Origin: a virus
Reading direction: 5' to 3' (one strand)
Length of the DNA: 64,000 nt
Virus record (IMG/VR): IMGVR_UViG_3300044631_000551
Location: 20,439 to 84,438 of that record
The notes beneath the pieces were generated by a model. That model was not told the origin of the DNA. It made no database searches and worked only from the letters and a program-made list of their open reading frames with translations. How positions within the stretch are numbered: position 1 is the first letter of the stretch; each line of letters opens with the position of its first letter. A program made the translations under genes and the position numbers. Positions 1-64,000 of the stretch are shown here, piece after piece.

Positions 1-1490
1 GTTTCAGGAGCAGTTGCGCTGTAAGCAAAATATCCTTCACTGTTCTTGTATTCAGCAGGAATTTCGAACTCAAACTCACGGAAATCGTTTAGATTCTTAG
101 GATCTGAGAAAACACCAGCTGGCGTCACTTGAGTCAGTTCGATCCAAGGAAGACTATCGAAGTCTCTAAAATCTTCGGCTGCTTGGAACTTACCATAAAC
201 TACAACACCAGTGTTCTTAGGTTTGTATGCGTCAACATAAACTTTAATATCTTCTGCATCTTGACCATCAGCTAGTCCGATAACGCGAGAAACATATTTC
301 GCATCAGCAGCACCTTCGCGCGTTGTTTCGTTTGTTGTATTAGCGTTTACTCTATTTGTAACGAGTAACATCTGCGAACCATCAAGTCTAATAATTGGAG
401 CAACATATTCATTCGTAGCATTTAGTACAGCTTGAACTTGTAATGAAGAATTACCAGCTAGGATACTTCCGTTAGCTTCGTTGCTATAACTTAGCAAGTA
501 TCTAGATTTATCTGCGAATGTTTTTTCTTCAGAATCAGAAATATTGAAGTAGTTAGGATCTTCTGAGAAATTAGAGCCTTCTAAGAAAGTACCACTCATT
601 TTTAGAGTTAGTTCGCTAGTTGGCTTTTTATCAATATTTAATCTAGGAATGATAGAATGATATTCGTAGTCTTTAATTGATTCCACTGTACCATTTAATA
701 GTCTTACAGTTTTAGTTGTACCATTTACAATCATTTGACGATAGATTTGAATTTGATCATTCGCAGTAAATGTTTGACCTGCAACAGTATCAACCAACAT
801 GACGTATTTTTCGCTAGTAGAATCTTCGTAACGATACATTGCGACAAACTTACCTTTTTCTGAATATGTTTCGCCAAATGCGCCAACCGAGTCAGAGCTA
901 TAAGGCATTAAACTTTGTACACGATTTACATCTTTAATTACGAGATATTCTAGATTTTCTTTATTTCTAAGAGTGACTGTACCAGTAGTATTTACGTTAA
1001 ATTTAGCGCGATACAATACGAACTTAATATCTTGATTGACAAGTTCTGAGTAAGTAGAGTCTGTTTCTGAATAAAATGCTTTTTCTGTAAGCGGATTACT
1101 ATTGACAATAGTATCAGTAATCAAATCTCGTTCGCCACGAGTAGCACCCCAAACAGCAAAGTCAGAACTTGGCGTTTGAATAGCAAAGCAATAGTTCTTA
1201 GAAGAATCCAAGAAAACTGGAGTATCAAATTGAAAAGTAGTTTCAGTAGCACCAGTGTTAGATACAGAAATAGAATCTGTCTCAAGAGTTACAGTAGATC
1301 CTGGAACAATTGAGTTTCTATCTGGTAGACCATCGGCCATTTCCATCAAAAATACTTTAACGCTAGATGCGCCTTTTCTCTTGAAGAATAAGCCAAGTTT
1401 AGTAGCATAGATGCCCGTTGCCTCTCCAGGAGAAGCGACTGAAAATGCTTGAGCTAAAAACTTTAACGAATTGGTTGTTGCGGTTGGCAT
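1..1490 (-). CDS. DUF4815/VrlC-like virion structural protein, C-terminal-half homolog (runs off the window start)
   Basis: Not in ORF track. ATG at 1490 with GGAG RBS; translates MPTATTNSLKFLAQAFSV...GIYATKLGLYFKRK...FDTPVFLDSSKNYCFAI...QDIKFVLYRAKF, motifs typical of the C-terminal half of DUF4815 proteins of T4-like phages. Confidence 0.75.
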   Translation of the reverse strand, partial: MPTATTNSLKFLAQAFSVASPGEATGIYATKLGLFFKRKGASSVKVFLMEMADGLPDRNSIVPGSTVTLETDSISVSNTGATETTFQFDTPVFLDSSKNYCFAIQTPSSDFAVWGATRGERDLITDTIVNSNPLTEKAFYSETDSTYSELVNQDIKFVLYRAKFNVNTTGTVTLRNKENLEYLVIKDVNRVQSLMPYSSDSVGAFGETYSEKGKFVAMYRYEDSTSEKYVMLVDTVAGQTFTANDQIQIYRQMIVNGTTKTVRLLNGTVESIKDYEYHSIIPRLNIDKKPTSELTLKMSGTFLEGSNFSEDPNYFNISDSEEKTFADKSRYLLSYSNEANGSILAGNSSLQVQAVLNATNEYVAPIIRLDGSQMLLVTNRVNANTTNETTREGAADAKYVSRVIGLADGQDAEDIKVYVDAYKPKNTGVVVYGKFQAAEDFRDFDSLPWIELTQVTPAGVFSDPKNLNDFREFEFEIPAEYKNSEGYFAYSATAPE

Positions 1491-1527
1491 TTATTTCTCC
1501 AAATATTCTTTTATTTCGGCTTCTTTA

Positions 1528-4500
1528 TTACAATCCAACTTCTGTGCCTATTACTGCTGGTCCTTGATCCGGAAGTCCAGTCTGCGGATTGACTTGTGAT
1601 ATAGTCATAGGATTGGTTGCGTCGTAGAACAAATAATATCCAGCACCAATTATAGATGGAATATATCTCAAGGCTCCTTCTGGGATTCCAGCGCCAACAT
1701 TTCCTGGTCCTGCTTTTAGTGGTCCATCAAGAATAGTAACGACTGGAATCTGAGTTGGATCGCATGGTTTACATGGGTCTAGCGAAGTGCTATTAGTAAA
1801 GCTAATTGTTTTCTCTGTTGTAGCAAGAACAACCGCAGCAGAACTATAATATGTAGCTGTTACAGTAAGAGTTGTATTTGCTGGATTGCTCCAACCAATT
1901 CCTACAGAGCGACCGCCATTAGTTAATGCTTGGTTGCTTGTAATTGAAGCAGTACCGACGTTTGCTGCAGAGAAATTTGTACCAGACAAGCTTCCCGATG
2001 GAGCATTACCAACTACGCCAATAGTCACATAGCCACCAGTTACACGATTGGCTGTCATATCGCCACGGAATTCTAGGTTGACCCAGTTGACTGCTTTTGC
2101 AGTTGAAGCGTCTGACATGTAGTAGCTGTTGTTGTTTCCAGATATTACATTTAACATGGTTAGTTTTAGGTCACCATCAGATTCAAACTTAGTCAACTGA
2201 ACTGGTTTTACAACTTCAGAAACAGTACTATTATTGCCACTAACTTTTAGTTTTACATAAACTGTTTCAACCATTGAAGGGAATGTAAATGTAATGTCTG
2301 ATGGATTTTGTACTGAAGAATTAGCAGAACTTGGTGTTACACAACCAGTTGAACATTGAACGAAAGTCCATTCCCATGCAACAGGTGCTTCAAGAGTTGA
2401 ACCTTCTGGAGCAATAACACCTCTATTTGTTCTATCAATAAATGATAAAGTATGAGAAGTTCCATCTTCGACAACCAATGTTCCGACAACATCAAAGTCA
2501 GCAACAATTAATGGAGTCTTTGGTACTAGTGGTGGTTCAACAACTGGATTTCCTGGAACTTCTTCGACAAGAGAAATTACAAATGCGCCAAGGGATCTTG
2601 AAGAAGGAGTGGCTGGAGATACGGTGTCAGTTACAGACAACACGTGGTTTCCTAGCGATAGATTTCCTGGAATTGTAGCAACTGCATACAACACGCCAGT
2701 TGAATCAGAATATAGAGCTTCGCCTTGTAGACCATCAACAGTTACATTTGAAGCGATCTTAGTTACACCATACGCGATATTTCCTGGCGTTGCCAACGAA
2801 GAATAGTCAACGTTATCTATGCTAATGTAATGTCTAGTCGATGGTTTTAATCCGCGAGCAATTAACTTAACAGTTCTATTCATAGGATAGATATACTGTT
2901 CGTTGTATTGAGTGGTCGTAGGTGTAACCGTCATAGTTGTTACAGGATATTTTAACGATTGCTCAACGTCAGCAAATCTTGTCTTATCTAGTTCTACAGC
3001 ACCGCTATCATATTTGTCATTAGGATCAATTGCGATTTCGCGAGTGGCATATTCCTGAGAAATAAACTTAGTATTTGCATCGTAGCCAACAGTTACAAAG
3101 TTCTTACTGTAGCTGATGTTATTAGCTGTATCTCTAATTACTGAAGTAGATGTGCTATTTGCATTGTTAATTTCAATCTCAACTGTTTCAGTAGAAACCA
3201 TTGGACGACCGATACCAGTTGTTGGGTCGATCACGATTGTGTGCTCTGCATCACCTAGTCTTGCTAGGTTATGATTATCAAATGGATCAACGAAGAAACC
3301 ATTTTTGAAGCGATCTACGCCATTAGTATCTGGGATATTTAACTGAGTAGCTTTTTGCTCTAAGCGAGTTAGAGTGGTAAAATACTCAAGAGAAGAAACG
3401 CGCTGGTCGATAGCAGCAATATCTTTCATTCTATAACGCTTATTAGAAATAGGCGAGATATTCATTGTGTAAGGCGCATTAATTACGTACTGCGATTCAG
3501 CAACAGTCAATGAAGGATATGGTGGAATATAAGTTGTCGCTACAACCATCTGGTCGTCAGACTCTGCTCTTGGCGCACGAGGGACTATTGCAGATTCGCC
3601 CTCTACAACTTCAAATACACCCTTAGAAGTTAGAACAACAACATCACGACGAGGTAGATAATAAGTTAGATTACATTCAAAGTTTTGACCAGGATATGGA
3701 TTGTAATCAGTTGTACCTGAATTAAACAGTGTCGCTGGCGGTGGGTTGACTGTTGTTGCCGAAGCATTAGAAGTCAAGTTCGCTGTATTTGCTCGATATG
3801 GACGGAAATCAATAGAATCACGCAAAGCAAAACGACGGTTGCGTGTAGCAGAATAGTAAGAAGGAATTTCCCAAGTCCTTACATACTGCGAAGTGTTTGC
3901 GCCGATAGCGTCATTTACGCTATAAGACTCAACCGAGAAGAAGCCTTTACCAAGAGTAGCATTAGCAGCGAAACAATCAAAGTCAACGATTAGATACGAG
4001 TTTGAAAGATTAGCAGTAGATTTAGGATATAGAACTGCGTGGTCATAGTGCGTATCACGCTGACCGAAATCGTATGTAAAGAATTGTTTGATATCGCTAA
4101 CAGCTTGATTGTTATCTGAGTTTAAATCTTTAGTTTTTGAGACGCGGTTAATTTTAAGCACGTCTGGAACACCAAGATTAAATCCATAAGGATGAACGAT
4201 CTCGTAAGTATTAGCTGATAGACTTGTAGAGAATGCAGTATCTACAGAAAGTTGGGTTGTGTTGGCGATAGCTGTAACTTTCTTAGTTTCGCCATTTGCT
4301 TTAATATAGTTACCAACCTTGAAATCGGTACTAAATGCAGTAGAAGTACCAGTTACAGTATTTCCTGAAGTAGCAATAGCACCAGCAAGCGAACCATTGT
4401 AGAAACGGACTAATTGGTTGCGTTTAATTTCTTTGGCGATTGGGCGAGCGTTAGACTTTCTAGCGTAAGCATTAACTTTAATAGCTGTCGCGCCAGAAGC

Positions 4501-7011
4501 AGTAAAGTCAGGTCCAAGATCAACAGTTAAACTTTGTAGAGTTGAGTTTAACGCAATTGTTCTGTTGCTTGTAGACAAACTAATAATAGAACCTTTCTCG
4601 TGGAAACGAGCATAGGTATTTGCTACAGCAGCTGCACCGTGAGCAGTTCTTGTTGTCATCGTAGTATTACTTACGATCGAGTTTACGATTACTGCAGTAT
4701 TTCCTGCTACTGTAATCTTCTCACCTACAACAAAATCACGCTGGAAGAATGTGCTAGTTCCAGTAATGGTGGTTGTAGTAGAGTTAGCAACAGAAACTGT
4801 ACCACTTAGATTTACAGTCGTTAGAGCTGCACCAGTAAGAACGATATCTACTTTTTCTTCAGAGAAATCGGTGTTATCTGAGAAGCCAAAGAACGAACCA
4901 CCGTCGGTTAAGCTGATAGTTGTAGTACCATTGTTTGCTAGGGAAGCATCAATAGAAGCATTGTAATAGAACTCGGTATCAGAATCGCCTTGTTCATTTC
5001 TTAGATCTCTGACAGCGCGATTCGTTAAACCAAATACGAGGGCTGTGTAGTCAGTAGCTTCTAGCTTAGGATCGACAAACCCATCAATAGTTAAGTTTAC
5101 AGTTAAGCCTGTACCCGAACCGCCTGTAACAGCAGCGCCAGACAATGTTGGATTGGCAGTATATTTACCACCCTGAATTAGAGAAATAGATGTGACGTTG
5201 CCTGAAGCATTGTTTACCGTTATAAGTGCAGTCGCAGAGTCACCAAGACCACCACTTACTGTAACAATGTCACCATTTGTATATCCACCACCGTTGGCAG
5301 AAATAGTAGCAGTGTAAACAGAGTTAGCGAGTTGCGAAACAGCAACGTCAGCAAACGCATTAGCAGTATTGGCATATACAATAGAACGAACTTTATTAAA
5401 GTTTTGATTTTCGTTCATCTTGACATTAAACAGATACATGTTGTATTGTGCTAATGGAGCACCTTTGTCTGCGCTGTCGGTATCATAAACTAGGTTACGA
5501 ATATTAGCTGTACCAATAACAGTACCAGTAGCAGAACTTGTTGAATTCAAGCTGGCAGTAATAGCATTCTGGAATGAATCATATAGATTTACTGAAGCCG
5601 ATTGGTCAGCTGGGAAATATCCACGAAGTTCTTCAACAGGAATGTAGCTACCATAATTCATTGAAACAATTTGTTGTACTGGTGATTCAGTATCAACACC
5701 GCGACGAGAACTCAATACTTGGTTTGACTTAAAGTCAACAGCATTACCACGAACATATGCTTTACCAGCACCGATGTCATAGTAGAATTCTTGAGTATTG
5801 GCGGATGGTTTAGAAGTAATGGTAAAGTCTTTTACAGTATAGTGACCTGACTCATCATATGTACGCTGAGCCATTTCTTGGCCAACTGCGCCACCAACAG
5901 AAGTGTTATTCCATCTTAGAATATTGTCTGGACCAAATTCAGCCACAGCAAAGAATACTTCAGTATTAGGAAGTGCAGTTTTCGCATAAGAAACGAAATT
6001 AGTTTCTAGTTTTAGTCGGTGTGCGCCAGGAGCTGCGCCATTTGATAAGTCAGCAGAGTTATCATACAACGAAGAATCAGCAAATTCGTCTACTATCGTT
6101 TCGGTTGTTTCCATACCAACGATAATACCATTAGCAGCAGAAGGACCACCAGCCGAAGCATTTAGAATTAGAGTTTGTGTATCTGTCTTTACGAAGAAAC
6201 CTTTTTGATACACAATACCTTCTGAGACGCTTAGAGCATAAGCATTACCAACGCCAGTATATCTGTTATCACCAGGAGTTGTAAGAATAGTTGTGTTTGC
6301 TAGATTATTGCTAAAATTAAGCTCGATTGCAGATACAGTCGTACTTACAGATGTGTTAGATAGAAGTTGAATTGTTTCTCCAACAGTAAAATCTTTTCTA
6401 ACATTAGTAATAGTAATTTCGTTAGAGGTAGTATTGGCAGCTGTGATTAAACCACGAGCATCAGAAGTTGTACCTCTAATACGACCATTTACAGCAAAAT
6501 TGGTAGCATTAGCAACAGTAATGACTGATGTTCCGAGATAAGATTTATCTTCGCCATAAATTACAATAGATTCGCCTTCTTGGAATCCGCTAATACCGTT
6601 CTTACCAGTAGAAGTATATTTTACAAAAAACTTTGATGGTTCTGCGGATGCAGCAAAGCCAAGTTCGCCTTTTAGAATTCTAGCTTGAACGCCAGAGTTA
6701 GCGCCATAAAGAATAGCGCCAACATAAGAAGTGTTAGAAGCATTAAATGTAGTATTAGAATCAGGAACAGCAACATATACAGCATCAGGAATTACTGTCG
6801 GAGCACAGCCCTTAATGATACTGCCTTGCTTGAACACGCCATCGCCAAATCGTTCGATTTGGTTTTGTAGAATAGTTTGAAGCTGAGTTAATTCTCTAGC
6901 TTGAACTGGAAATGATGGTCTAAACAATACTCGATGAAACTTTTTGGTTTCATCAAAATCGTCATAGTATGGTGCCGACGCTAGAGTTGTGTTTGCAATA
7001 TCAGCTGACAT
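1528..7011 (-). CDS. DUF4815/VrlC-like baseplate-associated structural protein (N-terminal part) with PKD/Ig-like C-terminal domain
   Basis: APYYDDFDETKKFHRVLFRPSFPVQARELTQLQ N-terminus, APGAHRLK, RTYDESGHY, DRFKNGFFVDPF; PKD-like ADF..SFIDRT..WEWTF..SSVQNP. Confidence 0.8.
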   Translation of the reverse strand: MSADIANTTLASAPYYDDFDETKKFHRVLFRPSFPVQARELTQLQTILQNQIERFGDGVFKQGSIIKGCAPTVIPDAVYVAVPDSNTTFNASNTSYVGAILYGANSGVQARILKGELGFAASAEPSKFFVKYTSTGKNGISGFQEGESIVIYGEDKSYLGTSVITVANATNFAVNGRIRGTTSDARGLITAANTTSNEITITNVRKDFTVGETIQLLSNTSVSTTVSAIELNFSNNLANTTILTTPGDNRYTGVGNAYALSVSEGIVYQKGFFVKTDTQTLILNASAGGPSAANGIIVGMETTETIVDEFADSSLYDNSADLSNGAAPGAHRLKLETNFVSYAKTALPNTEVFFAVAEFGPDNILRWNNTSVGGAVGQEMAQRTYDESGHYTVKDFTITSKPSANTQEFYYDIGAGKAYVRGNAVDFKSNQVLSSRRGVDTESPVQQIVSMNYGSYIPVEELRGYFPADQSASVNLYDSFQNAITASLNSTSSATGTVIGTANIRNLVYDTDSADKGAPLAQYNMYLFNVKMNENQNFNKVRSIVYANTANAFADVAVSQLANSVYTATISANGGGYTNGDIVTVSGGLGDSATALITVNNASGNVTSISLIQGGKYTANPTLSGAAVTGGSGTGLTVNLTIDGFVDPKLEATDYTALVFGLTNRAVRDLRNEQGDSDTEFYYNASIDASLANNGTTTISLTDGGSFFGFSDNTDFSEEKVDIVLTGAALTTVNLSGTVSVANSTTTTITGTSTFFQRDFVVGEKITVAGNTAVIVNSIVSNTTMTTRTAHGAAAVANTYARFHEKGSIISLSTSNRTIALNSTLQSLTVDLGPDFTASGATAIKVNAYARKSNARPIAKEIKRNQLVRFYNGSLAGAIATSGNTVTGTSTAFSTDFKVGNYIKANGETKKVTAIANTTQLSVDTAFSTSLSANTYEIVHPYGFNLGVPDVLKINRVSKTKDLNSDNNQAVSDIKQFFTYDFGQRDTHYDHAVLYPKSTANLSNSYLIVDFDCFAANATLGKGFFSVESYSVNDAIGANTSQYVRTWEIPSYYSATRNRRFALRDSIDFRPYRANTANLTSNASATTVNPPPATLFNSGTTDYNPYPGQNFECNLTYYLPRRDVVVLTSKGVFEVVEGESAIVPRAPRAESDDQMVVATTYIPPYPSLTVAESQYVINAPYTMNISPISNKRYRMKDIAAIDQRVSSLEYFTTLTRLEQKATQLNIPDTNGVDRFKNGFFVDPFDNHNLARLGDAEHTIVIDPTTGIGRPMVSTETVEIEINNANSTSTSVIRDTANNISYSKNFVTVGYDANTKFISQEYATREIAIDPNDKYDSGAVELDKTRFADVEQSLKYPVTTMTVTPTTTQYNEQYIYPMNRTVKLIARGLKPSTRHYISIDNVDYSSLATPGNIAYGVTKIASNVTVDGLQGEALYSDSTGVLYAVATIPGNLSLGNHVLSVTDTVSPATPSSRSLGAFVISLVEEVPGNPVVEPPLVPKTPLIVADFDVVGTLVVEDGTSHTLSFIDRTNRGVIAPEGSTLEAPVAWEWTFVQCSTGCVTPSSANSSVQNPSDITFTFPSMVETVYVKLKVSGNNSTVSEVVKPVQLTKFESDGDLKLTMLNVISGNNNSYYMSDASTAKAVNWVNLEFRGDMTANRVTGGYVTIGVVGNAPSGSLSGTNFSAANVGTASITSNQALTNGGRSVGIGWSNPANTTLTVTATYYSSAAVVLATTEKTISFTNSTSLDPCKPCDPTQIPVVTILDGPLKAGPGNVGAGIPEGALRYIPSIIGAGYYLFYDATNPMTISQVNPQTGLPDQGPAVIGTEVGL

Positions 7012-7023
7012 TAATTCGCTCCG

Positions 7024-8745
7024 TTAGAATCTTATTACTAATTTAACTTGTTCTTTATTTGAAGTAGAACGAGAAACTTCTTGAATATTTTGAATGTATA
7101 AAACATCACCAGAATAGATAGCTAAGTTTGCAGCAGTGTTTCCACTAGAAGTGATTCGTTGCGCGCCATTAGCACCTTGTAGAACTTCACCAGACTGGAA
7201 CGTACCATTGACGCCAGTTAGCAACATGACTGATGAGTTAGCAAATGCGTATCTACCAGAAGCGGTAGAAATACTACCTGTTACCACTTCACCATTTGCA
7301 TAAGTTCCTGTTCCAGAACCTGTTATATTTATAGTGCATAATTGATTAAATGTGTTTGCAGCATATAAAGTTCCGTTAGAATATGTCGGATTTTTTAACA
7401 AACCAACAGTTCTATAAGTCACGTCTGCGTTAAAAGTATTGGCTCCAACGTACTCGTCAAACAAACAATGTACGCCAAGTGCATCACAATATAATTCGTC
7501 ATAAACATCACTACCGTGTCCGCCATCTGGAGAGATAATTGCTCTCAATTCACCGCCAGAGCCAAGGTTGGTTCCAGCAGTTACAGTGACAGTAGCATCT
7601 TTATAGCCAGTACCATATTGTGCCATGTTTACGCGAGTAATTGCGCCAGTTGTTGAATTCATTACAGCATATGCAGAAGCATTACTACCAGTTCTAGAAG
7701 TAATTGTTAACAATGGACCAATAGAATATGTACAGGTATTTGATAAGAATCCAGCTGGGAACGAGTCAGTAATTGTAATACCATATGCTGTATTAGATGT
7801 ACCAATCTTACGAACGAATGTATTTCCGCTAGTATTTGTGACAGTAATCGCACTATCTCTGTAATAGTTCGAAGTTGTATTAGCTGTGTTTGCAATAATT
7901 ACTACATTGTTATTGCCAGTCGTTGTAATCGCACCAGTATGATTCGGATAATCTGCACCAGAAGCTTCAACAATAATATGAAATATTCCGCCATCTACTG
8001 CTGCGTTAGCAACGATCGCGTCTGGTGTTACAGGGATATATTCGTTTGTTGTAAACTTTAGATTATCAGATTGAGCGACATTATACATGTACATCCACTT
8101 GTAATTGTCTGCTGTTTGAAATGGCGTTCCAATGTAGGTCGCGCTCTTTGTTGGTTTTATAGTAGAATTTGCGCCACCATTGTTTGAAATACATTTGAAC
8201 ACGTCACGTGTATCAGTAATAACAAAGAAGTCAGTATCTTTTAATTCAGCCTGATCGTCATATTGAGTGTAAACTGTGCTAGTGGTCCATGTGTATTTTG
8301 GAACCATTCGTTTGAAGTTGGCTTTTTTACCAAACATCATTTCGTTCCAGATATCATAGAAGGAATCAGTTTCTGACTCTACTTCAGCTGAAACATCGCT
8401 CGTTGGATATTCAGATTGTTTACCAACAAACACATAAAAGTTATTTTCGTTTTCGAAAGAAACGTTGACTCTTAGACCAGTACCACTCCCGCCAGTCGCG
8501 TAGATGGCAGAGTTAGGAACATTATTGTTATAAACACCTTTGGTGACTAGGGTAGCTGCTGTAACATTGGCGGTGGCATTGACAGTGACTGTAAACGTAG
8601 TTCCACCGAATAAGCTAACTGTTTCTGCGTTGACATAACTGCCACCAGCTGCGCTAATAGCGAGAGCAGAAACTTTTTGATTATCAACAGAATTGATAAA
8701 CTCATCTATTGTATTTCTTTTGAATTTAGATAATAGCTTACTCAT
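7024..8745 (-). CDS. gp8: baseplate wedge subunit gp8-like
   Basis: VFKCISNNGG..STIKPT..TADNYKWMYMY, IISPDGGHGSD, C-terminal SGDVLYIQN..EQVKLVIRF; position downstream of gp7. Confidence 0.8.
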   Translation of the reverse strand: MSKLLSKFKRNTIDEFINSVDNQKVSALAISAAGGSYVNAETVSLFGGTTFTVTVNATANVTAATLVTKGVYNNNVPNSAIYATGGSGTGLRVNVSFENENNFYVFVGKQSEYPTSDVSAEVESETDSFYDIWNEMMFGKKANFKRMVPKYTWTTSTVYTQYDDQAELKDTDFFVITDTRDVFKCISNNGGANSTIKPTKSATYIGTPFQTADNYKWMYMYNVAQSDNLKFTTNEYIPVTPDAIVANAAVDGGIFHIIVEASGADYPNHTGAITTTGNNNVVIIANTANTTSNYYRDSAITVTNTSGNTFVRKIGTSNTAYGITITDSFPAGFLSNTCTYSIGPLLTITSRTGSNASAYAVMNSTTGAITRVNMAQYGTGYKDATVTVTAGTNLGSGGELRAIISPDGGHGSDVYDELYCDALGVHCLFDEYVGANTFNADVTYRTVGLLKNPTYSNGTLYAANTFNQLCTINITGSGTGTYANGEVVTGSISTASGRYAFANSSVMLLTGVNGTFQSGEVLQGANGAQRITSSGNTAANLAIYSGDVLYIQNIQEVSRSTSNKEQVKLVIRF

Positions 8746-8754
8746 TTATGTACC

Positions 8755-11700
8755 TTATGGGTTTGTGTTTAGCACTGTGTCAATGACAGTGTCAAAAACG
8801 GTATCTGTATCAACAACTGTTACATAAGCAGTGGCTGACGAAGTATTTATAGCGGTTGATGTAGACTTCTGAGTATTAAACTTAGTAGAAATCGCTGTTG
8901 TATATTGCGTAGCATTCAACACAGTTCCAGTCAAATTAAACAGCGTATCTGTATAGAACTTCGTATCAAAAGTTGTATTTTTAGTTGTTGATGTTTCTTT
9001 GTTGGTAGAAATTGTAGTATTTAAAGCTGTATCATAAGTGGTTACAATAGTTGTTAGGCTCTTAGTCTGAGTTGCGTAAGTCGTTGATTTACTGGTATCA
9101 GTATTATACGCTGTTGTTATTGTCGTATCATAAACTGACGATGTCGATTTACTTGTGGCAGTAGACTTAGTTGTATCAGTATTGAATACTGTAGAAGTAG
9201 AAGCAACAGTTGCGCTGATCTTGGTGGTATCAGTATCAAATACCGTGCTGGTAGACTTGGTCGTAGCGGTATCAATAGCAGTATCTGTATTAAATACAGT
9301 CGAAGTCGACTTCGAAGTCGCAGTCGCTATATTTGTAGCGATCTTAGTATCAGTCGACTTGCTTGTTGATGTCGAATATGCAGTAGCAGTATCGTAAATA
9401 GAAATTGTTTCATATACTGTCGAGAAAGTTGAATCAGTTTGAACAATCGTTGCTGTATTTATGGTAGTATCAGTAGACTTCGATGTTCCTTTCGTAGTTT
9501 CGAACGTAGTTCCTTTACTTGTTGTAGTTAAGAATACTGTATCAAATAATGACTGAGTATTGTAAACTGTAACATATGATGTTAATGTATTGAATACTGT
9601 GCTGGTTAGCGCAGAAGTTGAAGTAGACTTGCTCGTTGATCCAGTTGTGCTAATGGCGGTGTCGCGCGCAGTATTTGTTTGGAACAATGTAACTGTATCG
9701 AATATAGTTGATGTTGCAAACGTTGTATTAAACGCAGTCGTAGTATCAAACACAGAAGAAGTTGATTTACTTGTTCCAGTTAGCGCAGAAGTATCAAATG
9801 TCGAAGCCGTGGCGAACACTGTATTGAATGCGGTTGTGGTATCAAACACAGTAGCATAAGTTGTTAGCGTCGCATAGATTGTAGCGAAACCAGTCGTAGT
9901 CGCGTATGCGGTAGTACGAGAAGTGGCAGTCGCTTTGTTAGTATCATATGCAGTTTCAAACGCAGTCGAAGTATCGAACACGCTAGTTGTTGCCTTAGAT
10001 GTGCTAACTGTGGTATCGGTTGATTTGCTGGTTCCAGTAGACTTAGAAGTTGAAGCAGCTGTTTCTGTCGCTTTAGAAGTAGAAGTCGCTTTAGAAGTAG
10101 AAACCACAGTATCAAACGTTGTATCATACGTGGTCACATAAGTCGTAGTTGTATCAAACAACGTCGTGGTAGATCTAGAAGTACCAATTGTGGTATCTGT
10201 TGATTTGCTGGTAGAAGTCGACTTAGAAGTCGAAGCAGATGTTCCAGTTAAATTCGAAGTAGCAGTAGACTTAGATGTAGAATTTGTAGTGTCAAACGTA
10301 GTATTATATGCAGTTACAAATGCTGTCGTTGTATTAAACACAGTCGTAGTCGACTTAGAAGTACTCCTACCCGTTTCTATTGTAACCTCTTCTTTAGTTT
10401 CTGCATCGATAAAAGTGGTATCATATGCAGTAACATAAATCGTAGTTGTAGATTTAGAAGTACTCGTTGCTTTAGAAGTCGTCGCACTTGTTGCTGCAGA
10501 TGTATTAAACGTAGTGTTAAACGTTGTTGTCGTGTTAAACGCGGTAGTTGTATTAAACAACGTTAAGTATGCAGTTGTAGTGTTAAACACAGTCGTAGTG
10601 GCATACGCAGTATCATATAAAGTCGAAGTAGACTTAGAAGTCCCTGTCGTCTTAGAAGTTAATTTAGACGTAGAACCTGTAGTATTAAACGTTGTATCAA
10701 ACGTTGTTGTAGTATTAAACGTTGTTGTGGTGTTAAATACAGTCAAGAAAGTTGTAGTCGTATCATATGCAGTTGTTGTTGCGTATGCTGTATTGAACGT
10801 CGTCGTCGTGCTTCTCGAAGTACTGGTAAATCTATTAGTACCAATTTGTGTTAGATACGTCGTTGTTGTATTAAACGCAGTAGAGATCGTGGTGTCAGTA
10901 GATTTTGACGTTTCTTTGGTTGTCTCTGTGGCTTTACTTGTTTGAGCACTGGTGCTTGTAGACTTAGTGGTCGAACCAGTAGTATTAGTTTCAATTGTTG
11001 TACCATACACAGTAGTTGTATTAAACAACGTGGTCGTTGATTTTGAAGTCGCCGTTGCTTTTGAAGTGGCGCCAGTCGTATCAGTTGACTTACTTGTTGC
11101 TGTTAAAGCAGAAGTTTGTGTTGAGAAAACAGTTTGATATGCTGTATCAAACGTAGTATTATATGTTGTAGAAGTAAACGCACCGCTACCAGTAGTTGTT
11201 AGTTTACTTGTTGCCGTTGAAGCAGAAGTTTCTTTACTTGTAGAAGTATCGCGTTCGGTAATCTTTGAAGTATTAGTGCTAAAGAACGTATCAAAAGCAG
11301 TATCATATTTCGTAGTGTAAGAAGTCGTCGTAGCATACGCTGTCGAGGTATCGTAAACCGAGTTAGTTAGACGCTTAGTAGAACGATTTGTGTCTGTATA
11401 AACCAACGTTGCAGTCGCAATAGTTGTGTCGGTATTAAACACAGTAGTGGTCGCAATGGCAGTATCAAATATGGTCTGAGTATTAAACACAGAAGTTGTA
11501 GATTTACTGGTAGCAGTTACATATGCTGTCGTTGTGTTAAATGTACTTGTTGTAGATTTATTAGTCGATGTAGCATATGCAGTTATAGTGTCAAAAACTG
11601 ATGACGTAGATTTATTTGTTGCAGTGGCAAATGTCGTTGTTGTATCGTATGCAGTCGTGGTCGTTTTACCAGTACCATATGCAGTAGATTTTGACGTTTG

Positions 11701-14700
11701 AGTTGCAAACTTAGTATCAATCGTTGTAGAAGTATACAACGCAGTCGCTGTTAAAAAATTAGTGGCAAATGCTGAATCGGTGTACTTAGCAGTTCTATAA
11801 TTTGTATCAGACAAATATTCAGTTGTAGTGTTTGTAGATTTTGAAGTACCTGTTTCCGTTGAAACTGCAGTTGAATATGCTGTACCAAGCGCAGTTTGCT
11901 TAAATGTATCTGTCGACTTAGAAGTATCTTTATTAGTTGCATAAGAAGTTGCAACTGTTGTCAATACTTCGCCAGTTGTAAAATATGTCTGAACATCTGT
12001 TGGACGCGACGTCGCAACCTTAGTAATGATATCAGTTTGTTTATTTGTCAGCGTAGTTACATCTGTGTCTAAAGTCGTGTCTTTGAACTTGGTATTGTAA
12101 AAAGTTGCAAACTCAGTTTGGAACGAAGTATCATAAATCGTGTTGATAGTAGTCAACAGATTTGTCATAAATGTCGTGCCAGTAAACTTCTGCGTGTCGA
12201 CTGTGGTATCTTTTGAAGTAGCATACGCAGTTGTAGTCGCAATCTTTGTTGCGTACGCTGTTAAGAATACAGTTGTTGTTACGCCAGCAGTTCGAGTGGC
12301 TCTGGTCGTCGCATATGCAGTTTGAACTATTGTACCAGCACCACTGTCTGTAGAGATCTTAGTATCAAACGTGGTGGTCGTATTTGTAAAGTAGCTGGTA
12401 ACAGTAGCAGTTACTGGTAGAGTATCAATTGTTATGGCTGTATCTACTAACGTATTTGTGTCATACGTTGTTGTTGTGGACACACTAGTATCAAATTTTG
12501 TAGTACGAGTTGTATCAATCGTAGTATCAGTATTGTAATTGGTAGTGGTATTAATTGTTGTATTGACTAGAGTTCCGCCACTGGTATTAAAAATTGTATC
12601 GTATGTGGTAGAATAACTTGAGTTGATAGCTGTGCTTCTAGACGTGGCAAAAGCAGAAGTTTCTGATACTGTAACTTCTTTTGAACAAGAGTAAGACCAG
12701 ACTCCAGGAGGAGCGTCATTAAGGAAAATACAATCATCAAATGTAAATCCTTTCGCAGCAGCATCCGCTATCGCAGCATTTTGATTGACAAATCCAGTTT
12801 CACTAGCGGAAGTTGTAAATGTTGTATCTGCAGTTATACTTGTATCAAACACAGTTGTTGTGAAGAAGTTAGTTACAACAGATGTTTGGAAGTTAGTAGC
12901 AGCAACACCGCTTAGAGTACCGTAGCTGGTAGCAGTTGTTTTAGATGTGCCAGTCGCATACGCAGTAGCAAATTTAGTGCTTCTACTAGTATCATATACT
13001 GTAGCTGTACTCTTAGTCGTAGCTGTATCTCTAGCTTCTTGGCCAGCATACGTTGTGCTTGTATAAACAATTGTTCCTACAGCAGTATTAATTGCAGTGG
13101 CAGTAGTAATTAACGTGCTAAATGCAGTTGTTGTAGAGGTCGAAATTGCTGTTTCGAATGTGGTATCGATAGCAGTTTCGCGCTTTGTCAAGAACGAAGT
13201 TCCATATGCAGATGTGGTTAGATACTCCGTCGCAATTGTAGTCGCGCCAGCAGTTTCTGTAAATCTGCTTGTTGTAACACCAGTAGAAGTCGTAAGTGTT
13301 GTAGAAGTAGAAGTTAGATACTGAGTTTCTAGATAATCAATTAGAGCTTCTAGGGTGGTTCCACGAGAAACAGGAACAGATTGAATTACAGTTCTACCAA
13401 ATCTTTCCATACCAGCTGGATGCCACAAATCACGAAGAATGCTAGAATACTTGTTAAACGCAGTAACAGCTTGAACTTCGTATGAATATTCTTGGTAATA
13501 ATAATTGTCGTGAATATACTTGTCAGAGTTTAAGAAACCGCGAGTAGATTTAAAGAATCCTTCGCCCTTACCCTGACCAAGATAATCAATTGTACCTGTT
13601 GCAACATGCGAAGCATTCGTTACACTTGTTAGCGAAACAGTCGTATTGTTAGTGTAGCCAACACCAGAATTATAGATGGATACAGTAGAAACAGCACCAG
13701 GACCACTACCAGAAACGCCAGCAATATTTGCATTGAAACCGAGGAATCCGCCAGCTCCATCAGACAGACGAAGCGGATAAATTAAATTATCGACGATTGC
13801 TACGTTTACGTTTGCTTGATAACCACCACCAGGATTAATATTTGTTAATGTAGCAATTGTACCATAAGTGTAGGTGTTTAATGTAAAAATACCATTAAAC
13901 GCAGTCAAATATGTTGCAGATGTATTTGATGAAAATGCAGTATAAGCTGGGGCTGCAGCATTAATTTGAATACTAAGCGCGTTAGTAATTGGCGTAGAAG
14001 TCAAGTCAATTGTGCTTGTATTGCTTAATGATCCAACATCAAAAGACGCAACGCTGGTTGGCGTTTCGCCTAGTGATGGTGTAACTGTTTCAGAAGCAGT
14101 TAATGTAAAACCTGTACCACCATTTCTAATGTCAAAAGTTACAACACCTTGTAGTCTTTGCAGACCAGTTACAATGGCTTGACCATTTACACCATCACCG
14201 CCAACAACGTTGACGAGTTCACCAAGAGAAAAACCAGGAGAGCTACCGAGAACTTGAATGCTAGAAAGTGATCCGTAAACTTTTGGACTATCTGTAACTT
14301 CGATGCCCAAGTCGTCTATTACATCTAAATTGATAATTTCTTCATCTGCCGCAAATGTTCCGACAATGTCAGTAATATACAAAATATCGTGGCGCTGATT
14401 ACCAGTTACAAATACTTTATAATCATCTACGAAAGCTGTCGCCCCAGAAATGCGACCAGTAATCGTTTTACCGATATATGATGCAATGTTTGCATTATAT
14501 TCTAGCTCCAAGTATCTTGGAACAAGCCATTGTGAATCAGATGCACGGATTACGTCTGTTCCAGGAGAATAGACGTTAATGTCTTCGTTGAATAAAACGC
14601 GGAATAATAATTCTAAACCACGTTCTGTGCCTTTAGAAGAGTATAATTCTTTGATGTGTTTTTGTAGAAGACGTTTATCTGCAGCAACATCAAGCGGAAT

Positions 14701-14925
14701 ACCATGCATGTATTTTTTACGAAAATAATCTACGAACTCATCAAGAGTAGTATCAATATCGCGCCAAGTTGGTAGTCGACGAGCGTCGTAGATTACTTGA
14801 TTAGTTTGTTCTAACCACTCAAAATATGCTCTAACAAATGCAACGAAAGTTGGTCCTTCTTCTCGGTAGATAGAAGGAAACTGACTTTCAATGAGTGGAG
14901 AAATTAACTTCTCAAGGTCTTTCAT
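8755..14925 (-). CDS. gp7: baseplate wedge gp7-like protein with ~1500-aa Thr-rich self-complementary extension
   Basis: N-terminal ~530 aa has FVRAYFEWLE, KELYSSKGTE..LFRVLF and HDNYYYQEYSYEV..HPAGM motifs; lies between gp6 and gp8; remainder is T-x-(F/Y/K)-x repeats. Confidence 0.75.
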   Translation of the reverse strand: MKDLEKLISPLIESQFPSIYREEGPTFVAFVRAYFEWLEQTNQVIYDARRLPTWRDIDTTLDEFVDYFRKKYMHGIPLDVAADKRLLQKHIKELYSSKGTERGLELLFRVLFNEDINVYSPGTDVIRASDSQWLVPRYLELEYNANIASYIGKTITGRISGATAFVDDYKVFVTGNQRHDILYITDIVGTFAADEEIINLDVIDDLGIEVTDSPKVYGSLSSIQVLGSSPGFSLGELVNVVGGDGVNGQAIVTGLQRLQGVVTFDIRNGGTGFTLTASETVTPSLGETPTSVASFDVGSLSNTSTIDLTSTPITNALSIQINAAAPAYTAFSSNTSATYLTAFNGIFTLNTYTYGTIATLTNINPGGGYQANVNVAIVDNLIYPLRLSDGAGGFLGFNANIAGVSGSGPGAVSTVSIYNSGVGYTNNTTVSLTSVTNASHVATGTIDYLGQGKGEGFFKSTRGFLNSDKYIHDNYYYQEYSYEVQAVTAFNKYSSILRDLWHPAGMERFGRTVIQSVPVSRGTTLEALIDYLETQYLTSTSTTLTTSTGVTTSRFTETAGATTIATEYLTTSAYGTSFLTKRETAIDTTFETAISTSTTTAFSTLITTATAINTAVGTIVYTSTTYAGQEARDTATTKSTATVYDTSRSTKFATAYATGTSKTTATSYGTLSGVAATNFQTSVVTNFFTTTVFDTSITADTTFTTSASETGFVNQNAAIADAAAKGFTFDDCIFLNDAPPGVWSYSCSKEVTVSETSAFATSRSTAINSSYSTTYDTIFNTSGGTLVNTTINTTTNYNTDTTIDTTRTTKFDTSVSTTTTYDTNTLVDTAITIDTLPVTATVTSYFTNTTTTFDTKISTDSGAGTIVQTAYATTRATRTAGVTTTVFLTAYATKIATTTAYATSKDTTVDTQKFTGTTFMTNLLTTINTIYDTSFQTEFATFYNTKFKDTTLDTDVTTLTNKQTDIITKVATSRPTDVQTYFTTGEVLTTVATSYATNKDTSKSTDTFKQTALGTAYSTAVSTETGTSKSTNTTTEYLSDTNYRTAKYTDSAFATNFLTATALYTSTTIDTKFATQTSKSTAYGTGKTTTTAYDTTTTFATATNKSTSSVFDTITAYATSTNKSTTSTFNTTTAYVTATSKSTTSVFNTQTIFDTAIATTTVFNTDTTIATATLVYTDTNRSTKRLTNSVYDTSTAYATTTSYTTKYDTAFDTFFSTNTSKITERDTSTSKETSASTATSKLTTTGSGAFTSTTYNTTFDTAYQTVFSTQTSALTATSKSTDTTGATSKATATSKSTTTLFNTTTVYGTTIETNTTGSTTKSTSTSAQTSKATETTKETSKSTDTTISTAFNTTTTYLTQIGTNRFTSTSRSTTTTFNTAYATTTAYDTTTTFLTVFNTTTTFNTTTTFDTTFNTTGSTSKLTSKTTGTSKSTSTLYDTAYATTTVFNTTTAYLTLFNTTTAFNTTTTFNTTFNTSAATSATTSKATSTSKSTTTIYVTAYDTTFIDAETKEEVTIETGRSTSKSTTTVFNTTTAFVTAYNTTFDTTNSTSKSTATSNLTGTSASTSKSTSTSKSTDTTIGTSRSTTTLFDTTTTYVTTYDTTFDTVVSTSKATSTSKATETAASTSKSTGTSKSTDTTVSTSKATTSVFDTSTAFETAYDTNKATATSRTTAYATTTGFATIYATLTTYATVFDTTTAFNTVFATASTFDTSALTGTSKSTSSVFDTTTAFNTTFATSTIFDTVTLFQTNTARDTAISTTGSTSKSTSTSALTSTVFNTLTSYVTVYNTQSLFDTVFLTTTSKGTTFETTKGTSKSTDTTINTATIVQTDSTFSTVYETISIYDTATAYSTSTSKSTDTKIATNIATATSKSTSTVFNTDTAIDTATTKSTSTVFDTDTTKISATVASTSTVFNTDTTKSTATSKSTSSVYDTTITTAYNTDTSKSTTYATQTKSLTTIVTTYDTALNTTISTNKETSTTKNTTFDTKFYTDTLFNLTGTVLNATQYTTAISTKFNTQKSTSTAINTSSATAYVTVVDTDTVFDTVIDTVLNTNP

Positions 14926-16718
14926 TAGATGCGAATTCCAGTTACAACGACAGAAATATCTTCGTTATCAATTAGTAATATTTTATTTGTTAGCGTATCA
15001 ATATCAGCATTTTCAGTTCTTGCGTATATTTTAATACTGTCAGTATCATAAGAATCAACAATTAAATTTGTAATTTTAATTTCGCCTGTTTCATAATTTA
15101 CTGTACCGACATTATTATTTAGAACTGTAGTATTACCATTATTTATGGTGTAAATATAAAGAGTTCCAACACCATTGTCATTAATATAAGCAGTATATTT
15201 GTCATAAACAAATGCGGTTGAAGATACGATTGGTTCATGGCCAACTGGTAAAACATATCTTATATCTTCATCATGTAATCGATTTTCAAAACTCCAGTTA
15301 GAAGAAAAGCTAACAAGAGGAGTAGGAGTTATGCGCTTAGAAATACGAACTTGTGTATCGTTTGAAATGATTGATACATCAGCAGCATCAATAGCAGCAG
15401 ACAGTTTAGAGAACCTTAAATCAGAGCCAAAGTCTGATAGATAACTTGTATTAAAAGATGTGATGGCAGTAATAACATTTGACACCAATTGAGATGGTGT
15501 TTTTGTTGTGGCGCTTATGTTGTACTTGACGCGAGAAATAATATCAAGATACAAATACTCAGGATCAACTATTAATGGTTCAATCGATACTGGTGTCTTA
15601 TCTTCTAAGAAAGTCAAGATGCTTTGTTTTATGCTAGAAGAAAGCATTTCTCCGCCAACTGGTTTAGCAGAGATAATAACTTTTCCATATAATTTTGGAA
15701 CTGACTCTTCGCCACCGTAGGCGATTACAGTTTCAATCGAAGGGTAGTTTGCCTTGATTAAAGAAATAAAGTCTTCAGCAGTAACAGCTCTGTTCTGCGC
15801 TGTAAATCCGCGAATCGCATTATAACGAATTGATTCAGCATCTTCCGCTTGCGAGCCACCAGCTGAAGTTTCGGTAGTAGATAACAAAAATGTATTTGAA
15901 GAAAAACCATCAGCAGAACTGATAGAAGTAAACGTACCGCATCCGTTACCATCTTCGCCTGCAGTTTGTCTGTATGTAACTAAAACAATATTACCTGCTG
16001 TCAATTTCTTACTGGAAACACCGTTACCAAACGAAACAGCATACTTAAATTCGTCAGCACCCTGAACAAAAAATACTGTGCTATTTGCATTCAAACCAAA
16101 CAAGTCAGTGGCTTTGCTCCACGCCACTGCTGTGGTATTTGTTGATGAGTTTCTTATTTCAACAGTAATAGAAGAAGTATCTAATGTATTAGAAGACAAA
16201 GTAAATGTTTGGTTGTTCGCAGAGTTCGCAACAAATGCTTCTGTTTTAATGCTGCCTTCGTGGAAAGAAACATTAGAAACGGTGTAGTTGTTTGAGCGAT
16301 ACAAAACAATAGTTTCGTCTGTTGAAAATGTGTATGTTTCATTAGCATCATTAGTACCTCTGATGCTGTAATACTGTGGCAGAGTAATTGTGTCTGGAGT
16401 ATTTGCTGGCTGCGCAGTAACAGTGACATCAATTGTTGAAGCTGCGCGCGATCTTGGCGTATAGTTTAATTCTTTAGCGTGAGATACAATTGAGTCGCGA
16501 AGTTGCGCGGTATCCAAAAACATCTCACTGCCAATCATGTTGAGATACATGGCGTTGTGATAGGTATTGTATGCTAATAAGTCCAACAGAACTGATAAGT
16601 TAGAACCTTCAAAATCATAGTCCCTAAACTCAGTTTGCTGACTTAAATATGTCTTTAGACTTTCTTTGTATGCAGCAAAGTCTAATTCAGTGGTGGTGAG
16701 AAATCCTTGATTCGACAT
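14925..16718 (-). CDS. gp6: baseplate wedge subunit gp6
   Basis: ELDF..K.SLK.YL..Q.EFRDYDFEGSNLSVLLDLLAYNT, AQNRAVTAEDF motifs. Confidence 0.92.
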   Translation of the reverse strand: MSNQGFLTTTELDFAAYKESLKTYLSQQTEFRDYDFEGSNLSVLLDLLAYNTYHNAMYLNMIGSEMFLDTAQLRDSIVSHAKELNYTPRSRAASTIDVTVTAQPANTPDTITLPQYYSIRGTNDANETYTFSTDETIVLYRSNNYTVSNVSFHEGSIKTEAFVANSANNQTFTLSSNTLDTSSITVEIRNSSTNTTAVAWSKATDLFGLNANSTVFFVQGADEFKYAVSFGNGVSSKKLTAGNIVLVTYRQTAGEDGNGCGTFTSISSADGFSSNTFLLSTTETSAGGSQAEDAESIRYNAIRGFTAQNRAVTAEDFISLIKANYPSIETVIAYGGEESVPKLYGKVIISAKPVGGEMLSSSIKQSILTFLEDKTPVSIEPLIVDPEYLYLDIISRVKYNISATTKTPSQLVSNVITAITSFNTSYLSDFGSDLRFSKLSAAIDAADVSIISNDTQVRISKRITPTPLVSFSSNWSFENRLHDEDIRYVLPVGHEPIVSSTAFVYDKYTAYINDNGVGTLYIYTINNGNTTVLNNNVGTVNYETGEIKITNLIVDSYDTDSIKIYARTENADIDTLTNKILLIDNEDISVVVTGIRI

Positions 16719-16719
16719 T

Positions 16720-17133
16720 TTATCTTATCCTGTTTAGAAGGAACTCTACAGTTCCTACTTGTTCGTTTCTTATTAGTGAGAAAGCAATGCTCACAAAATA
16801 CGTGTTTCTGTCATAATCTGGCGTAACATCAACTGTATCAATATTGATTCTTGGTTCGTACTGTTTAAGCGTCTGAATAATTGTTTCGCGCAAAGCAATT
16901 GTGGTTAGTGGCGTCATTTGCTCAAACAACAACTCGCTAACACCAGCGCCAAGATTTGGATCTAATAACCTTTCATATTTATCAGTCATAATTAGATTCT
17001 TTACAGATCTCTTTGCTGCGTCTAGATCTGTGAGCCTAACAACATCATTTGTAATGACGTTTCTGCTAAACGATGCGCTAAAATCGCTATACGTCGGTGG
17101 CGCTTTGATTGGATTTTCTTTACGGAAAGCCAT
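16720..17133 (-). CDS. gp25: baseplate wedge subunit gp25
   Basis: YSDF..SF, SVKNLIMT..ER..P.LG..LLFE, YEPRI motifs. Confidence 0.9.
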   Translation of the reverse strand: MAFRKENPIKAPPTYSDFSASFSRNVITNDVVRLTDLDAAKRSVKNLIMTDKYERLLDPNLGAGVSELLFEQMTPLTTIALRETIIQTLKQYEPRINIDTVDVTPDYDRNTYFVSIAFSLIRNEQVGTVEFLLNRIR

Positions 17134-17348
17134 TATTCGCCACCATTTCCGCCGTCACCACCATCACCATTACCACCGTCATTACCTTCTGCTGAACCAT
17201 CTGGACCATCGCCCTCAGTTCCTCTTCCAGGAAACGCTTTGGCTAACTTACCATTAATCATGCGAATTGGTTTTTTGGTGACTTTGATTCTCTTCCCTTC
17301 AAATCCAGGAACTGTAAATTCAACCATAAAGTCTTTAAGAGTTTTCAT
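17133..17348 (-). CDS. small hypothetical protein with Gly/Asp-rich tail
   Basis: GGAG RBS, upstream CTAAATA late-like promoter, stop overlaps gp25 start. Confidence 0.6.
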   Translation of the reverse strand: MKTLKDFMVEFTVPGFEGKRIKVTKKPIRMINGKLAKAFPGRGTEGDGPDGSAEGNDGGNGDGGDGGNGGE

Positions 17349-17384
17349 GTAAATTCTCCGCTGTTATAGTGTATTTAGTAGCGT

Positions 17385-18560
17385 TTAAGAACCGAGTTTG
17401 TATTCTTTTTTCTTTGGATCGCCAAGTTTTTGCGCGTCGGAAGCATTCGCAGCGCCACCGCCACCAACAGCAAGATTGTGATTATCGCCACGAGAATCTT
17501 TACCAGTAGCTTTAAGGTTTGTACTACCTTTTACGTTTAGAGCAGTTCCAACTTCAACAGAAGAACCATCAAGAATTGTTTGACTTCCTGATTTTAAGTT
17601 TGTTGCTTTAGAAGCAGTTTGGTTTATACTAGCTCCACTATTGAGATTAATATCGCCTTTAACATCAACATTAAATTTGCCACCGACTTTCCAGTTTACA
17701 TCACCGACTGTGTCAATATTCGTATTACCGTTTGTAGAAATATTGGTGTCGCCAATCACTGTAATGTTTATGTTTCCGCCAACGAATAGTTCGTTGTTGG
17801 CATAGGTAATAATCTGTATGCCATTTTGTCCACGGATTACAATGGACTTGTCTTGGTGAATGGTAATGAACGCGCCATTCTTATGTTGAATGTTAATTCG
17901 CTCTACACCCTCAGTATCATCCATCTCAATAAAATGACCAGTGTTAGATTTTACCAGAATATTCTTACCGTATTCTGCGGCGAACTGGCTTGCTTTTTCT
18001 GTAATGGTGGCACCGCCAGCAGTCTCGACAGATAACTTTGTTTTATCTTTCCAGTCAGAAAGAGGAGTCTTTCTATCAATCGGACGTTCTTCTGCTAAGA
18101 ATGTGTCTGGGAAACTAATTTGCTCGTTTCCAAGCATATCCAGCTTTGGAACCTTTCTGGCATATTTTTTAATTAGAGCTTCGTTTACTGGTATATCATC
18201 AGGAAACTTCGCAAGTTTTGATATATTAGTAAAATCTATTTTGTTCTTGATAATACTATCAATGTCGTCCAAATATGTTTGTAAATTAGAAACCGAATCT
18301 AATGCTCCGCCAAAAGAACCACCGAGATCAGAACTTAATGTTTCCAACGCGCTATTGATGTCTGAGAATTGACTAATAGTTCCTACGATTGCAATGTTTT
18401 CTGGCTTGATACCATTTTTTACTAGTTGATCAAACTCTGTTTTTGCTTTCGCTAAAACTTGTTCTTTAGATTCTGTTGCGCTGATGTTTAAATCTAACGC
18501 GACAGTAGTATCTGCGTCAAATTTAACTAGGTCTTTTGCGCTCTTAATTACGTTAGCCAT
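17385..18560 (-). CDS. gp5 C-terminal part: central spike beta-helix (no OB-fold)
   Basis: GHFIEMDDTEGVERINIQHKNG followed by 8-residue VxGNxxxx repeats typical of the gp5 triple beta-helix. Confidence 0.85.
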   Translation of the reverse strand: MANVIKSAKDLVKFDADTTVALDLNISATESKEQVLAKAKTEFDQLVKNGIKPENIAIVGTISQFSDINSALETLSSDLGGSFGGALDSVSNLQTYLDDIDSIIKNKIDFTNISKLAKFPDDIPVNEALIKKYARKVPKLDMLGNEQISFPDTFLAEERPIDRKTPLSDWKDKTKLSVETAGGATITEKASQFAAEYGKNILVKSNTGHFIEMDDTEGVERINIQHKNGAFITIHQDKSIVIRGQNGIQIITYANNELFVGGNINITVIGDTNISTNGNTNIDTVGDVNWKVGGKFNVDVKGDINLNSGASINQTASKATNLKSGSQTILDGSSVEVGTALNVKGSTNLKATGKDSRGDNHNLAVGGGGAANASDAQKLGDPKKKEYKLGS

Positions 18561-19507
18561 TAGCTTGTACTTCCTCCTGTTGATACAGCAACACCCGTGG
18601 TATCATAAGTTTCTGGTCGTTTACCAGGAGGTCTAGTTATACTTAACAAATCGCTGACATATTTTTTAGTCAGTGTGACTTTATCTGATTGGTTGCCTCC
18701 TAAAATAACAACACGATTTCCTGGAAATCCTATTTGAGCTACAAACGCGACATGGCCAAAACCACTGGAAATTGGTCCTCGCTTGAATACTGCGATATCA
18801 CCAACTTGAATATTGGCTTCATCTAGTTTACTTTCTTTTGTTCCTTTTTCCCAAACAGTTGTTCCATAACCATTTTTGCTGTGAGTGTTATATTTCGGAG
18901 AAGCATATGCTCTAGAACTATTAACTGCTGATGGATATGAGTACCCTTGAGAAGAAAGTATAGAACCCACAAATGCTCCACACCACGGAGTTACAGAAGG
19001 ATCTATTCCGCTATTTACTCTTGTCTTAAACAGATTCATTAAACAAGCCTTATCAGTTCTTTCTTGATATCCTAACCATGCTGCAGCAGAATTAACAAGT
19101 CCTTGTTTTGGTTGTGGGCACGAGCCGTCGGTTGGTCTGTTGGCAGCAGGAGAATTAACACCAGAAAGATTTTCAACAGAACCTTCTAGTCTGTTTACTG
19201 CGCCTGTTGCAGCATAGGAAGCCGAAGAAACACCACCATTAATAACACCAAGAATAAATGGTTGTTGTAATAATTCTCCATCCATAAAGAAACCAAGAAC
19301 CATCTGTCCTGCGTTTATCTTAGCAGAGCCACCATTCAACACAGGAGCCAGTGGTAGATTCTCAGTCGGCAATACTTCTGACGAAGGATGAAATCCGATA
19401 GCTCGAACGCGAACGCGCCCAAGTTGAGTTGGGTCTGAAAAAGTATCTTCGGCAACTCCGACAAACCAGATAAACTTTCCGTATGGTGTATTTTTTAAGT
19501 CTCTCAT
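18560..19507 (-). CDS. gp5 N-terminal OB-fold fused to CHAP/NlpC-P60 (TIGR02594-like) peptidoglycan peptidase
   Basis: WFVGVAED..DP.QLGRVRVRAIGFH..GFFMDG..QQPFILG; TPWCGAFV, GDIAVF.RG, GHVAFV, LGGNQSDKV. Confidence 0.85.
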   Translation of the reverse strand: MRDLKNTPYGKFIWFVGVAEDTFSDPTQLGRVRVRAIGFHPSSEVLPTENLPLAPVLNGGSAKINAGQMVLGFFMDGELLQQPFILGVINGGVSSASYAATGAVNRLEGSVENLSGVNSPAANRPTDGSCPQPKQGLVNSAAAWLGYQERTDKACLMNLFKTRVNSGIDPSVTPWCGAFVGSILSSQGYSYPSAVNSSRAYASPKYNTHSKNGYGTTVWEKGTKESKLDEANIQVGDIAVFKRGPISSGFGHVAFVAQIGFPGNRVVILGGNQSDKVTLTKKYVSDLLSITRPPGKRPETYDTTGVAVSTGGSTS

Positions 19508-20391
19508 ATTCTAGTTGGTATCTTATCTTTTGAAACAAATGATGGAACTGGATATAATACGTTTTTTCTGTAATTACCGTTTTTGTTAAAACCAAAATCA
19601 TTACTTATGCTACTTCTACGCACTGCATTTACTAAATCTTGTGCTCGTCCACCTCTAAAATCTGTTCGACCTTCGACATGTGCAGCAGCAGAATTCTGTT
19701 TGATTGAATCTGTTAGAGCGTTAGCGACAGCAACCAAATATGACTTATCAAGCTGACCACCTTTTGCTGTATTGACAGCAATCAAAGCTGTATCTATATC
19801 TTTAATCGCTTTCCATGCTGACGGATTAGCAAAGGTAGGCTCATATTGACCAGGAGATGTAATGATTCCCTTAACAGTTTTTTGTTGATATGCGCCAGAG
19901 CCAACTCTGTTGTAAATACTTTGAGCTACGTCCGCGCAACCTTGAAAATCATTACCAAACGCTTCGCGCGAACAAATAGCAACTAAAGACCAGAATTCTT
20001 CGTCTGGTGCTCCATCAGTAAATAATTCTTCGATGGCAGATTTTGTAGCTTCTAATATACTCTTTACAGAGCCACCTACTTTTCTCAAAGAGTCAAATAT
20101 ACCACTACCGCTTGTTGCGCCATTAATAGTTCCTAGCACAAATGGTTGTTGTATCAAACTTCCGTCCATAAAGAAACCTAGCACCATTTGACCTTTTTTA
20201 ATAGGCTGGATTCCTCCATCTAATACAGGCGCAAGCGGTAAATCTTTGGCGCGAAGTTCTTTCGAAGAAGGATGATAACCAAACGCGCGAACACGAACTC
20301 TTCCTAGTTGCAAAGGATCGTCAAAAGTATTCTCTACTACACCAATAAACCAGTAGAATTCATCATAAGGTGTATTTGTCAAATCTCTCAT
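19504..20391 (-). CDS. gp5 N-terminal OB-fold fused to SleB/Hydrolase_2 cell-wall hydrolase
   Basis: WFIGVVEN..DDPLQLGRVRVRAFGYH; REA..Q..ADVAQSIYNRV..Y..TVKGIITSPGQYEP. Confidence 0.8.
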   Translation of the reverse strand: MRDLTNTPYDEFYWFIGVVENTFDDPLQLGRVRVRAFGYHPSSKELRAKDLPLAPVLDGGIQPIKKGQMVLGFFMDGSLIQQPFVLGTINGATSGSGIFDSLRKVGGSVKSILEATKSAIEELFTDGAPDEEFWSLVAICSREAFGNDFQGCADVAQSIYNRVGSGAYQQKTVKGIITSPGQYEPTFANPSAWKAIKDIDTALIAVNTAKGGQLDKSYLVAVANALTDSIKQNSAAAHVEGRTDFRGGRAQDLVNAVRRSSISNDFGFNKNGNYRKNVLYPVPSFVSKDKIPTRI

Positions 20392-21755
20392 CGTGCACCA
20401 TTTATCAAATCTTTTTCATATGCGTCTTTATACAAATCTACATAAGTTTGAAATATAGTACCTTTGATATTATGTTTTACAGCACCAACTATGAAGTCGC
20501 CAGATTGTCTATTTGAATTTTCGTCTTCTGTAATACCACTCTTAGCAGGAACATTTAGATTTAAGATATCTCCTGGTTTGATGTAAGGATTACCATAGAC
20601 TTCAATTGTTATTTTGGTTTGTTCTAACAATGCTCTTTGCGCGCGAGCATAGAGATATTTTTCTTCTAAATAATCATCACGTTCCCAAGCATTTTCGGAT
20701 ACGGCAATATACGAAGCTGGTGTAAAATCATATTTTAATCCTTGTGGATTCAAATCGACATTAGTAGCAAACACTGGATATTTCGTATCAAACGCGCTGT
20801 TCTTGCCTAGCAAGAATATGTTTTTACTATCTTTTTCATATTCAAATGTTTTGGTCGGTGTTTTAACTTCTCTGTTTATTAAATCGATTAACATTATCTC
20901 ACTTCTAAGCACACCAGAAGCAATCAAATCAAAGTAGTTTGAGTGTTCATATTGAGAAAGATACAATACTCGGAAGTAATCTTTTTCAACACTAGCATCA
21001 AGATCTGTATTGTTTCGTTCTGGATAAAACGTATATCTGAATGCTCTTTGTTTGTTGGCGTCGCTCGCAATAGATCTAGCAGTTTTTAACTTAAAACCCT
21101 GATAATCTTGATAAAAGAAGTATGTGCTATCATCAGATTGAGAAGATAACGACTGAGACAATAATCTAGATATAGCGTCGAATGGCTTTATCTGATTGAA
21201 GATAAATCCATTTTTAATGATATTCTTGCTGCTAATCCAGTCATCCCCAGTGCCAATTTTTTCTCTATCTGGCGGATCCTTTTTAACAAACCTAGACTCA
21301 ACGATTTGCTTGATGACATCCGAAGGTGTGCCTTCTGGATAAAACTTAATCAGTGGCCACGCGTTCGTTACAGCAGGAAAAGTATACGCAACAATATCAT
21401 ATACCTTTTCTTTTTGTGTTGTGGTTTGAATTGAATTTTCTATGTTTGTAATATAAAAATTCAATATAATTTTGTTTTCTATAGGATCATCTTGAAATTT
21501 GAATAGTGTTACTTCTATGACACTACCGAGAGATAAAAAGCCGTCGTCGACCAAATTTATACCATCTACCAACGATGCTTCTAAACTAATAGAATATCTA
21601 AGCAAAGATTGTTTTAATGATATAGAATTTATAAGTGTAGCGATACCAACGCCATCTTTTACTGACCTATCTTTTTTCAAAACAACAGAATAGCTAAATT
21701 CATTTACTGTATTGCTATTTTGCACGATGAGATGTGGCTTCAAACTCGTATCCAT
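20388..21755 (-). CDS. baseplate hub protein (gp27-like)
   Basis: Upstream of gp5; YFFYQDYQGFKLK, VYGNP.IKPGDILNL, SGDFIVGAVKHNI motifs. Confidence 0.65.
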   Translation of the reverse strand: MDTSLKPHLIVQNSNTVNEFSYSVVLKKDRSVKDGVGIATLINSISLKQSLLRYSISLEASLVDGINLVDDGFLSLGSVIEVTLFKFQDDPIENKIILNFYITNIENSIQTTTQKEKVYDIVAYTFPAVTNAWPLIKFYPEGTPSDVIKQIVESRFVKKDPPDREKIGTGDDWISSKNIIKNGFIFNQIKPFDAISRLLSQSLSSQSDDSTYFFYQDYQGFKLKTARSIASDANKQRAFRYTFYPERNNTDLDASVEKDYFRVLYLSQYEHSNYFDLIASGVLRSEIMLIDLINREVKTPTKTFEYEKDSKNIFLLGKNSAFDTKYPVFATNVDLNPQGLKYDFTPASYIAVSENAWERDDYLEEKYLYARAQRALLEQTKITIEVYGNPYIKPGDILNLNVPAKSGITEDENSNRQSGDFIVGAVKHNIKGTIFQTYVDLYKDAYEKDLINGAR

Positions 21756-21756
21756 A

Positions 21757-22284
21757 TTATCCTCTTAGACTTTTCTCTAACTCTAAAGTAATTTGTTTAC
21801 TAAATGTTTTATCGATAAGTCTAATGTTTCTTTTTTGTTCATTAAGATCAAATTCTTTGTCGTAAGCATAAACAGGAACAAGCCAGCCGTCAAAATCATC
21901 ACCACTAAAAACATAGTTAAATGTATCTAGAGAATATCGTTCATCAGATATGCTGTCAGCATATTCAACAACTAAAGTTTGTGCTGCAGTAATAGAACCA
22001 TATTTCTTTACAATAAATTCTTGAAATTCTTCATCGCTCAGAACCCAATCAAAGTACGGATCAATCATTTGATTAGAAATCATAACTAACCAAGCATAGT
22101 CAACAGAACCATAATAGTTATGCGCTACCATAGAAGGCTTTTCGCCATCTTTAACTTCGTAAGTGTAAAACAATGATTGCCCTAAAAGTAATTCTTTGAT
22201 GATGTTGGACTTCAACATAATGTTTCTAAGAACAGCACCATTATACTGTATCAGTGGAAAATTGCTAAAATATTGCTTTGCCAT
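21757..22284 (-). CDS. gp53: baseplate wedge gp53 (LysM-like)
   Basis: YFSNFPLI.Y, YEVKDGEKPSMVAHNYYGS..WLV.ISN..IDPYFDW. Confidence 0.9.
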   Translation of the reverse strand: MAKQYFSNFPLIQYNGAVLRNIMLKSNIIKELLLGQSLFYTYEVKDGEKPSMVAHNYYGSVDYAWLVMISNQMIDPYFDWVLSDEEFQEFIVKKYGSITAAQTLVVEYADSISDERYSLDTFNYVFSGDDFDGWLVPVYAYDKEFDLNEQKRNIRLIDKTFSKQITLELEKSLRG

Positions 22285-22297
22285 TTCTTTTTTTACC

Positions 22298-23623
22298 TTA
22301 TACGAATGGTAGAGGTTTTAATTTCTTTCCAGTTCTATCCGTGTAGTTAATTTTAGCTTGTAGGGATTGAACTTCTGTTGCTATTAAATTCATGTCTACT
22401 TTAACTTGAGTTATTTGAGCTTTAATGTTGGCGACTCTATTCGGATCGTTTACACCAGGACCACTTAAAATAGTGCGTTCTTCCTCTTTGAGTGCTTCTA
22501 ATTGATTAAATTTGAATTTCCAATCATTTACTAATTGATTAATCTCAGCTTCGGTTTCTGCTCTAGATTGAGAAACAGGTGTTTCTACAGTTTTATCTGA
22601 CTGAGATGCATCTTGGCTAAACATATCAAGTTTATTTGGTTTCATAGCAATCCCACCAGAATTAAGAATGACATTTTTGTTTAGCGGGAATATTTCTTTA
22701 AACGAAAGAGAAAGCGAAACTGCCTGCGGTGCATCTTCTGTTGTAAACACATTAAAACCATTTGGCGCATAGTTTACTTCAATGTTAGTTAGCGCGCATC
22801 TAGAGAAAGAGTAAAGATAATTGGTTCCTAGAAATGCCAACTCAAATTCATGCGGTGTCTTCAACAATAATCCATCGGGTTCTGGTAAAGCAAAATATCT
22901 TAATAGATTTATGATTTCGCGTAGATTATCAGATTCTTCTTTATTTTTAGGTTGTAGCATTGGCCAATCTAATCTAAAATTTCTTGGTTCCACGTTTTCA
23001 AAGATATTTGCAGAAAATGGATTTGCGATATTTCCCAAGGCAAGAGTACTAATTCCTCTTACCGAATCTATATTTTGTAGTAGAGTTCTAGCAAGATAAT
23101 CTCCTGCACGAGCTGCCGCCAACGCGCCATCGGTACCAAATGAATCTTGCACTTCCAATCCGAGACTATATCCTGCTCCAGCAATACCAAGTTTATCTAG
23201 AGAATATTCAATATTTAATGATTCTGTTGGTATCTGCGCTGGTAACGGAAGAGAAATATACGTATCTGTTTTTACTTCTTGGGAAGTGAGAAGTTTTGGT
23301 CTAAAGGTATCTAAAAAAACATTTGCAGTTTTTTGTGCTTCTTGTTTTGCTGTATCTTTAAGAGTTTGATCTTTCTGTAATTCTTCGGTCGTTTTTGCGG
23401 CGGCTTCTGCATTGTATTTAAGTATCTTACTAATTTCGTTACCAGCTTTTGTATAGCTTGTTTTTACAGGTTTAATAAGAAAACTGTAATGATTGCTGCC
23501 TTGGTCAGTCAAGAATTGTATCGATTTAGCGACTTGTGTTTCGTTTCTCGCTCTGTCGATATCCTGCGTCGCAACATTTTTGCCACGCGCGCCACCTCTT
23601 GATCTTGGTCCTGTACTAGTCAT
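22298..23623 (-). CDS. gp48: baseplate tail-tube cap gp48-like
   Basis: ISLPLP, NPF..IFENVE.RNF, P.NKEES, CALTNIEVNYAPNG, LSLSFKEI; start placed at the ATG at 23623. Confidence 0.75.
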   Translation of the reverse strand: MTSTGPRSRGGARGKNVATQDIDRARNETQVAKSIQFLTDQGSNHYSFLIKPVKTSYTKAGNEISKILKYNAEAAAKTTEELQKDQTLKDTAKQEAQKTANVFLDTFRPKLLTSQEVKTDTYISLPLPAQIPTESLNIEYSLDKLGIAGAGYSLGLEVQDSFGTDGALAAARAGDYLARTLLQNIDSVRGISTLALGNIANPFSANIFENVEPRNFRLDWPMLQPKNKEESDNLREIINLLRYFALPEPDGLLLKTPHEFELAFLGTNYLYSFSRCALTNIEVNYAPNGFNVFTTEDAPQAVSLSLSFKEIFPLNKNVILNSGGIAMKPNKLDMFSQDASQSDKTVETPVSQSRAETEAEINQLVNDWKFKFNQLEALKEEERTILSGPGVNDPNRVANIKAQITQVKVDMNLIATEVQSLQAKINYTDRTGKKLKPLPFV

Positions 23624-23630
23624 ATAAATA
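23623..23630 (+). promoter_or_regulatory. T4-type late promoter TATAAATA
   Basis: Exact consensus 35 nt upstream of gp4. Confidence 0.7.
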
Positions 23631-23664
23631 CCTTGTTGATTATACTCTTTATTTAGGCGATAAA

Positions 23665-24099
23665 ATGGCATGGAAGGGAAAATACAAGGTCAAGAACCCA
23701 GCTAAATATAAGGGTGACCCGACCAAAGTTATTTATAGGTCAAGTTTAGAACTAAAGTTTATGAACTTTCTTGACACTCATTCTGATGTAATTGAGTGGA
23801 ACTCGGAGGAAGTTGTAGTTCCTTATCGCTGCGTAACAGACAACAAGATGCATCGATATTTCGTAGACTTTTGGTTTAGAAAGAAAACGCCAGATGGCAA
23901 AATAGAAAGCATACTTGTTGAGATTAAACCACTAGCTCAGACGCGCGAACCTAAGAAACAGCAGCGAAGAACTAGACGATATATCAACGAAGTTATGACT
24001 TGGGGTAAGAATCAGTCGAAGTGGAAAGCTGCGGAAGAGTATTGTAAAGATCGCGGTTGGAAGTTTCAAATTATTACAGAGAAGGAATTAAACGGCTAA
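23665..24099 (+). CDS. gp4: head completion nuclease gp4 (TnsA-like)
   Basis: KGKY.VKNP.KYKGDP..YRSS.E..FM, WNSEE, HRYFVDF, VEIKP, NQSKWKAA. Confidence 0.92.
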   Translation: MAWKGKYKVKNPAKYKGDPTKVIYRSSLELKFMNFLDTHSDVIEWNSEEVVVPYRCVTDNKMHRYFVDFWFRKKTPDGKIESILVEIKPLAQTREPKKQQRRTRRYINEVMTWGKNQSKWKAAEEYCKDRGWKFQIITEKELNG

Positions 24100-24698
24100 T
24101 GTCAGCATATATTTACACAAGGTTGGTTAAAGACGCTACGAAAGCTGGCGTTGATATTTCGCAACACACTACAAAAGCTGTTACATGGTTAAGATCAAAA
24201 TATGCCGAGATTGGTAAAAATACAGTCGTTCCTTCTAAGTTTATTAATGAATCAGAAAACAAAAGAAAACGTGTAAAGATGGGCAGAATGTATATGTTCT
24301 TGTATGACCCAAAAGGAAAGAAAGAACTTCCATACTACGACCGCTTTCCGCTAATCTTTCCTGTTCAGTTTGCCCAAGATGGATTTTATGGTCTAAACTT
24401 ACATTATCTTCCACCGATCCTAAGAGCTAGATTATTGGACGCTCTATACGAGTTGAGAGTCAATACTGAAAAGAAAGACGAAACAACTCGTCTTCGTTTG
24501 ACATACAGACTATTATCGGGAGCAGGTCGTTACAAATTATTTGCTCCTTGTTTTAAGCATTACCTTTACGAACACACTCGTTCTTCGTTCATCTATGTTC
24601 CACCAGAACAATGGGATATGACAGTGTTTCTACCAACAGAACAATTCAAGAAAGCTACCAAAGAGAAAGTTTGGAAAGATAGCAGGAGCAAAGTATAA
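24099..24698 (+). CDS. gp2: DNA end protector gp2
   Basis: GRMYMFLYDPK.K..LPYYDRFPL, GLNLHYLPP, FLPTEQF; start at ATG overlapping gp4 stop. Confidence 0.9.
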   Translation: MSAYIYTRLVKDATKAGVDISQHTTKAVTWLRSKYAEIGKNTVVPSKFINESENKRKRVKMGRMYMFLYDPKGKKELPYYDRFPLIFPVQFAQDGFYGLNLHYLPPILRARLLDALYELRVNTEKKDETTRLRLTYRLLSGAGRYKLFAPCFKHYLYEHTRSSFIYVPPEQWDMTVFLPTEQFKKATKEKVWKDSRSKV

Positions 24699-25645
24699 TG
24701 GCAGAAGAACTTAATCGCTTTAGCGTAGATACTTTCGTAAGTAAATTCTTACAAGTTGGTTTAATTCAGGGTTCTAATTTTTATGTGAAGTTTACTCCAC
24801 CAGTCGATGGATTTAGCGATGTAGCTATGTTATGCTCTGCTACAAATCTTCCTGGGAGAAGAATTGCTACATCTGAACAAAGACCTTATGGTTATGGCCA
24901 AGTAATAAAAATGCCATATGATGTATTATATGACGAAATCGAATTAACTTTTTATATTGATGCCAGAAACGCTGCAGCGTTACAACTGTTTGATAAGTGG
25001 CTTTCCAAAGTTATAAACACTGGTAAGGAATTTCCTAATAATAAACACAGAGTCGCATATAAAGACGACTATACTTGCAAAGATTTAAAGATATATGTAA
25101 TGAATCAAATGGTCGGCACAGAAAATGCTGCTGATGCTGATTCTTCAAATGAAAGTAATTCTATGGCGGTAATCGAATGCGAGCTAGTAGAAGCATATCC
25201 TATACAGATGGGGTTTCCAGTTTCATTAGATTGGGGTAATGGCGACGAGTTTTTGAGAATTAATGTTTCGTTTGCGTACAGAACAACAGAATATAGATTT
25301 GGTCAGTTGAGCCTAGAAGCTGTTGATGGTAAATACTATAACACTCGCTCTCCTTATGATACGCCAACCAGAGTCGACCAGGATGCTAAGGATATTTCTG
25401 ATTTCCTAAACAGCACCGCAAACTTTATTGGTACCATTGCTGATACAGCACAGAAGATTAATGAGTTTAAGACTAATTTAACTATTCTCAAGAGAGCAGA
25501 TGGTATTCTCAATACCACAAACTCGTTGCTACCATTCCTTGGCAACAACAGAACCGCAATCGACACTATAAATAATGTTAATAAGATTATCTCTGGAACA
25601 AGATTTATCAAACAGAACCTGAATAATATTAGAAAATTCCCTTAA
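24698..25645 (+). CDS. baseplate tail-tube initiator gp54-like
   Basis: C..TNLPGR.I.T, KMPY..YDEIELTF, EAYPI..L.W..VSFAYR (tail-tube fold). Confidence 0.7.
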   Translation: MAEELNRFSVDTFVSKFLQVGLIQGSNFYVKFTPPVDGFSDVAMLCSATNLPGRRIATSEQRPYGYGQVIKMPYDVLYDEIELTFYIDARNAAALQLFDKWLSKVINTGKEFPNNKHRVAYKDDYTCKDLKIYVMNQMVGTENAADADSSNESNSMAVIECELVEAYPIQMGFPVSLDWGNGDEFLRINVSFAYRTTEYRFGQLSLEAVDGKYYNTRSPYDTPTRVDQDAKDISDFLNSTANFIGTIADTAQKINEFKTNLTILKRADGILNTTNSLLPFLGNNRTAIDTINNVNKIISGTRFIKQNLNNIRKFP

Positions 25646-25673
25646 TTACTGATTGACTGATTGGAGAAATACA

Positions 25674-26369
25674 ATGGCTTTACCCAAAATTAAACAACCT
25701 ATCTTTGAACTAGAGATTCCATCGTCGGGTCAAAAGATTCGTTATAGACCATTTACCGTAGCTGAAGAAAAGATTCTTCTTATCACAAAAGAAAGTGATG
25801 ATATAAAAGATACGATAAATGCATACAAAGCAATCGTAAATAACTGTTGCTTGGATAAAATTGATGTTGACAAATTATGTTCATTCGACTTAGAATATTT
25901 CTTTCTGAACATTAGATCTAAATCTGTTTCTAATATTGTTGCAGCAAGAGTAAAAGACGAAGACGATGGACAGATATATGAAGTAGAAGTTGATCTTGAT
26001 AAATTAATGGTATCAAAAATGAAACCAGAAAGATTAATCAAATTAACTGATGATATTTCGGTCTTCATGAACTATCCTACTTTTGATGTTATTGCAAAGA
26101 TAGGAAAGGTAGACGAAACCACTCAAATGCTGAGAACCATGATTGCTTGCATTGAACAAATCTATCAAGGTGAAGAAGTATTTGAAACATCAGAATATTC
26201 GCAAAAAGATATGGAAGAATTCGTTCTTTCTATGGGTGTTAAGGAACTTCAAAAGATTAAAGAGTTTTTCGACGCTATGCCAAAAGTATATGCAGAAGTA
26301 AAGTATAAAACAAAAGATGGCGTCGAGAAAATGATTACGCTAGAGGGTATTCAAAGTTTTTTCGATTAA
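25674..26369 (+). CDS. gp26: baseplate hub subunit gp26
   Basis: MALPKI..P.FEL.IPSSGQKIRYRPFTV.EEKILL, FDLEYFFL.IRSKSV, LEGIQSFF. Confidence 0.88.
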   Translation: MALPKIKQPIFELEIPSSGQKIRYRPFTVAEEKILLITKESDDIKDTINAYKAIVNNCCLDKIDVDKLCSFDLEYFFLNIRSKSVSNIVAARVKDEDDGQIYEVEVDLDKLMVSKMKPERLIKLTDDISVFMNYPTFDVIAKIGKVDETTQMLRTMIACIEQIYQGEEVFETSEYSQKDMEEFVLSMGVKELQKIKEFFDAMPKVYAEVKYKTKDGVEKMITLEGIQSFFD

Positions 26370-26542
26370 TGGTAGGGTATATGTCCCTACCGCATTATTA
26401 CGAACTTAACTTTGCATTGATGCAGCATCACAAGTATTCTCTTGAAGATATCAATGAGTGGCTACCATTCGAGCGAGATATCTACGTTAATATGTTACTG
26501 AAACATTTAGAAAAAGAAAAAGAACAATCAAAGAGAAAATAA
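26369..26542 (+). CDS. gp51: baseplate hub assembly catalyst gp51
   Basis: Not in ORF track; MVGYMSLPHYYELNFALMQHHKYSLEDINEWLPFERDIYVNMLL matches the gp51 motif of marine/freshwater T4-like phages; follows gp26. Confidence 0.8.
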   Translation: MVGYMSLPHYYELNFALMQHHKYSLEDINEWLPFERDIYVNMLLKHLEKEKEQSKRK

Positions 26543-28213
26543 ATGGCAACCAAACCGCTACCAACAATCGCTACTGATTCACAAGGGCGTCCAGTAAAAG
26601 AAGATGAGAAATCAACAGATATTAAAATATCAGTTGACACTCAAAAAGTGCAACTCGCTGTCCTTACAGATCTTCTCGGTGTTGTTAAAAACATAGCAGA
26701 TAATATGGTTGCTGTGATGCGCTCTCAAGGAATTATGTATGCAGGCATGGACGCTTATCTTGATGTAGCGCGTGTAGAAACCAAGAATAGACTAGCCGAA
26801 AAAGAAAAAGAAAAAGAAGCTAAATTAGGCGAAGGCGAGCAAGAAAAAAGTCCGCTTGGGAAATTGTTTGACGAATACTTTGGTAGTCTCAAGAGATTAT
26901 TGACAATAATTACAGCAGTTCTGGTACCATTTCTATTAGGATTCGTATTAAGTTTTATCGATCTTACCAAACCACTAGATTTATTAAAGGCTGCTCTTAT
27001 CGGTCTGGCTGCATACATTGGTGGTAAGTTTCTACTGCTATTGGCGAAAAATTGGATTAAGAACATGTTCTTAGGTCCAAAAACAATCATGGCTCCTGGT
27101 TCTACTATAATCGCAACTCAAGGAATTGGCGGAGTCGCAGGTAAAGGTAAAAAAGGTATTCCTAAAGGAGTCGGGACAACCATTGGTACTGGAGTCGCAA
27201 CTACTGAAGTGGCTGCTGGTGGCGGTATGCTTGCTAGATTTGGTAAAGGACTTTTGGGATTGGTGAAAACTGTTGGTAAACTGTCTGGAATCCTTGCGCT
27301 TGTTATGGGTGCTATCGAAGGTCTATTCGGTGGTATTACTGGAGCAATCGAAGGATTCGAAAAAGGTGGCATTGTCGGGGGATTTAGAGGTCTTTTAGCA
27401 GGAGTCACCACTGGTTTTATTAATGGCTTATTAGGAATCTTCGTAGATATAGGACAATTTCTTCTTTCTGGTCTTTTAGATTTGATTGGACTTGAAGATG
27501 CAGCGAAGATAGTTGAAGAGTTTAATTTTAAAGAATTCTTAGACAAATATGTCGGGTTCTTAAATCCAATCGTAGGATTTATTGATTTATTTGATGAAAC
27601 TAGTGTAATTAGAAAAAACTTCGACAAAGCACTTGATAATGTTAGCAATGTCGGTGATTTTGTTTCTAACATCTGGGAAGACATCACAAAAGCGATTCGC
27701 GAAGTTTTAATAAAGCTGGCGGGAGCTGTTCCGTTTGGTAACACTCTATTAAGCTGGTTAGGAATAAAAAAACCATCTGGTCCAAAGCCAGTAGACGAAG
27801 AAAAAGCAATAGGTTCAGCACAAGAACAATTAAAGAAAGGTGGGCGCGAAGATATAGCAGAAAAATTGGAAGGTGTAACCACCGTAAAAGAAGCCAAAAA
27901 AATTATAACAGATGCAGGATATAGTGAAAGCCTAGCATCAGAATTACTTGGCGTACCACAAGCATCTGCAGTACCAAAAGCAGTACCAGCTCCAGCCGCA
28001 AACAGAGCAGAAGAACTTAACAGAAAAACTGAAGAAGCAAAAGCCAAACCACCAGCGGCACCTGCACCAGCTGTAAACAATACAACAGTTGTAAATGCAC
28101 CAAATAATATTCGATCAACCACTAATATGAATCAAGCACCACACGCAGAACGAGCTGGTCTCGGCAGTAGAGGAAATGCTGGGTTCAGTGGATTCAGTAA
28201 AGCATATACCTAA
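26543..28213 (+). CDS. tape-measure/hub gp29-like protein
   Basis: Follows gp26-gp51; helical with Gly-rich hydrophobic segments; C-terminal AVNNTTVVNAP. Confidence 0.55.
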   Translation: MATKPLPTIATDSQGRPVKEDEKSTDIKISVDTQKVQLAVLTDLLGVVKNIADNMVAVMRSQGIMYAGMDAYLDVARVETKNRLAEKEKEKEAKLGEGEQEKSPLGKLFDEYFGSLKRLLTIITAVLVPFLLGFVLSFIDLTKPLDLLKAALIGLAAYIGGKFLLLLAKNWIKNMFLGPKTIMAPGSTIIATQGIGGVAGKGKKGIPKGVGTTIGTGVATTEVAAGGGMLARFGKGLLGLVKTVGKLSGILALVMGAIEGLFGGITGAIEGFEKGGIVGGFRGLLAGVTTGFINGLLGIFVDIGQFLLSGLLDLIGLEDAAKIVEEFNFKEFLDKYVGFLNPIVGFIDLFDETSVIRKNFDKALDNVSNVGDFVSNIWEDITKAIREVLIKLAGAVPFGNTLLSWLGIKKPSGPKPVDEEKAIGSAQEQLKKGGREDIAEKLEGVTTVKEAKKIITDAGYSESLASELLGVPQASAVPKAVPAPAANRAEELNRKTEEAKAKPPAAPAPAVNNTTVVNAPNNIRSTTNMNQAPHAERAGLGSRGNAGFSGFSKAYT

Positions 28214-28243
28214 AGAAAAGGGAGCCGAAGCTCCCTTTCTTTT
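28212..28243. terminator. bidirectional rho-independent terminator
   Basis: AAAGAAAAGGGAGC-CGAA-GCTCCCTTTCTTTT between convergent genes. Confidence 0.85.
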
Positions 28244-29153
28244 AACCAGCTAATTTTCGGAAGAAATCCAAATCATCATCTTCATCAGAAGCTGGAGTAT
28301 CTGCTACTGGAGCAGATTGCGCTTCAGCGACTTTCGCGCGAGGAACGTACTCGGCGACTTCTTCATCAGTGTCAGCAGCAGTTGCACCAGCAACACCACC
28401 AGCACCTAGAACGCGGTCAAGCTGTGCTTTCAGCTCATCATACGACTTGAAGTTCGACGGATCGACGATTTTCTTCAAGCTGTGTTCAGAAGCCCAGACA
28501 GATTCTAGCTTCGCGTCATCATCAAGCAACGGACTCTTCGGATCGAACTGCGACTGATCGTAGTTGCGATAGCCAGCAACTTGACGAATCTTCAGACGGA
28601 AGTTTGCGCCTTCCCACAAATCAAATGGGTTGACTGCTTCGTCGCCTTCAAACTCAGGATACATTACAGCCTGAATCTTATCCCAGATCTTCTTGCCGAA
28701 CTTGTACAAGAATACCTTGCCATCATTTTCAGGATGGGCTGGATCTTTTACAATATAGACGTTGGCGATATAGGACAAGCGACGCTTTTGCTTACGAGCC
28801 TGTTGGCGATTAGGATGTTCATCATCCTTAGTTGAATTCCAGAGTTGCGAATTGAGTTCGCTTACTGGGTCTTTGCCACCGATAGTGGTCAGAGAGTTTT
28901 CGATATACCACTTACCAGTCGGACCTTGGAAACCATGGTCAAACATTTGTACGAAAGGTACATCTTCACCTTGCGGTGCAGGTAGGAAACGGATTACAGC
29001 GAAACCATTACCAGCTTTATCTACTTCAGGCTTCCAGTAGTTGGAGTCATCCTTAGCGTAGGTTTTCTTTTCATTCAACTTCTCAAGCTGTTCGGTCAGC
29101 TTGCTGAATGAATCTTGGCGACTGCGTTTTAATTGTTCGAACGATTGTGTCAT
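28242..29153 (-). CDS. gp32: single-stranded DNA-binding protein gp32
   Basis: WKPEVDKAGNGFAVIRFLPAP, WYIENSLTT, YKFGKKIWDKI, NPFDLWEGANF, acidic tail DDDLDFFRKLA. Confidence 0.95.
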   Translation of the reverse strand: MTQSFEQLKRSRQDSFSKLTEQLEKLNEKKTYAKDDSNYWKPEVDKAGNGFAVIRFLPAPQGEDVPFVQMFDHGFQGPTGKWYIENSLTTIGGKDPVSELNSQLWNSTKDDEHPNRQQARKQKRRLSYIANVYIVKDPAHPENDGKVFLYKFGKKIWDKIQAVMYPEFEGDEAVNPFDLWEGANFRLKIRQVAGYRNYDQSQFDPKSPLLDDDAKLESVWASEHSLKKIVDPSNFKSYDELKAQLDRVLGAGGVAGATAADTDEEVAEYVPRAKVAEAQSAPVADTPASDEDDDLDFFRKLAG

Positions 29154-29213
29154 AAGTATGTTCCTTGTATTGACGGTGTATTAACGGTTTCACATGTTCA
29201 TAATATAGTTGAC

Positions 29214-29221
29214 TATTTATA
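29214..29221 (-). promoter_or_regulatory. T4-type late promoter TATAAATA upstream of gp32
   Basis: Exact consensus on minus strand. Confidence 0.55.
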
Positions 29222-29804
29222 TGTCAAATCGACTATCAATTATCTCTTTCATCTTAGCTTTGTCGAATTCTAAGAACGGTGTGTACTTTTTGATGAGAAG
29301 TTTGGTTTCTTTCCACGTTGGGTCATACTCGCTGATGTTTTTATCCCAGTAGGGAACAAAGTTGAGTACAGTATTCATAATACAAAGAGAATCCAAGCTA
29401 AACTCCTTTAGGAGATACAACCTGAGTAGATACGGATGATTGCCACCATCCATAACTAGGTTGTCATCCAACTCATCCTTCAAATTGGACAACTCTGACT
29501 TGAAGTTGTACGAAAGTGATTCCTTCCGCTTCTTCCATGCCAGATAGGTTTCCTCGCCAGATGAATCGATAATATCACCGATCCATGCTTTAGTACCGCG
29601 AGAGGAAATGTTTGCCAACAAATACTCGAACGGCTCTGGTTTCTTGGAAAGTTTCATGAAGAAATACTTATCTCGGCGAACCTCGAATGTATCTTCCTTC
29701 AAATTCATTTTACCACCATAGCGGTGATAGTCATAACTCGGTGAAGAGAAATGAGTCTTGAGTGCTAGATAGGTGCTGTAACATTCAAACGGTGTCACTC
29801 TCAT
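29217..29804 (-). CDS. gp59: helicase loader gp59
   Basis: TPFECYSTYLALKTHF..YDY..YGGK..F..RRDKYFF.KL; adjacent to gp32. Confidence 0.85.
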   Translation of the reverse strand: MRVTPFECYSTYLALKTHFSSPSYDYHRYGGKMNLKEDTFEVRRDKYFFMKLSKKPEPFEYLLANISSRGTKAWIGDIIDSSGEETYLAWKKRKESLSYNFKSELSNLKDELDDNLVMDGGNHPYLLRLYLLKEFSLDSLCIMNTVLNFVPYWDKNISEYDPTWKETKLLIKKYTPFLEFDKAKMKEIIDSRFDI

Positions 29805-30346
29805 GCCCACCACACTGGCACTTGTCGTTTCTTCCAACTAGCCATGCGCTGTTTATCACCGATGTAATAGTTGCGATAGGATTTTACAGAGTCACCTTTG
29901 ACTTTGTATTTGTCTGGCATCGCAGGTGTAGGTTGAGTGAATGGTTTGGTTGCAATGTTTTCTGGGATGCAGTTTACAAGCCATTTGACAAGTCCGATTT
30001 CCTCGCACTTGTGTACCTTACCATAGCGGTGAGTGTATTCCTTACACAACTCGACGAGCAGATAAGCGAGCCACTGATAGTTGGCTTTGCTCTCTCGCGC
30101 CCAGATAGCGGAAGGATGATTGATATGTGTGGCTTTGTAAAGCAAACTGTCACCAGCGAAACTGTTGTCTAGCTTCCAGCGTTTGATACGTCGTCCGCTG
30201 GAATCATCAACATACTGTTGCCCATCTAGGACACGATGCGCCGTGGAAAGCAGTTGCGAATACTCAAGAATCATCTTGACAACATGCTTGTCCACGTGCA
30301 TTTCGGCACACGTTTTAGGTTCTAGGTGAAGCGCAAATATATTCAT
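29801..30346 (-). CDS. pyrimidine-dimer DNA glycosylase/DenV-like conserved phage protein
   Basis: MNIF.L..P..CA..H.DKHVVKMILE..QLLSTAH, YK.TH.NHPS.IW, EYT.RYGK.H, YRNYY. Confidence 0.6.
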   Translation of the reverse strand: MNIFALHLEPKTCAEMHVDKHVVKMILEYSQLLSTAHRVLDGQQYVDDSSGRRIKRWKLDNSFAGDSLLYKATHINHPSAIWARESKANYQWLAYLLVELCKEYTHRYGKVHKCEEIGLVKWLVNCIPENIATKPFTQPTPAMPDKYKVKGDSVKSYRNYYIGDKQRMASWKKRQVPVWWA

Positions 30347-30352
30347 AATGAT

Positions 30353-30381
30353 ATTATACCCTAAAATGTGTTGTTAGTAAA
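30353..30381 (-). promoter_or_regulatory. early sigma70-like promoter
   Basis: TTTACT-17 bp-TATAAT. Confidence 0.7.
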
Positions 30382-30382
30382 A

Positions 30383-31036
30383 TTATGCTTCTTTCTTTTT
30401 GCGTGATACTGGCTTCTTCGTCTTCGGAGTATGGATGGTTCCGATGATGTTATCAACGCAACCAAGAGTAAGTGCTTCCTCGGACGACATATAGAAGTCG
30501 TGACGCATGTTGTAGATTTCTTCTAATTTCTCAGGAGTAATCTTAGTTTGACGAAGAGTAATATCTTCGATGCGATCTTGTAAGCGCGATGCTTCCAAGA
30601 ATTCTGTTTCTACTTCTTTCAGTGTACCGATGATACCAGTCGAAACTTGGTGGTACATGTGAGTAGAATCAGCATAGCAAGAACGAACATGACCGCTAAT
30701 AGCAATCAGAAAGCCACAGCTCATAGCTGTACCAGTCACGATTGTATGAATCGGTGTGCTACATTCACGCATGATTGACAACAGACCGAAGCACTGGTAG
30801 ACCATACCACCATAGCTGTCAATGTAAATGTTAATGGGACGTGGTGAATATTCAAGATTGTGAAGCGCATACAGCTTCTTGATATATTTGTCATGCTTCT
30901 CGATAGCAAGAATACTTTCGGTTAGAGCAGCGATGCTGTCTTGGTCGACCTGCTTTGTAAAGAATAGGTCACGCTTCTTCGGTTGCGGTAGACTTACTTC
31001 TTCACTCGAATCAATAACAGTTGTTTCTTCGCTCAT
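30383..31036 (-). CDS. clpP: ClpP-like protease
   Basis: INIYIDSYGG, TGTAMSCG (catalytic Ser), MYHQ (His), DFYMSSEEAL.LG.VD (Asp). Confidence 0.85.
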   Translation of the reverse strand: MSEETTVIDSSEEVSLPQPKKRDLFFTKQVDQDSIAALTESILAIEKHDKYIKKLYALHNLEYSPRPINIYIDSYGGMVYQCFGLLSIMRECSTPIHTIVTGTAMSCGFLIAISGHVRSCYADSTHMYHQVSTGIIGTLKEVETEFLEASRLQDRIEDITLRQTKITPEKLEEIYNMRHDFYMSSEEALTLGCVDNIIGTIHTPKTKKPVSRKKKEA

Positions 31037-31051
31037 AATATATTCCTTTAA

Positions 31052-31288
31052 TTATAATGGTAATTTTGCAGTTCTTTCCAACAAATTCATATCTCGACAT
31101 TCAGCTTCTAATTTCGATTTAATCACGTCAGACTTTTTGACCAAGTTCCCAATTGCTGTTGGTTCCATGTCATTCTCTTCGCAGAAAGAGAGGATGGCTT
31201 CGAGATAGCCCATCCCCATTTTTACTTTGCTTTCTACTGCCATAGCAAATGTATTGGCATCAAATTTCTTTTCAAGTTTATCTAGCAT
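31052..31288 (-). CDS. gp33: late transcription coactivator gp33
   Basis: F...VE.., YLEAIL.FCEEN.ME, IK.KLE.E, LPL C-terminus. Confidence 0.8.
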   Translation of the reverse strand: MLDKLEKKFDANTFAMAVESKVKMGMGYLEAILSFCEENDMEPTAIGNLVKKSDVIKSKLEAECRDMNLLERTAKLPL

Positions 31289-31808
31289 AGAAAATGTGCG
31301 CTCCTACTTTTGCTACGCGCTTCTTTTTGTAAGACCATTTCGGTTTTACAGATGTATTGTGGAAGTACATAACACGTTTGTTTAATGTACCGTTTTCATA
31401 TCGTTCGATGATTTCTTGAACGACATCCCTAGTTTGTTTGTTGATGTGGTGCGGTTTTACTTTGCGAACATTAGTAAATTGCGCTTTTTGGTATGCTACA
31501 CCACAAATTGTTTTTGGATAGTATTTACTATTCGCGCGATTGAAGACTGTCGCTCCGACGAGAATAGCACCCTGTGCTTTGTTACCTCTGGTTTCATTAT
31601 AGATTACTGCCTCTAAACAGGCAATGTCACTCTTGGATAACGCTTTGATTGGTTTAGATTTGACTGGGTTAGTAATTGGAAAGTTTGGTGTTAATTCTTG
31701 AAACAGTTTGTCATTATCTAAAAGTTTTGCATCAGCACTTCGTTGATTTATTACAGTCAGACTTGCTAGTACAACAGCAAGGATAACCGATTTCTTCATA
31801 AAAGTCAT
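31278..31808 (-). CDS. SleB/Hydrolase_2 cell-wall hydrolase with N-terminal signal
   Basis: CL..VIYNETRG, V.NR..S..YP.TICGV.YQK.QF, YFH..VKPKW, VGAHIFY. Confidence 0.85.
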   Translation of the reverse strand: MTFMKKSVILAVVLASLTVINQRSADAKLLDNDKLFQELTPNFPITNPVKSKPIKALSKSDIACLEAVIYNETRGNKAQGAILVGATVFNRANSKYYPKTICGVAYQKAQFTNVRKVKPHHINKQTRDVVQEIIERYENGTLNKRVMYFHNTSVKPKWSYKKKRVAKVGAHIFYAR

Positions 31809-31838
31809 CGCATTTCCTTTTTTGGTTGGACGAGAAAT

Positions 31839-31846
31839 TATTTATA
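31839..31846 (-). promoter_or_regulatory. T4-type late promoter TATAAATA
   Basis: Exact consensus 30 nt upstream of the hydrolase. Confidence 0.65.
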
Positions 31847-31876
31847 GGAAAGGGGGAGTTTGACCTCCCCCATTTC
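31847..31876 (-). terminator. rho-independent terminator
   Basis: GGGGGAG-GTCAAA-CTCCCCC followed by TTTCC, downstream of the HTH gene. Confidence 0.6.
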
Positions 31877-31893
31877 TTAACAACTATTAAGTA

Positions 31894-32157
31894 TTAGTTG
31901 CGGGTAAACAGCGTAGAACCGCCAGCGTTGTAAGCAGCAGCAATCATGCGACGGCTTGGGGTGCCAAGACGATAGGTGGTTTTGCCATTGCTATCAGTGT
32001 TGGTGTAAACAGCATAGCCTTCCGAACGAAGTTGACGGATGACTTCAGAAGCCGAAGTGACTTTGTAGCTGTTGGTGATTTGGGCGGTCGTCAGAGTCTT
32101 GCCGTTTTTCAGGGCATTCAGGACGGTTTCTTTCTGCGAGTTAGTATTCTTACTCAT
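31894..32157 (-). CDS. winged-HTH DNA-binding protein
   Basis: VLNAL.NGK.LT..QI, I..LRSEGYAVY, YRLGTPSR. Confidence 0.7.
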   Translation of the reverse strand: MSKNTNSQKETVLNALKNGKTLTTAQITNSYKVTSASEVIRQLRSEGYAVYTNTDSNGKTTYRLGTPSRRMIAAAYNAGGSTLFTRN

Positions 32158-32213
32158 TGTGTTTCCTCATTATATTAAACATAGATGTAATACTGGCTTT
32201 TACCAGTTCAATT

Positions 32214-32242
32214 ATTATACCCTATTTGGGGTTCAAAGTAAA
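32214..32242 (-). promoter_or_regulatory. early sigma70-like promoter
   Basis: TTTACT-17 bp-TATAAT; IHF-like boxes upstream at 32294-32306 (-) and 32362-32374 (+). Confidence 0.7.
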
Positions 32243-32427
32243 ATAATGGTAAACCGAGCCAGTCGGGGTCGGTCACAAAATAGACCTCGGCTGCAAGCCC
32301 TTGATTTATAAGGAGTTTTTAGGGGTGGTTTTCAGTCCACTTAAACGAAAAAACCTAATAAAATCAATGACTTAGGTCAAAAAGTCGCAAACATTAGGGT
32401 AAAACAGGGGTCAGGGTCGGGTTCAGG

Positions 32428-32907
32428 TCAAAATACGCTTTGCAGGGTCGTTCCCATATTGTATGCTTTGCCATAATCAATCACTAATCCTTTTTCGCGT
32501 CCATGCGCGTCAATTTCCCAAGGGCGATCCCAGTAGTGCATTTCCCACTCATATCGCTTTCCTAGCCATTTGCAGATTTCGTTGTTTGTGCTTGGGAGTT
32601 GGCGGAGTTCGCGTTTCGCATATTGCTTGATATGCACCATTTCGTGAGCGAGAGTTCTAAGGTAGTTTACCAGAAGGATATCGTCTGGTGCGAAAATCTG
32701 AATGTGGTATTTCTTTGGTGGATCTTCTTCATCCGTCCATACACAATCAGCGAGATCGGTGACGTCATGAACATACGGATGATGCTCTATTTTTACAGAG
32801 AGAGTTTTTGATAGTTCGTCTTTGAAGAACTTCTTCGCGAAGAACTTACAGAATTGTTTAGCGTGCAACCTTTGCTCTTCTGTACCACCCTTAATAGTGA
32901 TTCTCAT
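32428..32907 (-). CDS. SprT-like HExxH metallopeptidase
   Basis: TLAHEMVHIKQY...PWEIDA. Confidence 0.7.
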   Translation of the reverse strand: MRITIKGGTEEQRLHAKQFCKFFAKKFFKDELSKTLSVKIEHHPYVHDVTDLADCVWTDEEDPPKKYHIQIFAPDDILLVNYLRTLAHEMVHIKQYAKRELRQLPSTNNEICKWLGKRYEWEMHYWDRPWEIDAHGREKGLVIDYGKAYNMGTTLQSVF

Positions 32908-33577
32908 TTCGGAACTGTTCCCTTAGATCTTTAAGCTGGTTGATGTGTTCGTCAACATAGGCATGATATACGTGGGTCTTTCCTGTTTCTTCTGTGGCAA
33001 TAAAGATTAAAACATGGTCGATTTTCATACCAGTTCTTTCTTCCCACATTTTAGCATAACCAGCACCTTGGCAAAAGTAGTTGGTTATTTGTTCCTTGGA
33101 CTTTTCTTTACGAGAAGTCTTCCAGTCCATTACTGCATATTTAGCCATATACTTCCCTATACAGTCAACCGTGCCAGCGACTTCTAATTCGTCTGACCAT
33201 AGTCTGGCTTCTACTGCTAGGATTTCTTCCAAGCCCATGTCAATTTTCTCTTTGAGAGTATTGAACATTTGTATTGCGTCGGGCATGGCTTTTTGTGCTA
33301 CATTAGCAAAGCCCTCTATATCGTCGAGGATATAGTGTTCTGCTAATGTATGCATCGATGTACCACGGCTGGATGCCATACGCGATACACGATTTGCTTC
33401 AGCTTCACCTACTCTGGCTCGCCACGCTTTAATTCCTTCGCGTCCGAGCAAACCAGTAACACCAGTCAACGAGGGATAGTTTTTCCCCGACGGTGTTTTA
33501 TAGGTGCGCTTACCATCTTCATTAACCTGCATAATCTGCGGGATAACGAACTCATCAATTCTATTTTTGAACATCAC
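32891..33577 (-). CDS. PD-(D/E)XK exonuclease
   Basis: R.Y.TP.G..YPS.T, RGT.MH, E..L.S, AGTVDCI, DWKTS, QGAGYA. Confidence 0.85.
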   Translation of the reverse strand: MMFKNRIDEFVIPQIMQVNEDGKRTYKTPSGKNYPSLTGVTGLLGREGIKAWRARVGEAEANRVSRMASSRGTSMHTLAEHYILDDIEGFANVAQKAMPDAIQMFNTLKEKIDMGLEEILAVEARLWSDELEVAGTVDCIGKYMAKYAVMDWKTSRKEKSKEQITNYFCQGAGYAKMWEERTGMKIDHVLIFIATEETGKTHVYHAYVDEHINQLKDLREQFRNENHY

Positions 33578-33996
33578 TTCTTCTTTGGTCCGTAGAACCC
33601 ATTTTGCATATCTTGAACAAAGCGGTTTGCTTCTTCAGTTTTCAATTGTCTTGCTTCTCTTACTGAAGCAACACCCAAGTCTTCCTTTGCTTTCTTTACA
33701 CGCTCAACTTTTTTCATGGCTTGTTCTGGTGTAATCTCATTTCGGAGAACACGCTTCAACAAAGCACACTTGTAACCAGAACAGGTCTTTGGTCTTGTTT
33801 CGTAGATAGAGCAACTTCCGTTCACGTGCGCGGGACAAGGTTGAAGGAAGAAGTGTTTATCCTCTTCCTCCTTGTACTTGGTTTCCGCACCGAGGAATAT
33901 CATCTGTACTAATTCGTGGTCGTGCGCCACTACGTTGCCGAACATTGTTCCGTCGCAACACATACCACACGCTACACAAAGGTCAGACGGTGTCAT
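33574..33996 (-). CDS. YkgJ-family CxxCxxCC cysteine-cluster protein
   Basis: CVACGMCCDG...PCP...CSIYETRPKTC..YKC. Confidence 0.85.
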   Translation of the reverse strand: MTPSDLCVACGMCCDGTMFGNVVAHDHELVQMIFLGAETKYKEEEDKHFFLQPCPAHVNGSCSIYETRPKTCSGYKCALLKRVLRNEITPEQAMKKVERVKKAKEDLGVASVREARQLKTEEANRFVQDMQNGFYGPKKK

Positions 33997-34460
33997 ACTT
34001 TAGTTGTAAAGTAGCATTGACCGACACGAGCAATAGCTTGCTTCATGTCATCAAGTTCAAAGCCAAACACGAAGTCATCATAATTTCCAACTGCATAAAC
34101 TTTCATTGCGCTAGAATTAACGATGATGTCTAGGTTTTCTACTGAGCCTTCGAGTTCCACAATTACGGTGCTCGAGTCGCGCGAATAAACCATAACTGGA
34201 ATGCGGATCCCGTCAAAGTCAGCTTCAGCTGTGCTCTCGAATGGGTTTTCTTTACTGGCTTTGATATTCCACTTTGCGTTGATTGCGGAAAGATAGAGTT
34301 TATCGTCAAACCAACCAAATCGTGTTTCGCCGATATTACCATTGCCCCAATCAATTCCGTTTCTTGCGATACAGAACTCTGAGCTGGGAACCATCTCCCA
34401 ATCCGCTGCGACGGACTGGGAGGATACTGCAAGCATTGCTGCTAATAAAATCTTTTTCAT
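33993..34460 (-). CDS. hypothetical secreted protein
   Basis: Signal-peptide-like MKKILLAAMLAVSSQSVAA. Confidence 0.6.
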   Translation of the reverse strand: MKKILLAAMLAVSSQSVAADWEMVPSSEFCIARNGIDWGNGNIGETRFGWFDDKLYLSAINAKWNIKASKENPFESTAEADFDGIRIPVMVYSRDSSTVIVELEGSVENLDIIVNSSAMKVYAVGNYDDFVFGFELDDMKQAIARVGQCYFTTKV

Positions 34461-34466
34461 ATATTC

Positions 34467-35171
34467 CTATGCCAGACCCATCTCCGTCTTAGTGACAATA
34501 TAATCGCGAACCAAACCAGATCGTACGATATCGGTTTCTAAAAACTCAATGTGGTCAAATTTTTTCATTTTATCTAAGATACTCATGAAGTCATGAATAC
34601 CGCTCTTTTCTTTTGCATTCTTTAAGTCAGTTTGGCGGAAGTCACCGCAAAAGACAATCTTTGTCCCTTCGCCTACACGAGTGATAACTGAGTCAAGTTC
34701 CGCGAACGAAAGGTTCTGAATCTCATCTACAATCACTACTGCATTGTCAATAGTCAAACCACGAATGAACGAGGTTGACATGAATTCTATTACATTTTTA
34801 CTCTTGAGAATATCATAAGCATCACCGCGACTTAGCAGGTTGTTTACGATTTCTCGATAGGGTTGCTCATAAACTCTTAGTTTTTCATCCAATGTTCCTG
34901 GCATAAAGCCAACGTCGCGTGTTGCCACTGCGCTTCTAACAATATAGATCTTTTTGAATGTACCATATTCCAACATTTCCTTTAACGCAAGATATAACGA
35001 AATAAATGTTTTACCTGTACCAGCTATTCCGTGGAGAAGTAAGTGATTATCATAGAAAGAACGAAACACTATATTCTGCGTTTCTGTCATAGGATTTATC
35101 TCTCTTAACTCTAAGCCCAAACTATTAATCTTTACCACTTTCTTAGCTGCTGTTTTGGCGGTTCTTTTCAT
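34467..35171 (-). CDS. phoH: PhoH-family ATPase
   Basis: GIAGTGKT, GFMPG, FIRGLT, DEIQN, TRVGEG, GDFRQ.DL, DIVRSGLV. Confidence 0.93.
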   Translation of the reverse strand: MKRTAKTAAKKVVKINSLGLELREINPMTETQNIVFRSFYDNHLLLHGIAGTGKTFISLYLALKEMLEYGTFKKIYIVRSAVATRDVGFMPGTLDEKLRVYEQPYREIVNNLLSRGDAYDILKSKNVIEFMSTSFIRGLTIDNAVVIVDEIQNLSFAELDSVITRVGEGTKIVFCGDFRQTDLKNAKEKSGIHDFMSILDKMKKFDHIEFLETDIVRSGLVRDYIVTKTEMGLA

Positions 35172-35204
35172 TGAAGATCCTTGTTGTGTTTGTTTATGGA
35201 TTCA

Positions 35205-35432
35205 TCACCAATCGTTTATAGTGTTCCCCCTGTGTTTGGATTTAATCTTTTGTAGAACTTCGCGGAAACCAGCGTCTGGTTTCTTAGCGTCGTTATAGCT
35301 AAATGTTGTTGGCGTTTCATGCCATTGTATGACGTGCGGATTCTCCGAGAGGAATGTTTCCATCTCGGAGATCTTCATAAACTTTTCGAAGACTTCTTCA
35401 GTTTCGGTGTTTTTGAGATTGTACAGTGGCAT
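35205..35432 (-). CDS. conserved hypothetical phage protein
   Basis: MPLY...NTET.E.FE...GFREVLQKIK..H, commonly adjacent to phoH. Confidence 0.65.
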   Translation of the reverse strand: MPLYNLKNTETEEVFEKFMKISEMETFLSENPHVIQWHETPTTFSYNDAKKPDAGFREVLQKIKSKHRGNTINDW

Positions 35433-35658
35433 CTTTAATCTGCTCTATAAAGTGATCAATTAACTCATTATTAAGTGCTGGAAGAATCTGTTTTGCTTGT
35501 GTGCGCGTCAGCGTTTTCTCATGTATGAGCTGAGAAAGAACTACGCTTCCGCCACAAATAGCACCCCTGATAAAGCCAGCGGTCTTACCTTGTCGGTGCA
35601 TGTACCAGCCATAGCAACCAAGAATTACCAAAATACCTGCGAATGTTATCATTTCCAT
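35398..35658 (-). CDS. hypothetical membrane protein
   Basis: N-terminal hydrophobic helix; overlaps both neighbours. Confidence 0.55.
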   Translation of the reverse strand: MEMITFAGILVILGCYGWYMHRQGKTAGFIRGAICGGSVVLSQLIHEKTLTRTQAKQILPALNNELIDHFIEQIKDATVQSQKHRN

Positions 35659-35822
35659 CGATAATCCTCTTCGTCATCAAACTCATCTTCGGTATATTCC
35701 AGCAGATGGTCGAGATCGTTAGACCTAAGTGCATTTTTGAGATTACGTTCTTTGCGCTCAGGACGTTTTGGTTTTTTGATGTTGTCTTCCCTTTCGTGAA
35801 AAGACGTTCGTTTTATAGTCAT
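35649..35822 (-). CDS. hypothetical protein (57 aa, basic then acidic)
   Basis: Not in ORF track; MTIKRTSFHEREDNIKKPKR...EDEFDDEEDYRWK fills the gap with an ATGA overlap. Confidence 0.6.
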   Translation of the reverse strand: MTIKRTSFHEREDNIKKPKRPERKERNLKNALRSNDLDHLLEYTEDEFDDEEDYRWK

Positions 35823-36292
35823 ACAGCTTGTGTCTTAGCTTCTTTTTCAGCTTTAGCATTATCTTCTGCAACTTGCTTGGGAAACAATTGCGGATATGCC
35901 TTCCTAGCAACATGAGCCGACATCGGTTTCCACGGTGTACGATGCTCCTTCATAGCAAGGATTAATTTTGCGTCCTCGGGATGTAATCCTTCGAGATATT
36001 GAATGAATAGTTGTTCGCGACGAATCCTAGCAACGTTGTTTCCAGGAAGGAAAAGATACATCTTCTTCCACTCTGAATACAAACGCTCTTCTAAATCAGA
36101 AGATTGTTCTTGAGTCGCTGGTTTGTAGGGAGGTTCGCCGTCTGGAAGATCCATATTGATATCTTCGTCGAACATAACTTTAAGGACACCTTGCAGGACT
36201 ACACTATCATGTTTGTGTAAGTGTTCTACTCGGGATTGTACATCGGGAAGCGCAGCAGCTTCCTCGAGAATTTGGGAGATGCGTTTCATCAT
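35819..36292 (-). CDS. conserved T4-like hypothetical protein
   Basis: LPDGEPPYKP, RREQLFIQYLEGLHP.DA motif. Confidence 0.7.
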   Translation of the reverse strand: MMKRISQILEEAAALPDVQSRVEHLHKHDSVVLQGVLKVMFDEDINMDLPDGEPPYKPATQEQSSDLEERLYSEWKKMYLFLPGNNVARIRREQLFIQYLEGLHPEDAKLILAMKEHRTPWKPMSAHVARKAYPQLFPKQVAEDNAKAEKEAKTQAV

Positions 36293-37146
36293 TAGAATTC
36301 CGAAATGTTTTCCATTAAAAACTTTAGTTTGTGTTTGATAAAGTAGTTGAACAGTTGGTTCCTATCTTTACCTGCTTCCGAGTCATACTCTTGGATAATC
36401 CTATCCTTAATCTCATTCGGTATATTATTTAGTGAAATCAAAAGCTCGTTTCGTTTCCAGTTGCGTTGCTCTTCGTCTTTCAACTGCTCAAACGGAGTAG
36501 TCATAAAGTAGTCAAGTCGCTTCTGGGTAATGATACCCTGTCGCGTACCAGTCACAAGGCAGTCATCCTTAGACAGGATGTTCGGAATACCGTCGCTAGT
36601 ATCACCACGGATAATGTGCTCGCGCAGGAACTCGTCGGCATCCGTACAGCTCAGCATGCGTTTGCGAGTAGGATCGTACTGCTCGACGTTATTATAGCAT
36701 TGCAGTTGCTTGAAGTCTTTGTCACCAGAGACAATCATAATCTTTTCAGCATTACCAAACTCGACACCAAACTTGTGTACGAGAACACCGATAACGTCGT
36801 CGGCTTCAGCATTATCTACGTGAATGACGCGATACGGGAAATATGCTTTCAACTCCTCGCGGACTTTAGCGAATGTGTCAAACACAGTTCCCCAATCCAT
36901 GTCAGAAGCATCACGACTCTTGCGACGGTTGGCTTTGTAGTACGGAAACGCGCCACGACGCCAGCTGCTGGAGTCACAGGCGATAACCATATCGCCGTAG
37001 TCGGCTGCAAACTTCTTGCGAATATTACGCAATCCGTTCAGAATCATGTGGCGAAGCAGATCTTCATCTAGCTTGGCATTTTGATGAGAGCCAAGCTGAG
37101 TCATCAGATTAGCAATCATTACTTGTTGTAAGTCAATTATAAACAT
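36292..37146 (-). CDS. rnh: T4-type RNase H / 5'-3' exonuclease
   Basis: IIDL.Q, WRR..FPYYK.NR, EADDVIG, SGDKDF.QL, GD.SDGIPN. Confidence 0.93.
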   Translation of the reverse strand: MFIIDLQQVMIANLMTQLGSHQNAKLDEDLLRHMILNGLRNIRKKFAADYGDMVIACDSSSWRRGAFPYYKANRRKSRDASDMDWGTVFDTFAKVREELKAYFPYRVIHVDNAEADDVIGVLVHKFGVEFGNAEKIMIVSGDKDFKQLQCYNNVEQYDPTRKRMLSCTDADEFLREHIIRGDTSDGIPNILSKDDCLVTGTRQGIITQKRLDYFMTTPFEQLKDEEQRNWKRNELLISLNNIPNEIKDRIIQEYDSEAGKDRNQLFNYFIKHKLKFLMENISEF

Positions 37147-37147
37147 T

Positions 37148-37459
37148 TTATGTTACCATTTCATAGAAATCTTCTGCGGTGACCTGCAGTGGGTGTAGGA
37201 TATTGCGTTCGCCGAGTAGCATAGAGTACATGGCTTCTCGGAACAGAATATAGTCTTTTGGGCTCACTTCTGTGGGCTTGATACCACGACTCACAAGGAT
37301 CGTCCATGCAGCTTGAAGTGCAAGATCGGCGATGTCAGTGACCTCGTCATAAGCAGTAACAAAGTTGTCAACAACTTCAGAAACTTGTTTCTCGGTTTTG
37401 ACTTCTTCCTGTTTAACTTTGAATCGGTCAGCAACGTCAATTACATTATTATCGCTCAT
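37148..37459 (-). CDS. hypothetical protein
   Basis: Operon-packed ORF. Confidence 0.55.
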   Translation of the reverse strand: MSDNNVIDVADRFKVKQEEVKTEKQVSEVVDNFVTAYDEVTDIADLALQAAWTILVSRGIKPTEVSPKDYILFREAMYSMLLGERNILHPLQVTAEDFYEMVT

Positions 37460-37719
37460 AGATATTTTGCCTTTCGTCCTCGCTTCATTGGCACGACTGG
37501 TGTGGTTTCTTCGACTTCGTCGGTCATTTCATCGCGCGGATCGCGAAAGAACAAAGGTAAATCTGTGCCAGCATTTATCTTTACAGTGTATCCGAGATCG
37601 CGCCAGCTAACAGCGTGTTGAATAGCAGTTGTTTTATCATTATAATCTAGTTCTAAGCAATGACCTTGTCGTGGTCGCTTGTGATAAAAGATTTGTACAG
37701 TCCAGTATTGTTTACGCAC
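37456..37719 (-). CDS. hypothetical protein
   Basis: Operon-packed ORF with ATGA overlap. Confidence 0.5.
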   Translation of the reverse strand: MRKQYWTVQIFYHKRPRQGHCLELDYNDKTTAIQHAVSWRDLGYTVKINAGTDLPLFFRDPRDEMTDEVEETTPVVPMKRGRKAKYL

Positions 37720-37812
37720 TTAGAAACCCCAATATAAATCCGATTATGAATGGCAAGGAAGAAATAATCATTAAAGCAATCATTATAATAAACAAAAAGA
37801 TAATTCCTTTCA

Positions 37813-38898
37813 TTACCATACCTTGTAAAGAATTGTGGTATCATTCATGCGACCGTTAGCAGCACGTCCTTCAGTTTTCAACTGCTTAAATTGACGTTCA
37901 GCATTGATACGAGTATCAATGTGCGGAAGGATGTCAAGCGGTTTACGAAGTTTCTTAGTGAACGATTTGCTTTCGTCGAAGTTGATAATGCTAGTACCTT
38001 TGACAGAGAAACCACCCTCATTCGCGTAGTATAGGGAAAGGTCGCGCGTCTTACTATTGAACGCGACCAGATACTTGGCACCGAGCAGTTTAGCTGGGTC
38101 AATAGAAGCGATACGGAACTCTGCGTTCTCTTTCTGATACTTGAGACGACCAATAATCTTTTCGACTTTCGGTGGTTTCTTAGCGCGTGGTTTACGAGCA
38201 GCAGATTTCGTAACAGCTTTAATCTGTTTGAATTGAGTATTCATGTCAGTCAGCAGTTCAATAGTTTGCTTGACTGCTTTCCAGCTGACATGATTGTAGC
38301 CCTCGAGAAGTTGCTCGTCTTCCTTATCGCTCAGTTCGTTGAGTTCTTCTAGCAACAAAGAATACTCAGACGACAGTTCGTCGAGGTGAAACTTAGTCGC
38401 TTTCATAGCCATCAACGTTTTATAGAAGTCGACTTTAATCTTCTCTCCCGCGAGCGAGCGCGCGATGAGATCGTCCATGAATTCAAGCATTTCACTAGGA
38501 ACAGCTTTCGGCTTGACAACTTTGTTTACGATGACAGGATTACCGTCATCATCAAGTTCGGGTCGAGTAGAATCTAGGACTGTATCAATACTTTGTTTGA
38601 TGGTCGCGTGATACTTCGGATCGATAGTAGATCCGTTCGTGTATAGACGCGCGAGAGATGCGGTGGTCGGAATCAGTTTCCGAACCTTACCAGACACAGT
38701 AGCAATATCATCTTTGCTATACTTGTTCTTTGTCATGTATCCTACAAGCCACTTCTTGGCGTTGTCAGGAGTCCACTGATTGTTAAACCAGTTGAGTGCA
38801 CGAACAAACTCCACACCCTCTGGGTTATGGATTACAGGTTCGCCACCAATGGCGTCATATTGTTTACGCGGTTTGCGTTTCTTTTCTGGCTGAGCCAT
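37813..38898 (-). CDS. conserved T4-like hypothetical protein
   Basis: Long ORF behind an early promoter; SIDP..L.GA, GFSVKGTSI.NFDE..S..K.LRKP, NGRMN. Confidence 0.75.
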   Translation of the reverse strand: MAQPEKKRKPRKQYDAIGGEPVIHNPEGVEFVRALNWFNNQWTPDNAKKWLVGYMTKNKYSKDDIATVSGKVRKLIPTTASLARLYTNGSTIDPKYHATIKQSIDTVLDSTRPELDDDGNPVIVNKVVKPKAVPSEMLEFMDDLIARSLAGEKIKVDFYKTLMAMKATKFHLDELSSEYSLLLEELNELSDKEDEQLLEGYNHVSWKAVKQTIELLTDMNTQFKQIKAVTKSAARKPRAKKPPKVEKIIGRLKYQKENAEFRIASIDPAKLLGAKYLVAFNSKTRDLSLYYANEGGFSVKGTSIINFDESKSFTKKLRKPLDILPHIDTRINAERQFKQLKTEGRAANGRMNDTTILYKVW

Positions 38899-38915
38899 AA
38901 ATATCCTTTAGAACT

Positions 38916-38944
38916 ATTATACTACGATTTTGGTTGAAAGTAAA
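38916..38944 (-). promoter_or_regulatory. early sigma70-like promoter
   Basis: TTTACT-17 bp-TATAAT. Confidence 0.7.
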
Positions 38945-38945
38945 A

Positions 38946-39344
38946 TTATACAACGCTGGCATTTTGCGTATGCTTGCATTGACGGCGAAATTGAAATCCA
39001 GCACAGGTGCACGTCCAGCGACCACTTTCGTTAGTCACGTGATATGTGTTTCCTTTGCTTCCTGGAACTTCTATATGTACGATCTTGGTTTGTTGAACGA
39101 CAGGCTTCGTTGCACCCTTAATCATTTTCAGGTCAAAGACATGACGCAGATTAATGATGCGATGACCGAATGGCATGGATTTGTCTGCGAGAGCAAACTC
39201 TGTGTTGCTAATCGGATATGGCGGATTGATAACCTTTCCGCGATAAGTTGTGAATCGGAACTCACTATCCGAGAACAGATAAGATTCCTTGAAACTAGTT
39301 GTTACCTCGACTTCCGAGGAAATCAGTGGCATACGGTCAAACAT
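38946..39344 (-). CDS. SWIM zinc-finger protein
   Basis: GSKGNTYHV..WTCTCAGFQFRRQCKH; start at MFDRM after AAGGAG. Confidence 0.8.
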   Translation of the reverse strand: MFDRMPLISSEVEVTTSFKESYLFSDSEFRFTTYRGKVINPPYPISNTEFALADKSMPFGHRIINLRHVFDLKMIKGATKPVVQQTKIVHIEVPGSKGNTYHVTNESGRWTCTCAGFQFRRQCKHTQNASVV

Positions 39345-39366
39345 AGTATTCTCCTTCCATACAACC

Positions 39367-39394
39367 ATTATACTCCCCTGAAACCAGAAGTAAA
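39367..39394 (-). promoter_or_regulatory. early sigma70-like promoter
   Basis: TTTACT-16 bp-TATAAT. Confidence 0.65.
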
Positions 39395-39410
39395 ATAATA
39401 AACTCCTTAA

Positions 39411-39486
39411 AAATCAATAACTTAGCAAGGTATAAAAAACCCTTATAAATCAACGACTTATAAGGGTCTTAAAAATCAACGACTTA
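39411..39486 (+). repeat. three IHF-consensus boxes (WATCAANNNNTTR)
   Basis: AAATCAATAACTTA (39411), AAATCAACGACTTA (39447), AAATCAACGACTTA (39473). Confidence 0.7.
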
Positions 39487-39491
39487 GCGTA

Positions 39492-41519
39492 TTATTTTGA
39501 AGTCGCTCGGTAAATACCGTCCCAGCCATCTTTTCGCTTCATTCCGCTAATTCGCTCAATCATGATATCATAGTATTCAGCCATCTTTCCATCAAAATGG
39601 AACTTTAGTTGTTCGGCTGTCGCGATCGCAAGTTTGAACTCTTGGTTGTAATAATACTCCAAGAACAATTTGTGTTTATTGATTCCAGCTCGGTCATCAG
39701 GAACGACGGTGAAAATATGTACACCCTCTGTCTTTCCTTTTACCGCAATGTAGTCCAACTCAATAATCGGGAACTCGTCTTCAACGTATTCAGCAGTCTT
39801 CGGACCAATGATTAACTTAACACCGTAGGACTTACTTTGTCCTTCTAGTCTTGCAGCCAAGTTGACACCGTCCCCCAAACAAGTATAATCGAAACGCTGA
39901 ACAGACCCCATATTACCCACAACAACAACATCAGTGTTAATGCCAAGTCCCATACCAAACGCAGGAATCCCTTCTTTGGATATTTCTTCATTAAATTTCT
40001 CCAGGTCACCTAGCATAGCTAAACCTGTACGCAAAGCATTCTTCGCGTGTTCGGCATCATCAAGAGGAGCATTCCAAAAAGCCATCTGAGCGTCGCCAAT
40101 GTATTTGTCTAGCGTACCCTCGTTCTCAATAATCTTCTGTGTCATCGCAGTCATATAACGATTCATAATTTTAGTCAGACCTTGTACGTCTTTTCCGTAG
40201 TGTTCTGAAATAGTTGTAAAGCCACGAACGTCAGTAAACATAATTGACAGCTCGCGTGATTCGCCACCTAGTTGTAGCAGGTCTGGGTTTTCCTGTAGCT
40301 TCTCAACCATCGCTGGTGACAAGTATGTACCGAACTGCTTTTTAATTTGTTGCTTGAGTAGGAAGTTCTCGAGGAACTTAGCAAATGAAGCATGAGCGAA
40401 TATAACAAGCATGCCTAGAACTGGTAGCGAAGCATCAAGTAGCAGATACTCAGTTTTCCAGTAGTGATATGATGCATAACCAAACCCACCAGCAATTAGA
40501 ATAACCAACGGAAGAACTAGTTTCATTGGTGCTTTATAAACAGCTAGAATAATTAACAGACCAACGAATAGAATAATAACCAGCTCAAGGAAGTCAGCGT
40601 AGTCAGGGCGAACGATTGTGTTGCCATTTAGAACTGTTTGTAATAGATTAGCCTGAACTTCATGCGGATACATTGAGCCGACAGAAGTAGGAACTGGGTT
40701 GGCTACACCCTCAGCGGTTACACCCCAGATAAGAAACTTGCCAGCTGTATTTTCAGGTGTGATGTCAGCAGCTGATATAGAGTCAAACTCATTCCAATAA
40801 GAAATATAGACAGAGCCATCAGCAGTTGTTTTAATTGGCTCAAACTTAGGAATGCGAACAGCTTCAACGCCAGCTTCACCGACTTTCATTTGATACGAGA
40901 TATCACCAGCAGCGACGCGAATAGTTTCAAGCGCAACTGATGGATAGATTTGCTCATTAGCGCCAACGACCATTGGTAGTTTGCGGATTGTACCATCAAC
41001 GTCACCGATAGTAGAGGATACACCTACACCGCTTGACGCTTCAGCTAGAATTGTTACTGGCGGTAGAATACCAGACCAGCTGTTTACATAATCAAATGGA
41101 TTACCGCCGACAGTTGCGGTTCCTACGTGTGGTCCAAGACCTTCAATAGATTGGTCAGTTGGTGCTGACGAAATGATGGTGGCTCTTCGCGCGAGCGCGT
41201 CCGCGAACACTTGATCTTTACCGAAACGGTCTTCTTCTGAATAGATGACAGTAAATACGCTGATGCTGTCTTCTGCAGTTCTATCTAAAAGATTAGCAAA
41301 CTTATCGCGCGACCAAGACCACTGACCGTATTCTTTAATAGCTTTCTCGTCGATGTTGACTAATAGCACATCGCTGGACTTAATCTGCTCGTGGCTACGT
41401 TGTAGCGAGTCAAAGTAAGTTAGTCGTGTGGCTTCAACCAAGAATGGGTCATAGAAGCGCAGGGCGACCAAGAGTCCGAGTGTAATTAATGCTAGATACC
41501 ACTTTGTTAGGAATTTCAT
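39492..41519 (-). CDS. CHASE2-domain membrane class III adenylate cyclase
   Basis: N-terminal TM, CHASE2 (VNIDE..I..YGQW.W.R, D.DG.IR), three TMs, FTDVRGFT, DKYIGDA (Lys, ATP specificity), GDGVNLAARLE. Confidence 0.93.
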   Translation of the reverse strand: MKFLTKWYLALITLGLLVALRFYDPFLVEATRLTYFDSLQRSHEQIKSSDVLLVNIDEKAIKEYGQWSWSRDKFANLLDRTAEDSISVFTVIYSEEDRFGKDQVFADALARRATIISSAPTDQSIEGLGPHVGTATVGGNPFDYVNSWSGILPPVTILAEASSGVGVSSTIGDVDGTIRKLPMVVGANEQIYPSVALETIRVAAGDISYQMKVGEAGVEAVRIPKFEPIKTTADGSVYISYWNEFDSISAADITPENTAGKFLIWGVTAEGVANPVPTSVGSMYPHEVQANLLQTVLNGNTIVRPDYADFLELVIILFVGLLIILAVYKAPMKLVLPLVILIAGGFGYASYHYWKTEYLLLDASLPVLGMLVIFAHASFAKFLENFLLKQQIKKQFGTYLSPAMVEKLQENPDLLQLGGESRELSIMFTDVRGFTTISEHYGKDVQGLTKIMNRYMTAMTQKIIENEGTLDKYIGDAQMAFWNAPLDDAEHAKNALRTGLAMLGDLEKFNEEISKEGIPAFGMGLGINTDVVVVGNMGSVQRFDYTCLGDGVNLAARLEGQSKSYGVKLIIGPKTAEYVEDEFPIIELDYIAVKGKTEGVHIFTVVPDDRAGINKHKLFLEYYYNQEFKLAIATAEQLKFHFDGKMAEYYDIMIERISGMKRKDGWDGIYRATSK

Positions 41520-42607
41520 TTCTTCTGCCTTATAATAATTGTATTGCTGTCACCACCATTGATGACCACATTGAACTCTTTACCATCAAGATTAAAGATA
41601 ATGTTGTAAGCTGTTTTCTCATCAAGCACTAATTTAATCTTTCCGTTGTTATCCTTAGATATAGTTATAATATCTTTATTTAATACTGTTAGCAAACCTG
41701 TCTGCGCGTCAAGTCCGATATCTGTACCTGTAATTTCAGCAGCAGTGCGAACCTCACCCAACTTCGCTTCTTGTAACTTATCTACTTCAATCATAACTGG
41801 GATAATGTCAGCCAGATAATCTACTTCAAGATAGTTAATGTCAATATCATTAAACTCTAGCGCGTCTCTTTCTTGTTCGATTGCTAGGTAGTCTACGTCA
41901 AGTTCGTTGTAAGCAAGCGCATCTTCCTCTAGTATCATCTCATCTTCTTCCTGCTCTACTACTTTAGGAGGATTAACAATAAGCATATTGTTGATCTGGT
42001 CTAAGGAAAGGTCGAGGATGGCTGGTTTAGTTGGAGCTGAGTCGCTCGAGAATGCAACGGTTGACTGCATAGATTTGTTTAGTACCACCGAGCCACCATT
42101 GGTAGCAACTAAGATTTCACCAGATGGTGCACCGTTCTCATCGGGGAGAAGGATTACTAAACTACGACCCAGTTCGTCAACGGTGATTGTGAAGTCTGTA
42201 CCACGAACTGCGATCTGTGATGTGGGTGTTTTAATTGATACGTTTTTCTTATCAATACGATTCATCTTTCCAGTAGCAAATCTGGCTGTCCCACTTGCGA
42301 AGTTGACAGCCAGTTTGCCTTTACTTGGATTAGGATCGTAAACGAATTCATCTATTACGACTTTACTCTGTTCGGTGACTCGAAGTATCGAGCCATCTAG
42401 GAAATCGATCTTTATACGACCATTTCCTGTTCTTACATCATCACGCATCTCGATTCCCAGCTGTAATTTAGCTGGGAGCGGAGTCTTTCTTACAACTGAA
42501 CCTGTTCCCTTCAGCTCGGTGATTGAACCAATCTTAGACTCAGCAGCCAGAGGTGCCAGTGTTAGACTGATAAACACAAATGGTAGAAGGAGTTTGTGCA
42601 GTTCCAC
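41516..42607 (-). CDS. FecR-domain periplasmic protein
   Basis: Signal peptide; D.VRTG, F.DGS.L.., G.ARF.TG, TPT..IAVRGTDF. Confidence 0.88.
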   Translation of the reverse strand: MELHKLLLPFVFISLTLAPLAAESKIGSITELKGTGSVVRKTPLPAKLQLGIEMRDDVRTGNGRIKIDFLDGSILRVTEQSKVVIDEFVYDPNPSKGKLAVNFASGTARFATGKMNRIDKKNVSIKTPTSQIAVRGTDFTITVDELGRSLVILLPDENGAPSGEILVATNGGSVVLNKSMQSTVAFSSDSAPTKPAILDLSLDQINNMLIVNPPKVVEQEEDEMILEEDALAYNELDVDYLAIEQERDALEFNDIDINYLEVDYLADIIPVMIEVDKLQEAKLGEVRTAAEITGTDIGLDAQTGLLTVLNKDIITISKDNNGKIKLVLDEKTAYNIIFNLDGKEFNVVINGGDSNTIIIRQKK

Positions 42608-43256
42608 TAGTTGTACTCTCTATGGTAATTGAGTTGGTTTCAGTTGCGCCAGCCTGTGTAATGTTGAAGTTTGTATAATCGCCAGTGTGGTCGATGTTTA
42701 CCATATGTCCAGCATACCCAGTTGCGCTTGTTGTTACGTTGTTGTAATTACCAACCATTGTAATGGTGCTTTCAGCATTCTCTGAGTTTACAGTAGCATT
42801 GAAGTTATTGTAATCACCAGTAATGTCCCATGTGAAAATTGAACCATCAGCCACATCAGCTGTACCAACGTTCATTAGCAGAGTATTATTTCCGCCAACA
42901 ATGTTGATATCATACTGCGTATCGTCTGCGCTGAATGAACCATTTGGGTTATTGTTTAGTGTTATTTCGTTATTATCGCCGTATCCCATGATTGTTGCTA
43001 GGATACCGTTGCCGTATAACCAACCATATAGCGAGTTATTATTACCAGTTTGTGTTATGGTAATATCTTGTTGGTCGCCGTTAAAGTAAAACGGTGTTTG
43101 ACCGTCATCAGAACCTATGGTGTTATTTTCACCTGTTTGTTCCATAACGATAGTTGCTTGTTGACCAACCTGATTAATATAAATCTGGTTGTCTGTAGCC
43201 TGACCTAATACTGTACCTGTCATCAAAAGCATAACAAAGAAGATGGCGTTCTTCAT
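42540..43256 (-). CDS. curlin-like (CsgA/CsgB-like) beta-solenoid repeat protein
   Basis: Signal peptide; repeated I.Q.G..N units (IYINQVG, MEQTGENN, ITQTGNNN, ITQAG); adjacent to csgG/csgF. Confidence 0.7.
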   Translation of the reverse strand: MKNAIFFVMLLMTGTVLGQATDNQIYINQVGQQATIVMEQTGENNTIGSDDGQTPFYFNGDQQDITITQTGNNNSLYGWLYGNGILATIMGYGDNNEITLNNNPNGSFSADDTQYDINIVGGNNTLLMNVGTADVADGSIFTWDITGDYNNFNATVNSENAESTITMVGNYNNVTTSATGYAGHMVNIDHTGDYTNFNITQAGATETNSITIESTTSGTAQTPSTICVYQSNTGTSGC

Positions 43257-43268
43257 TTACTTTTCCTT

Positions 43269-44108
43269 TTATTTGAATTGCCAGTATCCTTTCGCCTTAC
43301 CGTCTTTGATAAGTTGTAACACTGCTTCTTCTATTGCTTTTTGCGTTGCGATGTTTACAGACTCGTTTTGAGCTGTTCCGTTTTCAACTTCGACGAGTGC
43401 CGTTCCTGCTTCGACGAAACGAAACACATCCTGCGAGTATCCTACCGACAGAATTGTCTTAGTTGAAATAACATCTATAAGAACTTCGCCTGTCGCAACC
43501 GAAACCAAACGAAGTGAAACTGTAACTGTATCTTTAACATAGCGTTTAGATGCACCGATACCCAAGTATCTTGCACCAGCACCGCCTGTCATGGTGTTAG
43601 TATCATAACCAACAACTCCACCCTCTATGATTAAACCAGCAAAGAGCAGTGGTGGCAGTTTATTTATACCTTCGCCCTCGTAAGACTCACGAGTAGACTT
43701 AATAAGCTGGCGTTCTTTAGAAAGATTTTCTAATCCTTTGCGCTCTACTACTTGGAACACTTCACCATAGCCAGCACCACGAAGCGCGCGAATTAGAAAC
43801 ACCTCTGGGGCTTGCGTCACAGCAGTCGAAAACGAAGATAGGTTTTCGCTAGGTTTACGCTGACCTGTTAAATCTGTGAATGCGTAGATTGCCAAGGTTG
43901 GTTTCTGAACAACTGGTGGCAGATCTCTGAGTTCCTTATTAAAAACGAACTCTTGAATCTCAGCTTGGTCGATCTTCTGTATATGTAATCCGTTAAACTT
44001 TTCTGATGTCTCTACTACTTTTCCGCCAGCAGCGTGTAGTGTATAGCAACCAGTTAAATTAACCGAAGCAACAGAAACCGCTAATAGGAATAGTGACGCT
44101 CGTAACAT
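43269..44108 (-). CDS. csgG: curli secretion channel CsgG
   Basis: Lipobox LTGC; AIYAFTDLTGQRKP..FSTAVTQ, VVER.GL.NL.KERQLI, EGGVVGYDTN..TGG.GARYLGIG, D.VTVSLRLVSV.TGEVL. Confidence 0.93.
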   Translation of the reverse strand: MLRASLFLLAVSVASVNLTGCYTLHAAGGKVVETSEKFNGLHIQKIDQAEIQEFVFNKELRDLPPVVQKPTLAIYAFTDLTGQRKPSENLSSFSTAVTQAPEVFLIRALRGAGYGEVFQVVERKGLENLSKERQLIKSTRESYEGEGINKLPPLLFAGLIIEGGVVGYDTNTMTGGAGARYLGIGASKRYVKDTVTVSLRLVSVATGEVLIDVISTKTILSVGYSQDVFRFVEAGTALVEVENGTAQNESVNIATQKAIEEAVLQLIKDGKAKGYWQFK

Positions 44109-44520
44109 CTGTGGGATCCGTTAAATTAGTTATGATAAGTTTTAATACTTCTGCTCCGTTCTCATCAACCGTCGACTGATAGTTAATGTTGTATCCTTGT
44201 AGGTTAAGCGAACCAGAACCAGTTGCGCCTTCTGCGAATAGATTAGTCACTAGCTGGCGCGACAATTCAGCGTATATTCTTGACTCTACGTTTTTCAAGA
44301 ATCGGTTCACAGTTGAGTTGTTTTCCGCTGCGATGGCAGCTTTTAGCTCATCTTCTAATTTCTTAGCGATCGCTTCCTTGCGAGAAGTTTCTTGATTCTC
44401 AATAGTTAGATAATGTGATGATGTACCCTGTCCGTTGAAGGATGGGCTTTTGAATTGAAAGGTTATATCGCCAGCTGACGCGCTGAAAGGTAATAGACTA
44501 AGCAGCAGTAGTTTCTTCAT
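44059..44520 (-). CDS. csgF: curli assembly protein CsgF
   Basis: Signal peptide then F.FKSPSFNG.G...L.IENQE, F..NVESRIYA.LS.QL..LF. Confidence 0.85.
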   Translation of the reverse strand: MKKLLLLSLLPFSASAGDITFQFKSPSFNGQGTSSHYLTIENQETSRKEAIAKKLEDELKAAIAAENNSTVNRFLKNVESRIYAELSRQLVTNLFAEGATGSGSLNLQGYNINYQSTVDENGAEVLKLIITNLTDPTDVTSVTIPISGFCCFG

Positions 44521-44567
44521 CAGTCTTCTCCTCTTTCTTTTTCTTTCCGTCGGTCTCTAACAAAAAT

Positions 44568-44858
44568 TCAAGTGTCAGTATTTTTATCAGACTTAGGCTT
44601 ATGCTTATTCGCATGTTTCTCTTCCTCTTTCATTTGTAGGACAACGCTGACTTTTTGTTGCAATCTAATTAAGTCATTATCTAACATACGAATACGGTCA
44701 ATCAATGCAATTAAGATACCGCTGGTTTGTCCAATCAACGGTGTTAATTCTTTTGTAACAAAGCTGTAAATAAAGAATACGAAATATCCCATCCCGACTG
44801 CAGCGACGATAGGAAAACCATATTGTTTAATCAACTCAATGACTACATCAGGATTCAT
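44568..44858 (-). CDS. holin-like single-TM protein (paralog B)
   Basis: YGFPIVAA..GYFVFF TM then coiled coil IALIDRIRMLDNDLIRL. Confidence 0.55.
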   Translation of the reverse strand: MNPDVVIELIKQYGFPIVAAVGMGYFVFFIYSFVTKELTPLIGQTSGILIALIDRIRMLDNDLIRLQQKVSVVLQMKEEEKHANKHKPKSDKNTDT

Positions 44859-45022
44859 TTTGTTTCTCTAAGCGTAGCAATATATTTTTTATCTGATACC
44901 ATATTGCTAAGTGTATCAGCTGTTCTTCTTAGGAACATACTTTCAGTGGTTATGCCATCTTCATTTTCCATAATTCTTGCATAATCATGCATTATAGTAA
45001 TTAAGTCTTCTAGTGTTGACAT
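44855..45022 (-). CDS. small hypothetical protein (55 aa)
   Basis: Not in ORF track; MSTLEDLITIMHDYARIMENEDG..., TAATG and ATGA overlaps with neighbours. Confidence 0.55.
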   Translation of the reverse strand: MSTLEDLITIMHDYARIMENEDGITTESMFLRRTADTLSNMVSDKKYIATLRETK

Positions 45023-45309
45023 TAGTCTCTCCTTGCGTCGTTTTTACCGTCTGCCCGAGCCAGTCTATCGAGATCTGGTCTTAGACCTAGCGCAGAACTA
45101 ACAACCGCATCAACTCGGATGATATCATGATTCATGGTTTTCACACGATTATCTAATGCGATGATTATACCCTGCAACCCTTGGATCTGTTTTACCACAC
45201 CAGTCAATATGAACTTAATTACGAAATAGACAAACACGCCAGCAGCCATAGCTGCAGCGATAGGAAATCCAACTTCGGCAATTATCTTAAATATAGCGTC
45301 GTAGCTCAT
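45022..45309 (-). CDS. holin-like single-TM protein (paralog A)
   Basis: VGFPIAAA..GVFVYF TM then IALDNRVKTMNHDIIRV. Confidence 0.55.
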   Translation of the reverse strand: MSYDAIFKIIAEVGFPIAAAMAAGVFVYFVIKFILTGVVKQIQGLQGIIIALDNRVKTMNHDIIRVDAVVSSALGLRPDLDRLARADGKNDARRD

Positions 45310-45331
45310 ATAATCTCTCTCATAGTCAGTC

Positions 45332-45343
45332 TATTTATAAATA
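45332..45343. promoter_or_regulatory. overlapping divergent T4 late promoters
   Basis: TATTTATAAATA = TATAAATA on minus (45332-45339) and on plus (45336-45343). Confidence 0.75.
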
Positions 45344-45395
45344 GGCTGACGTGGTTTAATCCTTACATTATAACAATATTAACAAAGGAGCAGTC

Positions 45396-46010
45396 ATGAG
45401 TTTAGTTGCATTACAAAAGAAAATCGGTGTTACCGCTGACGGTGCATTTGGTCCAGGAACATTAAAAGCTGCGATGGCATTCTATAAGATGTCACCAGTT
45501 CGCGCTGCGCATTTCTTCGCGCAGACTGCCCATGAGTCAGGTAATTTCAAAGCATTCTCTGAAAACCTAAACTACTCGGCAGATGGCTTAACCAAAATCT
45601 TCGGCAAATACTTCGACGCTGCAGCTGCAGCAAAAGCTGCGCGCAATCCAGAAAAGATTGCTAACAGAGTTTATGCTAATCGTATGGGCAATGGAAACGA
45701 AGCTTCGGGCGATGGCTGGAAGTATCGTGGACGTGGTGCTCTTCAGTTGACTGGTAAAGAAAACTATAAAGCATTCGCTGATTATCTAAAGAAGCCAGAA
45801 ATCATGGACAACCCAGACTTGGTTGCTACCGAGTACTCGTTTGAATCCGCGATCTTCTTCTTTGAAAAGAATAAACTATGGGCTATTTGTGACCAAGGTG
45901 TCGGCGACGCAGCGATTACCGCATTGACAAAAAGAATCAATGGCGGTACTCACGGTCTTGACGATAGAAAAGAGAAAACCAAAAAGTTCGCCGCAATGGT
46001 GGGCGCATAA
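45396..46010 (+). CDS. endolysin, GH19 with N-terminal peptidoglycan-binding domain
   Basis: LQ..IG..ADG.FGPGT; AHFFAQ.AHESG.F...ENLNYS, YRGRG.LQLTG..NY, RINGG..GL.DR. Confidence 0.92.
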   Translation: MSLVALQKKIGVTADGAFGPGTLKAAMAFYKMSPVRAAHFFAQTAHESGNFKAFSENLNYSADGLTKIFGKYFDAAAAAKAARNPEKIANRVYANRMGNGNEASGDGWKYRGRGALQLTGKENYKAFADYLKKPEIMDNPDLVATEYSFESAIFFFEKNKLWAICDQGVGDAAITALTKRINGGTHGLDDRKEKTKKFAAMVGA

Positions 46011-46020
46011 GGAGTAATCT

Positions 46021-46110
46021 ATGGAAAAGGTAACAGCATTCGTTTTAGCTTATAAAAAAGAAATCGTTCTACTAGTCGTCGGCTTTGTTCTCGGCGCAGT
46101 TATTCTTTAA
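46021..46110 (+). CDS. 29-aa membrane peptide
   Basis: AAGGAG RBS; MEKVTAFVLAYKKEIVLLVVGFVLGAVIL. Confidence 0.55.
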   Translation: MEKVTAFVLAYKKEIVLLVVGFVLGAVIL

Positions 46111-47108
46111 GATTTCAATGTAATAAACTTGGAAGCTGGCGTGCTGGCTTTCAAACCCTCAAGGAGAGCTTGCCATTGGTAGGCTCTCCTTTTCCAATTA
46201 AAGCGCAGGTCGGCATATGCTTTAACATAGTTGGCTTCTTCAACGTGCCTACCAGCCTTTACATCTTCAATAGTTTCATCTAGAATTGCTAGATGACGAC
46301 CAGCGTGTTCATTAACATCCTCGTGCCATCCGTACATTCTGGTTAATGCGCCAGAAGTGTCGTAGAGTGCACCATAGTTAGGATGAATACAGATTACACC
46401 TGCACTCATCGCTTCAATAAGAGAGATGCACGACGATTCAACCCAGATGTTTGGATAAGCAAAAATATCGGCATCCTGCAGGGCTGCGCGTATTTCTGTA
46501 TTCGGAACCGACCCATGATAGTTAATCTTCGGGTGATTCTTGCATCGTTCAAACAAGGCTTCATACTGTGCGTCACGTTCGCCCCATCCATAAATCTTGA
46601 ATGACGAATAAACATCCAGTTGAATGTTGTCGTGCTTCTCGCATAACTTTTCAAAAACAGGAACTAGAAGTTCCAGACCACGATGCGGTGTGGTGTGATA
46701 GATAATACGAACGATACCATCAGTTCTAGATGGTTTCGGTTTGTACTCGATTGGTTCGATCGCGTTCTCTAAAACAGAAGAACGATGATAAGGAACACCA
46801 AGATACTTGTTAAACATATCAGCTTGCCAATTCGAGTTATACACGATGTGGTCAAACTGTTGCCATGTTTCTTTTAGGTGAGTCGCCGCAGGATCCCAAG
46901 GTAGATCCTGATGCCAATAGATTTTAATTTTGTTTGGATCTAGATCCTCGTGCACGCGCGAGATGAAGATTTGAAAATTATCCAGCAATCCTTCTGGCAT
47001 TCTTGAAGCAAGCGCGTGCTTCATCAGCTCTGTGCCACCCATAGCGTTTGGTGCAATTTTATCTTCAGCGAATCCCACAATTATCTCTCCATTCTGTAAC
47101 CCATTCAA
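46107..47108 (-). CDS. glycosyltransferase (GT-B, GT4-like)
   Basis: GGTE, TPHRGL, YP..W.ESSCISLIEAMSAG. Confidence 0.85.
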   Translation of the reverse strand: MNGLQNGEIIVGFAEDKIAPNAMGGTELMKHALASRMPEGLLDNFQIFISRVHEDLDPNKIKIYWHQDLPWDPAATHLKETWQQFDHIVYNSNWQADMFNKYLGVPYHRSSVLENAIEPIEYKPKPSRTDGIVRIIYHTTPHRGLELLVPVFEKLCEKHDNIQLDVYSSFKIYGWGERDAQYEALFERCKNHPKINYHGSVPNTEIRAALQDADIFAYPNIWVESSCISLIEAMSAGVICIHPNYGALYDTSGALTRMYGWHEDVNEHAGRHLAILDETIEDVKAGRHVEEANYVKAYADLRFNWKRRAYQWQALLEGLKASTPASKFITLKS

Positions 47109-47931
47109 TCACTTCTCGGTTGGCTGACCAACCAGGAACATTTGGTTCTTTACACATTACAAACGCAACTTCATAATCGCGCGGTTTAGCGTGATAGTAT
47201 TTGTGTCTAAATGCCTTTGCGACTTCTAGGATCTGCGTCGCCTTTCCTGTACCGATATGATAGGTCTTGCCCTCGCTCGGTAGATTTCCTACGATGTGTA
47301 GTGCGTCAATAGTATCATCGATGTGAGTAAAGTCGCGCGCTTGTGCGCCAGTACCGTAAACCACTAGCATCTCATCCTTCTCGTACAAGTCAATATACTT
47401 GCGGATGATGGTGGTGTAATCGCCGAGCAGACTTTCGCGCTTCGAGCCGAATACGTTGTAGAACTTAACTACGTCGAAGTTTAGAGCGAAGTGACGGCGA
47501 TATAGCTGAAGCATCTCATCACAGACTACCTTTGAGAAGGTGTATGGGTTGTTTAGCTTGTCAGCGAATTCGGTGGTCGACGAGGAAGCAAAAATTAGTT
47601 TTGTTTTCGGATTGGTCTTCTTAATATACTCACAGACCGCAACAGTTGAGTTGTAGTTGTTGAGCAGGGTTTCTTCGCAATATTCGAACGAACGAGCGAT
47701 ACGAGCGCAGTTAGCGAAGTGAAAGATAATATCAAATTCTTCGTCACTAGCTTTGAAGAAAGTTTCTACATCCTGAATCAAAGTGACAGCATGTTTGTTG
47801 ATATTAAACAAATCACCAGTGGAAAGATTATCCACTACGGTGACATCATTATGCTCGACTAAACTATCAACTAGATGCGATCCTACGAATCCTAGACCGC
47901 CTGTTACCAAAATCTTTTTGTTCTTAATCAT
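47065..47931 (-). CDS. NAD-dependent sugar epimerase/dehydratase
   Basis: VTGGLGFVGSHL, VDNLSTG, PY..SK, FYNVFG, RDFTHIDD. Confidence 0.9.
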   Translation of the reverse strand: MIKNKKILVTGGLGFVGSHLVDSLVEHNDVTVVDNLSTGDLFNINKHAVTLIQDVETFFKASDEEFDIIFHFANCARIARSFEYCEETLLNNYNSTVAVCEYIKKTNPKTKLIFASSSTTEFADKLNNPYTFSKVVCDEMLQLYRRHFALNFDVVKFYNVFGSKRESLLGDYTTIIRKYIDLYEKDEMLVVYGTGAQARDFTHIDDTIDALHIVGNLPSEGKTYHIGTGKATQILEVAKAFRHKYYHAKPRDYEVAFVMCKEPNVPGWSANREVIEWVTEWRDNCGIR

Positions 47932-47932
47932 A

Positions 47933-48202
47933 TTATTCTGCCAAGAAAGTCTGTTCGGGTAGATATTGTTCTTTGATAGTGTTCCAGTTCTTTACTAGGT
48001 CGTCGTATCCGCCAATCAAATTACCATTGATTAAGATTTGCGGGACAGTGCGAGCATTTGGTGCTGCTTCAAGCAACTCTTCGCGCGTAGCGTTTACGCC
48101 AACCATCTTTTCTTCAAAAGTATATCCCTTTGATGAAAGAAACTGTTTTGCCGATACGCAGTATGGGCAGTTTGTTTTGCTAAAAATTACAATGTTTTTC
48201 AT
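47933..48202 (-). CDS. glutaredoxin
   Basis: CPYC, TVPQI.ING..IGG. Confidence 0.92.
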   Translation of the reverse strand: MKNIVIFSKTNCPYCVSAKQFLSSKGYTFEEKMVGVNATREELLEAAPNARTVPQILINGNLIGGYDDLVKNWNTIKEQYLPEQTFLAE

Positions 48203-48204
48203 AA

Positions 48205-48426
48205 TTAATCCTTAAAGTTTTCGTTTACCCATTCAGAGCTACCGATGTATTCTCCATTAATAAAGATACAAGGCAATGCTCTTTTCCCTGTTGCTTGTTC
48301 AAGTTCTGGGATGCTAAAATCCTTGAACACTTTCTTTTCTGTAAATTCTATATTATGCTTTTGTAATATTTCTTTGGTAATGATACAAGCAGGGCAAGAA
48401 TCCATAGTCCATATTTCGTATTTCAC
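48205..48426 (-). CDS. glutaredoxin-like protein
   Basis: CPAC, LP.IFINGEYIG. Confidence 0.8.
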   Translation of the reverse strand: MKYEIWTMDSCPACIITKEILQKHNIEFTEKKVFKDFSIPELEQATGKRALPCIFINGEYIGSSEWVNENFKD

Positions 48427-49211
48427 TTTGGTATTGCTCCTGGTCTATACTTGTTAATCAGTTTAGTTGATACTTCCGAGGGAAGATTAGTATTCATCGG
48501 ATGGATGAACATTTTGTTTTCTGATTCACTAACCCTCTTTAATATGTAGTCCTTTTCTTTATCGGCTCCATGTGGGTTGTGTTCATGATTATCCATAGGA
48601 ATAGGAACATGCCAACTGTATATTTGTTTTTGTTTTCCGCCGAGTTCAAACTTCAAAATTGACTCAAAGAAATCAAACCCAACAAAATCTAATTGAGATT
48701 GCGTTTGTATAATTTTATCGAAATAAAGAAAACACATTGTACCCTGAGATATTCTGGGTGCTTTCTTCCACTCTGTGTGTTTTGGAGGAGAATAAATCTC
48801 TGAGATCAATTTCTTATGGAGATCAGAATCACCAAGAATAAAATAATCTTTATAGATTTGAAATCTATTCGTGGCCATGCAAGATGGAAACATCAGAGAT
48901 GTTGCTTTCGGATCATACAACCCTATCTGCGTGTAATTAAATATCTTGAACCTAGCATCTTTCCATGATTGGAACATACTTGCGCGCAAGCTACCGAAGA
49001 ACCAAACATCAGTTTTGGTTCCTAGATGTTTCTTTGTTTCGGCTGTGGGAATACCCTTACCAAATCTAACAACCACATCATAGCTGTCAATTAAGTCGCC
49101 ATACTCATGATTGAAAAGGGAAGCTGCATTACCAACCAGCAATACACGTTTCCCTTTACAATATTCTCTTAGTTTGGCAGTAGACCTGTCATTCAGTTCT
49201 TGGTTGAACAT
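48423..49211 (-). CDS. GT29 (sialyltransferase-like) glycosyltransferase
   Basis: VLLVGNA.S...G..IDSYDVVVRF..G.KTD (sialylmotif-L-like), GFDFF. Confidence 0.7.
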   Translation of the reverse strand: MFNQELNDRSTAKLREYCKGKRVLLVGNAASLFNHEYGDLIDSYDVVVRFGKGIPTAETKKHLGTKTDVWFFGSLRASMFQSWKDARFKIFNYTQIGLYDPKATSLMFPSCMATNRFQIYKDYFILGDSDLHKKLISEIYSPPKHTEWKKAPRISQGTMCFLYFDKIIQTQSQLDFVGFDFFESILKFELGGKQKQIYSWHVPIPMDNHEHNPHGADKEKDYILKRVSESENKMFIHPMNTNLPSEVSTKLINKYRPGAIPK

Positions 49212-49872
49212 ATTTCATAAACTCTTCTGCGAAATCGCAGTTTTCATAACCAGCGTGTAGAGGAGTTCCGTCGGTGTAGTGTAACACTTTAGGATCGATT
49301 CTGTCGTTGTAGTATCCGACCAAATAGTTATACGTCTTATCAACTTCACCTACCGATGCATCCCAAGTCCATTCTAAGCCATGAAGATAACTGGCAGGTG
49401 CTTCTGAAACAACTTCTGGTGTAAGAGCGCGAGTCTTAGGATGTTCGCAATTAAACAACATCATAGATGACCAGTTCTTCTTAGGATACCATACTTGCTT
49501 CTTACCATTCATCTTCTCGTCTTTGAGTTGTTCGGGCGAGATGTTGTGTTTGACGACCGTGACTGCGTCGAGCGGGTCAACTCTTTGGAGAAGTTCCCGA
49601 GGTGAGCAACGCCAGATAAAATCAGAGTCGCAAAATAATGCATATCCATAATATCCTTTTAGATATGGTGTAAGGAATCGTGTGAATGCGAACTCGGTTG
49701 ATTCATACTCATGGTCTTTGCGCCAGTATAATCCGCGCTCTAATAAATCAGAACGCTTAATGTATTCTACATGAACAGTAGTATCTTGTGCGACGATAGA
49801 TCTACGACACGCGTGTGCTGCTGCGTCTTGTGATGAATCATAACCTATGAATACTGTAAAGTCTTGTTTCAT
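49189..49872 (-). CDS. glycosyltransferase (GT-A)
   Basis: VFIGYD, STEF.FTRFL.P, ALFCDSDF, KNWSS.MLFN, LHYTDG.P. Confidence 0.8.
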   Translation of the reverse strand: MKQDFTVFIGYDSSQDAAAHACRRSIVAQDTTVHVEYIKRSDLLERGLYWRKDHEYESTEFAFTRFLTPYLKGYYGYALFCDSDFIWRCSPRELLQRVDPLDAVTVVKHNISPEQLKDEKMNGKKQVWYPKKNWSSMMLFNCEHPKTRALTPEVVSEAPASYLHGLEWTWDASVGEVDKTYNYLVGYYNDRIDPKVLHYTDGTPLHAGYENCDFAEEFMKYVQPRTE

Positions 49873-50513
49873 CTTCTTTTACCGATTAGGGTATCAACGC
49901 GAGGTTCGCGAGTGTCTTCAGTATGAACTAAAACATAATTACGCTTGCATATTGCTTCAATCTTCTCTTTCCACCAATCCATACTACGAATTGTGCAGTG
50001 TAGATTCTCGCCATCTGTAAATGCTTTTACAGCTGGATTACCAGAGATTGCTAACATAACTACACCATCTTCTTTACAGAAGGAAGCAATATCAGCTAAT
50101 ACGGTATCAACATCTTCTTCTGGAATATGTTCCATAACGTCTGCGCAACCAACTACATCAAACTGCCAGCCTTGTGGTGGTTTAGCAGCGAATGGTGGCC
50201 AGCAAGGATCGTAGAGATAAATGCTTTGAATTTGAATAGGGAGATGACCCCATAAACCATTGGTGTATGATTCAAACGGACGCCATGGCATGTTACCCTT
50301 ACCGCAACCATAATCTAACAGAGTAAGTGCTCTGCCTTTTTCTTCTGAGATGCGCTTTACGTGTTTTGGAAATTTGCGTAGAAACTGAATTCCTGAAAAC
50401 AATTCTTTTGCTTCACCGACTTTAATAAGACTGCCTGTTGACGCTGAACGGAAATCATCCTTACCAGTATGAAGTCCTTCGTAGCGTTTAATATATTCAT
50501 CTAATCTTGACAT
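49869..50513 (-). CDS. SAM-dependent methyltransferase
   Basis: LLDYGCGKG, YDP, DV.EHIPE. Confidence 0.8.
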   Translation of the reverse strand: MSRLDEYIKRYEGLHTGKDDFRSASTGSLIKVGEAKELFSGIQFLRKFPKHVKRISEEKGRALTLLDYGCGKGNMPWRPFESYTNGLWGHLPIQIQSIYLYDPCWPPFAAKPPQGWQFDVVGCADVMEHIPEEDVDTVLADIASFCKEDGVVMLAISGNPAVKAFTDGENLHCTIRSMDWWKEKIEAICKRNYVLVHTEDTREPRVDTLIGKRR

Positions 50514-50515
50514 GT

Positions 50516-50701
50516 TTAATATGTTCCTTTTGTTTTGAACCAATCACCCTTCAGCTGGAAGGAGCCACTACTACTTATAATCTCGTTTCTAGGATATTCT
50601 TTTCCGCAGACTGGACATTGCTGAAGCTGGTCAGAGTCAGACATCTTAACCAGTCGTTCAAACAAACCATGTTCTTCGCATGTATATTCGTAAATTGCCA
50701 T
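50516..50701 (-). CDS. FmdB-family zinc-ribbon protein
   Basis: MAIYEYTC..HG.FE...CPVCG...F.LKG.W. Confidence 0.8.
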   Translation of the reverse strand: MAIYEYTCEEHGLFERLVKMSDSDQLQQCPVCGKEYPRNEIISSSGSFQLKGDWFKTKGTY

Positions 50702-50702
50702 A

Positions 50703-51338
50703 TCAAAATGGGATGTCGTCATAATTAAAAATACCACAGTCGCGCAGTTGCATAACTTCCATCAAGACATCGCTTACTGGGTCATGCTTAGCAAATCCTT
50801 CAATAACTTTCGGTGCTTTATCCCAAGCATCGTTGGTATAGCCATTTAACTTTTCTGGGAATGCAGTTAAATCGATTGCTGTACGCAGATCGCGGATCTT
50901 CCACCAGTGAATAGGAAATTGCTTTTGGTCGAGACCAGTCTGCTTAAACATAGAATCAAGAACCATGATGTCAAGAGTTCCACGTTGCCAAGCCCAATCT
51001 GTATCTTTATTGTAACCTTGATTTACTAGCCAAGCAGATAACTGTTCGTAGAACTGCTCGACGGTAAGATCTTCTGGTGTCGGAGATAGAATAGTTTTCA
51101 GCTGTGGCGCATAAGCAAGTTGCTCTTTCCACCACTTAACTGTGTCTGGGTCACTTGTTCTTTGATATACAGAGGATTGTTCGTCGATGCTTAGTTTGAA
51201 TGTCTTTACTCTGTGTCTTAAACTATTCAACGGAGTGTGAGAATCCTCTTTCAAGTCATAGACGAGAAACGAAGCCAATAAACAAATGCAGTTAGAATCA
51301 CTGCCAAGTGTTTCAATATCAAAGATTAGTTGCTTCAC
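50703..51338 (-). CDS. dexA: DexA-like 3'-5' exonuclease (DEDDh)
   Basis: IFDIETLG, T..WW, WQRG..D, RDLRT, HDPVSD. Confidence 0.8.
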   Translation of the reverse strand: MKQLIFDIETLGSDSNCICLLASFLVYDLKEDSHTPLNSLRHRVKTFKLSIDEQSSVYQRTSDPDTVKWWKEQLAYAPQLKTILSPTPEDLTVEQFYEQLSAWLVNQGYNKDTDWAWQRGTLDIMVLDSMFKQTGLDQKQFPIHWWKIRDLRTAIDLTAFPEKLNGYTNDAWDKAPKVIEGFAKHDPVSDVLMEVMQLRDCGIFNYDDIPF

Positions 51339-51910
51339 AGAGTGTCGCCACCGACAGAACGATTACAAGGACACAACGCACCAGTCTGAAGCGCATCAAG
51401 AACACGCAGTGTTTCTTCTGGGCTACGACCGACGCTTAAATTGTTACAGGTCACGTGCTGAATTACATTGTCTGGGTCAACGATGAACGTTGCGCGCAGA
51501 GCAACACCGTTTGAGTGAAGAACACCGAGTTGTTCGGCAAGACCAGTTCTGCGAGATTCATCGTCATACCAATCGCCACTATACATTTTCTTAGTGTCGC
51601 CGAAAGACCAGTGATTGGTTTTCTTTAGGTCTTCGTGCGCATTGCGCCATGCCAGCTTGCAGAATTCGTTGTCAGTAGAACCGACCATCAAAACAGCATC
51701 GCGATCTTCGAAGTCTTTGACAAGTTTGTCGTATGCTACGATTTCAGTAGGACATACGAATGTAAAGTCTTTCGGATAGAACACGATTACTTTCCACTTA
51801 CCAGCGAAAGATGTTTCGTTGATTTCTGCGAATGCATCATCAGGAGTAAGAACTCCTGGCTTTACACCATACACAGTAAAAGGACTTAGTTTGTATCCAA
51901 CAGTTTTCAT
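51335..51910 (-). CDS. ahpC: peroxiredoxin AhpC
   Basis: FYPKDFTFVCPTE, RATFIVDP, ALQTG.LCP. Confidence 0.92.
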   Translation of the reverse strand: MKTVGYKLSPFTVYGVKPGVLTPDDAFAEINETSFAGKWKVIVFYPKDFTFVCPTEIVAYDKLVKDFEDRDAVLMVGSTDNEFCKLAWRNAHEDLKKTNHWSFGDTKKMYSGDWYDDESRRTGLAEQLGVLHSNGVALRATFIVDPDNVIQHVTCNNLSVGRSPEETLRVLDALQTGALCPCNRSVGGDTL

Positions 51911-51911
51911 A

Positions 51912-52190
51912 TTATTGCTCCATATTATCATAAATGGCAACTAGATTTTCCTCTTCGATAAAAGAGAATTCTTTGCCTTCAATTTTCACGGGAAGTGCTT
52001 TCGTCCAATTAACATAGACGATATATCCTGGCTTCACTACTGTAACATCCGGACCAACACGAATTACAGTTGCTGTGCGCGAGTCAACCAAAGTTGTGCC
52101 TTCTAGAATAAGACCACTTGTCGTAACAGCTTCTTGGCTGTTTGCTTTAATCAGAATCTGTTTCTTCAGCGGGAATAATTTGTTCATCAT
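51912..52190 (-). CDS. GroES-like co-chaperonin
   Basis: PL..QILIK, TTSGLIL, VI.VGP.V..VK.G..V. Confidence 0.8.
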   Translation of the reverse strand: MMNKLFPLKKQILIKANSQEAVTTSGLILEGTTLVDSRTATVIRVGPDVTVVKPGYIVYVNWTKALPVKIEGKEFSFIEEENLVAIYDNMEQ

Positions 52191-52332
52191 GTACCTCATT
52201 AATTAATTTATATGTATCACAGAAAAGACAAAAATGACCACGACAGATCTCATCTTTTTCGTTGACGAGAACTACCGTAGTCATTTCATGTTTGCCGAAG
52301 TAACACTTCAGCTTTCGCCACCACCGTATCAT
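52147..52332 (-). CDS. small hypothetical protein (Cys/His)
   Basis: Operon-packed ORF. Confidence 0.45.
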   Translation of the reverse strand: MIRWWRKLKCYFGKHEMTTVVLVNEKDEICRGHFCLFCDTYKLINEVHDEQIIPAEETDSD

Positions 52333-52511
52333 TATTCCTCGGTAGCAGCTTCTTGTTTGAATTTACCCTGACGCTTTTTGCCATCTTCATAGTCAGTCAG
52401 CGCAGATAACCACGCACGACGATAATCACCAGCTGTCGCAGGATTATTCAGCTTGGCATTTGCCATAGCTTGTTTTGCCATCTTTGAAACTTTCACTTTT
52501 GTTACTTTCAT
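52332..52511 (-). CDS. small hypothetical protein
   Basis: GGAG RBS, behind an early promoter. Confidence 0.55.
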   Translation of the reverse strand: MKVTKVKVSKMAKQAMANAKLNNPATAGDYRRAWLSALTDYEDGKKRQGKFKQEAATEE

Positions 52512-52529
52512 AATATGCTCCAAAATTAT

Positions 52530-52558
52530 ATTATACTACTATTTGTTTAATTAGTAAA
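52530..52558 (-). promoter_or_regulatory. early sigma70-like promoter
   Basis: TTTACT-17 bp-TATAAT. Confidence 0.7.
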
Positions 52559-52559
52559 A

Positions 52560-52973
52560 TTATTCACACCACGACTTTTTCTTGTCGCCGAAATAAGGGC
52601 GAGCAAGACCAGCTTTGATTAGTTCTTCGCTGAGACGCTTACCATCATAGATAACGTCACCAAGAACGCGACCACCGAACTTATCCCACTCTTTGATTTC
52701 GAACTGAACTACAAGTGCTTCAGCAAGAACTTTCTTTGAGAACGCAGTCGCAGCATCACCAGCTTTGGCTTCAGCAGCACAAGCAGCACGACCACCCTTC
52801 TCAGGGGTATCAACACCAAGAACACGCAGTTTTAGCTTATCGCCTAATTCAACTGGTAGTCCTGGCATAATGAACTCAACTGTATCACCGTCAAGAACAC
52901 GAGTAAGTTTGTAATCATAAGCAGAATAGGCAACCGATGGAACCAATAATAAAAGGAACAGAAACTTCTTCAT
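52560..52973 (-). CDS. thermonuclease (SNase family) with signal peptide
   Basis: RVLDGDTV, LRVLGVDTPE, DKFGGRVLG, LIKAGLA. Confidence 0.88.
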   Translation of the reverse strand: MKKFLFLLLLVPSVAYSAYDYKLTRVLDGDTVEFIMPGLPVELGDKLKLRVLGVDTPEKGGRAACAAEAKAGDAATAFSKKVLAEALVVQFEIKEWDKFGGRVLGDVIYDGKRLSEELIKAGLARPYFGDKKKSWCE

Positions 52974-52998
52974 GAAGCACTCCTTTGTTGTAGGTCAC

Positions 52999-53223
52999 CT
53001 ATTTAGCTTGTTCGTTGAACCACTTTACCCTGAGATAATAGACGCGAATTACAGCAATGACACTAAATGCGATCGTGTTGGCTGTTGCAAGTAAAAACGA
53101 ACTGGTCCACATAAACACGTCTAAAAACAGCCAAGTCAAAAAGATACCAACTGGGTAATTTATGATTAACCCAGTTAGCACCATTATTAATGTTTCTCTT
53201 AAAATTGGTTTATTGATTGTCAT
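52999..53223 (-). CDS. small 2-TM membrane protein
   Basis: Two hydrophobic helices. Confidence 0.55.
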   Translation of the reverse strand: MTINKPILRETLIMVLTGLIINYPVGIFLTWLFLDVFMWTSSFLLATANTIAFSVIAVIRVYYLRVKWFNEQAK

Positions 53224-53228
53224 ATAAT

Positions 53229-53305
53229 TGGTCTGCCCGACAGGATTCGAACCTGTGACCCACAGCTTAGAAGGCTGTTGTTCTATCCAGCTGAACTACG
53301 GGCAG
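53229..53305 (-). tRNA. tRNA-Arg(TCT)
   Basis: Cloverleaf, anticodon loop CTTCTAA, GTTCGAAT, encoded CCA. Confidence 0.92.
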
Positions 53306-53796
53306 TTTGATATTTTCAATGCCTTTAGTCTGTCCGCACAATGCGTAGCTGCGAAGCCATTTGGTTTTACCATCGGAACGACATTGGTTAGCGCACGAAC
53401 ATAGCCGATGGCTTCGTTGATTACGCAAGAAGACCCATGGTTCTCAGAAGGATTAATGTCTAAATGAATTTCGCAGTCGAAGTCTTCTTCCATGACCTGA
53501 GCGATATCTAGATATAGTTGTGATACTTTATACACTTCATTCATCAGGCGCATGCGTGGGCGAGCCTTCGTTTTCTCATAGTCGCGCTCGCGCTCGACGT
53601 GACCGAATACCTTACAGCCATGTCGCCCACCGAGATGTACGACTACAACTGAAGCATAATCCGCGTACCATTCATCTTTAATAAGAACACGATCTGAATC
53701 ACAGCCGATGTAGACTTTTGAATTAGGATGTTCGTCGATGAATTGCTTTACAACAAGCGGATCAATTTTTTCTTTAAGGTGATGATGTATGTGCAT
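53296..53796 (-). CDS. RNase H-like YkuK-family protein
   Basis: VYIGCDS, RLMNEV, EIHLDIN, AATHCAD; true start MHIHHH (the longer ORF overlaps tRNAs). Confidence 0.75.
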   Translation of the reverse strand: MHIHHHLKEKIDPLVVKQFIDEHPNSKVYIGCDSDRVLIKDEWYADYASVVVVHLGGRHGCKVFGHVERERDYEKTKARPRMRLMNEVYKVSQLYLDIAQVMEEDFDCEIHLDINPSENHGSSCVINEAIGYVRALTNVVPMVKPNGFAATHCADRLKALKISNCP

Positions 53797-53807
53797 AGTA
53801 TTTAAGT

Positions 53808-53882
53808 TGGTACTCGATGACGGATTCGAACCGCCGACCTTCTCCGTGTAAAGGAGACACTCTACCGCTGAGTTAATCGAGC
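53808..53882 (-). tRNA. tRNA-Val(TAC)
   Basis: Stem TCTCC/GGAGA, loop TTTACAC, CCA. Confidence 0.92.
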
Positions 53883-53889
53883 ATATTAT

Positions 53890-53965
53890 TGGTGCGCCCA
53901 CTAGGACTCGAACCTAGAACCAAACGATTATGAGTCGTACGCTCTAACCATTGAGCTATGGGCAC
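53890..53965 (-). tRNA. tRNA-Met/Ile2(CAT)
   Basis: Loop CTCATAA, CCA; lacks the initiator GGG/CCC stem. Confidence 0.88.
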
Positions 53966-54090
53966 TCATTTCGCATAATCTAAGTCATAGATCTCAGATG
54001 TCAGTTTAACGATCTCTTCGATAATCTGCTCTTCACTTCTTTCTTCTTTGACTTCAGGTTCGTTTGTATTTTCTTTTTGCATAATTGTTT

Positions 54091-54180
54091 TGGCGGAAGC
54101 GGTGAGATTCGAACTCACGGACCCCTCTCAGGATCGGCAGTTTTCAAGACTGCAGGATTAAACCACTCTCCCACACTTCC
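54091..54180 (-). tRNA. tRNA-Ser(TGA)
   Basis: Long variable arm, loop CTTGAAA, GCCA. Confidence 0.92.
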
Positions 54181-54188
54181 ATTAAAAT

Positions 54189-54274
54189 TGGTGGACAGGG
54201 CTAGATTCGAACTAGCGATACCGTTGGGTGGCAGATTTACAGTCTGCTGGCATAAACCACTCGCCCACCTGTCC
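54189..54274 (-). tRNA. tRNA-Tyr(GTA)
   Basis: Loop CTGTAAA, long variable arm, CCA. Confidence 0.92.
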
Positions 54275-54278
54275 AAAT

Positions 54279-54362
54279 TGGTACGAGCGGAGAGACTCGA
54301 ACTCTCAAGCCATTCGGCAACAGATTTTAAGTCTGTCGTGTATACCATTCCACCACGCTCGC
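54279..54362 (-). tRNA. tRNA-Leu(TAA)
   Basis: Loop CTTAAAA, variable arm, CCA. Confidence 0.92.
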
Positions 54363-54363
54363 A

Positions 54364-54621
54364 TTACATTCTGAATCCTGTCAAAGCAGCAGATTCTGCA
54401 TAATCTTCAGCAGATTCAACATCCGAGAAGTCGCAAGGATAACTTCCGTCAAAGAAAATTACTGCATACTTCCAACCATCTAGTGTGTGATCAAAATGAA
54501 ACACTTCGCAGATTAGAACTTCGTTGTTATCATAATGAGAAGAAATCTTTTCGCCAGTAGCAATAATTGATTCTACTGAATTTGTTTCATACACGTCTAC
54601 ATTAACTGGACCACTGTACAT
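54364..54621 (-). CDS. hypothetical acidic protein within the tRNA array
   Basis: AAGGAG RBS before MYSGPVNV. Confidence 0.55.
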   Translation of the reverse strand: MYSGPVNVDVYETNSVESIIATGEKISSHYDNNEVLICEVFHFDHTLDGWKYAVIFFDGSYPCDFSDVESAEDYAESAALTGFRM

Positions 54622-54641
54622 AAACTTCTCCTTTGTTAAAT

Positions 54642-54718
54642 TGGTCGGAGTACAAGGATTCGAACCTTGGACCTCTTGCTCCCAAAGCAAGCGCACTACC
54701 AAGCTGTGCTACACTCCG
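54642..54718 (-). tRNA. tRNA-Pro(TGG)
   Basis: CGGAGTG 5' end, loop TTTGGGA, CCA. Confidence 0.92.
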
Positions 54719-54722
54719 AATA

Positions 54723-54804
54723 TGGTGCGGTCGGAGAGACTCGAACTCTCACCAATTAAGACTGGCTTCTAAGACCAGCGCGTCTACCATTCCACCACGA
54801 CCGC
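54723..54804 (-). tRNA. tRNA-Leu(TAG)
   Basis: Loop CTTAGAA, variable arm, CCA. Confidence 0.92.
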
Positions 54805-54809
54805 ATTTT

Positions 54810-54885
54810 TGGTGGATCCAGTCGGACTCGAACCGACCACATCCAGCTTGCAAAGCTGGCGCTCTCCCAGATGAGCTATGGACCC
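54810..54885 (-). tRNA. tRNA-Ala(TGC)
   Basis: Loop TTTGCAA, G3-U70 pair, CCA. Confidence 0.92.
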
Positions 54886-54890
54886 ATGTT

Positions 54891-54966
54891 TGGTGCTGTC
54901 TGTGGGAATCGAACTCACGACATCCTGCTTACAAGGCAGGTGCTCTACCGACTGAGCTAAGACAGC
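54891..54966 (-). tRNA. tRNA-Thr(TGT)
   Basis: Loop CTTGTAA, CCA. Confidence 0.92.
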
Positions 54967-54972
54967 AAAAAC

Positions 54973-55046
54973 TGGAGCGGGATAACAGAATCGAACTGTT
55001 GCTATCAGTTTGGAAAACTGAAGTCCTACCATTAAACGAATCCCGC
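54973..55046 (-). tRNA. tRNA-Gly(TCC)
   Basis: Loop TTTCCAA, TCCA end. Confidence 0.92.
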
Positions 55047-55055
55047 AATTTTATT

Positions 55056-55130
55056 TGGCGGACTTGGGAGGGATTGAACCTCCGACATGGTGATTAACAG
55101 TCACCTGTTCTACCACTGAACTACAAGTCC
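55056..55130 (-). tRNA. tRNA-Asn(GTT)
   Basis: Loop CTGTTAA, GCCA end. Confidence 0.92.
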
Positions 55131-55319
55131 AAAAAACTGTGCCGAGTTTTGTAGGGAATCCTCGGCGAACCTATACTATCAGATTGTCATCACGACAAGA
55201 ATGCTACCTTTGCGGATAGCGGATGGCTGATTCGACAACCATCATAAGAGAACTGGTTTCAGTTCTCACATTAGAATAATGTTATCAGAAGCACACTAAG
55301 TCAATATGCTTTTGATAGC

Positions 55320-55597
55320 ACTCTACTAGAGAGTGCGACCACTTCCGTTGAGAAACCCACTCGGAAGAACAGTTGGATCAGGCAGCTAGTGCTTGATTGT
55401 AGTAAGAGTCATTTGCTTTTACTTTTGTTTGCGCTGATTACGTCAGTCGCCTATCGAGTTGTCTGGTCGGATATCTTTCCCTGTCGAAGCCAGGACATCC
55501 CCATCAAAAACATTCTACTCGAAAACATTTTTGGTGGAGATGGGCGGAGTTGAACCGCCGTCCAAGAAACCTTCTCGTTCCTTCATACAACCATAAT
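55320..55597 (-). ncRNA. ssrA: circularly permuted (two-piece) tmRNA, tag ANDSYYNQALAA
   Basis: Acceptor piece ...GACGGCGGTTCAACTCCGCCCATCTCCACCA ends at 55532; 29-nt spacer; coding piece GGGGATGTCCTGGCTTCGAC starts at 55502; G3-U70 acceptor stem; tag ORF 55416-55378; outer ends approximate. Confidence 0.88.
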
Positions 55598-55603
55598 AAA
55601 TCT

Positions 55604-55632
55604 ATTATACTATATTTAGCGCGAAAAGTAAA
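55604..55632 (-). promoter_or_regulatory. sigma70-like promoter for the tmRNA/tRNA cluster
   Basis: TTTACT-17 bp-TATAAT with an embedded CTAAATA late-like element. Confidence 0.7.
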
Positions 55633-55636
55633 ATAA

Positions 55637-55867
55637 TTAGTTATCGGCGAAGAACGCTAATTTGTAGATGTAGCGAGTTCCTGGTTCTATACCAGATTTG
55701 GTGGGATTGAGATTCCACTTGTGTAGCATCTCGTTTCCGTGACGCTCGTTAAACACAGGAACAGCACCATAACTATGCGTTACACTGCCATTTGCGTATT
55801 CGTGCGTGCACTCATAATGCATAATCTTCGGAGTCATAGAATTATTACTCTGATACATCATCGCCAT
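55637..55867 (-). CDS. hypothetical protein
   Basis: AAGGA RBS, operon-packed. Confidence 0.5.
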   Translation of the reverse strand: MAMMYQSNNSMTPKIMHYECTHEYANGSVTHSYGAVPVFNERHGNEMLHKWNLNPTKSGIEPGTRYIYKLAFFADN

Positions 55868-55871
55868 ATCC

Positions 55872-57212
55872 TTACTTCTGTGTGCGTAGTTTAAGAATCA
55901 GTCGATATTCGTCAAGAGTACAGCTACCCATGTCGGTGTTATGGGTTCGGCGAATAACAGCACCATCCATTAGATTTCCACCCTTTGCCCAAGCAGTATC
56001 GTGACCCCAAACAGAATCCTCGAGCTTCAGAGCTAGACCGTCAATGGCACATTTGAATCCCTGCTTCGCAAGATATTCCTCGCGCTCTTTAGTAGATAGG
56101 CTTCGCTTCTCGTCGCGGAAAACAACACCACATTCTTCGCCCATTTCATCGAGGAAGAGTTCGGCGCATTGCTTCTGAACAACGCTGTTAGCAAAGTTTT
56201 TGCCATTCTTGCGAACGAATTCTTTTACAAACATCTTATCTTGACCAGAGCCAATCGTTTCGTTGTCATAGTGACTAGGACTCGAACCAGTAAGCGCAGT
56301 GTAAGCACCAAAGAAAGAGTCATGGAATAATTCCACATCTACGACTTTGAAGTTCTTGTTCTTTTCATAGAAAGCAAACCATACCAGTTGCAAAGCAGCA
56401 AAGATATCGTTGTTAATTTTGCGACTTCCGCGCCATGAGCACACACGCTCGACATCTTCGAAGAATCGCTCAGCCGTCTTAATAGTTGTTTTGCTTAAAG
56501 GCAATGCGCTTTCAGCCATCTCGGTAATTGCTGGCTGGCCAGCCGACACATTTCCACCACCATCTGCTTTAATCAACGCGATGAACGCATACTCATCCCA
56601 CTTACGGCGATGATTCGGAGCCATATCAAAATACTTTGATTTTTCTTCACCATCTTTCGAGAAGATTGTGTCGAACAAACCCAACGGGATATTGTTGTAT
56701 TCTTTGTAAGGACGAGTCATACTGCGCACGGTGCGGCAATTTACAGACTCGTCATCACACATCAACATCTCCATAAAGTTGACGTCGGTTGTTTTGTTTA
56801 GATTGCGGAATACTTCGATTGCTTGTTTAGAAGAACAGATCTTAGAGTCGAGAACAATTTGTATTTGCTCGAACATATTCTTTTGCTCGGGAGTCAGTTC
56901 GCGATAGAACTTCTTGTTGACGCGGAATTTGTTACGCATGTATCCGCCGATAGCACGAATACGATGTCCGCCATCGATAACCAAGTATTTAACACCAGGA
57001 TAGATTTTTTGCATCTCTTCGTCGTTGCTGATATCGCGCAGTGTAATCATACCGATACCATATCCGTCAATCAAAGATTGAATAATATCGATAGATTTTT
57101 CATGAGATTGTGTTACAGGTGGACGCTGACCGATGGGATCGGCATTTAGCAATCCGCCATCAGTAAGGTTGTAGACTTCTCGGACTTTCTCGAAAAGGAA
57201 TGTGTTTTGCAT
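55872..57212 (-). CDS. DUF262 (ParB/GmrS-like) plus C-terminal HNH domain protein
   Basis: QR, II.SL..GY.IG.I, VIDGGHR..AI, F..LN; C-terminal Q.FKCAI.G...GHD.AWAKGG..N. Confidence 0.7.
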   Translation of the reverse strand: MQNTFLFEKVREVYNLTDGGLLNADPIGQRPPVTQSHEKSIDIIQSLIDGYGIGMITLRDISNDEEMQKIYPGVKYLVIDGGHRIRAIGGYMRNKFRVNKKFYRELTPEQKNMFEQIQIVLDSKICSSKQAIEVFRNLNKTTDVNFMEMLMCDDESVNCRTVRSMTRPYKEYNNIPLGLFDTIFSKDGEEKSKYFDMAPNHRRKWDEYAFIALIKADGGGNVSAGQPAITEMAESALPLSKTTIKTAERFFEDVERVCSWRGSRKINNDIFAALQLVWFAFYEKNKNFKVVDVELFHDSFFGAYTALTGSSPSHYDNETIGSGQDKMFVKEFVRKNGKNFANSVVQKQCAELFLDEMGEECGVVFRDEKRSLSTKEREEYLAKQGFKCAIDGLALKLEDSVWGHDTAWAKGGNLMDGAVIRRTHNTDMGSCTLDEYRLILKLRTQK

Positions 57213-57256
57213 GTTTATTTCTCCATTTGTCCCACTCTGGTGACACCATTGTCACA

Positions 57257-57880
57257 CTATTGGGGAGTTGTTGTCAAGTTCTTTTCAAGCAAAAGCGATT
57301 TCAACAAATCCATATTTCGATCAATCTTGCCGACAATACCTTTATTATGTTTGGCCAGCATCGAAGTTCTTTTGCTCAAGTAATCTTTCGATTGATATGT
57401 TTTGATAGCATGACAGGTTGCACAAACCACGCGACATTTCTTTATTTCTTCTGCCATGCGATTGATTCCCCAGCTCAAAGGGATCGCTGCACCTTTGTTC
57501 CTACCAGTGGCGCGTTTGATTTTGCTCTTTGAATCAACATGATCAAACTGAAGCGCATAGAAAGGAAACTTACCTTTGCAGTCTTCACAACCAACGCTTT
57601 CTTTGTACGTCTTGAGAAAGAGCATCTTATCGCTCAGGTTCTGTCTACAAGAACGAAGAAACAACACTCGTTTCTTAGGATCTCGTTGTCGTTTGTCATA
57701 ATATTGCTTGGATTTGTGTTTATGTTCTGGAGTATCCTTTACCTTCTCATAATATCGGCGACTCGCTACAGCTCGAGAAGCAGCTTTCGCTGGATCTTTC
57801 TTTATAACATAGTGATAATACCACTTTGAATAGTTCTCTTCCTTCAACTTCTTTTCAGCAGCACTCATCTTCTTACTCAT
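57257..57880 (-). CDS. HNH endonuclease
   Basis: CEDC...ALQFDHVD...EIKKCRVVCATCHAIKT. Confidence 0.8.
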   Translation of the reverse strand: MSKKMSAAEKKLKEENYSKWYYHYVIKKDPAKAASRAVASRRYYEKVKDTPEHKHKSKQYYDKRQRDPKKRVLFLRSCRQNLSDKMLFLKTYKESVGCEDCKGKFPFYALQFDHVDSKSKIKRATGRNKGAAIPLSWGINRMAEEIKKCRVVCATCHAIKTYQSKDYLSKRTSMLAKHNKGIVGKIDRNMDLLKSLLLEKNLTTTPQ

Positions 57881-58785
57881 AGATCGATCTCACTTCGCAT
57901 ACCAATAAAGACAGGGAAGCGCGGTTTGTCTTTAACACCGACTTCGAAGTGTTTATATTTGGCAAGTTTGCCAAGATACTTGTCGCGGTTAGCCCAGATT
58001 TCATCACGGACTTCCTGCGTGTAACCAGAACCGATGTTAAACTCGATACCAGTTTTGATGTCACGAACAATCAGCGCACCAAGTGTATCCATAGCCATTA
58101 GGTTATCCTTGTGGCTAGAACGGAAGCTGTTACCCAGTTCGTTCACTTGCTTGTCATTCATGTTCTTGTAAAGTTCTTCAAAGCCAAGGATCTCAGCTTC
58201 GCTGTCGCTGAATCGCTTCAGCTTAAAGATGTTGGCTTCGCGATTCGTAGAACGACCATGCTTGTATTTACCAGTCAGGCTTCGCACCATAACACCTTCG
58301 TAGCCATCACCGACCAATGCTTTCTCAAAGCCAAGCAACGTATCCTCGTTCATAACGAGGTTCTGCGGCATGATATGAATGCGGTCAGACGGAACTGCTT
58401 TCGCTAGTCGCTTCTGAATGCGCTCGTATCGGGTTTTGTATTCTTCGTCAGCATGCGCTTCGGTCGCATCATCGAACACGCAGAACCGCACATCAGGTTC
58501 ACCGTCCTCGCTCATTACACCAGAGACAGTGACATTATACACATTCTCAGCATTACTCTTACCGACAATCAGCTCGCCGTCAAAACCATTGTACTTGTCT
58601 TGACCGAACAGAAGCTGAACGTACTCATTAGGAATACGTTTCAGATTGCGAGAGTAGACGACGCCATCGCGAATGACGGCACGAATGCCGTCAAGTTTCG
58701 CAGATAGATACATCGGATACGGAAGCTTCTCTATCTCGTCTTGAGTTAGAGTCGCAGCGAGCAAAGGCTTGAAACCTTTAGACAT
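57877..58785 (-). CDS. lig: ATP-dependent DNA ligase
   Basis: KPLLA, KLDGIR, FDGEL, GYEGVMVR, KLKRF.D.EA, PRFPVF. Confidence 0.93.
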   Translation of the reverse strand: MSKGFKPLLAATLTQDEIEKLPYPMYLSAKLDGIRAVIRDGVVYSRNLKRIPNEYVQLLFGQDKYNGFDGELIVGKSNAENVYNVTVSGVMSEDGEPDVRFCVFDDATEAHADEEYKTRYERIQKRLAKAVPSDRIHIMPQNLVMNEDTLLGFEKALVGDGYEGVMVRSLTGKYKHGRSTNREANIFKLKRFSDSEAEILGFEELYKNMNDKQVNELGNSFRSSHKDNLMAMDTLGALIVRDIKTGIEFNIGSGYTQEVRDEIWANRDKYLGKLAKYKHFEVGVKDKPRFPVFIGMRSEIDL

Positions 58786-58789
58786 GGTA

Positions 58790-59011
58790 TTAGTTCCAGT
58801 CGCGGTAATCGTGTTTCGGTTTGATTTTGGTGCTGAAGTAAGTGCCTTTCGATTCGGCATTCAGCAGAGATTCGAACTTCTTGTTAGAAACATCGATGTA
58901 GCTGTATTTGCTACCCGACTTGAATTCAACATACAGTTCTTTGTCAGCTTTATCGTACGCAACTTTGGCGAGATTGCTGGACTTCACTTTGACCCATTTC
59001 AAATCATTCAT
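58790..59011 (-). CDS. KTSC-domain protein
   Basis: V.SSNL..V.YD..L.VEFKSG..Y.Y..V...F..LL.A.SKG.YF. Confidence 0.88.
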   Translation of the reverse strand: MNDLKWVKVKSSNLAKVAYDKADKELYVEFKSGSKYSYIDVSNKKFESLLNAESKGTYFSTKIKPKHDYRDWN

Positions 59012-59047
59012 AGTATTTCTCCATAATTAAGTATTTACCACATCAAT

Positions 59048-59076
59048 AGTATAACCTGAAACCGAGTCCAGGTAAA
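59048..59076 (-). promoter_or_regulatory. early sigma70-like promoter
   Basis: TTTACC-17 bp-TATACT. Confidence 0.6.
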
Positions 59077-59092
59077 AGAATAAACTTCTTAA

Positions 59093-59167
59093 AAATCAAT
59101 AACTTGCAGCCGACCCAAAAACCCAATAAAATCAATGACTTAAAAACCTATCGAAATCAATGGGTTG
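59093..59167 (+). repeat. three IHF-consensus boxes
   Basis: AAATCAATAACTTG (59093), AAATCAATGACTTA (59129), AAATCAATGGGTTG (59154). Confidence 0.7.
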
Positions 59168-59190
59168 CAAGATCGCGGCTCGGACAGCTT

Positions 59191-59460
59191 TTAGAAGTCG
59201 TCTTCGCGCGCAATAGAAGTAGTGAATCTTGTTTCGATATAAACTTGGCTTGGCAGATATTCGTGAATCGTTTCTTCTTCTACCGCATTGTCAAGATATG
59301 CTTCCGCTTCGGCAAGGGAAGTAAAGTAAACGTCTAGACCATCGCGCTGAAAATTGAACCAGTTGACGCTGTCGCCCTCTGGCTGGTATTGCGGATAGAA
59401 TCGTGCTTGTTGTTTGACGTATCGACCAGTCGTGACTTGTCTTGTTCTATATCTGTTCAT
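59191..59460 (-). CDS. hypothetical protein
   Basis: AGGAG RBS. Confidence 0.55.
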   Translation of the reverse strand: MNRYRTRQVTTGRYVKQQARFYPQYQPEGDSVNWFNFQRDGLDVYFTSLAEAEAYLDNAVEEETIHEYLPSQVYIETRFTTSIAREDDF

Positions 59461-59484
59461 TAATGACTCCTAGTGAACTATTAT

Positions 59485-59952
59485 TTAGTCGAGGATGACA
59501 ATCGTCTCATGCTTCAGACCCCACTCACGAAACAACCTGAGCGTGTTGTCAAATCCATAGCGTTGCCAAACTTCAGGCTGTGACATGTAGTCGTTTTTCT
59601 CGCGCGTGGTGACTGTGACAACCCTAGTGATTCCGCGCTGGTAAATCTTGAATGCGCATTTCTGACAGGGATGAAGCGGATAGACGTAGATGGTCGACCC
59701 AGTAATGTTGTCATGCTCGCAATGATTCAGTGCGTTGTGTTCGGCATGTATAATGCGCTTGAGCTTCTCGTCGCGGTCAGCGTACCACTCGGGTTTGTCT
59801 TCCATGCTTGCAGGGAATCCATTATAACCCACCGATGCGATCGTTTTGTTTGGACGTGCGATGACTGCACCAACCTGAGTGGAAGGATCTTTACTCCAAC
59901 CAGCCACGACTGAAGCGAGGTGACCGAAACGCATGTCCCATTTGTTATTCAT
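59485..59952 (-). CDS. dCMP deaminase
   Basis: WSKDPSTQVGAVI, GYNGFP, HAEHNA, PCQKC. Confidence 0.92.
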   Translation of the reverse strand: MNNKWDMRFGHLASVVAGWSKDPSTQVGAVIARPNKTIASVGYNGFPASMEDKPEWYADRDEKLKRIIHAEHNALNHCEHDNITGSTIYVYPLHPCQKCAFKIYQRGITRVVTVTTREKNDYMSQPEVWQRYGFDNTLRLFREWGLKHETIVILD

Positions 59953-60136
59953 CGTAATCAATCCAATTTCTTTCGCCGTCGCTAAACACCGCAGAATCAT
60001 CCCCTATGATTTCTACCTCTAGGTCATAGTGGTGAATGTCATAGTCAGTGAAGCTATGCTCTTCGTGATAGACACGGAATACAATCCCGTTGTCGAGTGT
60101 TCGGATCAGAAATCCTTTTAATCCCTTTGCGTTCAT
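59945..60136 (-). CDS. hypothetical protein
   Basis: Operon-packed ORF. Confidence 0.5.
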   Translation of the reverse strand: MNAKGLKGFLIRTLDNGIVFRVYHEEHSFTDYDIHHYDLEVEIIGDDSAVFSDGERNWIDYDE

Positions 60137-60260
60137 GGGAACATCTCGTCGGAGTCAAGCATTTCTTTCTGCTCTTCGCGTGTGGTCTTGTCTGTTGCTA
60201 TCACCCAGACCAGCGACACGAATGCAGTGATAATAAAGATAGCTAGGATTATGTTAGTCA

Positions 60261-60890
60261 TTATTCTGCTTTCTTGAATTCTGTAATGTAGCTGTTGTCA
60301 GTAATCATCTCACTGCGATTCTCGACTGAGTAGATATTCATATCAATCTCATAGCCAGGATTTTTGGTGATAGGATTATACACCCAAGCATTATCATGCC
60401 AGATGATACGATTGTTAGGATAGACGTAGTAGTTGCCCTCGTCCATCTGAAACACGTGACCGCATTTGTGCTCTGGCGTTTCAGAGAAGTTCGTGTCAAG
60501 CATCGCTCGGTTCTCAAAAGACCAGTCAAGTGTAAACAAATAAATCCCACTGCGCTGTTCGCCCGAGGGAGTAATAAGTTTGGCACGTAGGCGATTGAGT
60601 CGCGACCGAACCTGAACGTCCACGTAGGAACTAAAGCAATCCCAGTAGACATGCTCGTTGAGCTGTCGAATAGGTGCATCAGGCTTCCAGCAAAATGCGG
60701 TGATTGGTCGGCGAGTCCAGTTGACGCCATTCTCTAGGAATGCTTCGAACAATGGAACTCGTCGCTCCATAGAAGCCACAGTATGAACGTCACAGGGAGT
60801 AAACTCACCATGACCTTTCTTATGATTAAACAGATACTCGTTTCGCATGAGACAAGTAATCGTTGGAATGTTATGATTGAGAAATGGCAT
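60261..60890 (-). CDS. conserved hypothetical phage protein
   Basis: LN.NIP, EYL, WDCFS, YLFTLDW, EHKC.H, PNNRIIW. Confidence 0.7.
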   Translation of the reverse strand: MPFLNHNIPTITCLMRNEYLFNHKKGHGEFTPCDVHTVASMERRVPLFEAFLENGVNWTRRPITAFCWKPDAPIRQLNEHVYWDCFSSYVDVQVRSRLNRLRAKLITPSGEQRSGIYLFTLDWSFENRAMLDTNFSETPEHKCGHVFQMDEGNYYVYPNNRIIWHDNAWVYNPITKNPGYEIDMNIYSVENRSEMITDNSYITEFKKAE

Positions 60891-61078
60891 TATCGATACA
60901 CTTCGTCATTCATCTGTGGGGTGCGAATCAGCGGTTCTGGGCATTTTGTTGCAATGCCATACTTCTCGACGCGATCGGCAAGGTCATTACCTGTTACTGA
61001 ATTTCGCAACGCATCAATAATTTCGTTAATTGTAACTTGCATGTTTACTCCATATTATAGTGTTAGGCTACACCAATG

Positions 61079-61107
61079 ATTATACTGTAAAAGTGTGAAT
61101 TAGTAAA
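61079..61107 (-). promoter_or_regulatory. early sigma70-like promoter
   Basis: TTTACT-17 bp-TATAAT. Confidence 0.7.
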
Positions 61108-61112
61108 ATAAT

Positions 61113-61370
61113 TCAGAGATTCCACCAGATAATGAATAAACCTGTGAGAATGCATAGCCCAATGATAAACGCATTGACCCACATCGGTGCAGGTGGTTTC
61201 TTGTATTGGTTCATATAGTCACCAGCATTAGTGAACTTGATATCACGTTCATGTGTCAACCTCTCGATTCGTTCAGCAGCCATAAGTAAAATCATAGACA
61301 AAGCGATGTTCTCCTGCTTGTAAGTTTCGCTTGCGGTTCGTAAAGTTTGTGCCAGTTCGATGTCATTCAT
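61113..61370 (-). CDS. hypothetical membrane-anchored protein
   Basis: C-terminal TM helix. Confidence 0.5.
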   Translation of the reverse strand: MNDIELAQTLRTASETYKQENIALSMILLMAAERIERLTHERDIKFTNAGDYMNQYKKPPAPMWVNAFIIGLCILTGLFIIWWNL

Positions 61371-61848
61371 TTTCTTCTTCCCATGCTTCCATGCCTTCGA
61401 TGATGCCAAACTGCTGGTCTAGGTCATCGTCTAGGATTTCGCGTGCTTCCTCGAGCGAAGACCATTGGACGAATTGATCCTCGCCGTCATAGAATCGACC
61501 AGCAAAGTTCATTCCTGGCTCATAGTACATGGCATCAACCGTGAAGCCAAGTTCTTCCACTAGGAAAGAATAGAATTCCACTGGCGGAGACCAAGCTGAT
61601 TCGAAAGCAAAATAGACACTGTTTTCACTGAGACGGTCAACGTGACCTGCGGTTTCACCACCGATGTCCCATTTGGTTCCCCAGTTATCGACGCGCCAGC
61701 TGTACCAGCTTTCGTCCTCTAGGAGTTGCGGTTGCATCGGATGGAATTCCTGACACAGCTTTCCTTCTCTAAAAGCAGTGATGGCTCGATCGATCTGAGT
61801 CGGATCTTCGTGAGTCAGTGTAAGTGTATTGTCGCACCAATTAGGCAT
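61363..61848 (-). CDS. DUF1281/Api92-like ferredoxin-fold protein
   Basis: MPNWC.N.L, WY.WR..NWGTKWD, F.SAWSPP, YYEPG..F.G. Confidence 0.75.
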   Translation of the reverse strand: MPNWCDNTLTLTHEDPTQIDRAITAFREGKLCQEFHPMQPQLLEDESWYSWRVDNWGTKWDIGGETAGHVDRLSENSVYFAFESAWSPPVEFYSFLVEELGFTVDAMYYEPGMNFAGRFYDGEDQFVQWSSLEEAREILDDDLDQQFGIIEGMEAWEEENE

Positions 61849-62038
61849 TGTTGTTTCTCCGTTGATAGTCAAACATTAGTATATTGAAGTCGCCCATGGC
61901 AGCTTCGTTGAGTGTTTCTTCGATGTCAGTTTCTTCGTCGATTGCGTCCCAGATGCGATTTGCTTCCTGTTCCGAGCATTCGAAGTATTGTTGCAGGTCA
62001 TCGACTGTGATTGTGATTGTGATTTGTCGTTTGCTCAT
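61841..62038 (-). CDS. hypothetical protein
   Basis: Operon-packed early ORF. Confidence 0.5.
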   Translation of the reverse strand: MSKRQITITITVDDLQQYFECSEQEANRIWDAIDEETDIEETLNEAAMGDFNILMFDYQRRNNNA

Positions 62039-62232
62039 AGTGCGTTAATTCCCATGAATGCGTTGAAATCGTCATTAGGTTCTTCCTTTACAGTATGGAC
62101 GATTCTCTCATACCCTTTGTGCTGTGCGTAGTACCAGCGCATCTTCTCGTAGGCTTCCTCTAGGGAGTTGGCTTCGATCTCGGCGACGTCGTAGTTGACA
62201 GTCGTGTTTACTTGAAAGTGGAATCGTTTCAT
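62035..62232 (-). CDS. hypothetical protein
   Basis: IEANSLEEA motif, ATGA overlap. Confidence 0.55.
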   Translation of the reverse strand: MKRFHFQVNTTVNYDVAEIEANSLEEAYEKMRWYYAQHKGYERIVHTVKEEPNDDFNAFMGINAL

Positions 62233-62441
62233 TATCGAATTCCTTTGTCGTTATACATGAAGTCACGAAGAAGTTCCTCGGCTCCAGGAATCGCTCGCAG
62301 TTTCGCAAGTGCTTCCTTCTCGATCTGACAGACGCGCATCTTAGTCAAGCCCATGTGCTCTGCGATCTCTTCGTGAGTATAGACGCGACCCCATTCAACT
62401 TGGGAATCGTCGCCGATGTAGGTGGATGCTTTACGTGCCAT
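62232..62441 (-). CDS. stand-alone sigma70 region-4 HTH protein
   Basis: YTHEEIAEHMGLTKMRVCQIEKEALAKLR matches RpoD region 4.2 (T.EE.G..F.VTRERIRQIE.KAL.KLR). Confidence 0.8.
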   Translation of the reverse strand: MARKASTYIGDDSQVEWGRVYTHEEIAEHMGLTKMRVCQIEKEALAKLRAIPGAEELLRDFMYNDKGIR

Positions 62442-62455
62442 GTGATATTTCCTTA

Positions 62456-62665
62456 TTAGATAACAGAAGTGATGAAGTCATTGTCAACGGGAACACGAGT
62501 AGGCTTCCCAGTCAGCAGGTCATTGACAGGACGCCAGCCCTCGCCACGAACCAGAGCAATCCAGCTGTTGCCAGCCAGCGTCACCCGAGTGGCAAGATAT
62601 CCACGCTCGTTGAGAGTGCGTATCATTGACAGTTTGTAACTTTCGATATCGCGGTAATTCAGCAT
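62456..62665 (-). CDS. hypothetical protein
   Basis: AGGAG RBS before MLNYRD. Confidence 0.5.
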   Translation of the reverse strand: MLNYRDIESYKLSMIRTLNERGYLATRVTLAGNSWIALVRGEGWRPVNDLLTGKPTRVPVDNDFITSVI

Positions 62666-62666
62666 A

Positions 62667-62873
62667 TTATTCTCCTGAGTCAAGACGGACAGGGCGGACG
62701 ATGTAGTCATACGAATAGCCGAAGCCATCGATTTCTTCCTGCATCAGTACATCCATGCGCGCAGTGGCTTGCTCGGGCGAGGAGAAGACACCGCAATAGT
62801 CAGGTGCAAAACCATAGCGGTCACGGAAGAGAACATACACGAGATGGTCGTGCGCCACAGTAAAGTCATTCAT
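62667..62873 (-). CDS. hypothetical protein
   Basis: VYVL...GVFSS.E.A motif common in phage early ORFs. Confidence 0.55.
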   Translation of the reverse strand: MNDFTVAHDHLVYVLFRDRYGFAPDYCGVFSSPEQATARMDVLMQEEIDGFGYSYDYIVRPVRLDSGE

Positions 62874-62874
62874 A

Positions 62875-63099
62875 TTAGTTTCTCACTTGGTAGGTAGACA
62901 GCACCCATTTGGCGCGATTAATCAGCTGGCGCGACCACTCATAGTCTTTACGTTCGATAGCCATTTGCGCGTCAGACATCATAGACATAGCGATCATGTG
63001 GTAGTCAGTATAGGGGATAGCGGAGTCAATAGATTCCTTCATATCGTGTTCGGTACAGCCAAAACATGCGCGTTCGCGCTCAAATTTACTCAGGTTCAT
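62875..63099 (-). CDS. hypothetical early protein
   Basis: TAAGGA RBS; MSMMSDAQ..RQLINRAKW. Confidence 0.6.
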   Translation of the reverse strand: MNLSKFERERACFGCTEHDMKESIDSAIPYTDYHMIAMSMMSDAQMAIERKDYEWSRQLINRAKWVLSTYQVRN

Positions 63100-63127
63100 A
63101 GTTTGCGTTTCCTTATTCATTACAGCT

Positions 63128-63156
63128 ATTGTACTCCCGTTGGGCTGGAAAGTCAA
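63128..63156 (-). promoter_or_regulatory. early sigma70 promoter
   Basis: TTGACT-17 bp-TACAAT. Confidence 0.7.
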
Positions 63157-63173
63157 GCATCGAAACTCCTTGA

Positions 63174-63249
63174 AAATCAATGACTTGCAGAATCCCTGGA
63201 AAACCGAGTAAAATCAAGGACTTGTAACCCTATTGGAATCAATGACTTG
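63174..63249 (+). repeat. three IHF-consensus boxes
   Basis: AAATCAATGACTTG (63174), AAATCAAGGACTTG (63211), GAATCAATGACTTG (63236). Confidence 0.7.
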
Positions 63250-63441
63250 CGAGACCACGGCTCTTGGACGCTCGATCGGCTGGACTGTGACCTCGGTCCA
63301 CTCAGGGAAGTTCTTCTGAGCCCAGTTGACTAGGCGAGTGTTTGTGGCTTTGATGCCTTTTTGCGTCTTTGCGAACACAGGCTTCTCGCGGATGTATACG
63401 AGTTCGTTCTTTTCGAAGACCTCTAGGCGAAGAATTCTCAT
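63214..63441 (-). CDS. hypothetical protein
   Basis: ATGA overlap with upstream ORF; 3' end runs into the IHF boxes. Confidence 0.45.
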   Translation of the reverse strand: MRILRLEVFEKNELVYIREKPVFAKTQKGIKATNTRLVNWAQKNFPEWTEVTVQPIERPRAVVSQVIDSNRVTSP

Positions 63442-63608
63442 TTCTTTTCACCTGCTTTAAGGAACCACAGGCTCAAGCCAACCGACACACCAGTCACGAT
63501 AGCCAGCGTACGAATTTCATCAGGGTTAGCCAGCGTCAGGGCGAACACGACACAGAACAGAGCCACGGTCATCAGACCCAGCGCGAAGTTGTTATAGATT
63601 GCTTTCAT
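63438..63608 (-). CDS. small 2-TM early membrane protein
   Basis: TAAGGA RBS; two hydrophobic helices. Confidence 0.55.
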   Translation of the reverse strand: MKAIYNNFALGLMTVALFCVVFALTLANPDEIRTLAIVTGVSVGLSLWFLKAGEKK

Positions 63609-63633
63609 TTGCATTTCCTTATTCATTACAGTC

Positions 63634-63662
63634 ATTATACTCCTATGTCAGGAGGAAGTCAA
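63634..63662 (-). promoter_or_regulatory. early sigma70 promoter
   Basis: TTGACT-17 bp-TATAAT; IHF boxes upstream at 63696 and 63721. Confidence 0.72.
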
Positions 63663-64000
63663 GCATTAAAAACGACTAGTCTTAAAACCCCTTGCAAATC
63701 AATGACTTATAAATCCTTCAAAATCAATGACTTGCCAGACTGCGGCTCTGTCAGCGATAGAACCAGTATAGGAAACTAAACATCGCCCCAGTGAAAACCA
63801 CAGCCCAGAATGCTCCACTCAGTAGATCGCGGTAGACTCGGTTCATTGTTGTTCCTTGTCTAGGATGATGTCTGCGCGCTCTTGGCGTTTCGCAGCACGG
63901 ATGAGTTCCACGATGTCGTCGAAGTCGATGATGACCTGTTCGCCATCGCCTGTGGGATTCAGCACGATCTCACCGCCATGTTGTTTAATCAGGCGACAGA

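Follow-up and report, generated by a model that had tools for sequence, protein, structure and literature searches.

Phage T4 gp7 is present as one copy per baseplate wedge, and members of its family (PF23786, PHROG 17744) are described without a Thr-rich mirror extension; gp7 of Rhizobium phage RHph_I1_18 ends at 528 aa, and the tail of the 767-aa gp7 of Cr30 contains 4% Thr. A chain that runs out to a tip and back is represented in T4 by the needle at the tip of the long tail fiber protein gp37, a tip-presenting stalk whose fold-back topology was reportedly described by Bartual and colleagues in 2010. The central sheet of OspA, tryptophan zippers, and designed aromatic-Lys hairpins are solvent-exposed β-structures that lack a conventional hydrophobic core and are stabilized by cross-strand aromatic/Lys and Thr/Thr pairs. 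The gp37 needle is an intertwined trimer ~15 nm long, in which seven Fe ions are bound by His (PDB 2XGF; PMC6957217). Here we describe a viral protein, P0001, which shares its N-terminal ~530 residues with the gp7 family and continues into a long Thr-rich region, two arms of which mirror each other residue by residue. It is encoded in a stretch of viral DNA of 64,000 nucleotides, referred to below as the window.

Gene context and protein architecture

P0001 matches the PHROG 17744 family "baseplate wedge subunit" with an E value of 8.2e-132 (residues 2-276 and further stretches) and Pfam PF23786 with 33.9 bits (cut-off 27), a significant profile match to the gp7 family. Its gp7-like core is 35-43% identical to gp7 of phages DLP_6, RHph_I1_18, and Cr30, and the gene sits in a wedge cluster, between homologs of gp6 and gp8, in the same gp6-gp7-gp8 order as in DLP_6 and Cr30. 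These matches and this position bear out the suggestion of an earlier note, made from the DNA letters alone, that the Thr-rich region is fused to a gp7 protein. The mirror sequence is not an assembly artefact, because contigs from four lake-water runs (2018-2024) tile it with zero differences; one of them covers positions 8933-11754.

Table 1. Features of P0001 and its neighbors (nucleotide positions in the window)
Feature	Residues	Positions	Strand	Remarks
Whole ORF P0001	2056 aa	8755..14925	-	ORF list and translation; gp7-like baseplate wedge protein with Thr-rich C-terminal extension
gp7-like core	1-~530	13336..14925	-	PHROG and Pfam matches over residues 2-514
Proximal Thr-rich base	531-1060	11746..13335	-	56% identical to P0004 residues 368-907
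Outgoing arm, lower segment	1061-1245	11191..11745	-	pairs with 1774-1958, i+j=3019
Bulge GSGAF	1246-1250	11176..11190	-	opposite only 3 residues (1771-1773); register shift 2
Outgoing arm, upper segment	1251-1505	10411..11175	-	pairs with 1516-1770, i+j=3021
Turn IDAETKEEVT	1506-1515	10381..10410	-	symmetry center between T1510 and K1511
Return arm, upper segment	1516-1770	9616..10380	-	ungapped mirror segment 1
SAL	1771-1773	9607..9615	-	face GSGAF bulge
Return arm, lower segment	1774-1958	9052..9606	-	ungapped mirror segment 2
C-terminal base	1959-2056	8758..9051	-	71% identical to P0004 residues 899-995
Upstream neighbor, gp6-like baseplate wedge protein	597 aa	14925..16718	-	PHROG 219, E 6e-167; Pfam Gp6-like_1st, Gp6_C-III
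Downstream neighbor, baseplate wedge subunit, gp8 position	573 aa	7024..8745	-	PHROG 438, E 1.8e-71

The base contains a two-cysteine island (residues ~711-753) and a short stem of eight rungs, in which residues 632-675 are matched with 784-827. No long mirror was found within residues 531-1060, where the best score is marginal (43.5 vs a null of 33 ± 4), and these 530 Thr-rich residues preceding the stem are outside the fold-back explanation developed below. A variant contig of run X13, weak at a depth of 4.5, carries a net 3-nt deletion inside the GSGAF bulge.

The mirror code

When ~2000 possible centers were scanned by counting aromatic residues opposite Lys/Arg in 250 offsets, a single outlier appeared at 1510.5, with 29 such pairs vs a mean of 3.3 (sd 2.3); the side peaks 30 residues to either side contain only 11-12. 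The earlier note located the turn motif FIDAETKEEV correctly (residues 1505-1514, with Asp1507 at nt 10405-10407) but took Asp1507 as the center. With the center at T1510|K1511, the paired residues are directly opposite each other (i+j constant) and not diagonal, as had been supposed.

The mirror consists of two ungapped segments, one of 255 rungs with a score of 185.5 (segment 1) and the other of 185 rungs with a score of 128 (segment 2), while the next best ungapped mirror segments anywhere score 65 and 62. The 128 key-face rungs of segment 1 comprise 77 pairs of Thr/Ser with Thr/Ser, 30 of an aromatic residue with Lys/Arg, and 21 of an aromatic residue with another residue, with no exceptions. 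All 51 non-Thr/Ser key positions occupy identical offsets on both arms, in the spacing order 4,4,6,6,4,4,4,4,6,6,4,6,6,..., and all are complementary; the 51 consecutive pairs, the spacings, and the pair list (F-I, Y-R, Y-K, K-F ...) given in the earlier note are reproduced exactly. Segment 2 has 57 Thr/Ser pairs, 21 aromatic:basic pairs, 10 aromatic:other pairs, and two exceptions among its 90 key-face rungs, so that 88 of 90 rungs, and 31 of the 33 key rungs, obey the code. The register had been claimed to resume after a two-residue bulge at GSG; it does so, holding for 185 more rungs past GSGAF and reaching ~440-445 residues per arm, but its loose continuation to ~480 did not stand, there being no register beyond ~445.

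The pattern is real and far above chance. When the key identities were permuted, 25.6 pairs on average were complementary and no more than 41 in any of 200,000 trials, compared with the 51 observed; circular shifts did not exceed 41 either. A shuffle that preserves the T-x-X-x periodicity, by rearranging only the 4/6-residue units within one arm, gave scores of 35 ± 5.5 with a maximum of 56 in 300 trials; the observed 185.5 exceeds these shuffles by ~27 sd. The DNA under the arms holds no inverted repeat, only direct repeats of 60-80% identity; the code exists at the protein level only, in agreement with what had been noticed earlier.

A mirror could also arise as a by-product of internally symmetric tandem repeats in a parallel β-solenoid or another repeat fold, in which the arms make no contact. 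Indeed, a repeat of 60 residues (180 nt) flanks the turn on either side, and the side peaks at ±30 stem from its cyclically palindromic spacing. However, these peaks score 62-65 vs 185.5, and the unit shuffles, which keep the repeat grammar, never rise above 56. Nor is there a constant period: the autocorrelation of aromatic and basic residues is at most 0.3-0.5, with best lags that differ between arms and between proteins, and the irregular 4/6 spacings are at odds with the constant coil length of parallel β-solenoids and TxT antifreeze-like β-helices. The matched indels, the swaps, and the clean indel of the stem-loop described below would also be left unexplained. This origin of the mirror is largely refuted by the side-peak, autocorrelation, and shuffle controls, and we assign it a very small probability.

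The Thr-rich region as a whole (1526 residues, 531-2056) is 35% Thr, 12% Ser, and 10% Phe+Tyr (152 residues), with five Pro and no His; together with the even spacings, this composition would fit extended β-strands. The abundance of Thr and Ser would also suit a disordered, possibly O-glycosylated, mucin-like spacer, the composition of which alone might give an apparent symmetry. We give this reading the least credence: five Pro in 1526 residues, 10% aromatics, strict even spacing, and a conserved, position-specific code are not properties of mucin-like Pro/Thr/Ser domains or disordered linkers.

Conservation of the mirror in related proteins

In each of the 18 DLP6-type gp7 homologs (DLP_6 and ~17 metagenomic relatives), a single mirror dominates, with 109-319 rungs and a unique center of its own, and the turns vary both in sequence and in length (4-100 aa). 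In gp7 of Stenotrophomonas phage vB_SmaS-DLP_6, for example, ~290 rungs are centered at 974.5 on the turn YTNPGLSQY. The code is position-specific and is kept through 40-60% sequence divergence. The arms, moreover, change length together: in four homologs the left arm and the right arm are each 10 residues longer, and five others show matched changes of ~-46 and -56 and of +15 and +16. Aromatic and non-aromatic residues are swapped at 13 mirrored column pairs (e.g., R:F to F:R at 788/1161 and R:F to W:R at 898/1051), compared with 0-6 when the partner is slid, in alignments that consist of low-complexity sequence and in which an unbiased column-pair search is confounded by phylogeny. The checks proposed in the earlier note, for indels in both arms and not one and for compensatory swaps, thus came out in its favor; a unique center, Thr:Thr and aromatic:basic rungs, and co-varying arm lengths are all found, and the code evolves in both arms together.

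Two further proteins bear on the nature of the arms. P0004, the closest relative of P0001, aligns to residues 520-1075 (56% identity) and 1958-2054 (71%) and has nothing corresponding to residues ~1076-1957, i.e., to exactly the whole stem-loop; its C-terminal-base homology (899-995) directly follows the left-flank homology. Because both flanks align with nothing between them, the stem-loop appears to be a single indel, an insertable module whose ends would meet at the base of the stem. P0123 (1202 aa), encoded in the same genome, has a gap-free mirror of 463 rungs with arms 65-527 and 740-1202; of its 232 key-face rungs, 136 are Thr/Ser:Thr/Ser, 64 aromatic:basic, 28 aromatic:other, and four are exceptions. 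The arms flank a 212-aa head domain, and the second ends exactly at the C-terminus, which suggests a paralogous design with a stalk-plus-head layout. The codes of P0001 and P0123 do not cross-match: between the two proteins, mirror scores stay at the background level and do not exceed 48.5, whereas the self scores are 364 and 671. The centers, indels, and swaps of the homologs, the P0004 gap, and the P0123 mirror support physical pairing of the arms.

The code says only that residue i contacts residue c-i and is silent on whether the two belong to the same chain; it would fit intra-chain pairing and antiparallel pairing of identical chains alike. An outgoing arm could therefore pair with the return arm of another chain, in an antiparallel homodimer or as a link between neighboring wedges. 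In our opinion this is decidedly improbable, since most homolog turns are short (4-30 residues, e.g., GGAA or NPG) and ideal for a hairpin, the stem-loop is apparently one insertable module with its ends meeting, and the P0123 arms flank a single compact domain, flush with the C-terminus.

Proposed fold and function

The two arms match residue by residue with one of them read backwards, and the chain therefore very probably folds back on itself. We consider it likely that the module 1061-1958 forms a fold-back, two-stranded β-ribbon, a thin and flexible fiber on gp7; the shuffle and homolog tests favor this interpretation, which was that of the earlier note. From the core bound to the baseplate and the conserved Thr-rich base, the chain would run outward as one β-strand (1061-1505), reverse in the 10-residue loop, and return antiparallel (1516-1958), with residue i across from 3021-i or, below the GSGAF bulge, from 3019-i; the last 98 residues would then rejoin the base. 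On the key face, Thr/Ser:Thr/Ser rungs would alternate every four or six residues with rungs containing one and only one Phe/Tyr, which would have Lys, Arg, Ile, Val, Ala, or Gly as its partner. Small polar residues would line the other face, where Thr/Ser would lie across from Ala, Asn, Asp, or Val. Because the order of the 4/6 spacings and of the strand bearing the aromatic residue is aperiodic, it could act as an address in otherwise low-complexity sequence, fixing one register and excluding slipped or foreign pairing. If fully extended, 445 rungs would measure ~145-150 nm, and with the stoichiometry of T4 gp7 each baseplate would be expected to bear six copies. The role of the fiber is a guess, since the tip of this gp7 hairpin carries no binding domain; most likely, a long, thin, flexible fiber would make the first contact with the host surface or sense it.

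AlphaFold2 gave a low-confidence model of residues 1361-1660 alone (pLDDT 36.7), and P0127 modeled with 17 homologs reached a pLDDT of 36.3 (~25 in the Thr region). All the long strands of the P0127 model (603-618, 631-655, 948-972, and 985-1002) are mirror-related, with position sums of 1603-1605, where the center sum of P0127 itself is 1605; at this pLDDT they lend weak support to fold-back pairing. As the AlphaFold2 models are unusable, we infer both the three-dimensional form, be it a monomeric ribbon or a bundle, and the function as a fiber for adhesion or sensing.

We know of no precedent for a free two-stranded ribbon of ~150 nm; with its edges open and its aromatic stripe semi-hydrophobic, it might have to be buried in an oligomer. 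Fold-back hairpins, three together as in the gp37 needle or two face to face, could pack their aromatic faces into a thicker, stiffer, multi-stranded fiber. The key face, with one aromatic residue every ~5 residues between Thr methyls, is semi-hydrophobic; the strict rule of exactly one aromatic residue per rung resembles a packing constraint, and both the gp37 needle and the gp37-like stalk-plus-head layout of P0123 offer models. Lys/Arg, however, occupy ~60% of the aromatic rungs and would be unfavorable in a closed core. The absence of His from residues 531-2056, and with it of HxH iron-binding motifs of the gp37 type, leaves no metal ladder. A gp7-fused trimer would need contributions from three wedges, because T4 gp7 has one copy in each, and a phmmer search with residues 1061-2056 against all PDB chains gave no match at E ≤ 1. 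We regard such a bundle as unlikely, though as an alternative to be taken seriously, and prefer the intramolecular, monomeric free ribbon.

Comparison with known systems

The nearest described protein is gp7 of DLP_6 (AMQ65900.1), which has a core 42% identical to that of P0001, a Thr-rich C-terminus, a unique center, and the same rung code. It differs in using Arg for Lys, in having ~290 vs 445 rungs and another turn, and in an additional globular insert that precedes the stem. The arms of P0001 and of the DLP6-type proteins are not alignable by sequence (phmmer matches only P0021, E 4e-6), and neither the DLP_6 gp7 record nor the DLP6 paper (PMC5349666) mentions the mirror. No Pfam, PHROG, or PDB entry and no paper was found that describes a mirror-coded fiber, in line with the earlier claim of an undescribed architecture.

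The likeness to the gp37 needle, especially in the case of P0123, lies in a chain that goes out to a tip and back with both ends at the base, a topology that for P0001 is read from sequence, namely from the mirror register and the P0004 indel. Unlike the trimeric needle with its Fe on His, the P0001 stem would be about ten times longer and would hold its register by a pairwise side-chain code. The rungs are filled by the same pair types as in exposed sheets and hairpins such as OspA and the Trp zippers; these have 10-30 residues per strand and no sequence relation to P0001, whose single hairpin would have ~445 per strand and an aperiodic address code. Coiled coils, finally, offer an analogy only: there, too, a simple positional code in low-complexity sequence yields a long rod, with mixed spacings (3/4 in the heptad, 4/6 here) that turn a key stripe toward the partner strand. 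Their secondary structure is different and their code is periodic, whereas P0001 has an aperiodic code that sets one register only.

Results

Gene context and recurrence of the gp7-like protein

Residues 1–~530 of the 2056-aa protein constitute a gp7-like baseplate wedge protein (PHROG 17744, E 8e-132), and the Pfam PF23786 match to this core exceeds the family cut-off. The nearest cultured relatives of the core are found in Stenotrophomonas phage vB_SmaS-DLP_6 (DLP_6; gp7, 42%), Rhizobium phage RHph_I1_18 and Caulobacter phage Cr30. From residue ~540 to the C-terminus, Thr makes up 35% of the sequence, Ser 12% and Phe+Tyr 10%; there are five Pro and no His. The wedge genes are followed directly by the gene of a protein with DUF4815 (PF16075)/PHROG 358, the position of which matches that of the "VlrC protein" of DLP_6. 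It should be noted that the 143-aa ORF antisense to the Thr-rich arm is most likely a by-product of ACN-rich codons on the opposite strand and not a gene.

At least 22 lake-water metagenome runs of 2018–2024 contain 96% or more of the sampled words of the window stretch, and contigs from 2018, 2020, 2023 and 2024 runs tile its sequence with zero differences; one of these contigs spans 8933–11754. This near-word-for-word recurrence, together with the tiling, shows that the Thr-rich sequence is no assembly artefact. The virus is a recurrent freshwater T4-like phage. The small word shares in two RNA runs (0.13 and 0.06) are not taken as evidence of expression or habitat. A rearrangement reading of contig "joints" with sides of 22–32 nt was rejected; these are read as cross-matches to other Thr-rich sequence.

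Coordinates of the genes and sequence features discussed in the text (window positions unless a contig is named)
Feature	Position	Strand	Remark
gp7-like ORF, 2056 aa	8755–14925	minus	ORF list and translation
gp6-like gene	14925–16718		neighbour of the gp7-like ORF
Wedge-subunit gene, gp8 position	7024–8745		neighbour of the gp7-like ORF
DUF4815/PHROG 358 protein, 1827 aa	1528–7011	minus	directly after the wedge genes
ORF of 143 aa	10514–10945	plus	antisense to the Thr-rich arm
GSGAF bulge	11176–11190		residues 1246–1250
180-nt (60-aa) direct repeat	10009–10364		right arm, residues ~1521–1639
180-nt (60-aa) direct repeat	10502–10793		left arm, residues ~1378–1475
Short stem	12445–13032		residues 632–675 with 784–827
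P0123, Thr-rich, 1202 aa	G000:C1:8384–11992 (L004:385–3993)	minus	8.4 kb upstream of the window start
Thr-rich (32% Thr) protein, 289 aa	G000:C1:17507–18376	minus	2.1 kb upstream of the window start

Mirror register of the two arms

For every possible symmetry centre of the protein, the aromatic residues that directly face a Lys or Arg were counted. At the centre T1510/K1511 there are 29 of these pairs among 250 offsets, compared with a mean of 3.3 (sd 2.3) over ~2000 centres, and the arms are perfectly in register at offsets 6–260 from it. The coordinates that the earlier note assigned to the turn FIDAETKEEV are exact (residues 1505–1514, with D1507 at nt 10405–10407), and the spacings and pairs that it listed by hand are reproduced without change on segment 1 (residues 1251–1505 paired with 1516–1770), in which 51 key positions occur at the same offsets on both arms. 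As that note also described, the register resumes with a 2-residue shift past the GSGAF bulge; a sliding-window search follows it to ~1061 on the left and ~1958 on the right, past which it is gone, so that the looser extension proposed there is not confirmed. The part beyond the bulge is segment 2 (1061–1245 paired with 1774–1958).

A rung is here a pair of residues i and j that face each other across the arms at constant i+j. Ungapped, segment 1 scores 185.5 (255 rungs) and segment 2 scores 128 (185 rungs). No other mirror segment in the whole protein exceeds 65; the next two, at 65 and 62, are echoes of a local 60-residue repeat, offset by ±30 residues.

Residue classes of the key-face rungs (the key face is the side of the strand on which the key residues lie)
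Segment	Rungs	Thr/Ser:Thr/Ser	Aromatic:Lys/Arg	Aromatic:other	Exceptions
1	128	77	30	21	0
2	90	57	21	10	2

Three controls bear on segment 1. Permuting the key identities gives at most 41 complementary rungs of 51 (mean 25.6 in 200,000 trials), and circular shifts, under which the block structure is preserved, give no more than 41 either. When one arm has its 4- and 6-residue units shuffled, so that the T-x-X-x grammar is kept, the mirror score is 35 ± 5.5 with a maximum of 56, far below that of the native arms. The mirror is confirmed. The same unit-shuffle control, together with the lack of a constant period anywhere, contradicts the view that the signal is produced by a solenoid or is an artefact of repeats.

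Outside the main mirror, a search for a second long hairpin in residues 540–1060 was marginal (gapped mirror alignment 43.5, against a null of 33 ± 4 with a maximum of 43). Clear register is absent at the stem base beyond 1061/1958, and likewise in the corresponding part of P0004, the protein most closely related to that of the window. In a statistically modest short stem, 8 key rungs are in register (Y:I, K:Y, Y:I, F:R, R:F, Y:V, K:Y and R:V); the stem encloses a ~108-residue insert, in which the Thr region has its only two cysteines. At the GSGAF bulge, a single, divergent contig of lake run X13 (88% identical, depth 4.5) carries a net 3-nt deletion (nt 11178, 11185), which would be compatible with a tolerance for length change where the chain is unpaired.

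Because the Phe codon TTT and the Lys codon AAA are reverse complements, an inverted repeat was sought in the DNA. Apart from one 26-nt, 77% chance match, 8755–13300 contains none; the DNA shows only direct repeats of 60–80%, including a 180-nt period that flanks the turn on both sides. A DNA-level origin of the mirror, by which route Thr:Thr rungs would be impossible in any case, is therefore rejected, and the symmetry is present solely in the protein, as the earlier note had supposed. The 180-nt (60-aa) repeat occupies mirror-related sites in both arms, which suggests that the stem grew by matched duplications.

Mirrors in homologous gp7 proteins

The C-terminal region of DLP_6 gp7 (1288 aa) is also Thr-rich, with Arg in place of the Lys of the window protein. 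A unique centre of its own lies at 974.5, with the turn YTNPGLSQY and ~290 rungs in register. Among 120 long metagenomic gp7-like proteins, only the DLP6-type group is Thr-rich (27–33% Thr), and one dominant mirror of 109–319 rungs is found in all 18 of its members. Their turns are wholly unlike in sequence and length, ranging from GGAA to a 100-residue insert, and the identity of their arms to DLP_6 is only 38–88%.

Two kinds of paired change proposed as checks in the earlier note are observed in these homologues. First, indels occur in both arms: four sequences have 10 additional residues in the left arm and 10 in the right, and in five others ~46 and 56 residues are lost and 15 and 16 gained. 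Second, the side bearing the aromatic residue switches at 13 mirrored column pairs (for example, R:F to F:R at 788/1161), compared with 0–6 when the partner column is slid by 2–6 positions. An unbiased search of the 18-sequence alignment for complementary column pairs was dominated by one subclade split and gave no usable contact map. A disordered glyco-spacer leaves a position-specific, co-evolving code unaccounted for.

P0004 is 68% identical to the window protein over the aligned half of the core. Beyond it, P0004 aligns to residues 520–1075 (56%) and 1958–2054 (71%), and nothing in it matches 1076–1957. The whole stem-loop is thus a single insertion or deletion, the ends of which coincide with the stem base. 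A fold-back module would allow such a clean indel, because its ends would be spatial neighbours. The short turns, and the fact that the stem-loop is a modular indel, speak against pairing between two identical chains, which is conceivable in principle. After the C-terminal base, P0004 (metagenomic, 1308 aa) has a PPPPPPP linker and a ~310-aa domain (~996–1308) with repeated S-x-D-x-G-x-T-W motifs resembling BNR/Asp-box repeats; Pfam gave no match for this domain.

A second mirror protein in the same genome

A scan of the 84-kb contig identified another mirror protein, P0123. It consists of a 64-residue N-terminal segment (ISLSSIALEFGG...SEYYRGG), an arm (65–527), a non-repetitive domain of 212 residues and a further arm (740–1202) that ends exactly at the C-terminus. 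The arms form a gap-free mirror over 463 residues. On its key face, 136 of the 232 rungs are Thr/Ser pairs, 64 are aromatic:basic, 28 are aromatic:other and 4 are exceptions; rung statistics are similar among gp7, P0123 and DLP_6. The mirror score of gp7 against P0123 is at background (48.5), compared with self scores of 364 and 671, so the code acts as an address, and is more than composition.

A database search with P0123 matched DLP6-type arms only, and searches of Pfam, PHROG and PDB with P0123 and its 212-aa head gave just a weak N-terminal match to PHROG 30374. The N-terminus of P0123 is common with that of P0124, a 126-aa metagenomic fragment. The best ungapped mirror segment of the 289-aa Thr-rich protein scores just 37–38.

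Discussion

In an antiparallel beta pair, cross-strand neighbours have constant i+j, and even-spaced residues share one face. The unique register, the single aromatic residue per rung, the Thr:Thr rungs and the short turns, as well as the matched indels, the swaps and the modular gain and loss, make a fold-back hairpin the simplest structure; this reading is supported by the statistics and co-evolution of the sequences. The chain would run outward along 1061–1505, reverse at the turn IDAETKEEVT and return along 1516–1958. Aromatic rings would lie over the aliphatic portion of Lys, Arg or Ile across the ladder, and slipped pairing would be prevented by the aperiodic order in which spacings and orientations follow one another. 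At 0.33–0.34 nm per residue, the ribbon would be ~147–151 nm long. Small polar residues predominate on both faces, in keeping with a structure that lacks a classical core.

The three-dimensional form and function that we infer for the gp7 stem-loop are less firm. That it is a free two-stranded antiparallel beta ribbon of one polypeptide (~445 rungs, ~150 nm), held in register by an aperiodic side-chain "barcode" of Thr:Thr rungs and one aromatic residue opposite Lys/Arg/aliphatic every 4 or 6 residues, is in our opinion an evenly balanced proposal. Fold-back hairpins may instead be packed in a bundle, as in the gp37 needle; against this stand the absence of His or a metal ladder, a stripe rich in Lys/Arg and the lack of sequence similarity. 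AlphaFold2 gave a pLDDT of 36.7 for residues 1361–1660 as a single sequence, and of 36.3 overall (~25 in the Thr region) for P0127, a 1075-aa DLP6-type gp7 homologue, with 17 homologues; at such values the models speak neither for nor against the hairpin. In the low-pLDDT model of P0127, the only long strands are mirror-related (sums 1603–1605, own centre 1605), which amounts to a weak hint.

T4 gp7 is present once per wedge and hence six times per baseplate. Our best guess is that the gp7 stem-loop would serve as a reach-out adhesion or sensing fibre, since the same stalk in P0123 presents a head domain.

Pfam, PHROG and PDB hold no entry that covers the Thr-rich module. A phmmer search of the stem against 1.84 billion representatives gave only two weak matches, too few for a deep alignment, because the composition correction drops Thr-rich matches. 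The window sequence is absent from the ESM Atlas, where the only match of DLP_6 gp7 scores 0.77 and has no model. Invisible to profile methods and AlphaFold2 and discarded by composition filters, such modules fall into an annotation gap and are probably under-counted in viral metagenomes.

Cultured DLP_6, with its host Stenotrophomonas maltophilia, offers an experimental handle in the form of a ~290-rung version. Questions that become testable are the stability of single-layer beta structure at such length, the means by which low-complexity sequence escapes slippage and the make-up of the thin appendages of environmental T4-like phages. The rung types, spacings and bulges constitute a grammar that could guide the design of programmable beta nanofibres.

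The mirror-coded fold-back architecture appears undescribed: in agreement with the earlier note, no description was found in the full-text literature searched, including the DLP6 genome paper, although absence there is no proof. If the arms pair by the code, this would be a fibrous-protein principle without described precedent, namely, a hairpin of hundreds of residues that takes its unique register from a readable pairwise code. Such a fibre would be modular, in that whole stem-loops come and go, and addressable, in that the codes carried by different proteins of one virion do not cross-react. It would represent the beta-strand equivalent of a coiled coil and give viruses a new route to very long, very thin single-chain fibres.

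Follow-up and report, generated by a model that had tools for sequence, protein, structure and literature searches.

The baseplate wedge protein gp7 of phage T4 is present in one copy per wedge. T4 gp7 (PDB 5hx2/5iv5) and its relatives in Stenotrophomonas phage DLP6, Sinorhizobium phiM12-like phages and Caulobacter phage Cr30 resemble the protein described here by homology and by the location of the gene between gp6-like and gp8-like genes. T4 gp7 (1032 aa) is, however, without a Thr-rich C-terminal extension, and the match covers its C-terminal third only.

Two other systems are comparable in concept. Gp37 of T4 is a homotrimer of six intertwined strands, with His-coordinated iron and His-x-His metal sites. 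In its needle and tip (PDB 2XGF) the chain runs out, turns at a distal binding tip and runs back, which is also the concept proposed below. In contrast to gp37, the extension discussed here has no His at all in residues 540-2056, and so no His-x-His, gp7 is expected once per wedge, and the proposed stalk is a two-stranded ribbon with a Thr ladder. The stalks of antigen I/II adhesins of Gram-positive bacteria are likewise formed by two distant segments of one chain, which pair into a thin stalk with a globular domain at the far end. However, in these stalks an alpha helix lies against a polyproline helix, while here both segments are Thr-rich putative beta strands, and the sequences are unrelated.

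In designed and natural beta-hairpins, antiparallel strands are stabilised by cross-strand pairs of an aromatic residue with Lys or Arg and of Thr with Thr. The pair preferences reported below are the same, but known hairpins span 5-10 residues, while a single register would run for 53 pairs in the segment considered here and for more than 400 in a larger neighbouring hairpin of the same protein. Within the part of the literature that our search covered, no paper was found on a Thr-rich gp7 extension or on such a two-stranded fibre.

A gp7-type wedge protein with a threonine-rich extension

The window analysed is a stretch of 64,000 nucleotides from a virus record (IMGVR_UViG_3300044631_000551). 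An open reading frame on its minus strand (8755-14925) encodes a protein of 2056 residues and takes the place of gp7 in a baseplate module of the T4-like kind. The protein matches Pfam family PF23786 (33.9 bits against a cut-off of 27) and phrog_17744 (8.2e-132), and its residues 8-119 match residues 645-759 of T4 gp7 (5hx2_A; E 8.7e-4). Residues 1-515 form a conserved wedge domain with 35-43% identity to annotated wedge proteins of DLP6, Cr30 and phiM12. The neighbouring genes, all on the minus strand, are found at 16720-17133 (phrog_261/43 match, wedge, gp25-size), 14925-16718 (phrog_219 match) and 7024-8745 (phrog_438 match); from size, order and what is known of T4, we take them to be gp25, gp6 and gp8, which gives the order gp25-gp6-gp7-gp8 of the baseplate module. 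By homology and gene order, the protein is thus a gp7-type baseplate wedge subunit of the T4-like myophage kind.

From about residue 540 to the C-terminus at 2056 extends a Thr-rich region of 1517 residues, of which 539 are Thr and only 5 Pro and 40 Gly. In this extension Thr strictly alternates with F, Y, V and I. A beta-solenoid with antifreeze-like T-x-T faces would need a constant period of coil length, which is not seen: autocorrelation of Thr, aromatic and basic positions (residues 540-707 and 752-1060) gives a signal at lag 4 only (0.26-0.38) and no consistent longer period.

A conserved knob with the only two cysteines

The sole Thr-poor stretch of the extension is an island of 44 residues, SETGFVN...CSKEV (708-751; window 12673-12804). 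The two longest runs free of Thr, of 23 residues (729-751) and 17 residues (711-727), adjoin there, and the next longest is of 8. The first-pass annotation had singled the island out as the only non-repetitive part. The island lies within a predicted knob of residues 701-753 (12667-12825, minus strand), consisting of a strand (701-712), a helix (715-724) and a beta-hairpin (732-737 and 742-753) with the loop APPG. AlphaFold2 was run on window residues 596-865 (6-row alignment; mean pLDDT 36.0) and on the Thr region of a divergent relative, L020 (649 aa, 7-row alignment; mean pLDDT 30.9). In these two independent runs, from two clades, residues 703-752 reach a pLDDT of 78-89 with the same strand-helix-hairpin order, and the prediction places the outermost strands of the knob (701-712 and 742-753) in a single small sheet.

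Cys732 (codon at 12730-12732, minus strand) and Cys747 (12685-12687, minus strand) are the only cysteines of the whole protein. Both are invariant in 7/7 homologues, and their spacing, with 14 residues between them, is fixed in both clades despite a 6-residue insertion elsewhere in the knob, as expected for a disulfide-closed beta-hairpin mini-domain. In the model of the window protein, the two hairpin strands and their 4-residue loop would set Cys732 opposite Cys747; in the L020 model, the strand boundaries (586-593 and 596-606) leave the two cysteines two positions out of direct opposition. A disulfide between them would probably form once the virion has left the cell.

Hypervariability of the tip among homologs had been put forward as a point to check. 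The opposite is found: identity is 0.66-0.79 in the tip, compared with 0.74-0.92 in the arms described below, dN/dS of the knob is 0.16-0.40 among four close sequences, and the core residues are kept even in L020 at 51% identity. Tip variation of the kind expected to follow host range in a fibre of the gp37-needle type is not seen in this conserved knob. Taken together, these data support the island as a real, compact and conserved mini-domain. That the knob binds the host surface seems rather doubtful, and it could instead dock onto another part of the virion.

A fold search against 48161 PDB chains gave nothing at a Z-score of at least 5, which is weak evidence since only the knob is confidently modelled, and the best match of the trimmed knob (Z 4.1 over 44 residues) is within noise. 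A PDB sequence search with the knob and region returned three matches (best E 0.29), and no family was found in Pfam for residues 676-775 or in NCBIfam for residues 596-865. Among shorter proteins of a 5.8-billion set there were 82 candidates, none of which passed, and a near-length search with residues 600-860 returned one protein, P0002. A profile search of 1.84 billion representatives gave a single match, to a 106-residue fragment at profile positions 222-252 only, but missed even the cluster of the window protein itself, presumably by composition filtering. Profile scans of viral and metagenome contigs recovered the same two clades only.

Mirrored arms on both sides of the knob

The knob is situated between two segments with a mirrored pattern: an upstream arm of residues 621-673 (12907-13065, minus strand) and a downstream arm of residues 786-838 (12412-12570, minus strand), the latter ending at TLP (P837). 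The key residues in the core of the first (632-668; window 12922-13032) are R632, K638, Y644, R648, F652, Y656, K662 and Y668; those in the core of the second (791-827; window 12445-12555) are I791, Y797, I803, R807, F811, V815, Y821 and V827. The interval 12445-13032 marks the outer ends of these cores. Eight complementary pairs with a spacing of 6,6,4,4,4,6,6 had been reported from inspection, and each of them is exact at i+j=1459: Y668-I791, K662-Y797, Y656-I803, F652-R807, R648-F811, Y644-V815, K638-Y821 and R632-V827.

The arms were also said to flank the island. Mirrored arms do occur on both sides, but each core is 39 residues away from the island and the segments in between follow another rule. 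At i+j=1459, the 34 pairs of 674-707 with 752-785 are out of register (2 T-T, 14 T-small and 1 aromatic-aromatic pair). The upstream inner flank (674-700; 12826-12906, minus strand), opened by the irregular sequence LSGVAA, is aromatic-rich, holds no basic residue and lies outside the mirror code at this register; it is possibly a neck. The downstream inner flank (754-785; 12571-12666, minus strand) is also aromatic-rich and is closed by SGG, opposite the LSGVAA of the upstream strand.

For a quantitative evaluation, a 5-class pair matrix and a shuffle scheme were constructed for this analysis. The main hairpin (residues 1255-1500 against 1521-1766) was the sole training set of the matrix; its 246 positions (492 symmetrised counts) comprise 29 aromatic-basic pairs, 148 T-T counts and no T-aromatic pair. 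Among 1408 windows, the best mirrored partner of 632-668 is 791-827 (15.3; next best 7.7), and the reverse search from 791-827 returns 632-668 (15.3; next best 0.5), making the arms reciprocal best matches. Extended without gaps, the mirrored stem covers 621-673 / 786-838 and scores 21.0, the highest of 1005 diagonals within residues 540-1060. A register of Thr alone is uninformative, as the repeats cause many 37-residue windows to reach 33-36 of 37 agreements; scoring of register only gives a p of 0.0365 for the window protein and 0.185 for the close relative L008.

Two readings of this pattern compete. In the first, which we consider evenly balanced between right and wrong, residues of about 621-838 fold back into a stalk with the knob at its end. 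In the second, the extension is a linear, beta-rich fibre or spacer without fold-back, the island is an inserted small domain or hinge, and the mirror match is due to repeat ancestry plus chance; this appears rather improbable. The arms do share a repeat unit, R-x-T-K-F, which is self-complementary if the strands are antiparallel (R648-F811, F652-R807), and the spacing is itself palindromic, so that a head-to-tail alignment of the arms fits too (DTSRSTKF against DTTRTTKF). Furthermore, a score of 21 is not significant by itself, given that 10% of 300 unit shuffles reach it somewhere in 540-1060, and this region also contains rival stems with scores of 16-21, among them 652-671/812-831 (16.4) and 615-635/653-673 (16.2). 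On the other hand, 791-827 ranks only eighth for the arm 632-668 under BLOSUM62 in direct orientation (63; top 74), while mirrored it ranks first of 1408 in both directions, which rules out direct repeats as the sole cause; exactly one aromatic residue is found in seven of the eight key pairs when mirrored and in five of eight when aligned directly. A stem this good centred within 3 residues of the island arises in only 9 of 2000 shuffles, and the predicted joining of both outer knob strands in one small sheet also speaks against a linear course.

An inverted repeat in the DNA does not underlie the mirror. Within 12300-13200 there are no more than four short inverted pairs (14-22 nt, 77-86% complementary), none of which joins the arms, and Thr codons cannot mirror to Thr by reverse complement.

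Conservation of the mirrored arms

The first-pass proposal implies that the island should be at a pairing centre in homologs too, and this holds for all three close full-length relatives: as in this phage, the best mirrored stem in the proximal part has the island in its middle. The homologous stem is top-ranked in L002, L006 and L008 (23.6, 24.4 and 21.0), always centred on the island, and in the shuffles for these three an island-centred stem appears 1, 1 and 5 times in 2000. The five close sequences are, however, near-identical at the key pairs and hence not independent.

In the divergent clade of L020 and P0002, at 49% identity, the picture is different. The homologous arms score 1.1 and -2.7, values equalled by 508 and 444 of 2000 shuffles, so that aromatic/basic complementarity is undetectable; one key pair is aromatic-aromatic (Y-F). 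Between the clades, two pairs swap sides, F652-R807 becoming A-F and R632-V827 becoming A-K. What persists is the register alone, with large residues opposite large ones (p 0.0235 and 0.0115 for L020 and P0002), and the arms rank 4 and 1 of 501 in L020 and 2 and 1 of 464 in P0002. The expectation that the arms keep register among homologs is thus borne out in the close relatives and, for register as such, in the divergent clade, where the aromatic/basic code is nevertheless lost. No insertion or deletion of at least 2 residues is found within the arms in any homologue, and with dN/dS of 0.12-0.43 the arms are under purifying selection. The loss of the code in the divergent clade favours a linear fibre, as does P0002 itself: it bears a C-terminal globular domain beyond the Thr region, which would fit a distal C-terminal binding domain.

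The combination of an extension of the 1517-residue type, a knob and a mirror code is found only in this clade and in gp7 of the unrelated Stenotrophomonas phage DLP6, there with Arg in place of Lys. With the same matrix, DLP6 gp7 yields long nested stems at 716-814/1135-1233 (89.1) and 841-962/987-1108 (82.6). It does not provide a second case of an island at a tip, since the stem that would enclose its globular island (535-559/764-788; 23.6) conflicts with a much stronger one; an island at the tip is therefore not a general rule.

Paired insertions and deletions in neighbouring hairpins

Directly following the downstream arm is a small hairpin of residues about 839-885 (12271-12411, minus strand) with the turn DSGAG (860-864). 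In L006, 14 residues are inserted on each side of DSGAG; of the two new arms, one carries F/Y and the other K/R, and their stem scores 20.0. In L020 and P0002, both arms of the DSGAG hairpin are lost together (-16/-14), and L020 has a further +4/+4 at 948/953. The main hairpin of L002 has gained +32/+32 and +14/+14. These paired insertions and deletions of the neighbouring hairpins are new here. That both arms are gained or lost together among relatives supports, at the level of sequence, a branched fold-back layout, and a linear fibre hardly accounts for changes of equal length around turns of this region. The branched layout suggested earlier thus gains support from this side, but not from AlphaFold2, in which the arms have a pLDDT of 22-28 in both runs and are drawn as short local hairpins, unpaired. 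The lack of long-range pairing fits a linear fibre; at such values the models are uninformative either way.

A proposed fold-back branch

If the fold-back reading is correct, residues of about 621-838 would form a side branch of the extension. The beta-strand arms 621-673 and 786-838 would lie antiparallel to each other, each residue paired with one of the other strand (i+j=1459). This stalk would have Thr opposite Thr on one face, with a large residue at every second or third position of that face; for these large residues, an aromatic on one strand would face Lys/Arg or Ile/Val on the other. Past the matched irregularities that contain Gly (LSGVAA opposite SGG), the neck of 674-700 and 754-785 would follow a different packing rule. 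At the far end, the alpha/beta knob of about 50 residues would carry both cysteines in its beta-hairpin. The branch would be one of several hairpins, adjoined by the DSGAG hairpin and followed further on by the main hairpin of about 1000 residues. With six copies per baseplate, the knob would be held some 25-30 nm away from the base of the stalk, a length that we estimate at about 3.3 Angstrom per residue. That the arms physically pair and that a disulfide forms are parts of the model that we infer, as are the stalk length and any role in binding. Of the original proposal of a second beta-ribbon stalk presenting a two-cysteine mini-domain, the mini-domain is supported by the confident prediction of the knob fold, and the mirror statistics favour pairing, but a hairpin of the arms is not predicted.

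It could also be imagined that the arms pair between chains, by an antiparallel swap of neighbouring gp7 copies or in a multi-chain beta assembly, with the knob at a junction instead of at a free tip. Antiparallel pairing of two identical chains satisfies the mirror complementarity equally well, a ribbon of just two strands, exposed on both faces, would be expected to have only marginal stability, and known fold-back fibre tips such as that of gp37 are trimers. This is improbable. The single copy of gp7 per wedge in T4 speaks against it; the paired insertions and deletions, which keep the arms of one chain equal, speak weakly against it, as a swap also tolerates them. A largely disordered Thr-rich region, or an O-glycosylated, mucin-like brush in which nothing but the knob is folded and the mirror pattern is structurally meaningless, would agree with the Thr content and with a pLDDT of 20-30 across all Thr-rich parts, but is very unlikely. 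A composition in which Thr alternates strictly with F, Y, V and I, and in which Pro and Gly are scarce, is typical of beta strands, unlike mucin-like linkers; moreover, long indel-free mirrored registers are present here and in DLP6, and the arms are under purifying selection.

The fold-back reading may be extended, more tentatively than for the branch itself, to the whole gp7 extension. Its single chain would be folded, in the manner of RNA secondary structure, into two-stranded beta-ribbon stems with a simple pairing code (Thr with Thr; aromatic opposite Lys/Arg or aliphatic), in which a closing stem 557-588/989-1020 encloses several branches. Branches would grow, shrink and appear through paired insertions in both arms, and the branch 621-838, with its disulfide-locked knob, would be the displayed module. 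The topology could then be read, and engineered, from sequence by rules resembling those of base pairing.

Should the arms pair, this would be a fibre design not described in the portion of the literature searched: a thin two-stranded stalk that has its register set by a readable pairing code and evolves in length as matching stretches are inserted into its two strands. The phage baseplate would then have a natural site of display in the small knob, which matters for how abundant freshwater myophages recognise their hosts and for the design of rigid protein spacers with a length that can be programmed. If the arms do not pair, only a small conserved domain of an ordinary kind remains, set into a low-complexity part of a wedge protein. 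Of the proposed design, the side branch of about 220 residues is the smallest unit that stands by itself. It is therefore the part for which expression and structure solution are most practical, and with it the mirror-code idea as a whole is best tested.

The gene and its threonine-rich extension

The protein is encoded by a single long open reading frame of 2056 aa on the minus strand (window 8755-14925), which the family matches of its neighbours place within a T4-like baseplate module. Wedge-family genes, likewise on the minus strand, are found upstream in the direction of transcription at 16720-17133 (phrog_261/43) and 14925-16718 (phrog_219), and downstream at 7024-8745 (phrog_438); tail-lysozyme and tube-cap genes lie farther upstream. 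Residues 1-515 constitute a gp7-type wedge domain, matching Pfam PF23786 with 33.9 bits (cut-off 27) and phrog_17744 at 8e-132, and share 35-43% identity with annotated wedge proteins of Stenotrophomonas phage DLP6, Caulobacter Cr30 and Sinorhizobium phiM12-like phages. T4 gp7 itself is matched by residues 8-119 (E 8.7e-4). Both its sequence and its place in the gene order assign the protein to the gp7 wedge family.

A threonine-rich extension begins near residue 540 and runs to the C-terminus; it has 539 Thr among 1517 residues, 5 Pro, 2 Cys and no His. Nothing on such gp7 extensions appears in the literature listings and opening lines of abstracts consulted. In window 8001-14000 the plus-strand GC skew is strongly positive (0.13-0.23) where the gene encodes its Thr-rich part and about zero elsewhere, an effect of Thr being encoded by ACN on the minus strand.

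Mirrored arms around a threonine-poor island

The first-pass annotation had described a single non-repetitive island in the extension, and residues 708-751 (window 12673-12804) are indeed its only Thr-poor stretch: its two longest runs without Thr, of 23 and 17 residues, adjoin at 711-751, and the next longest measures 8 residues. C732 and C747 are the sole cysteines of the whole protein. The eight residue pairs reported around the island, from Y668-I791 to R632-V827, all lie in exact register at i+j=1459 with spacings of 6,6,4,4,4,6,6. They belong to two arms (core residues 632-668 and 791-827), the outer ends of which correspond to 12445-13032. The arms do not flank the island directly, as had been supposed, since a gap of 39 residues separates it from the pairs on each side. 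The intervening segments, 674-707 and 752-785, do not keep the register at i+j=1459 (2 of 34 pairs are T-T); they hold many aromatics and hardly any basic residues, and their code therefore differs from that of the arms.

In order to avoid circularity, a pair matrix with five classes (Thr, small, aromatic, basic, aliphatic) was trained on the main hairpin only, a long mirrored stem farther along the extension, using residues 1255-1500 and their mirror partners at i+j=3021, with the register checked. Aromatic-basic pairs are enriched in this set (29 counts, +3.25 bits) and Thr is never seen opposite an aromatic or basic residue. With this matrix, the best mirrored partner of arm 632-668 among 1408 extension windows is 791-827 (15.3 versus 7.7 for the next), and the reverse search from 791-827 again returns 632-668 (15.3 versus 0.5). 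The ungapped mirrored stem reaches 621-673/786-838 with a score of 21.0, ranking first of 1005 diagonals in residues 540-1060. Under a null model in which the units between large residues are shuffled, this score alone is not significant, as 10% of 300 shuffles reach 21.0 somewhere in the region, and competing stems scoring 16-21 exist there. A stem as good and at most 3 residues from the island centre occurs in 9 of 2000 shuffles. What is unusual is the island at the centre of the best stem, rather than the score. No DNA-level inverted repeat underlies the mirrored arms.

The gp7 of DLP6 (contig L001, 5995-9861, 1288 aa) provides an independent test of the matrix, since Arg there replaces the Lys of this phage; the same matrix detects two long nested stems, 716-814/1135-1233 (89.1) and 841-962/987-1108 (82.6). 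Between Thr-rich segments DLP6 gp7 also carries an island that is globular and about 135 aa long (residues ~576-712), and the stem that would enclose it clashes with the stronger main stem.

Paired length changes in neighbouring hairpins

The case for fold-back units in this part of the protein gains its strongest new evidence from a series of paired length changes, read model-free off a MAFFT alignment (A1). The DSGAG hairpin (residues 839-885, window 12271-12411, minus strand; turn 860-864) lies just past the downstream arm. The related protein L006 (7575-13277) carries two 14-residue insertions, one on either side of this turn, the upstream piece with F, F and Y and the downstream piece with K, K and R; as a mirrored stem they score 20.0. 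At the same two places, L020 (2604-4550) and the ENA homologue P0002 are shorter by 16 and 14 residues. Farther on, L020 has +4/+4 at 948/953 and L006 +7/+8 at 930/953. In the main hairpin, L002 shows +32/+32 at 1440/1578 and +14/+14 at 1457/1560, that is, at mirrored places, i+j=3021 predicting 1581 and 1564 as partners. The insertions of L008 near the main turn do not pair neatly (sums of 225 versus 150 per side). A 31-residue insertion past residue 901, common to L002 and L006, resembles an entire additional small hairpin gained as one unit; it has a Gly-rich centre (TSTTTKYDTTYSTISGTGIGSTTFETSKVTA...). These changes lend support to the branched layout that had been proposed. Within the proposed side branch itself (residues ~621-838), the aligned homologues contain no informative indels, only single-residue changes at irregular boundaries and a 6-residue insertion inside the knob.

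The proposed side branch, the DSGAG hairpin and another hairpin with its centre at about residue 952 would all lie inside a further mirrored stem, 557-588/989-1020 (window 13162-13257 and 11866-11961; score 20.7). In L002, L006 and L008 the equivalent stem ranks among the six best diagonals, with a pairing constant that tracks the relatives' insertions exactly (1577, 1608, 1647, 1578). The stem 557-588/989-1020 has a rival in 991-1026/2021-2056 (20.3).

The mirror code among relatives

The relatives fall into two clades: a close one at 75-87% identity over this region, with the full-length IMG/VR proteins L002 (2259 aa), L006 (2399 aa) and L008 (2432 aa) and the partial L007, and a divergent one at 49% identity, with L020 (997 aa) and P0002 (1308 aa). 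Scans of more viral and metagenome contigs gave only these two clades again. That the island stands at the pairing centre in homologues holds for all three close full-length relatives, in which the homologous stem is the top diagonal (23.6, 24.4, 21.0), centred on the island (1, 1 and 5 of 2000 shuffles). These are not independent evidence, being nearly identical to the window protein at the eight pairs, with V815 to L as the sole change. In L020 and P0002 little of the code survives: the pairs read Y-L, L-Y, Y-F, A-F, K-Y, F-Q, K-F and A-K, and the arms, free of indels, score 1.1 and -2.7, values equalled by 508 and 444 of 2000 shuffles. Each arm of the divergent proteins still ranks the other at or near the top as a partner (4 and 1 of 501, 2 and 1 of 464). 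When a register-only matrix of three classes (Thr, small, large) is applied, the island-centred stem is out of the ordinary in the divergent clade (p 0.0235 and 0.0115), and the close sequences give 0.0365 to 0.185. In two of the eight pairs the large residue shifts to the opposite strand between clades (F-R to A-F, R-V to A-K), changes of the kind that pairing would predict, although anecdotal with two clades.

In contig L010 (IMGVR_UViG_3300008120_003957, 4184-9173), the wedge-domain and island matches lie in different reading frames, and read in frame the extension contains 51 Cys and only 7% Thr, which suggests a frameshift or assembly error in the gp7 gene of this contig. A profile of 270 positions (A2), run against 1.84 billion representatives, gave a single match, a 106-aa fragment, and missed the window protein's own cluster; composition filters probably hide such Thr-rich proteins from standard searches.

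A conserved knob

AlphaFold2 was run on window residues 596-865 and L020 residues 349-997. The Thr-rich parts have pLDDT of 20-30 in both models, so that the short local hairpins drawn there carry no weight and the models speak neither for nor against a hairpin formed by the arms. In both models the knob (701-753) is confident, with pLDDT blocks up to 78-89 (window) and 64-84 (L020), in keeping with the two-cysteine mini-domain first envisaged. The pattern is alike: strand 701-712, helix 715-724, beta-hairpin 732-737/742-753 and a loop APPG. The first and last strands are probably side by side in a split beta-alpha-beta arrangement, so that the knob ends would meet. The strand boundaries of the window model would set C732 against C747 across the hairpin, and those of the L020 model leave an offset of two positions between them. 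None of 48161 chains matched the model at Z >=5, and sequence and profile searches found no relatives outside these gp7 proteins.

A hypervariable tip, as the first-pass annotation had expected, is not borne out: across the four full-length sequences of the close clade, the window protein included, dN/dS values of 0.16-0.40 for the knob resemble those for the arms (0.12-0.41). Identity to the window protein is 66-79% in the knob and 74-92% in the arms, and the divergent clade retains the core (GF.N, A..DA, GF, DC.F.N, G.W, CSK). These comparisons describe a conserved knob whose surface changes somewhat more, rather than a receptor tip under diversification; its Cys pair is invariant and, by alignment and model, part of a conserved, confidently folded module.

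A proposed fold-back side branch and its alternatives

The eight-pair observation is thus partly confirmed and its hairpin interpretation partly supported. The most likely picture, with about even chances of being right, is a fold-back side branch. It would consist of a two-stranded stalk of 53 pairs, a neck rich in aromatics with about 30 residues in each strand, marked off by matching irregular spots that contain Gly (LSGVAA across from SGG), and a knob of about 50 residues, putatively locked by the Cys pair. If each residue contributes about 3.3 Angstrom, such a branch would have an estimated length of 25-30 nm.

The main alternative, a linear fibre with an inserted domain, in which repeat ancestry and chance would account for the mirror match, has perhaps half that likelihood. 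The spacing is palindromic, so a head-to-tail alignment of the arms fits too, and an R-x-T-K-F unit is present in both. A plain direct repeat had been the first expectation; by ordinary similarity in direct orientation, 791-827 ranks only eighth for arm 632-668, while the mirrored match is reciprocal best. Pairing of the arms between chains is improbable, and a disordered, possibly glycosylated brush is the least probable reading.

Fold-back stalks are known from the T4 gp37 needle and the helical stalk of antigen I/II adhesins. The proposed stalk would share the fold-back principle with both, without sequence relation to either; unlike gp37, the extension lacks His and its tip is not variable. 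The side branch would be a small unit of an uncommon type of fibre, plausible and open to test, with a code that can be read in one clade only. New here are the out-of-sample statistical test of this branch, the knob as a conserved module and the paired-indel evidence for neighbouring branches.

The knob may bind the host or dock on another part of the virion. P0002, which is without the main hairpin, continues past a run of seven Pro into an additional C-terminal domain of some 340 aa (residues ~960-1308), and the window protein and L020 stop just short of where this run starts. The domain has no Pfam match at E <=0.1 and contains five S/T-x-D/N-G-x-x-W motifs which, by eye, we take to resemble the Asp-box (BNR) repeats of a beta-propeller. 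This globular domain looks the likelier binding module.
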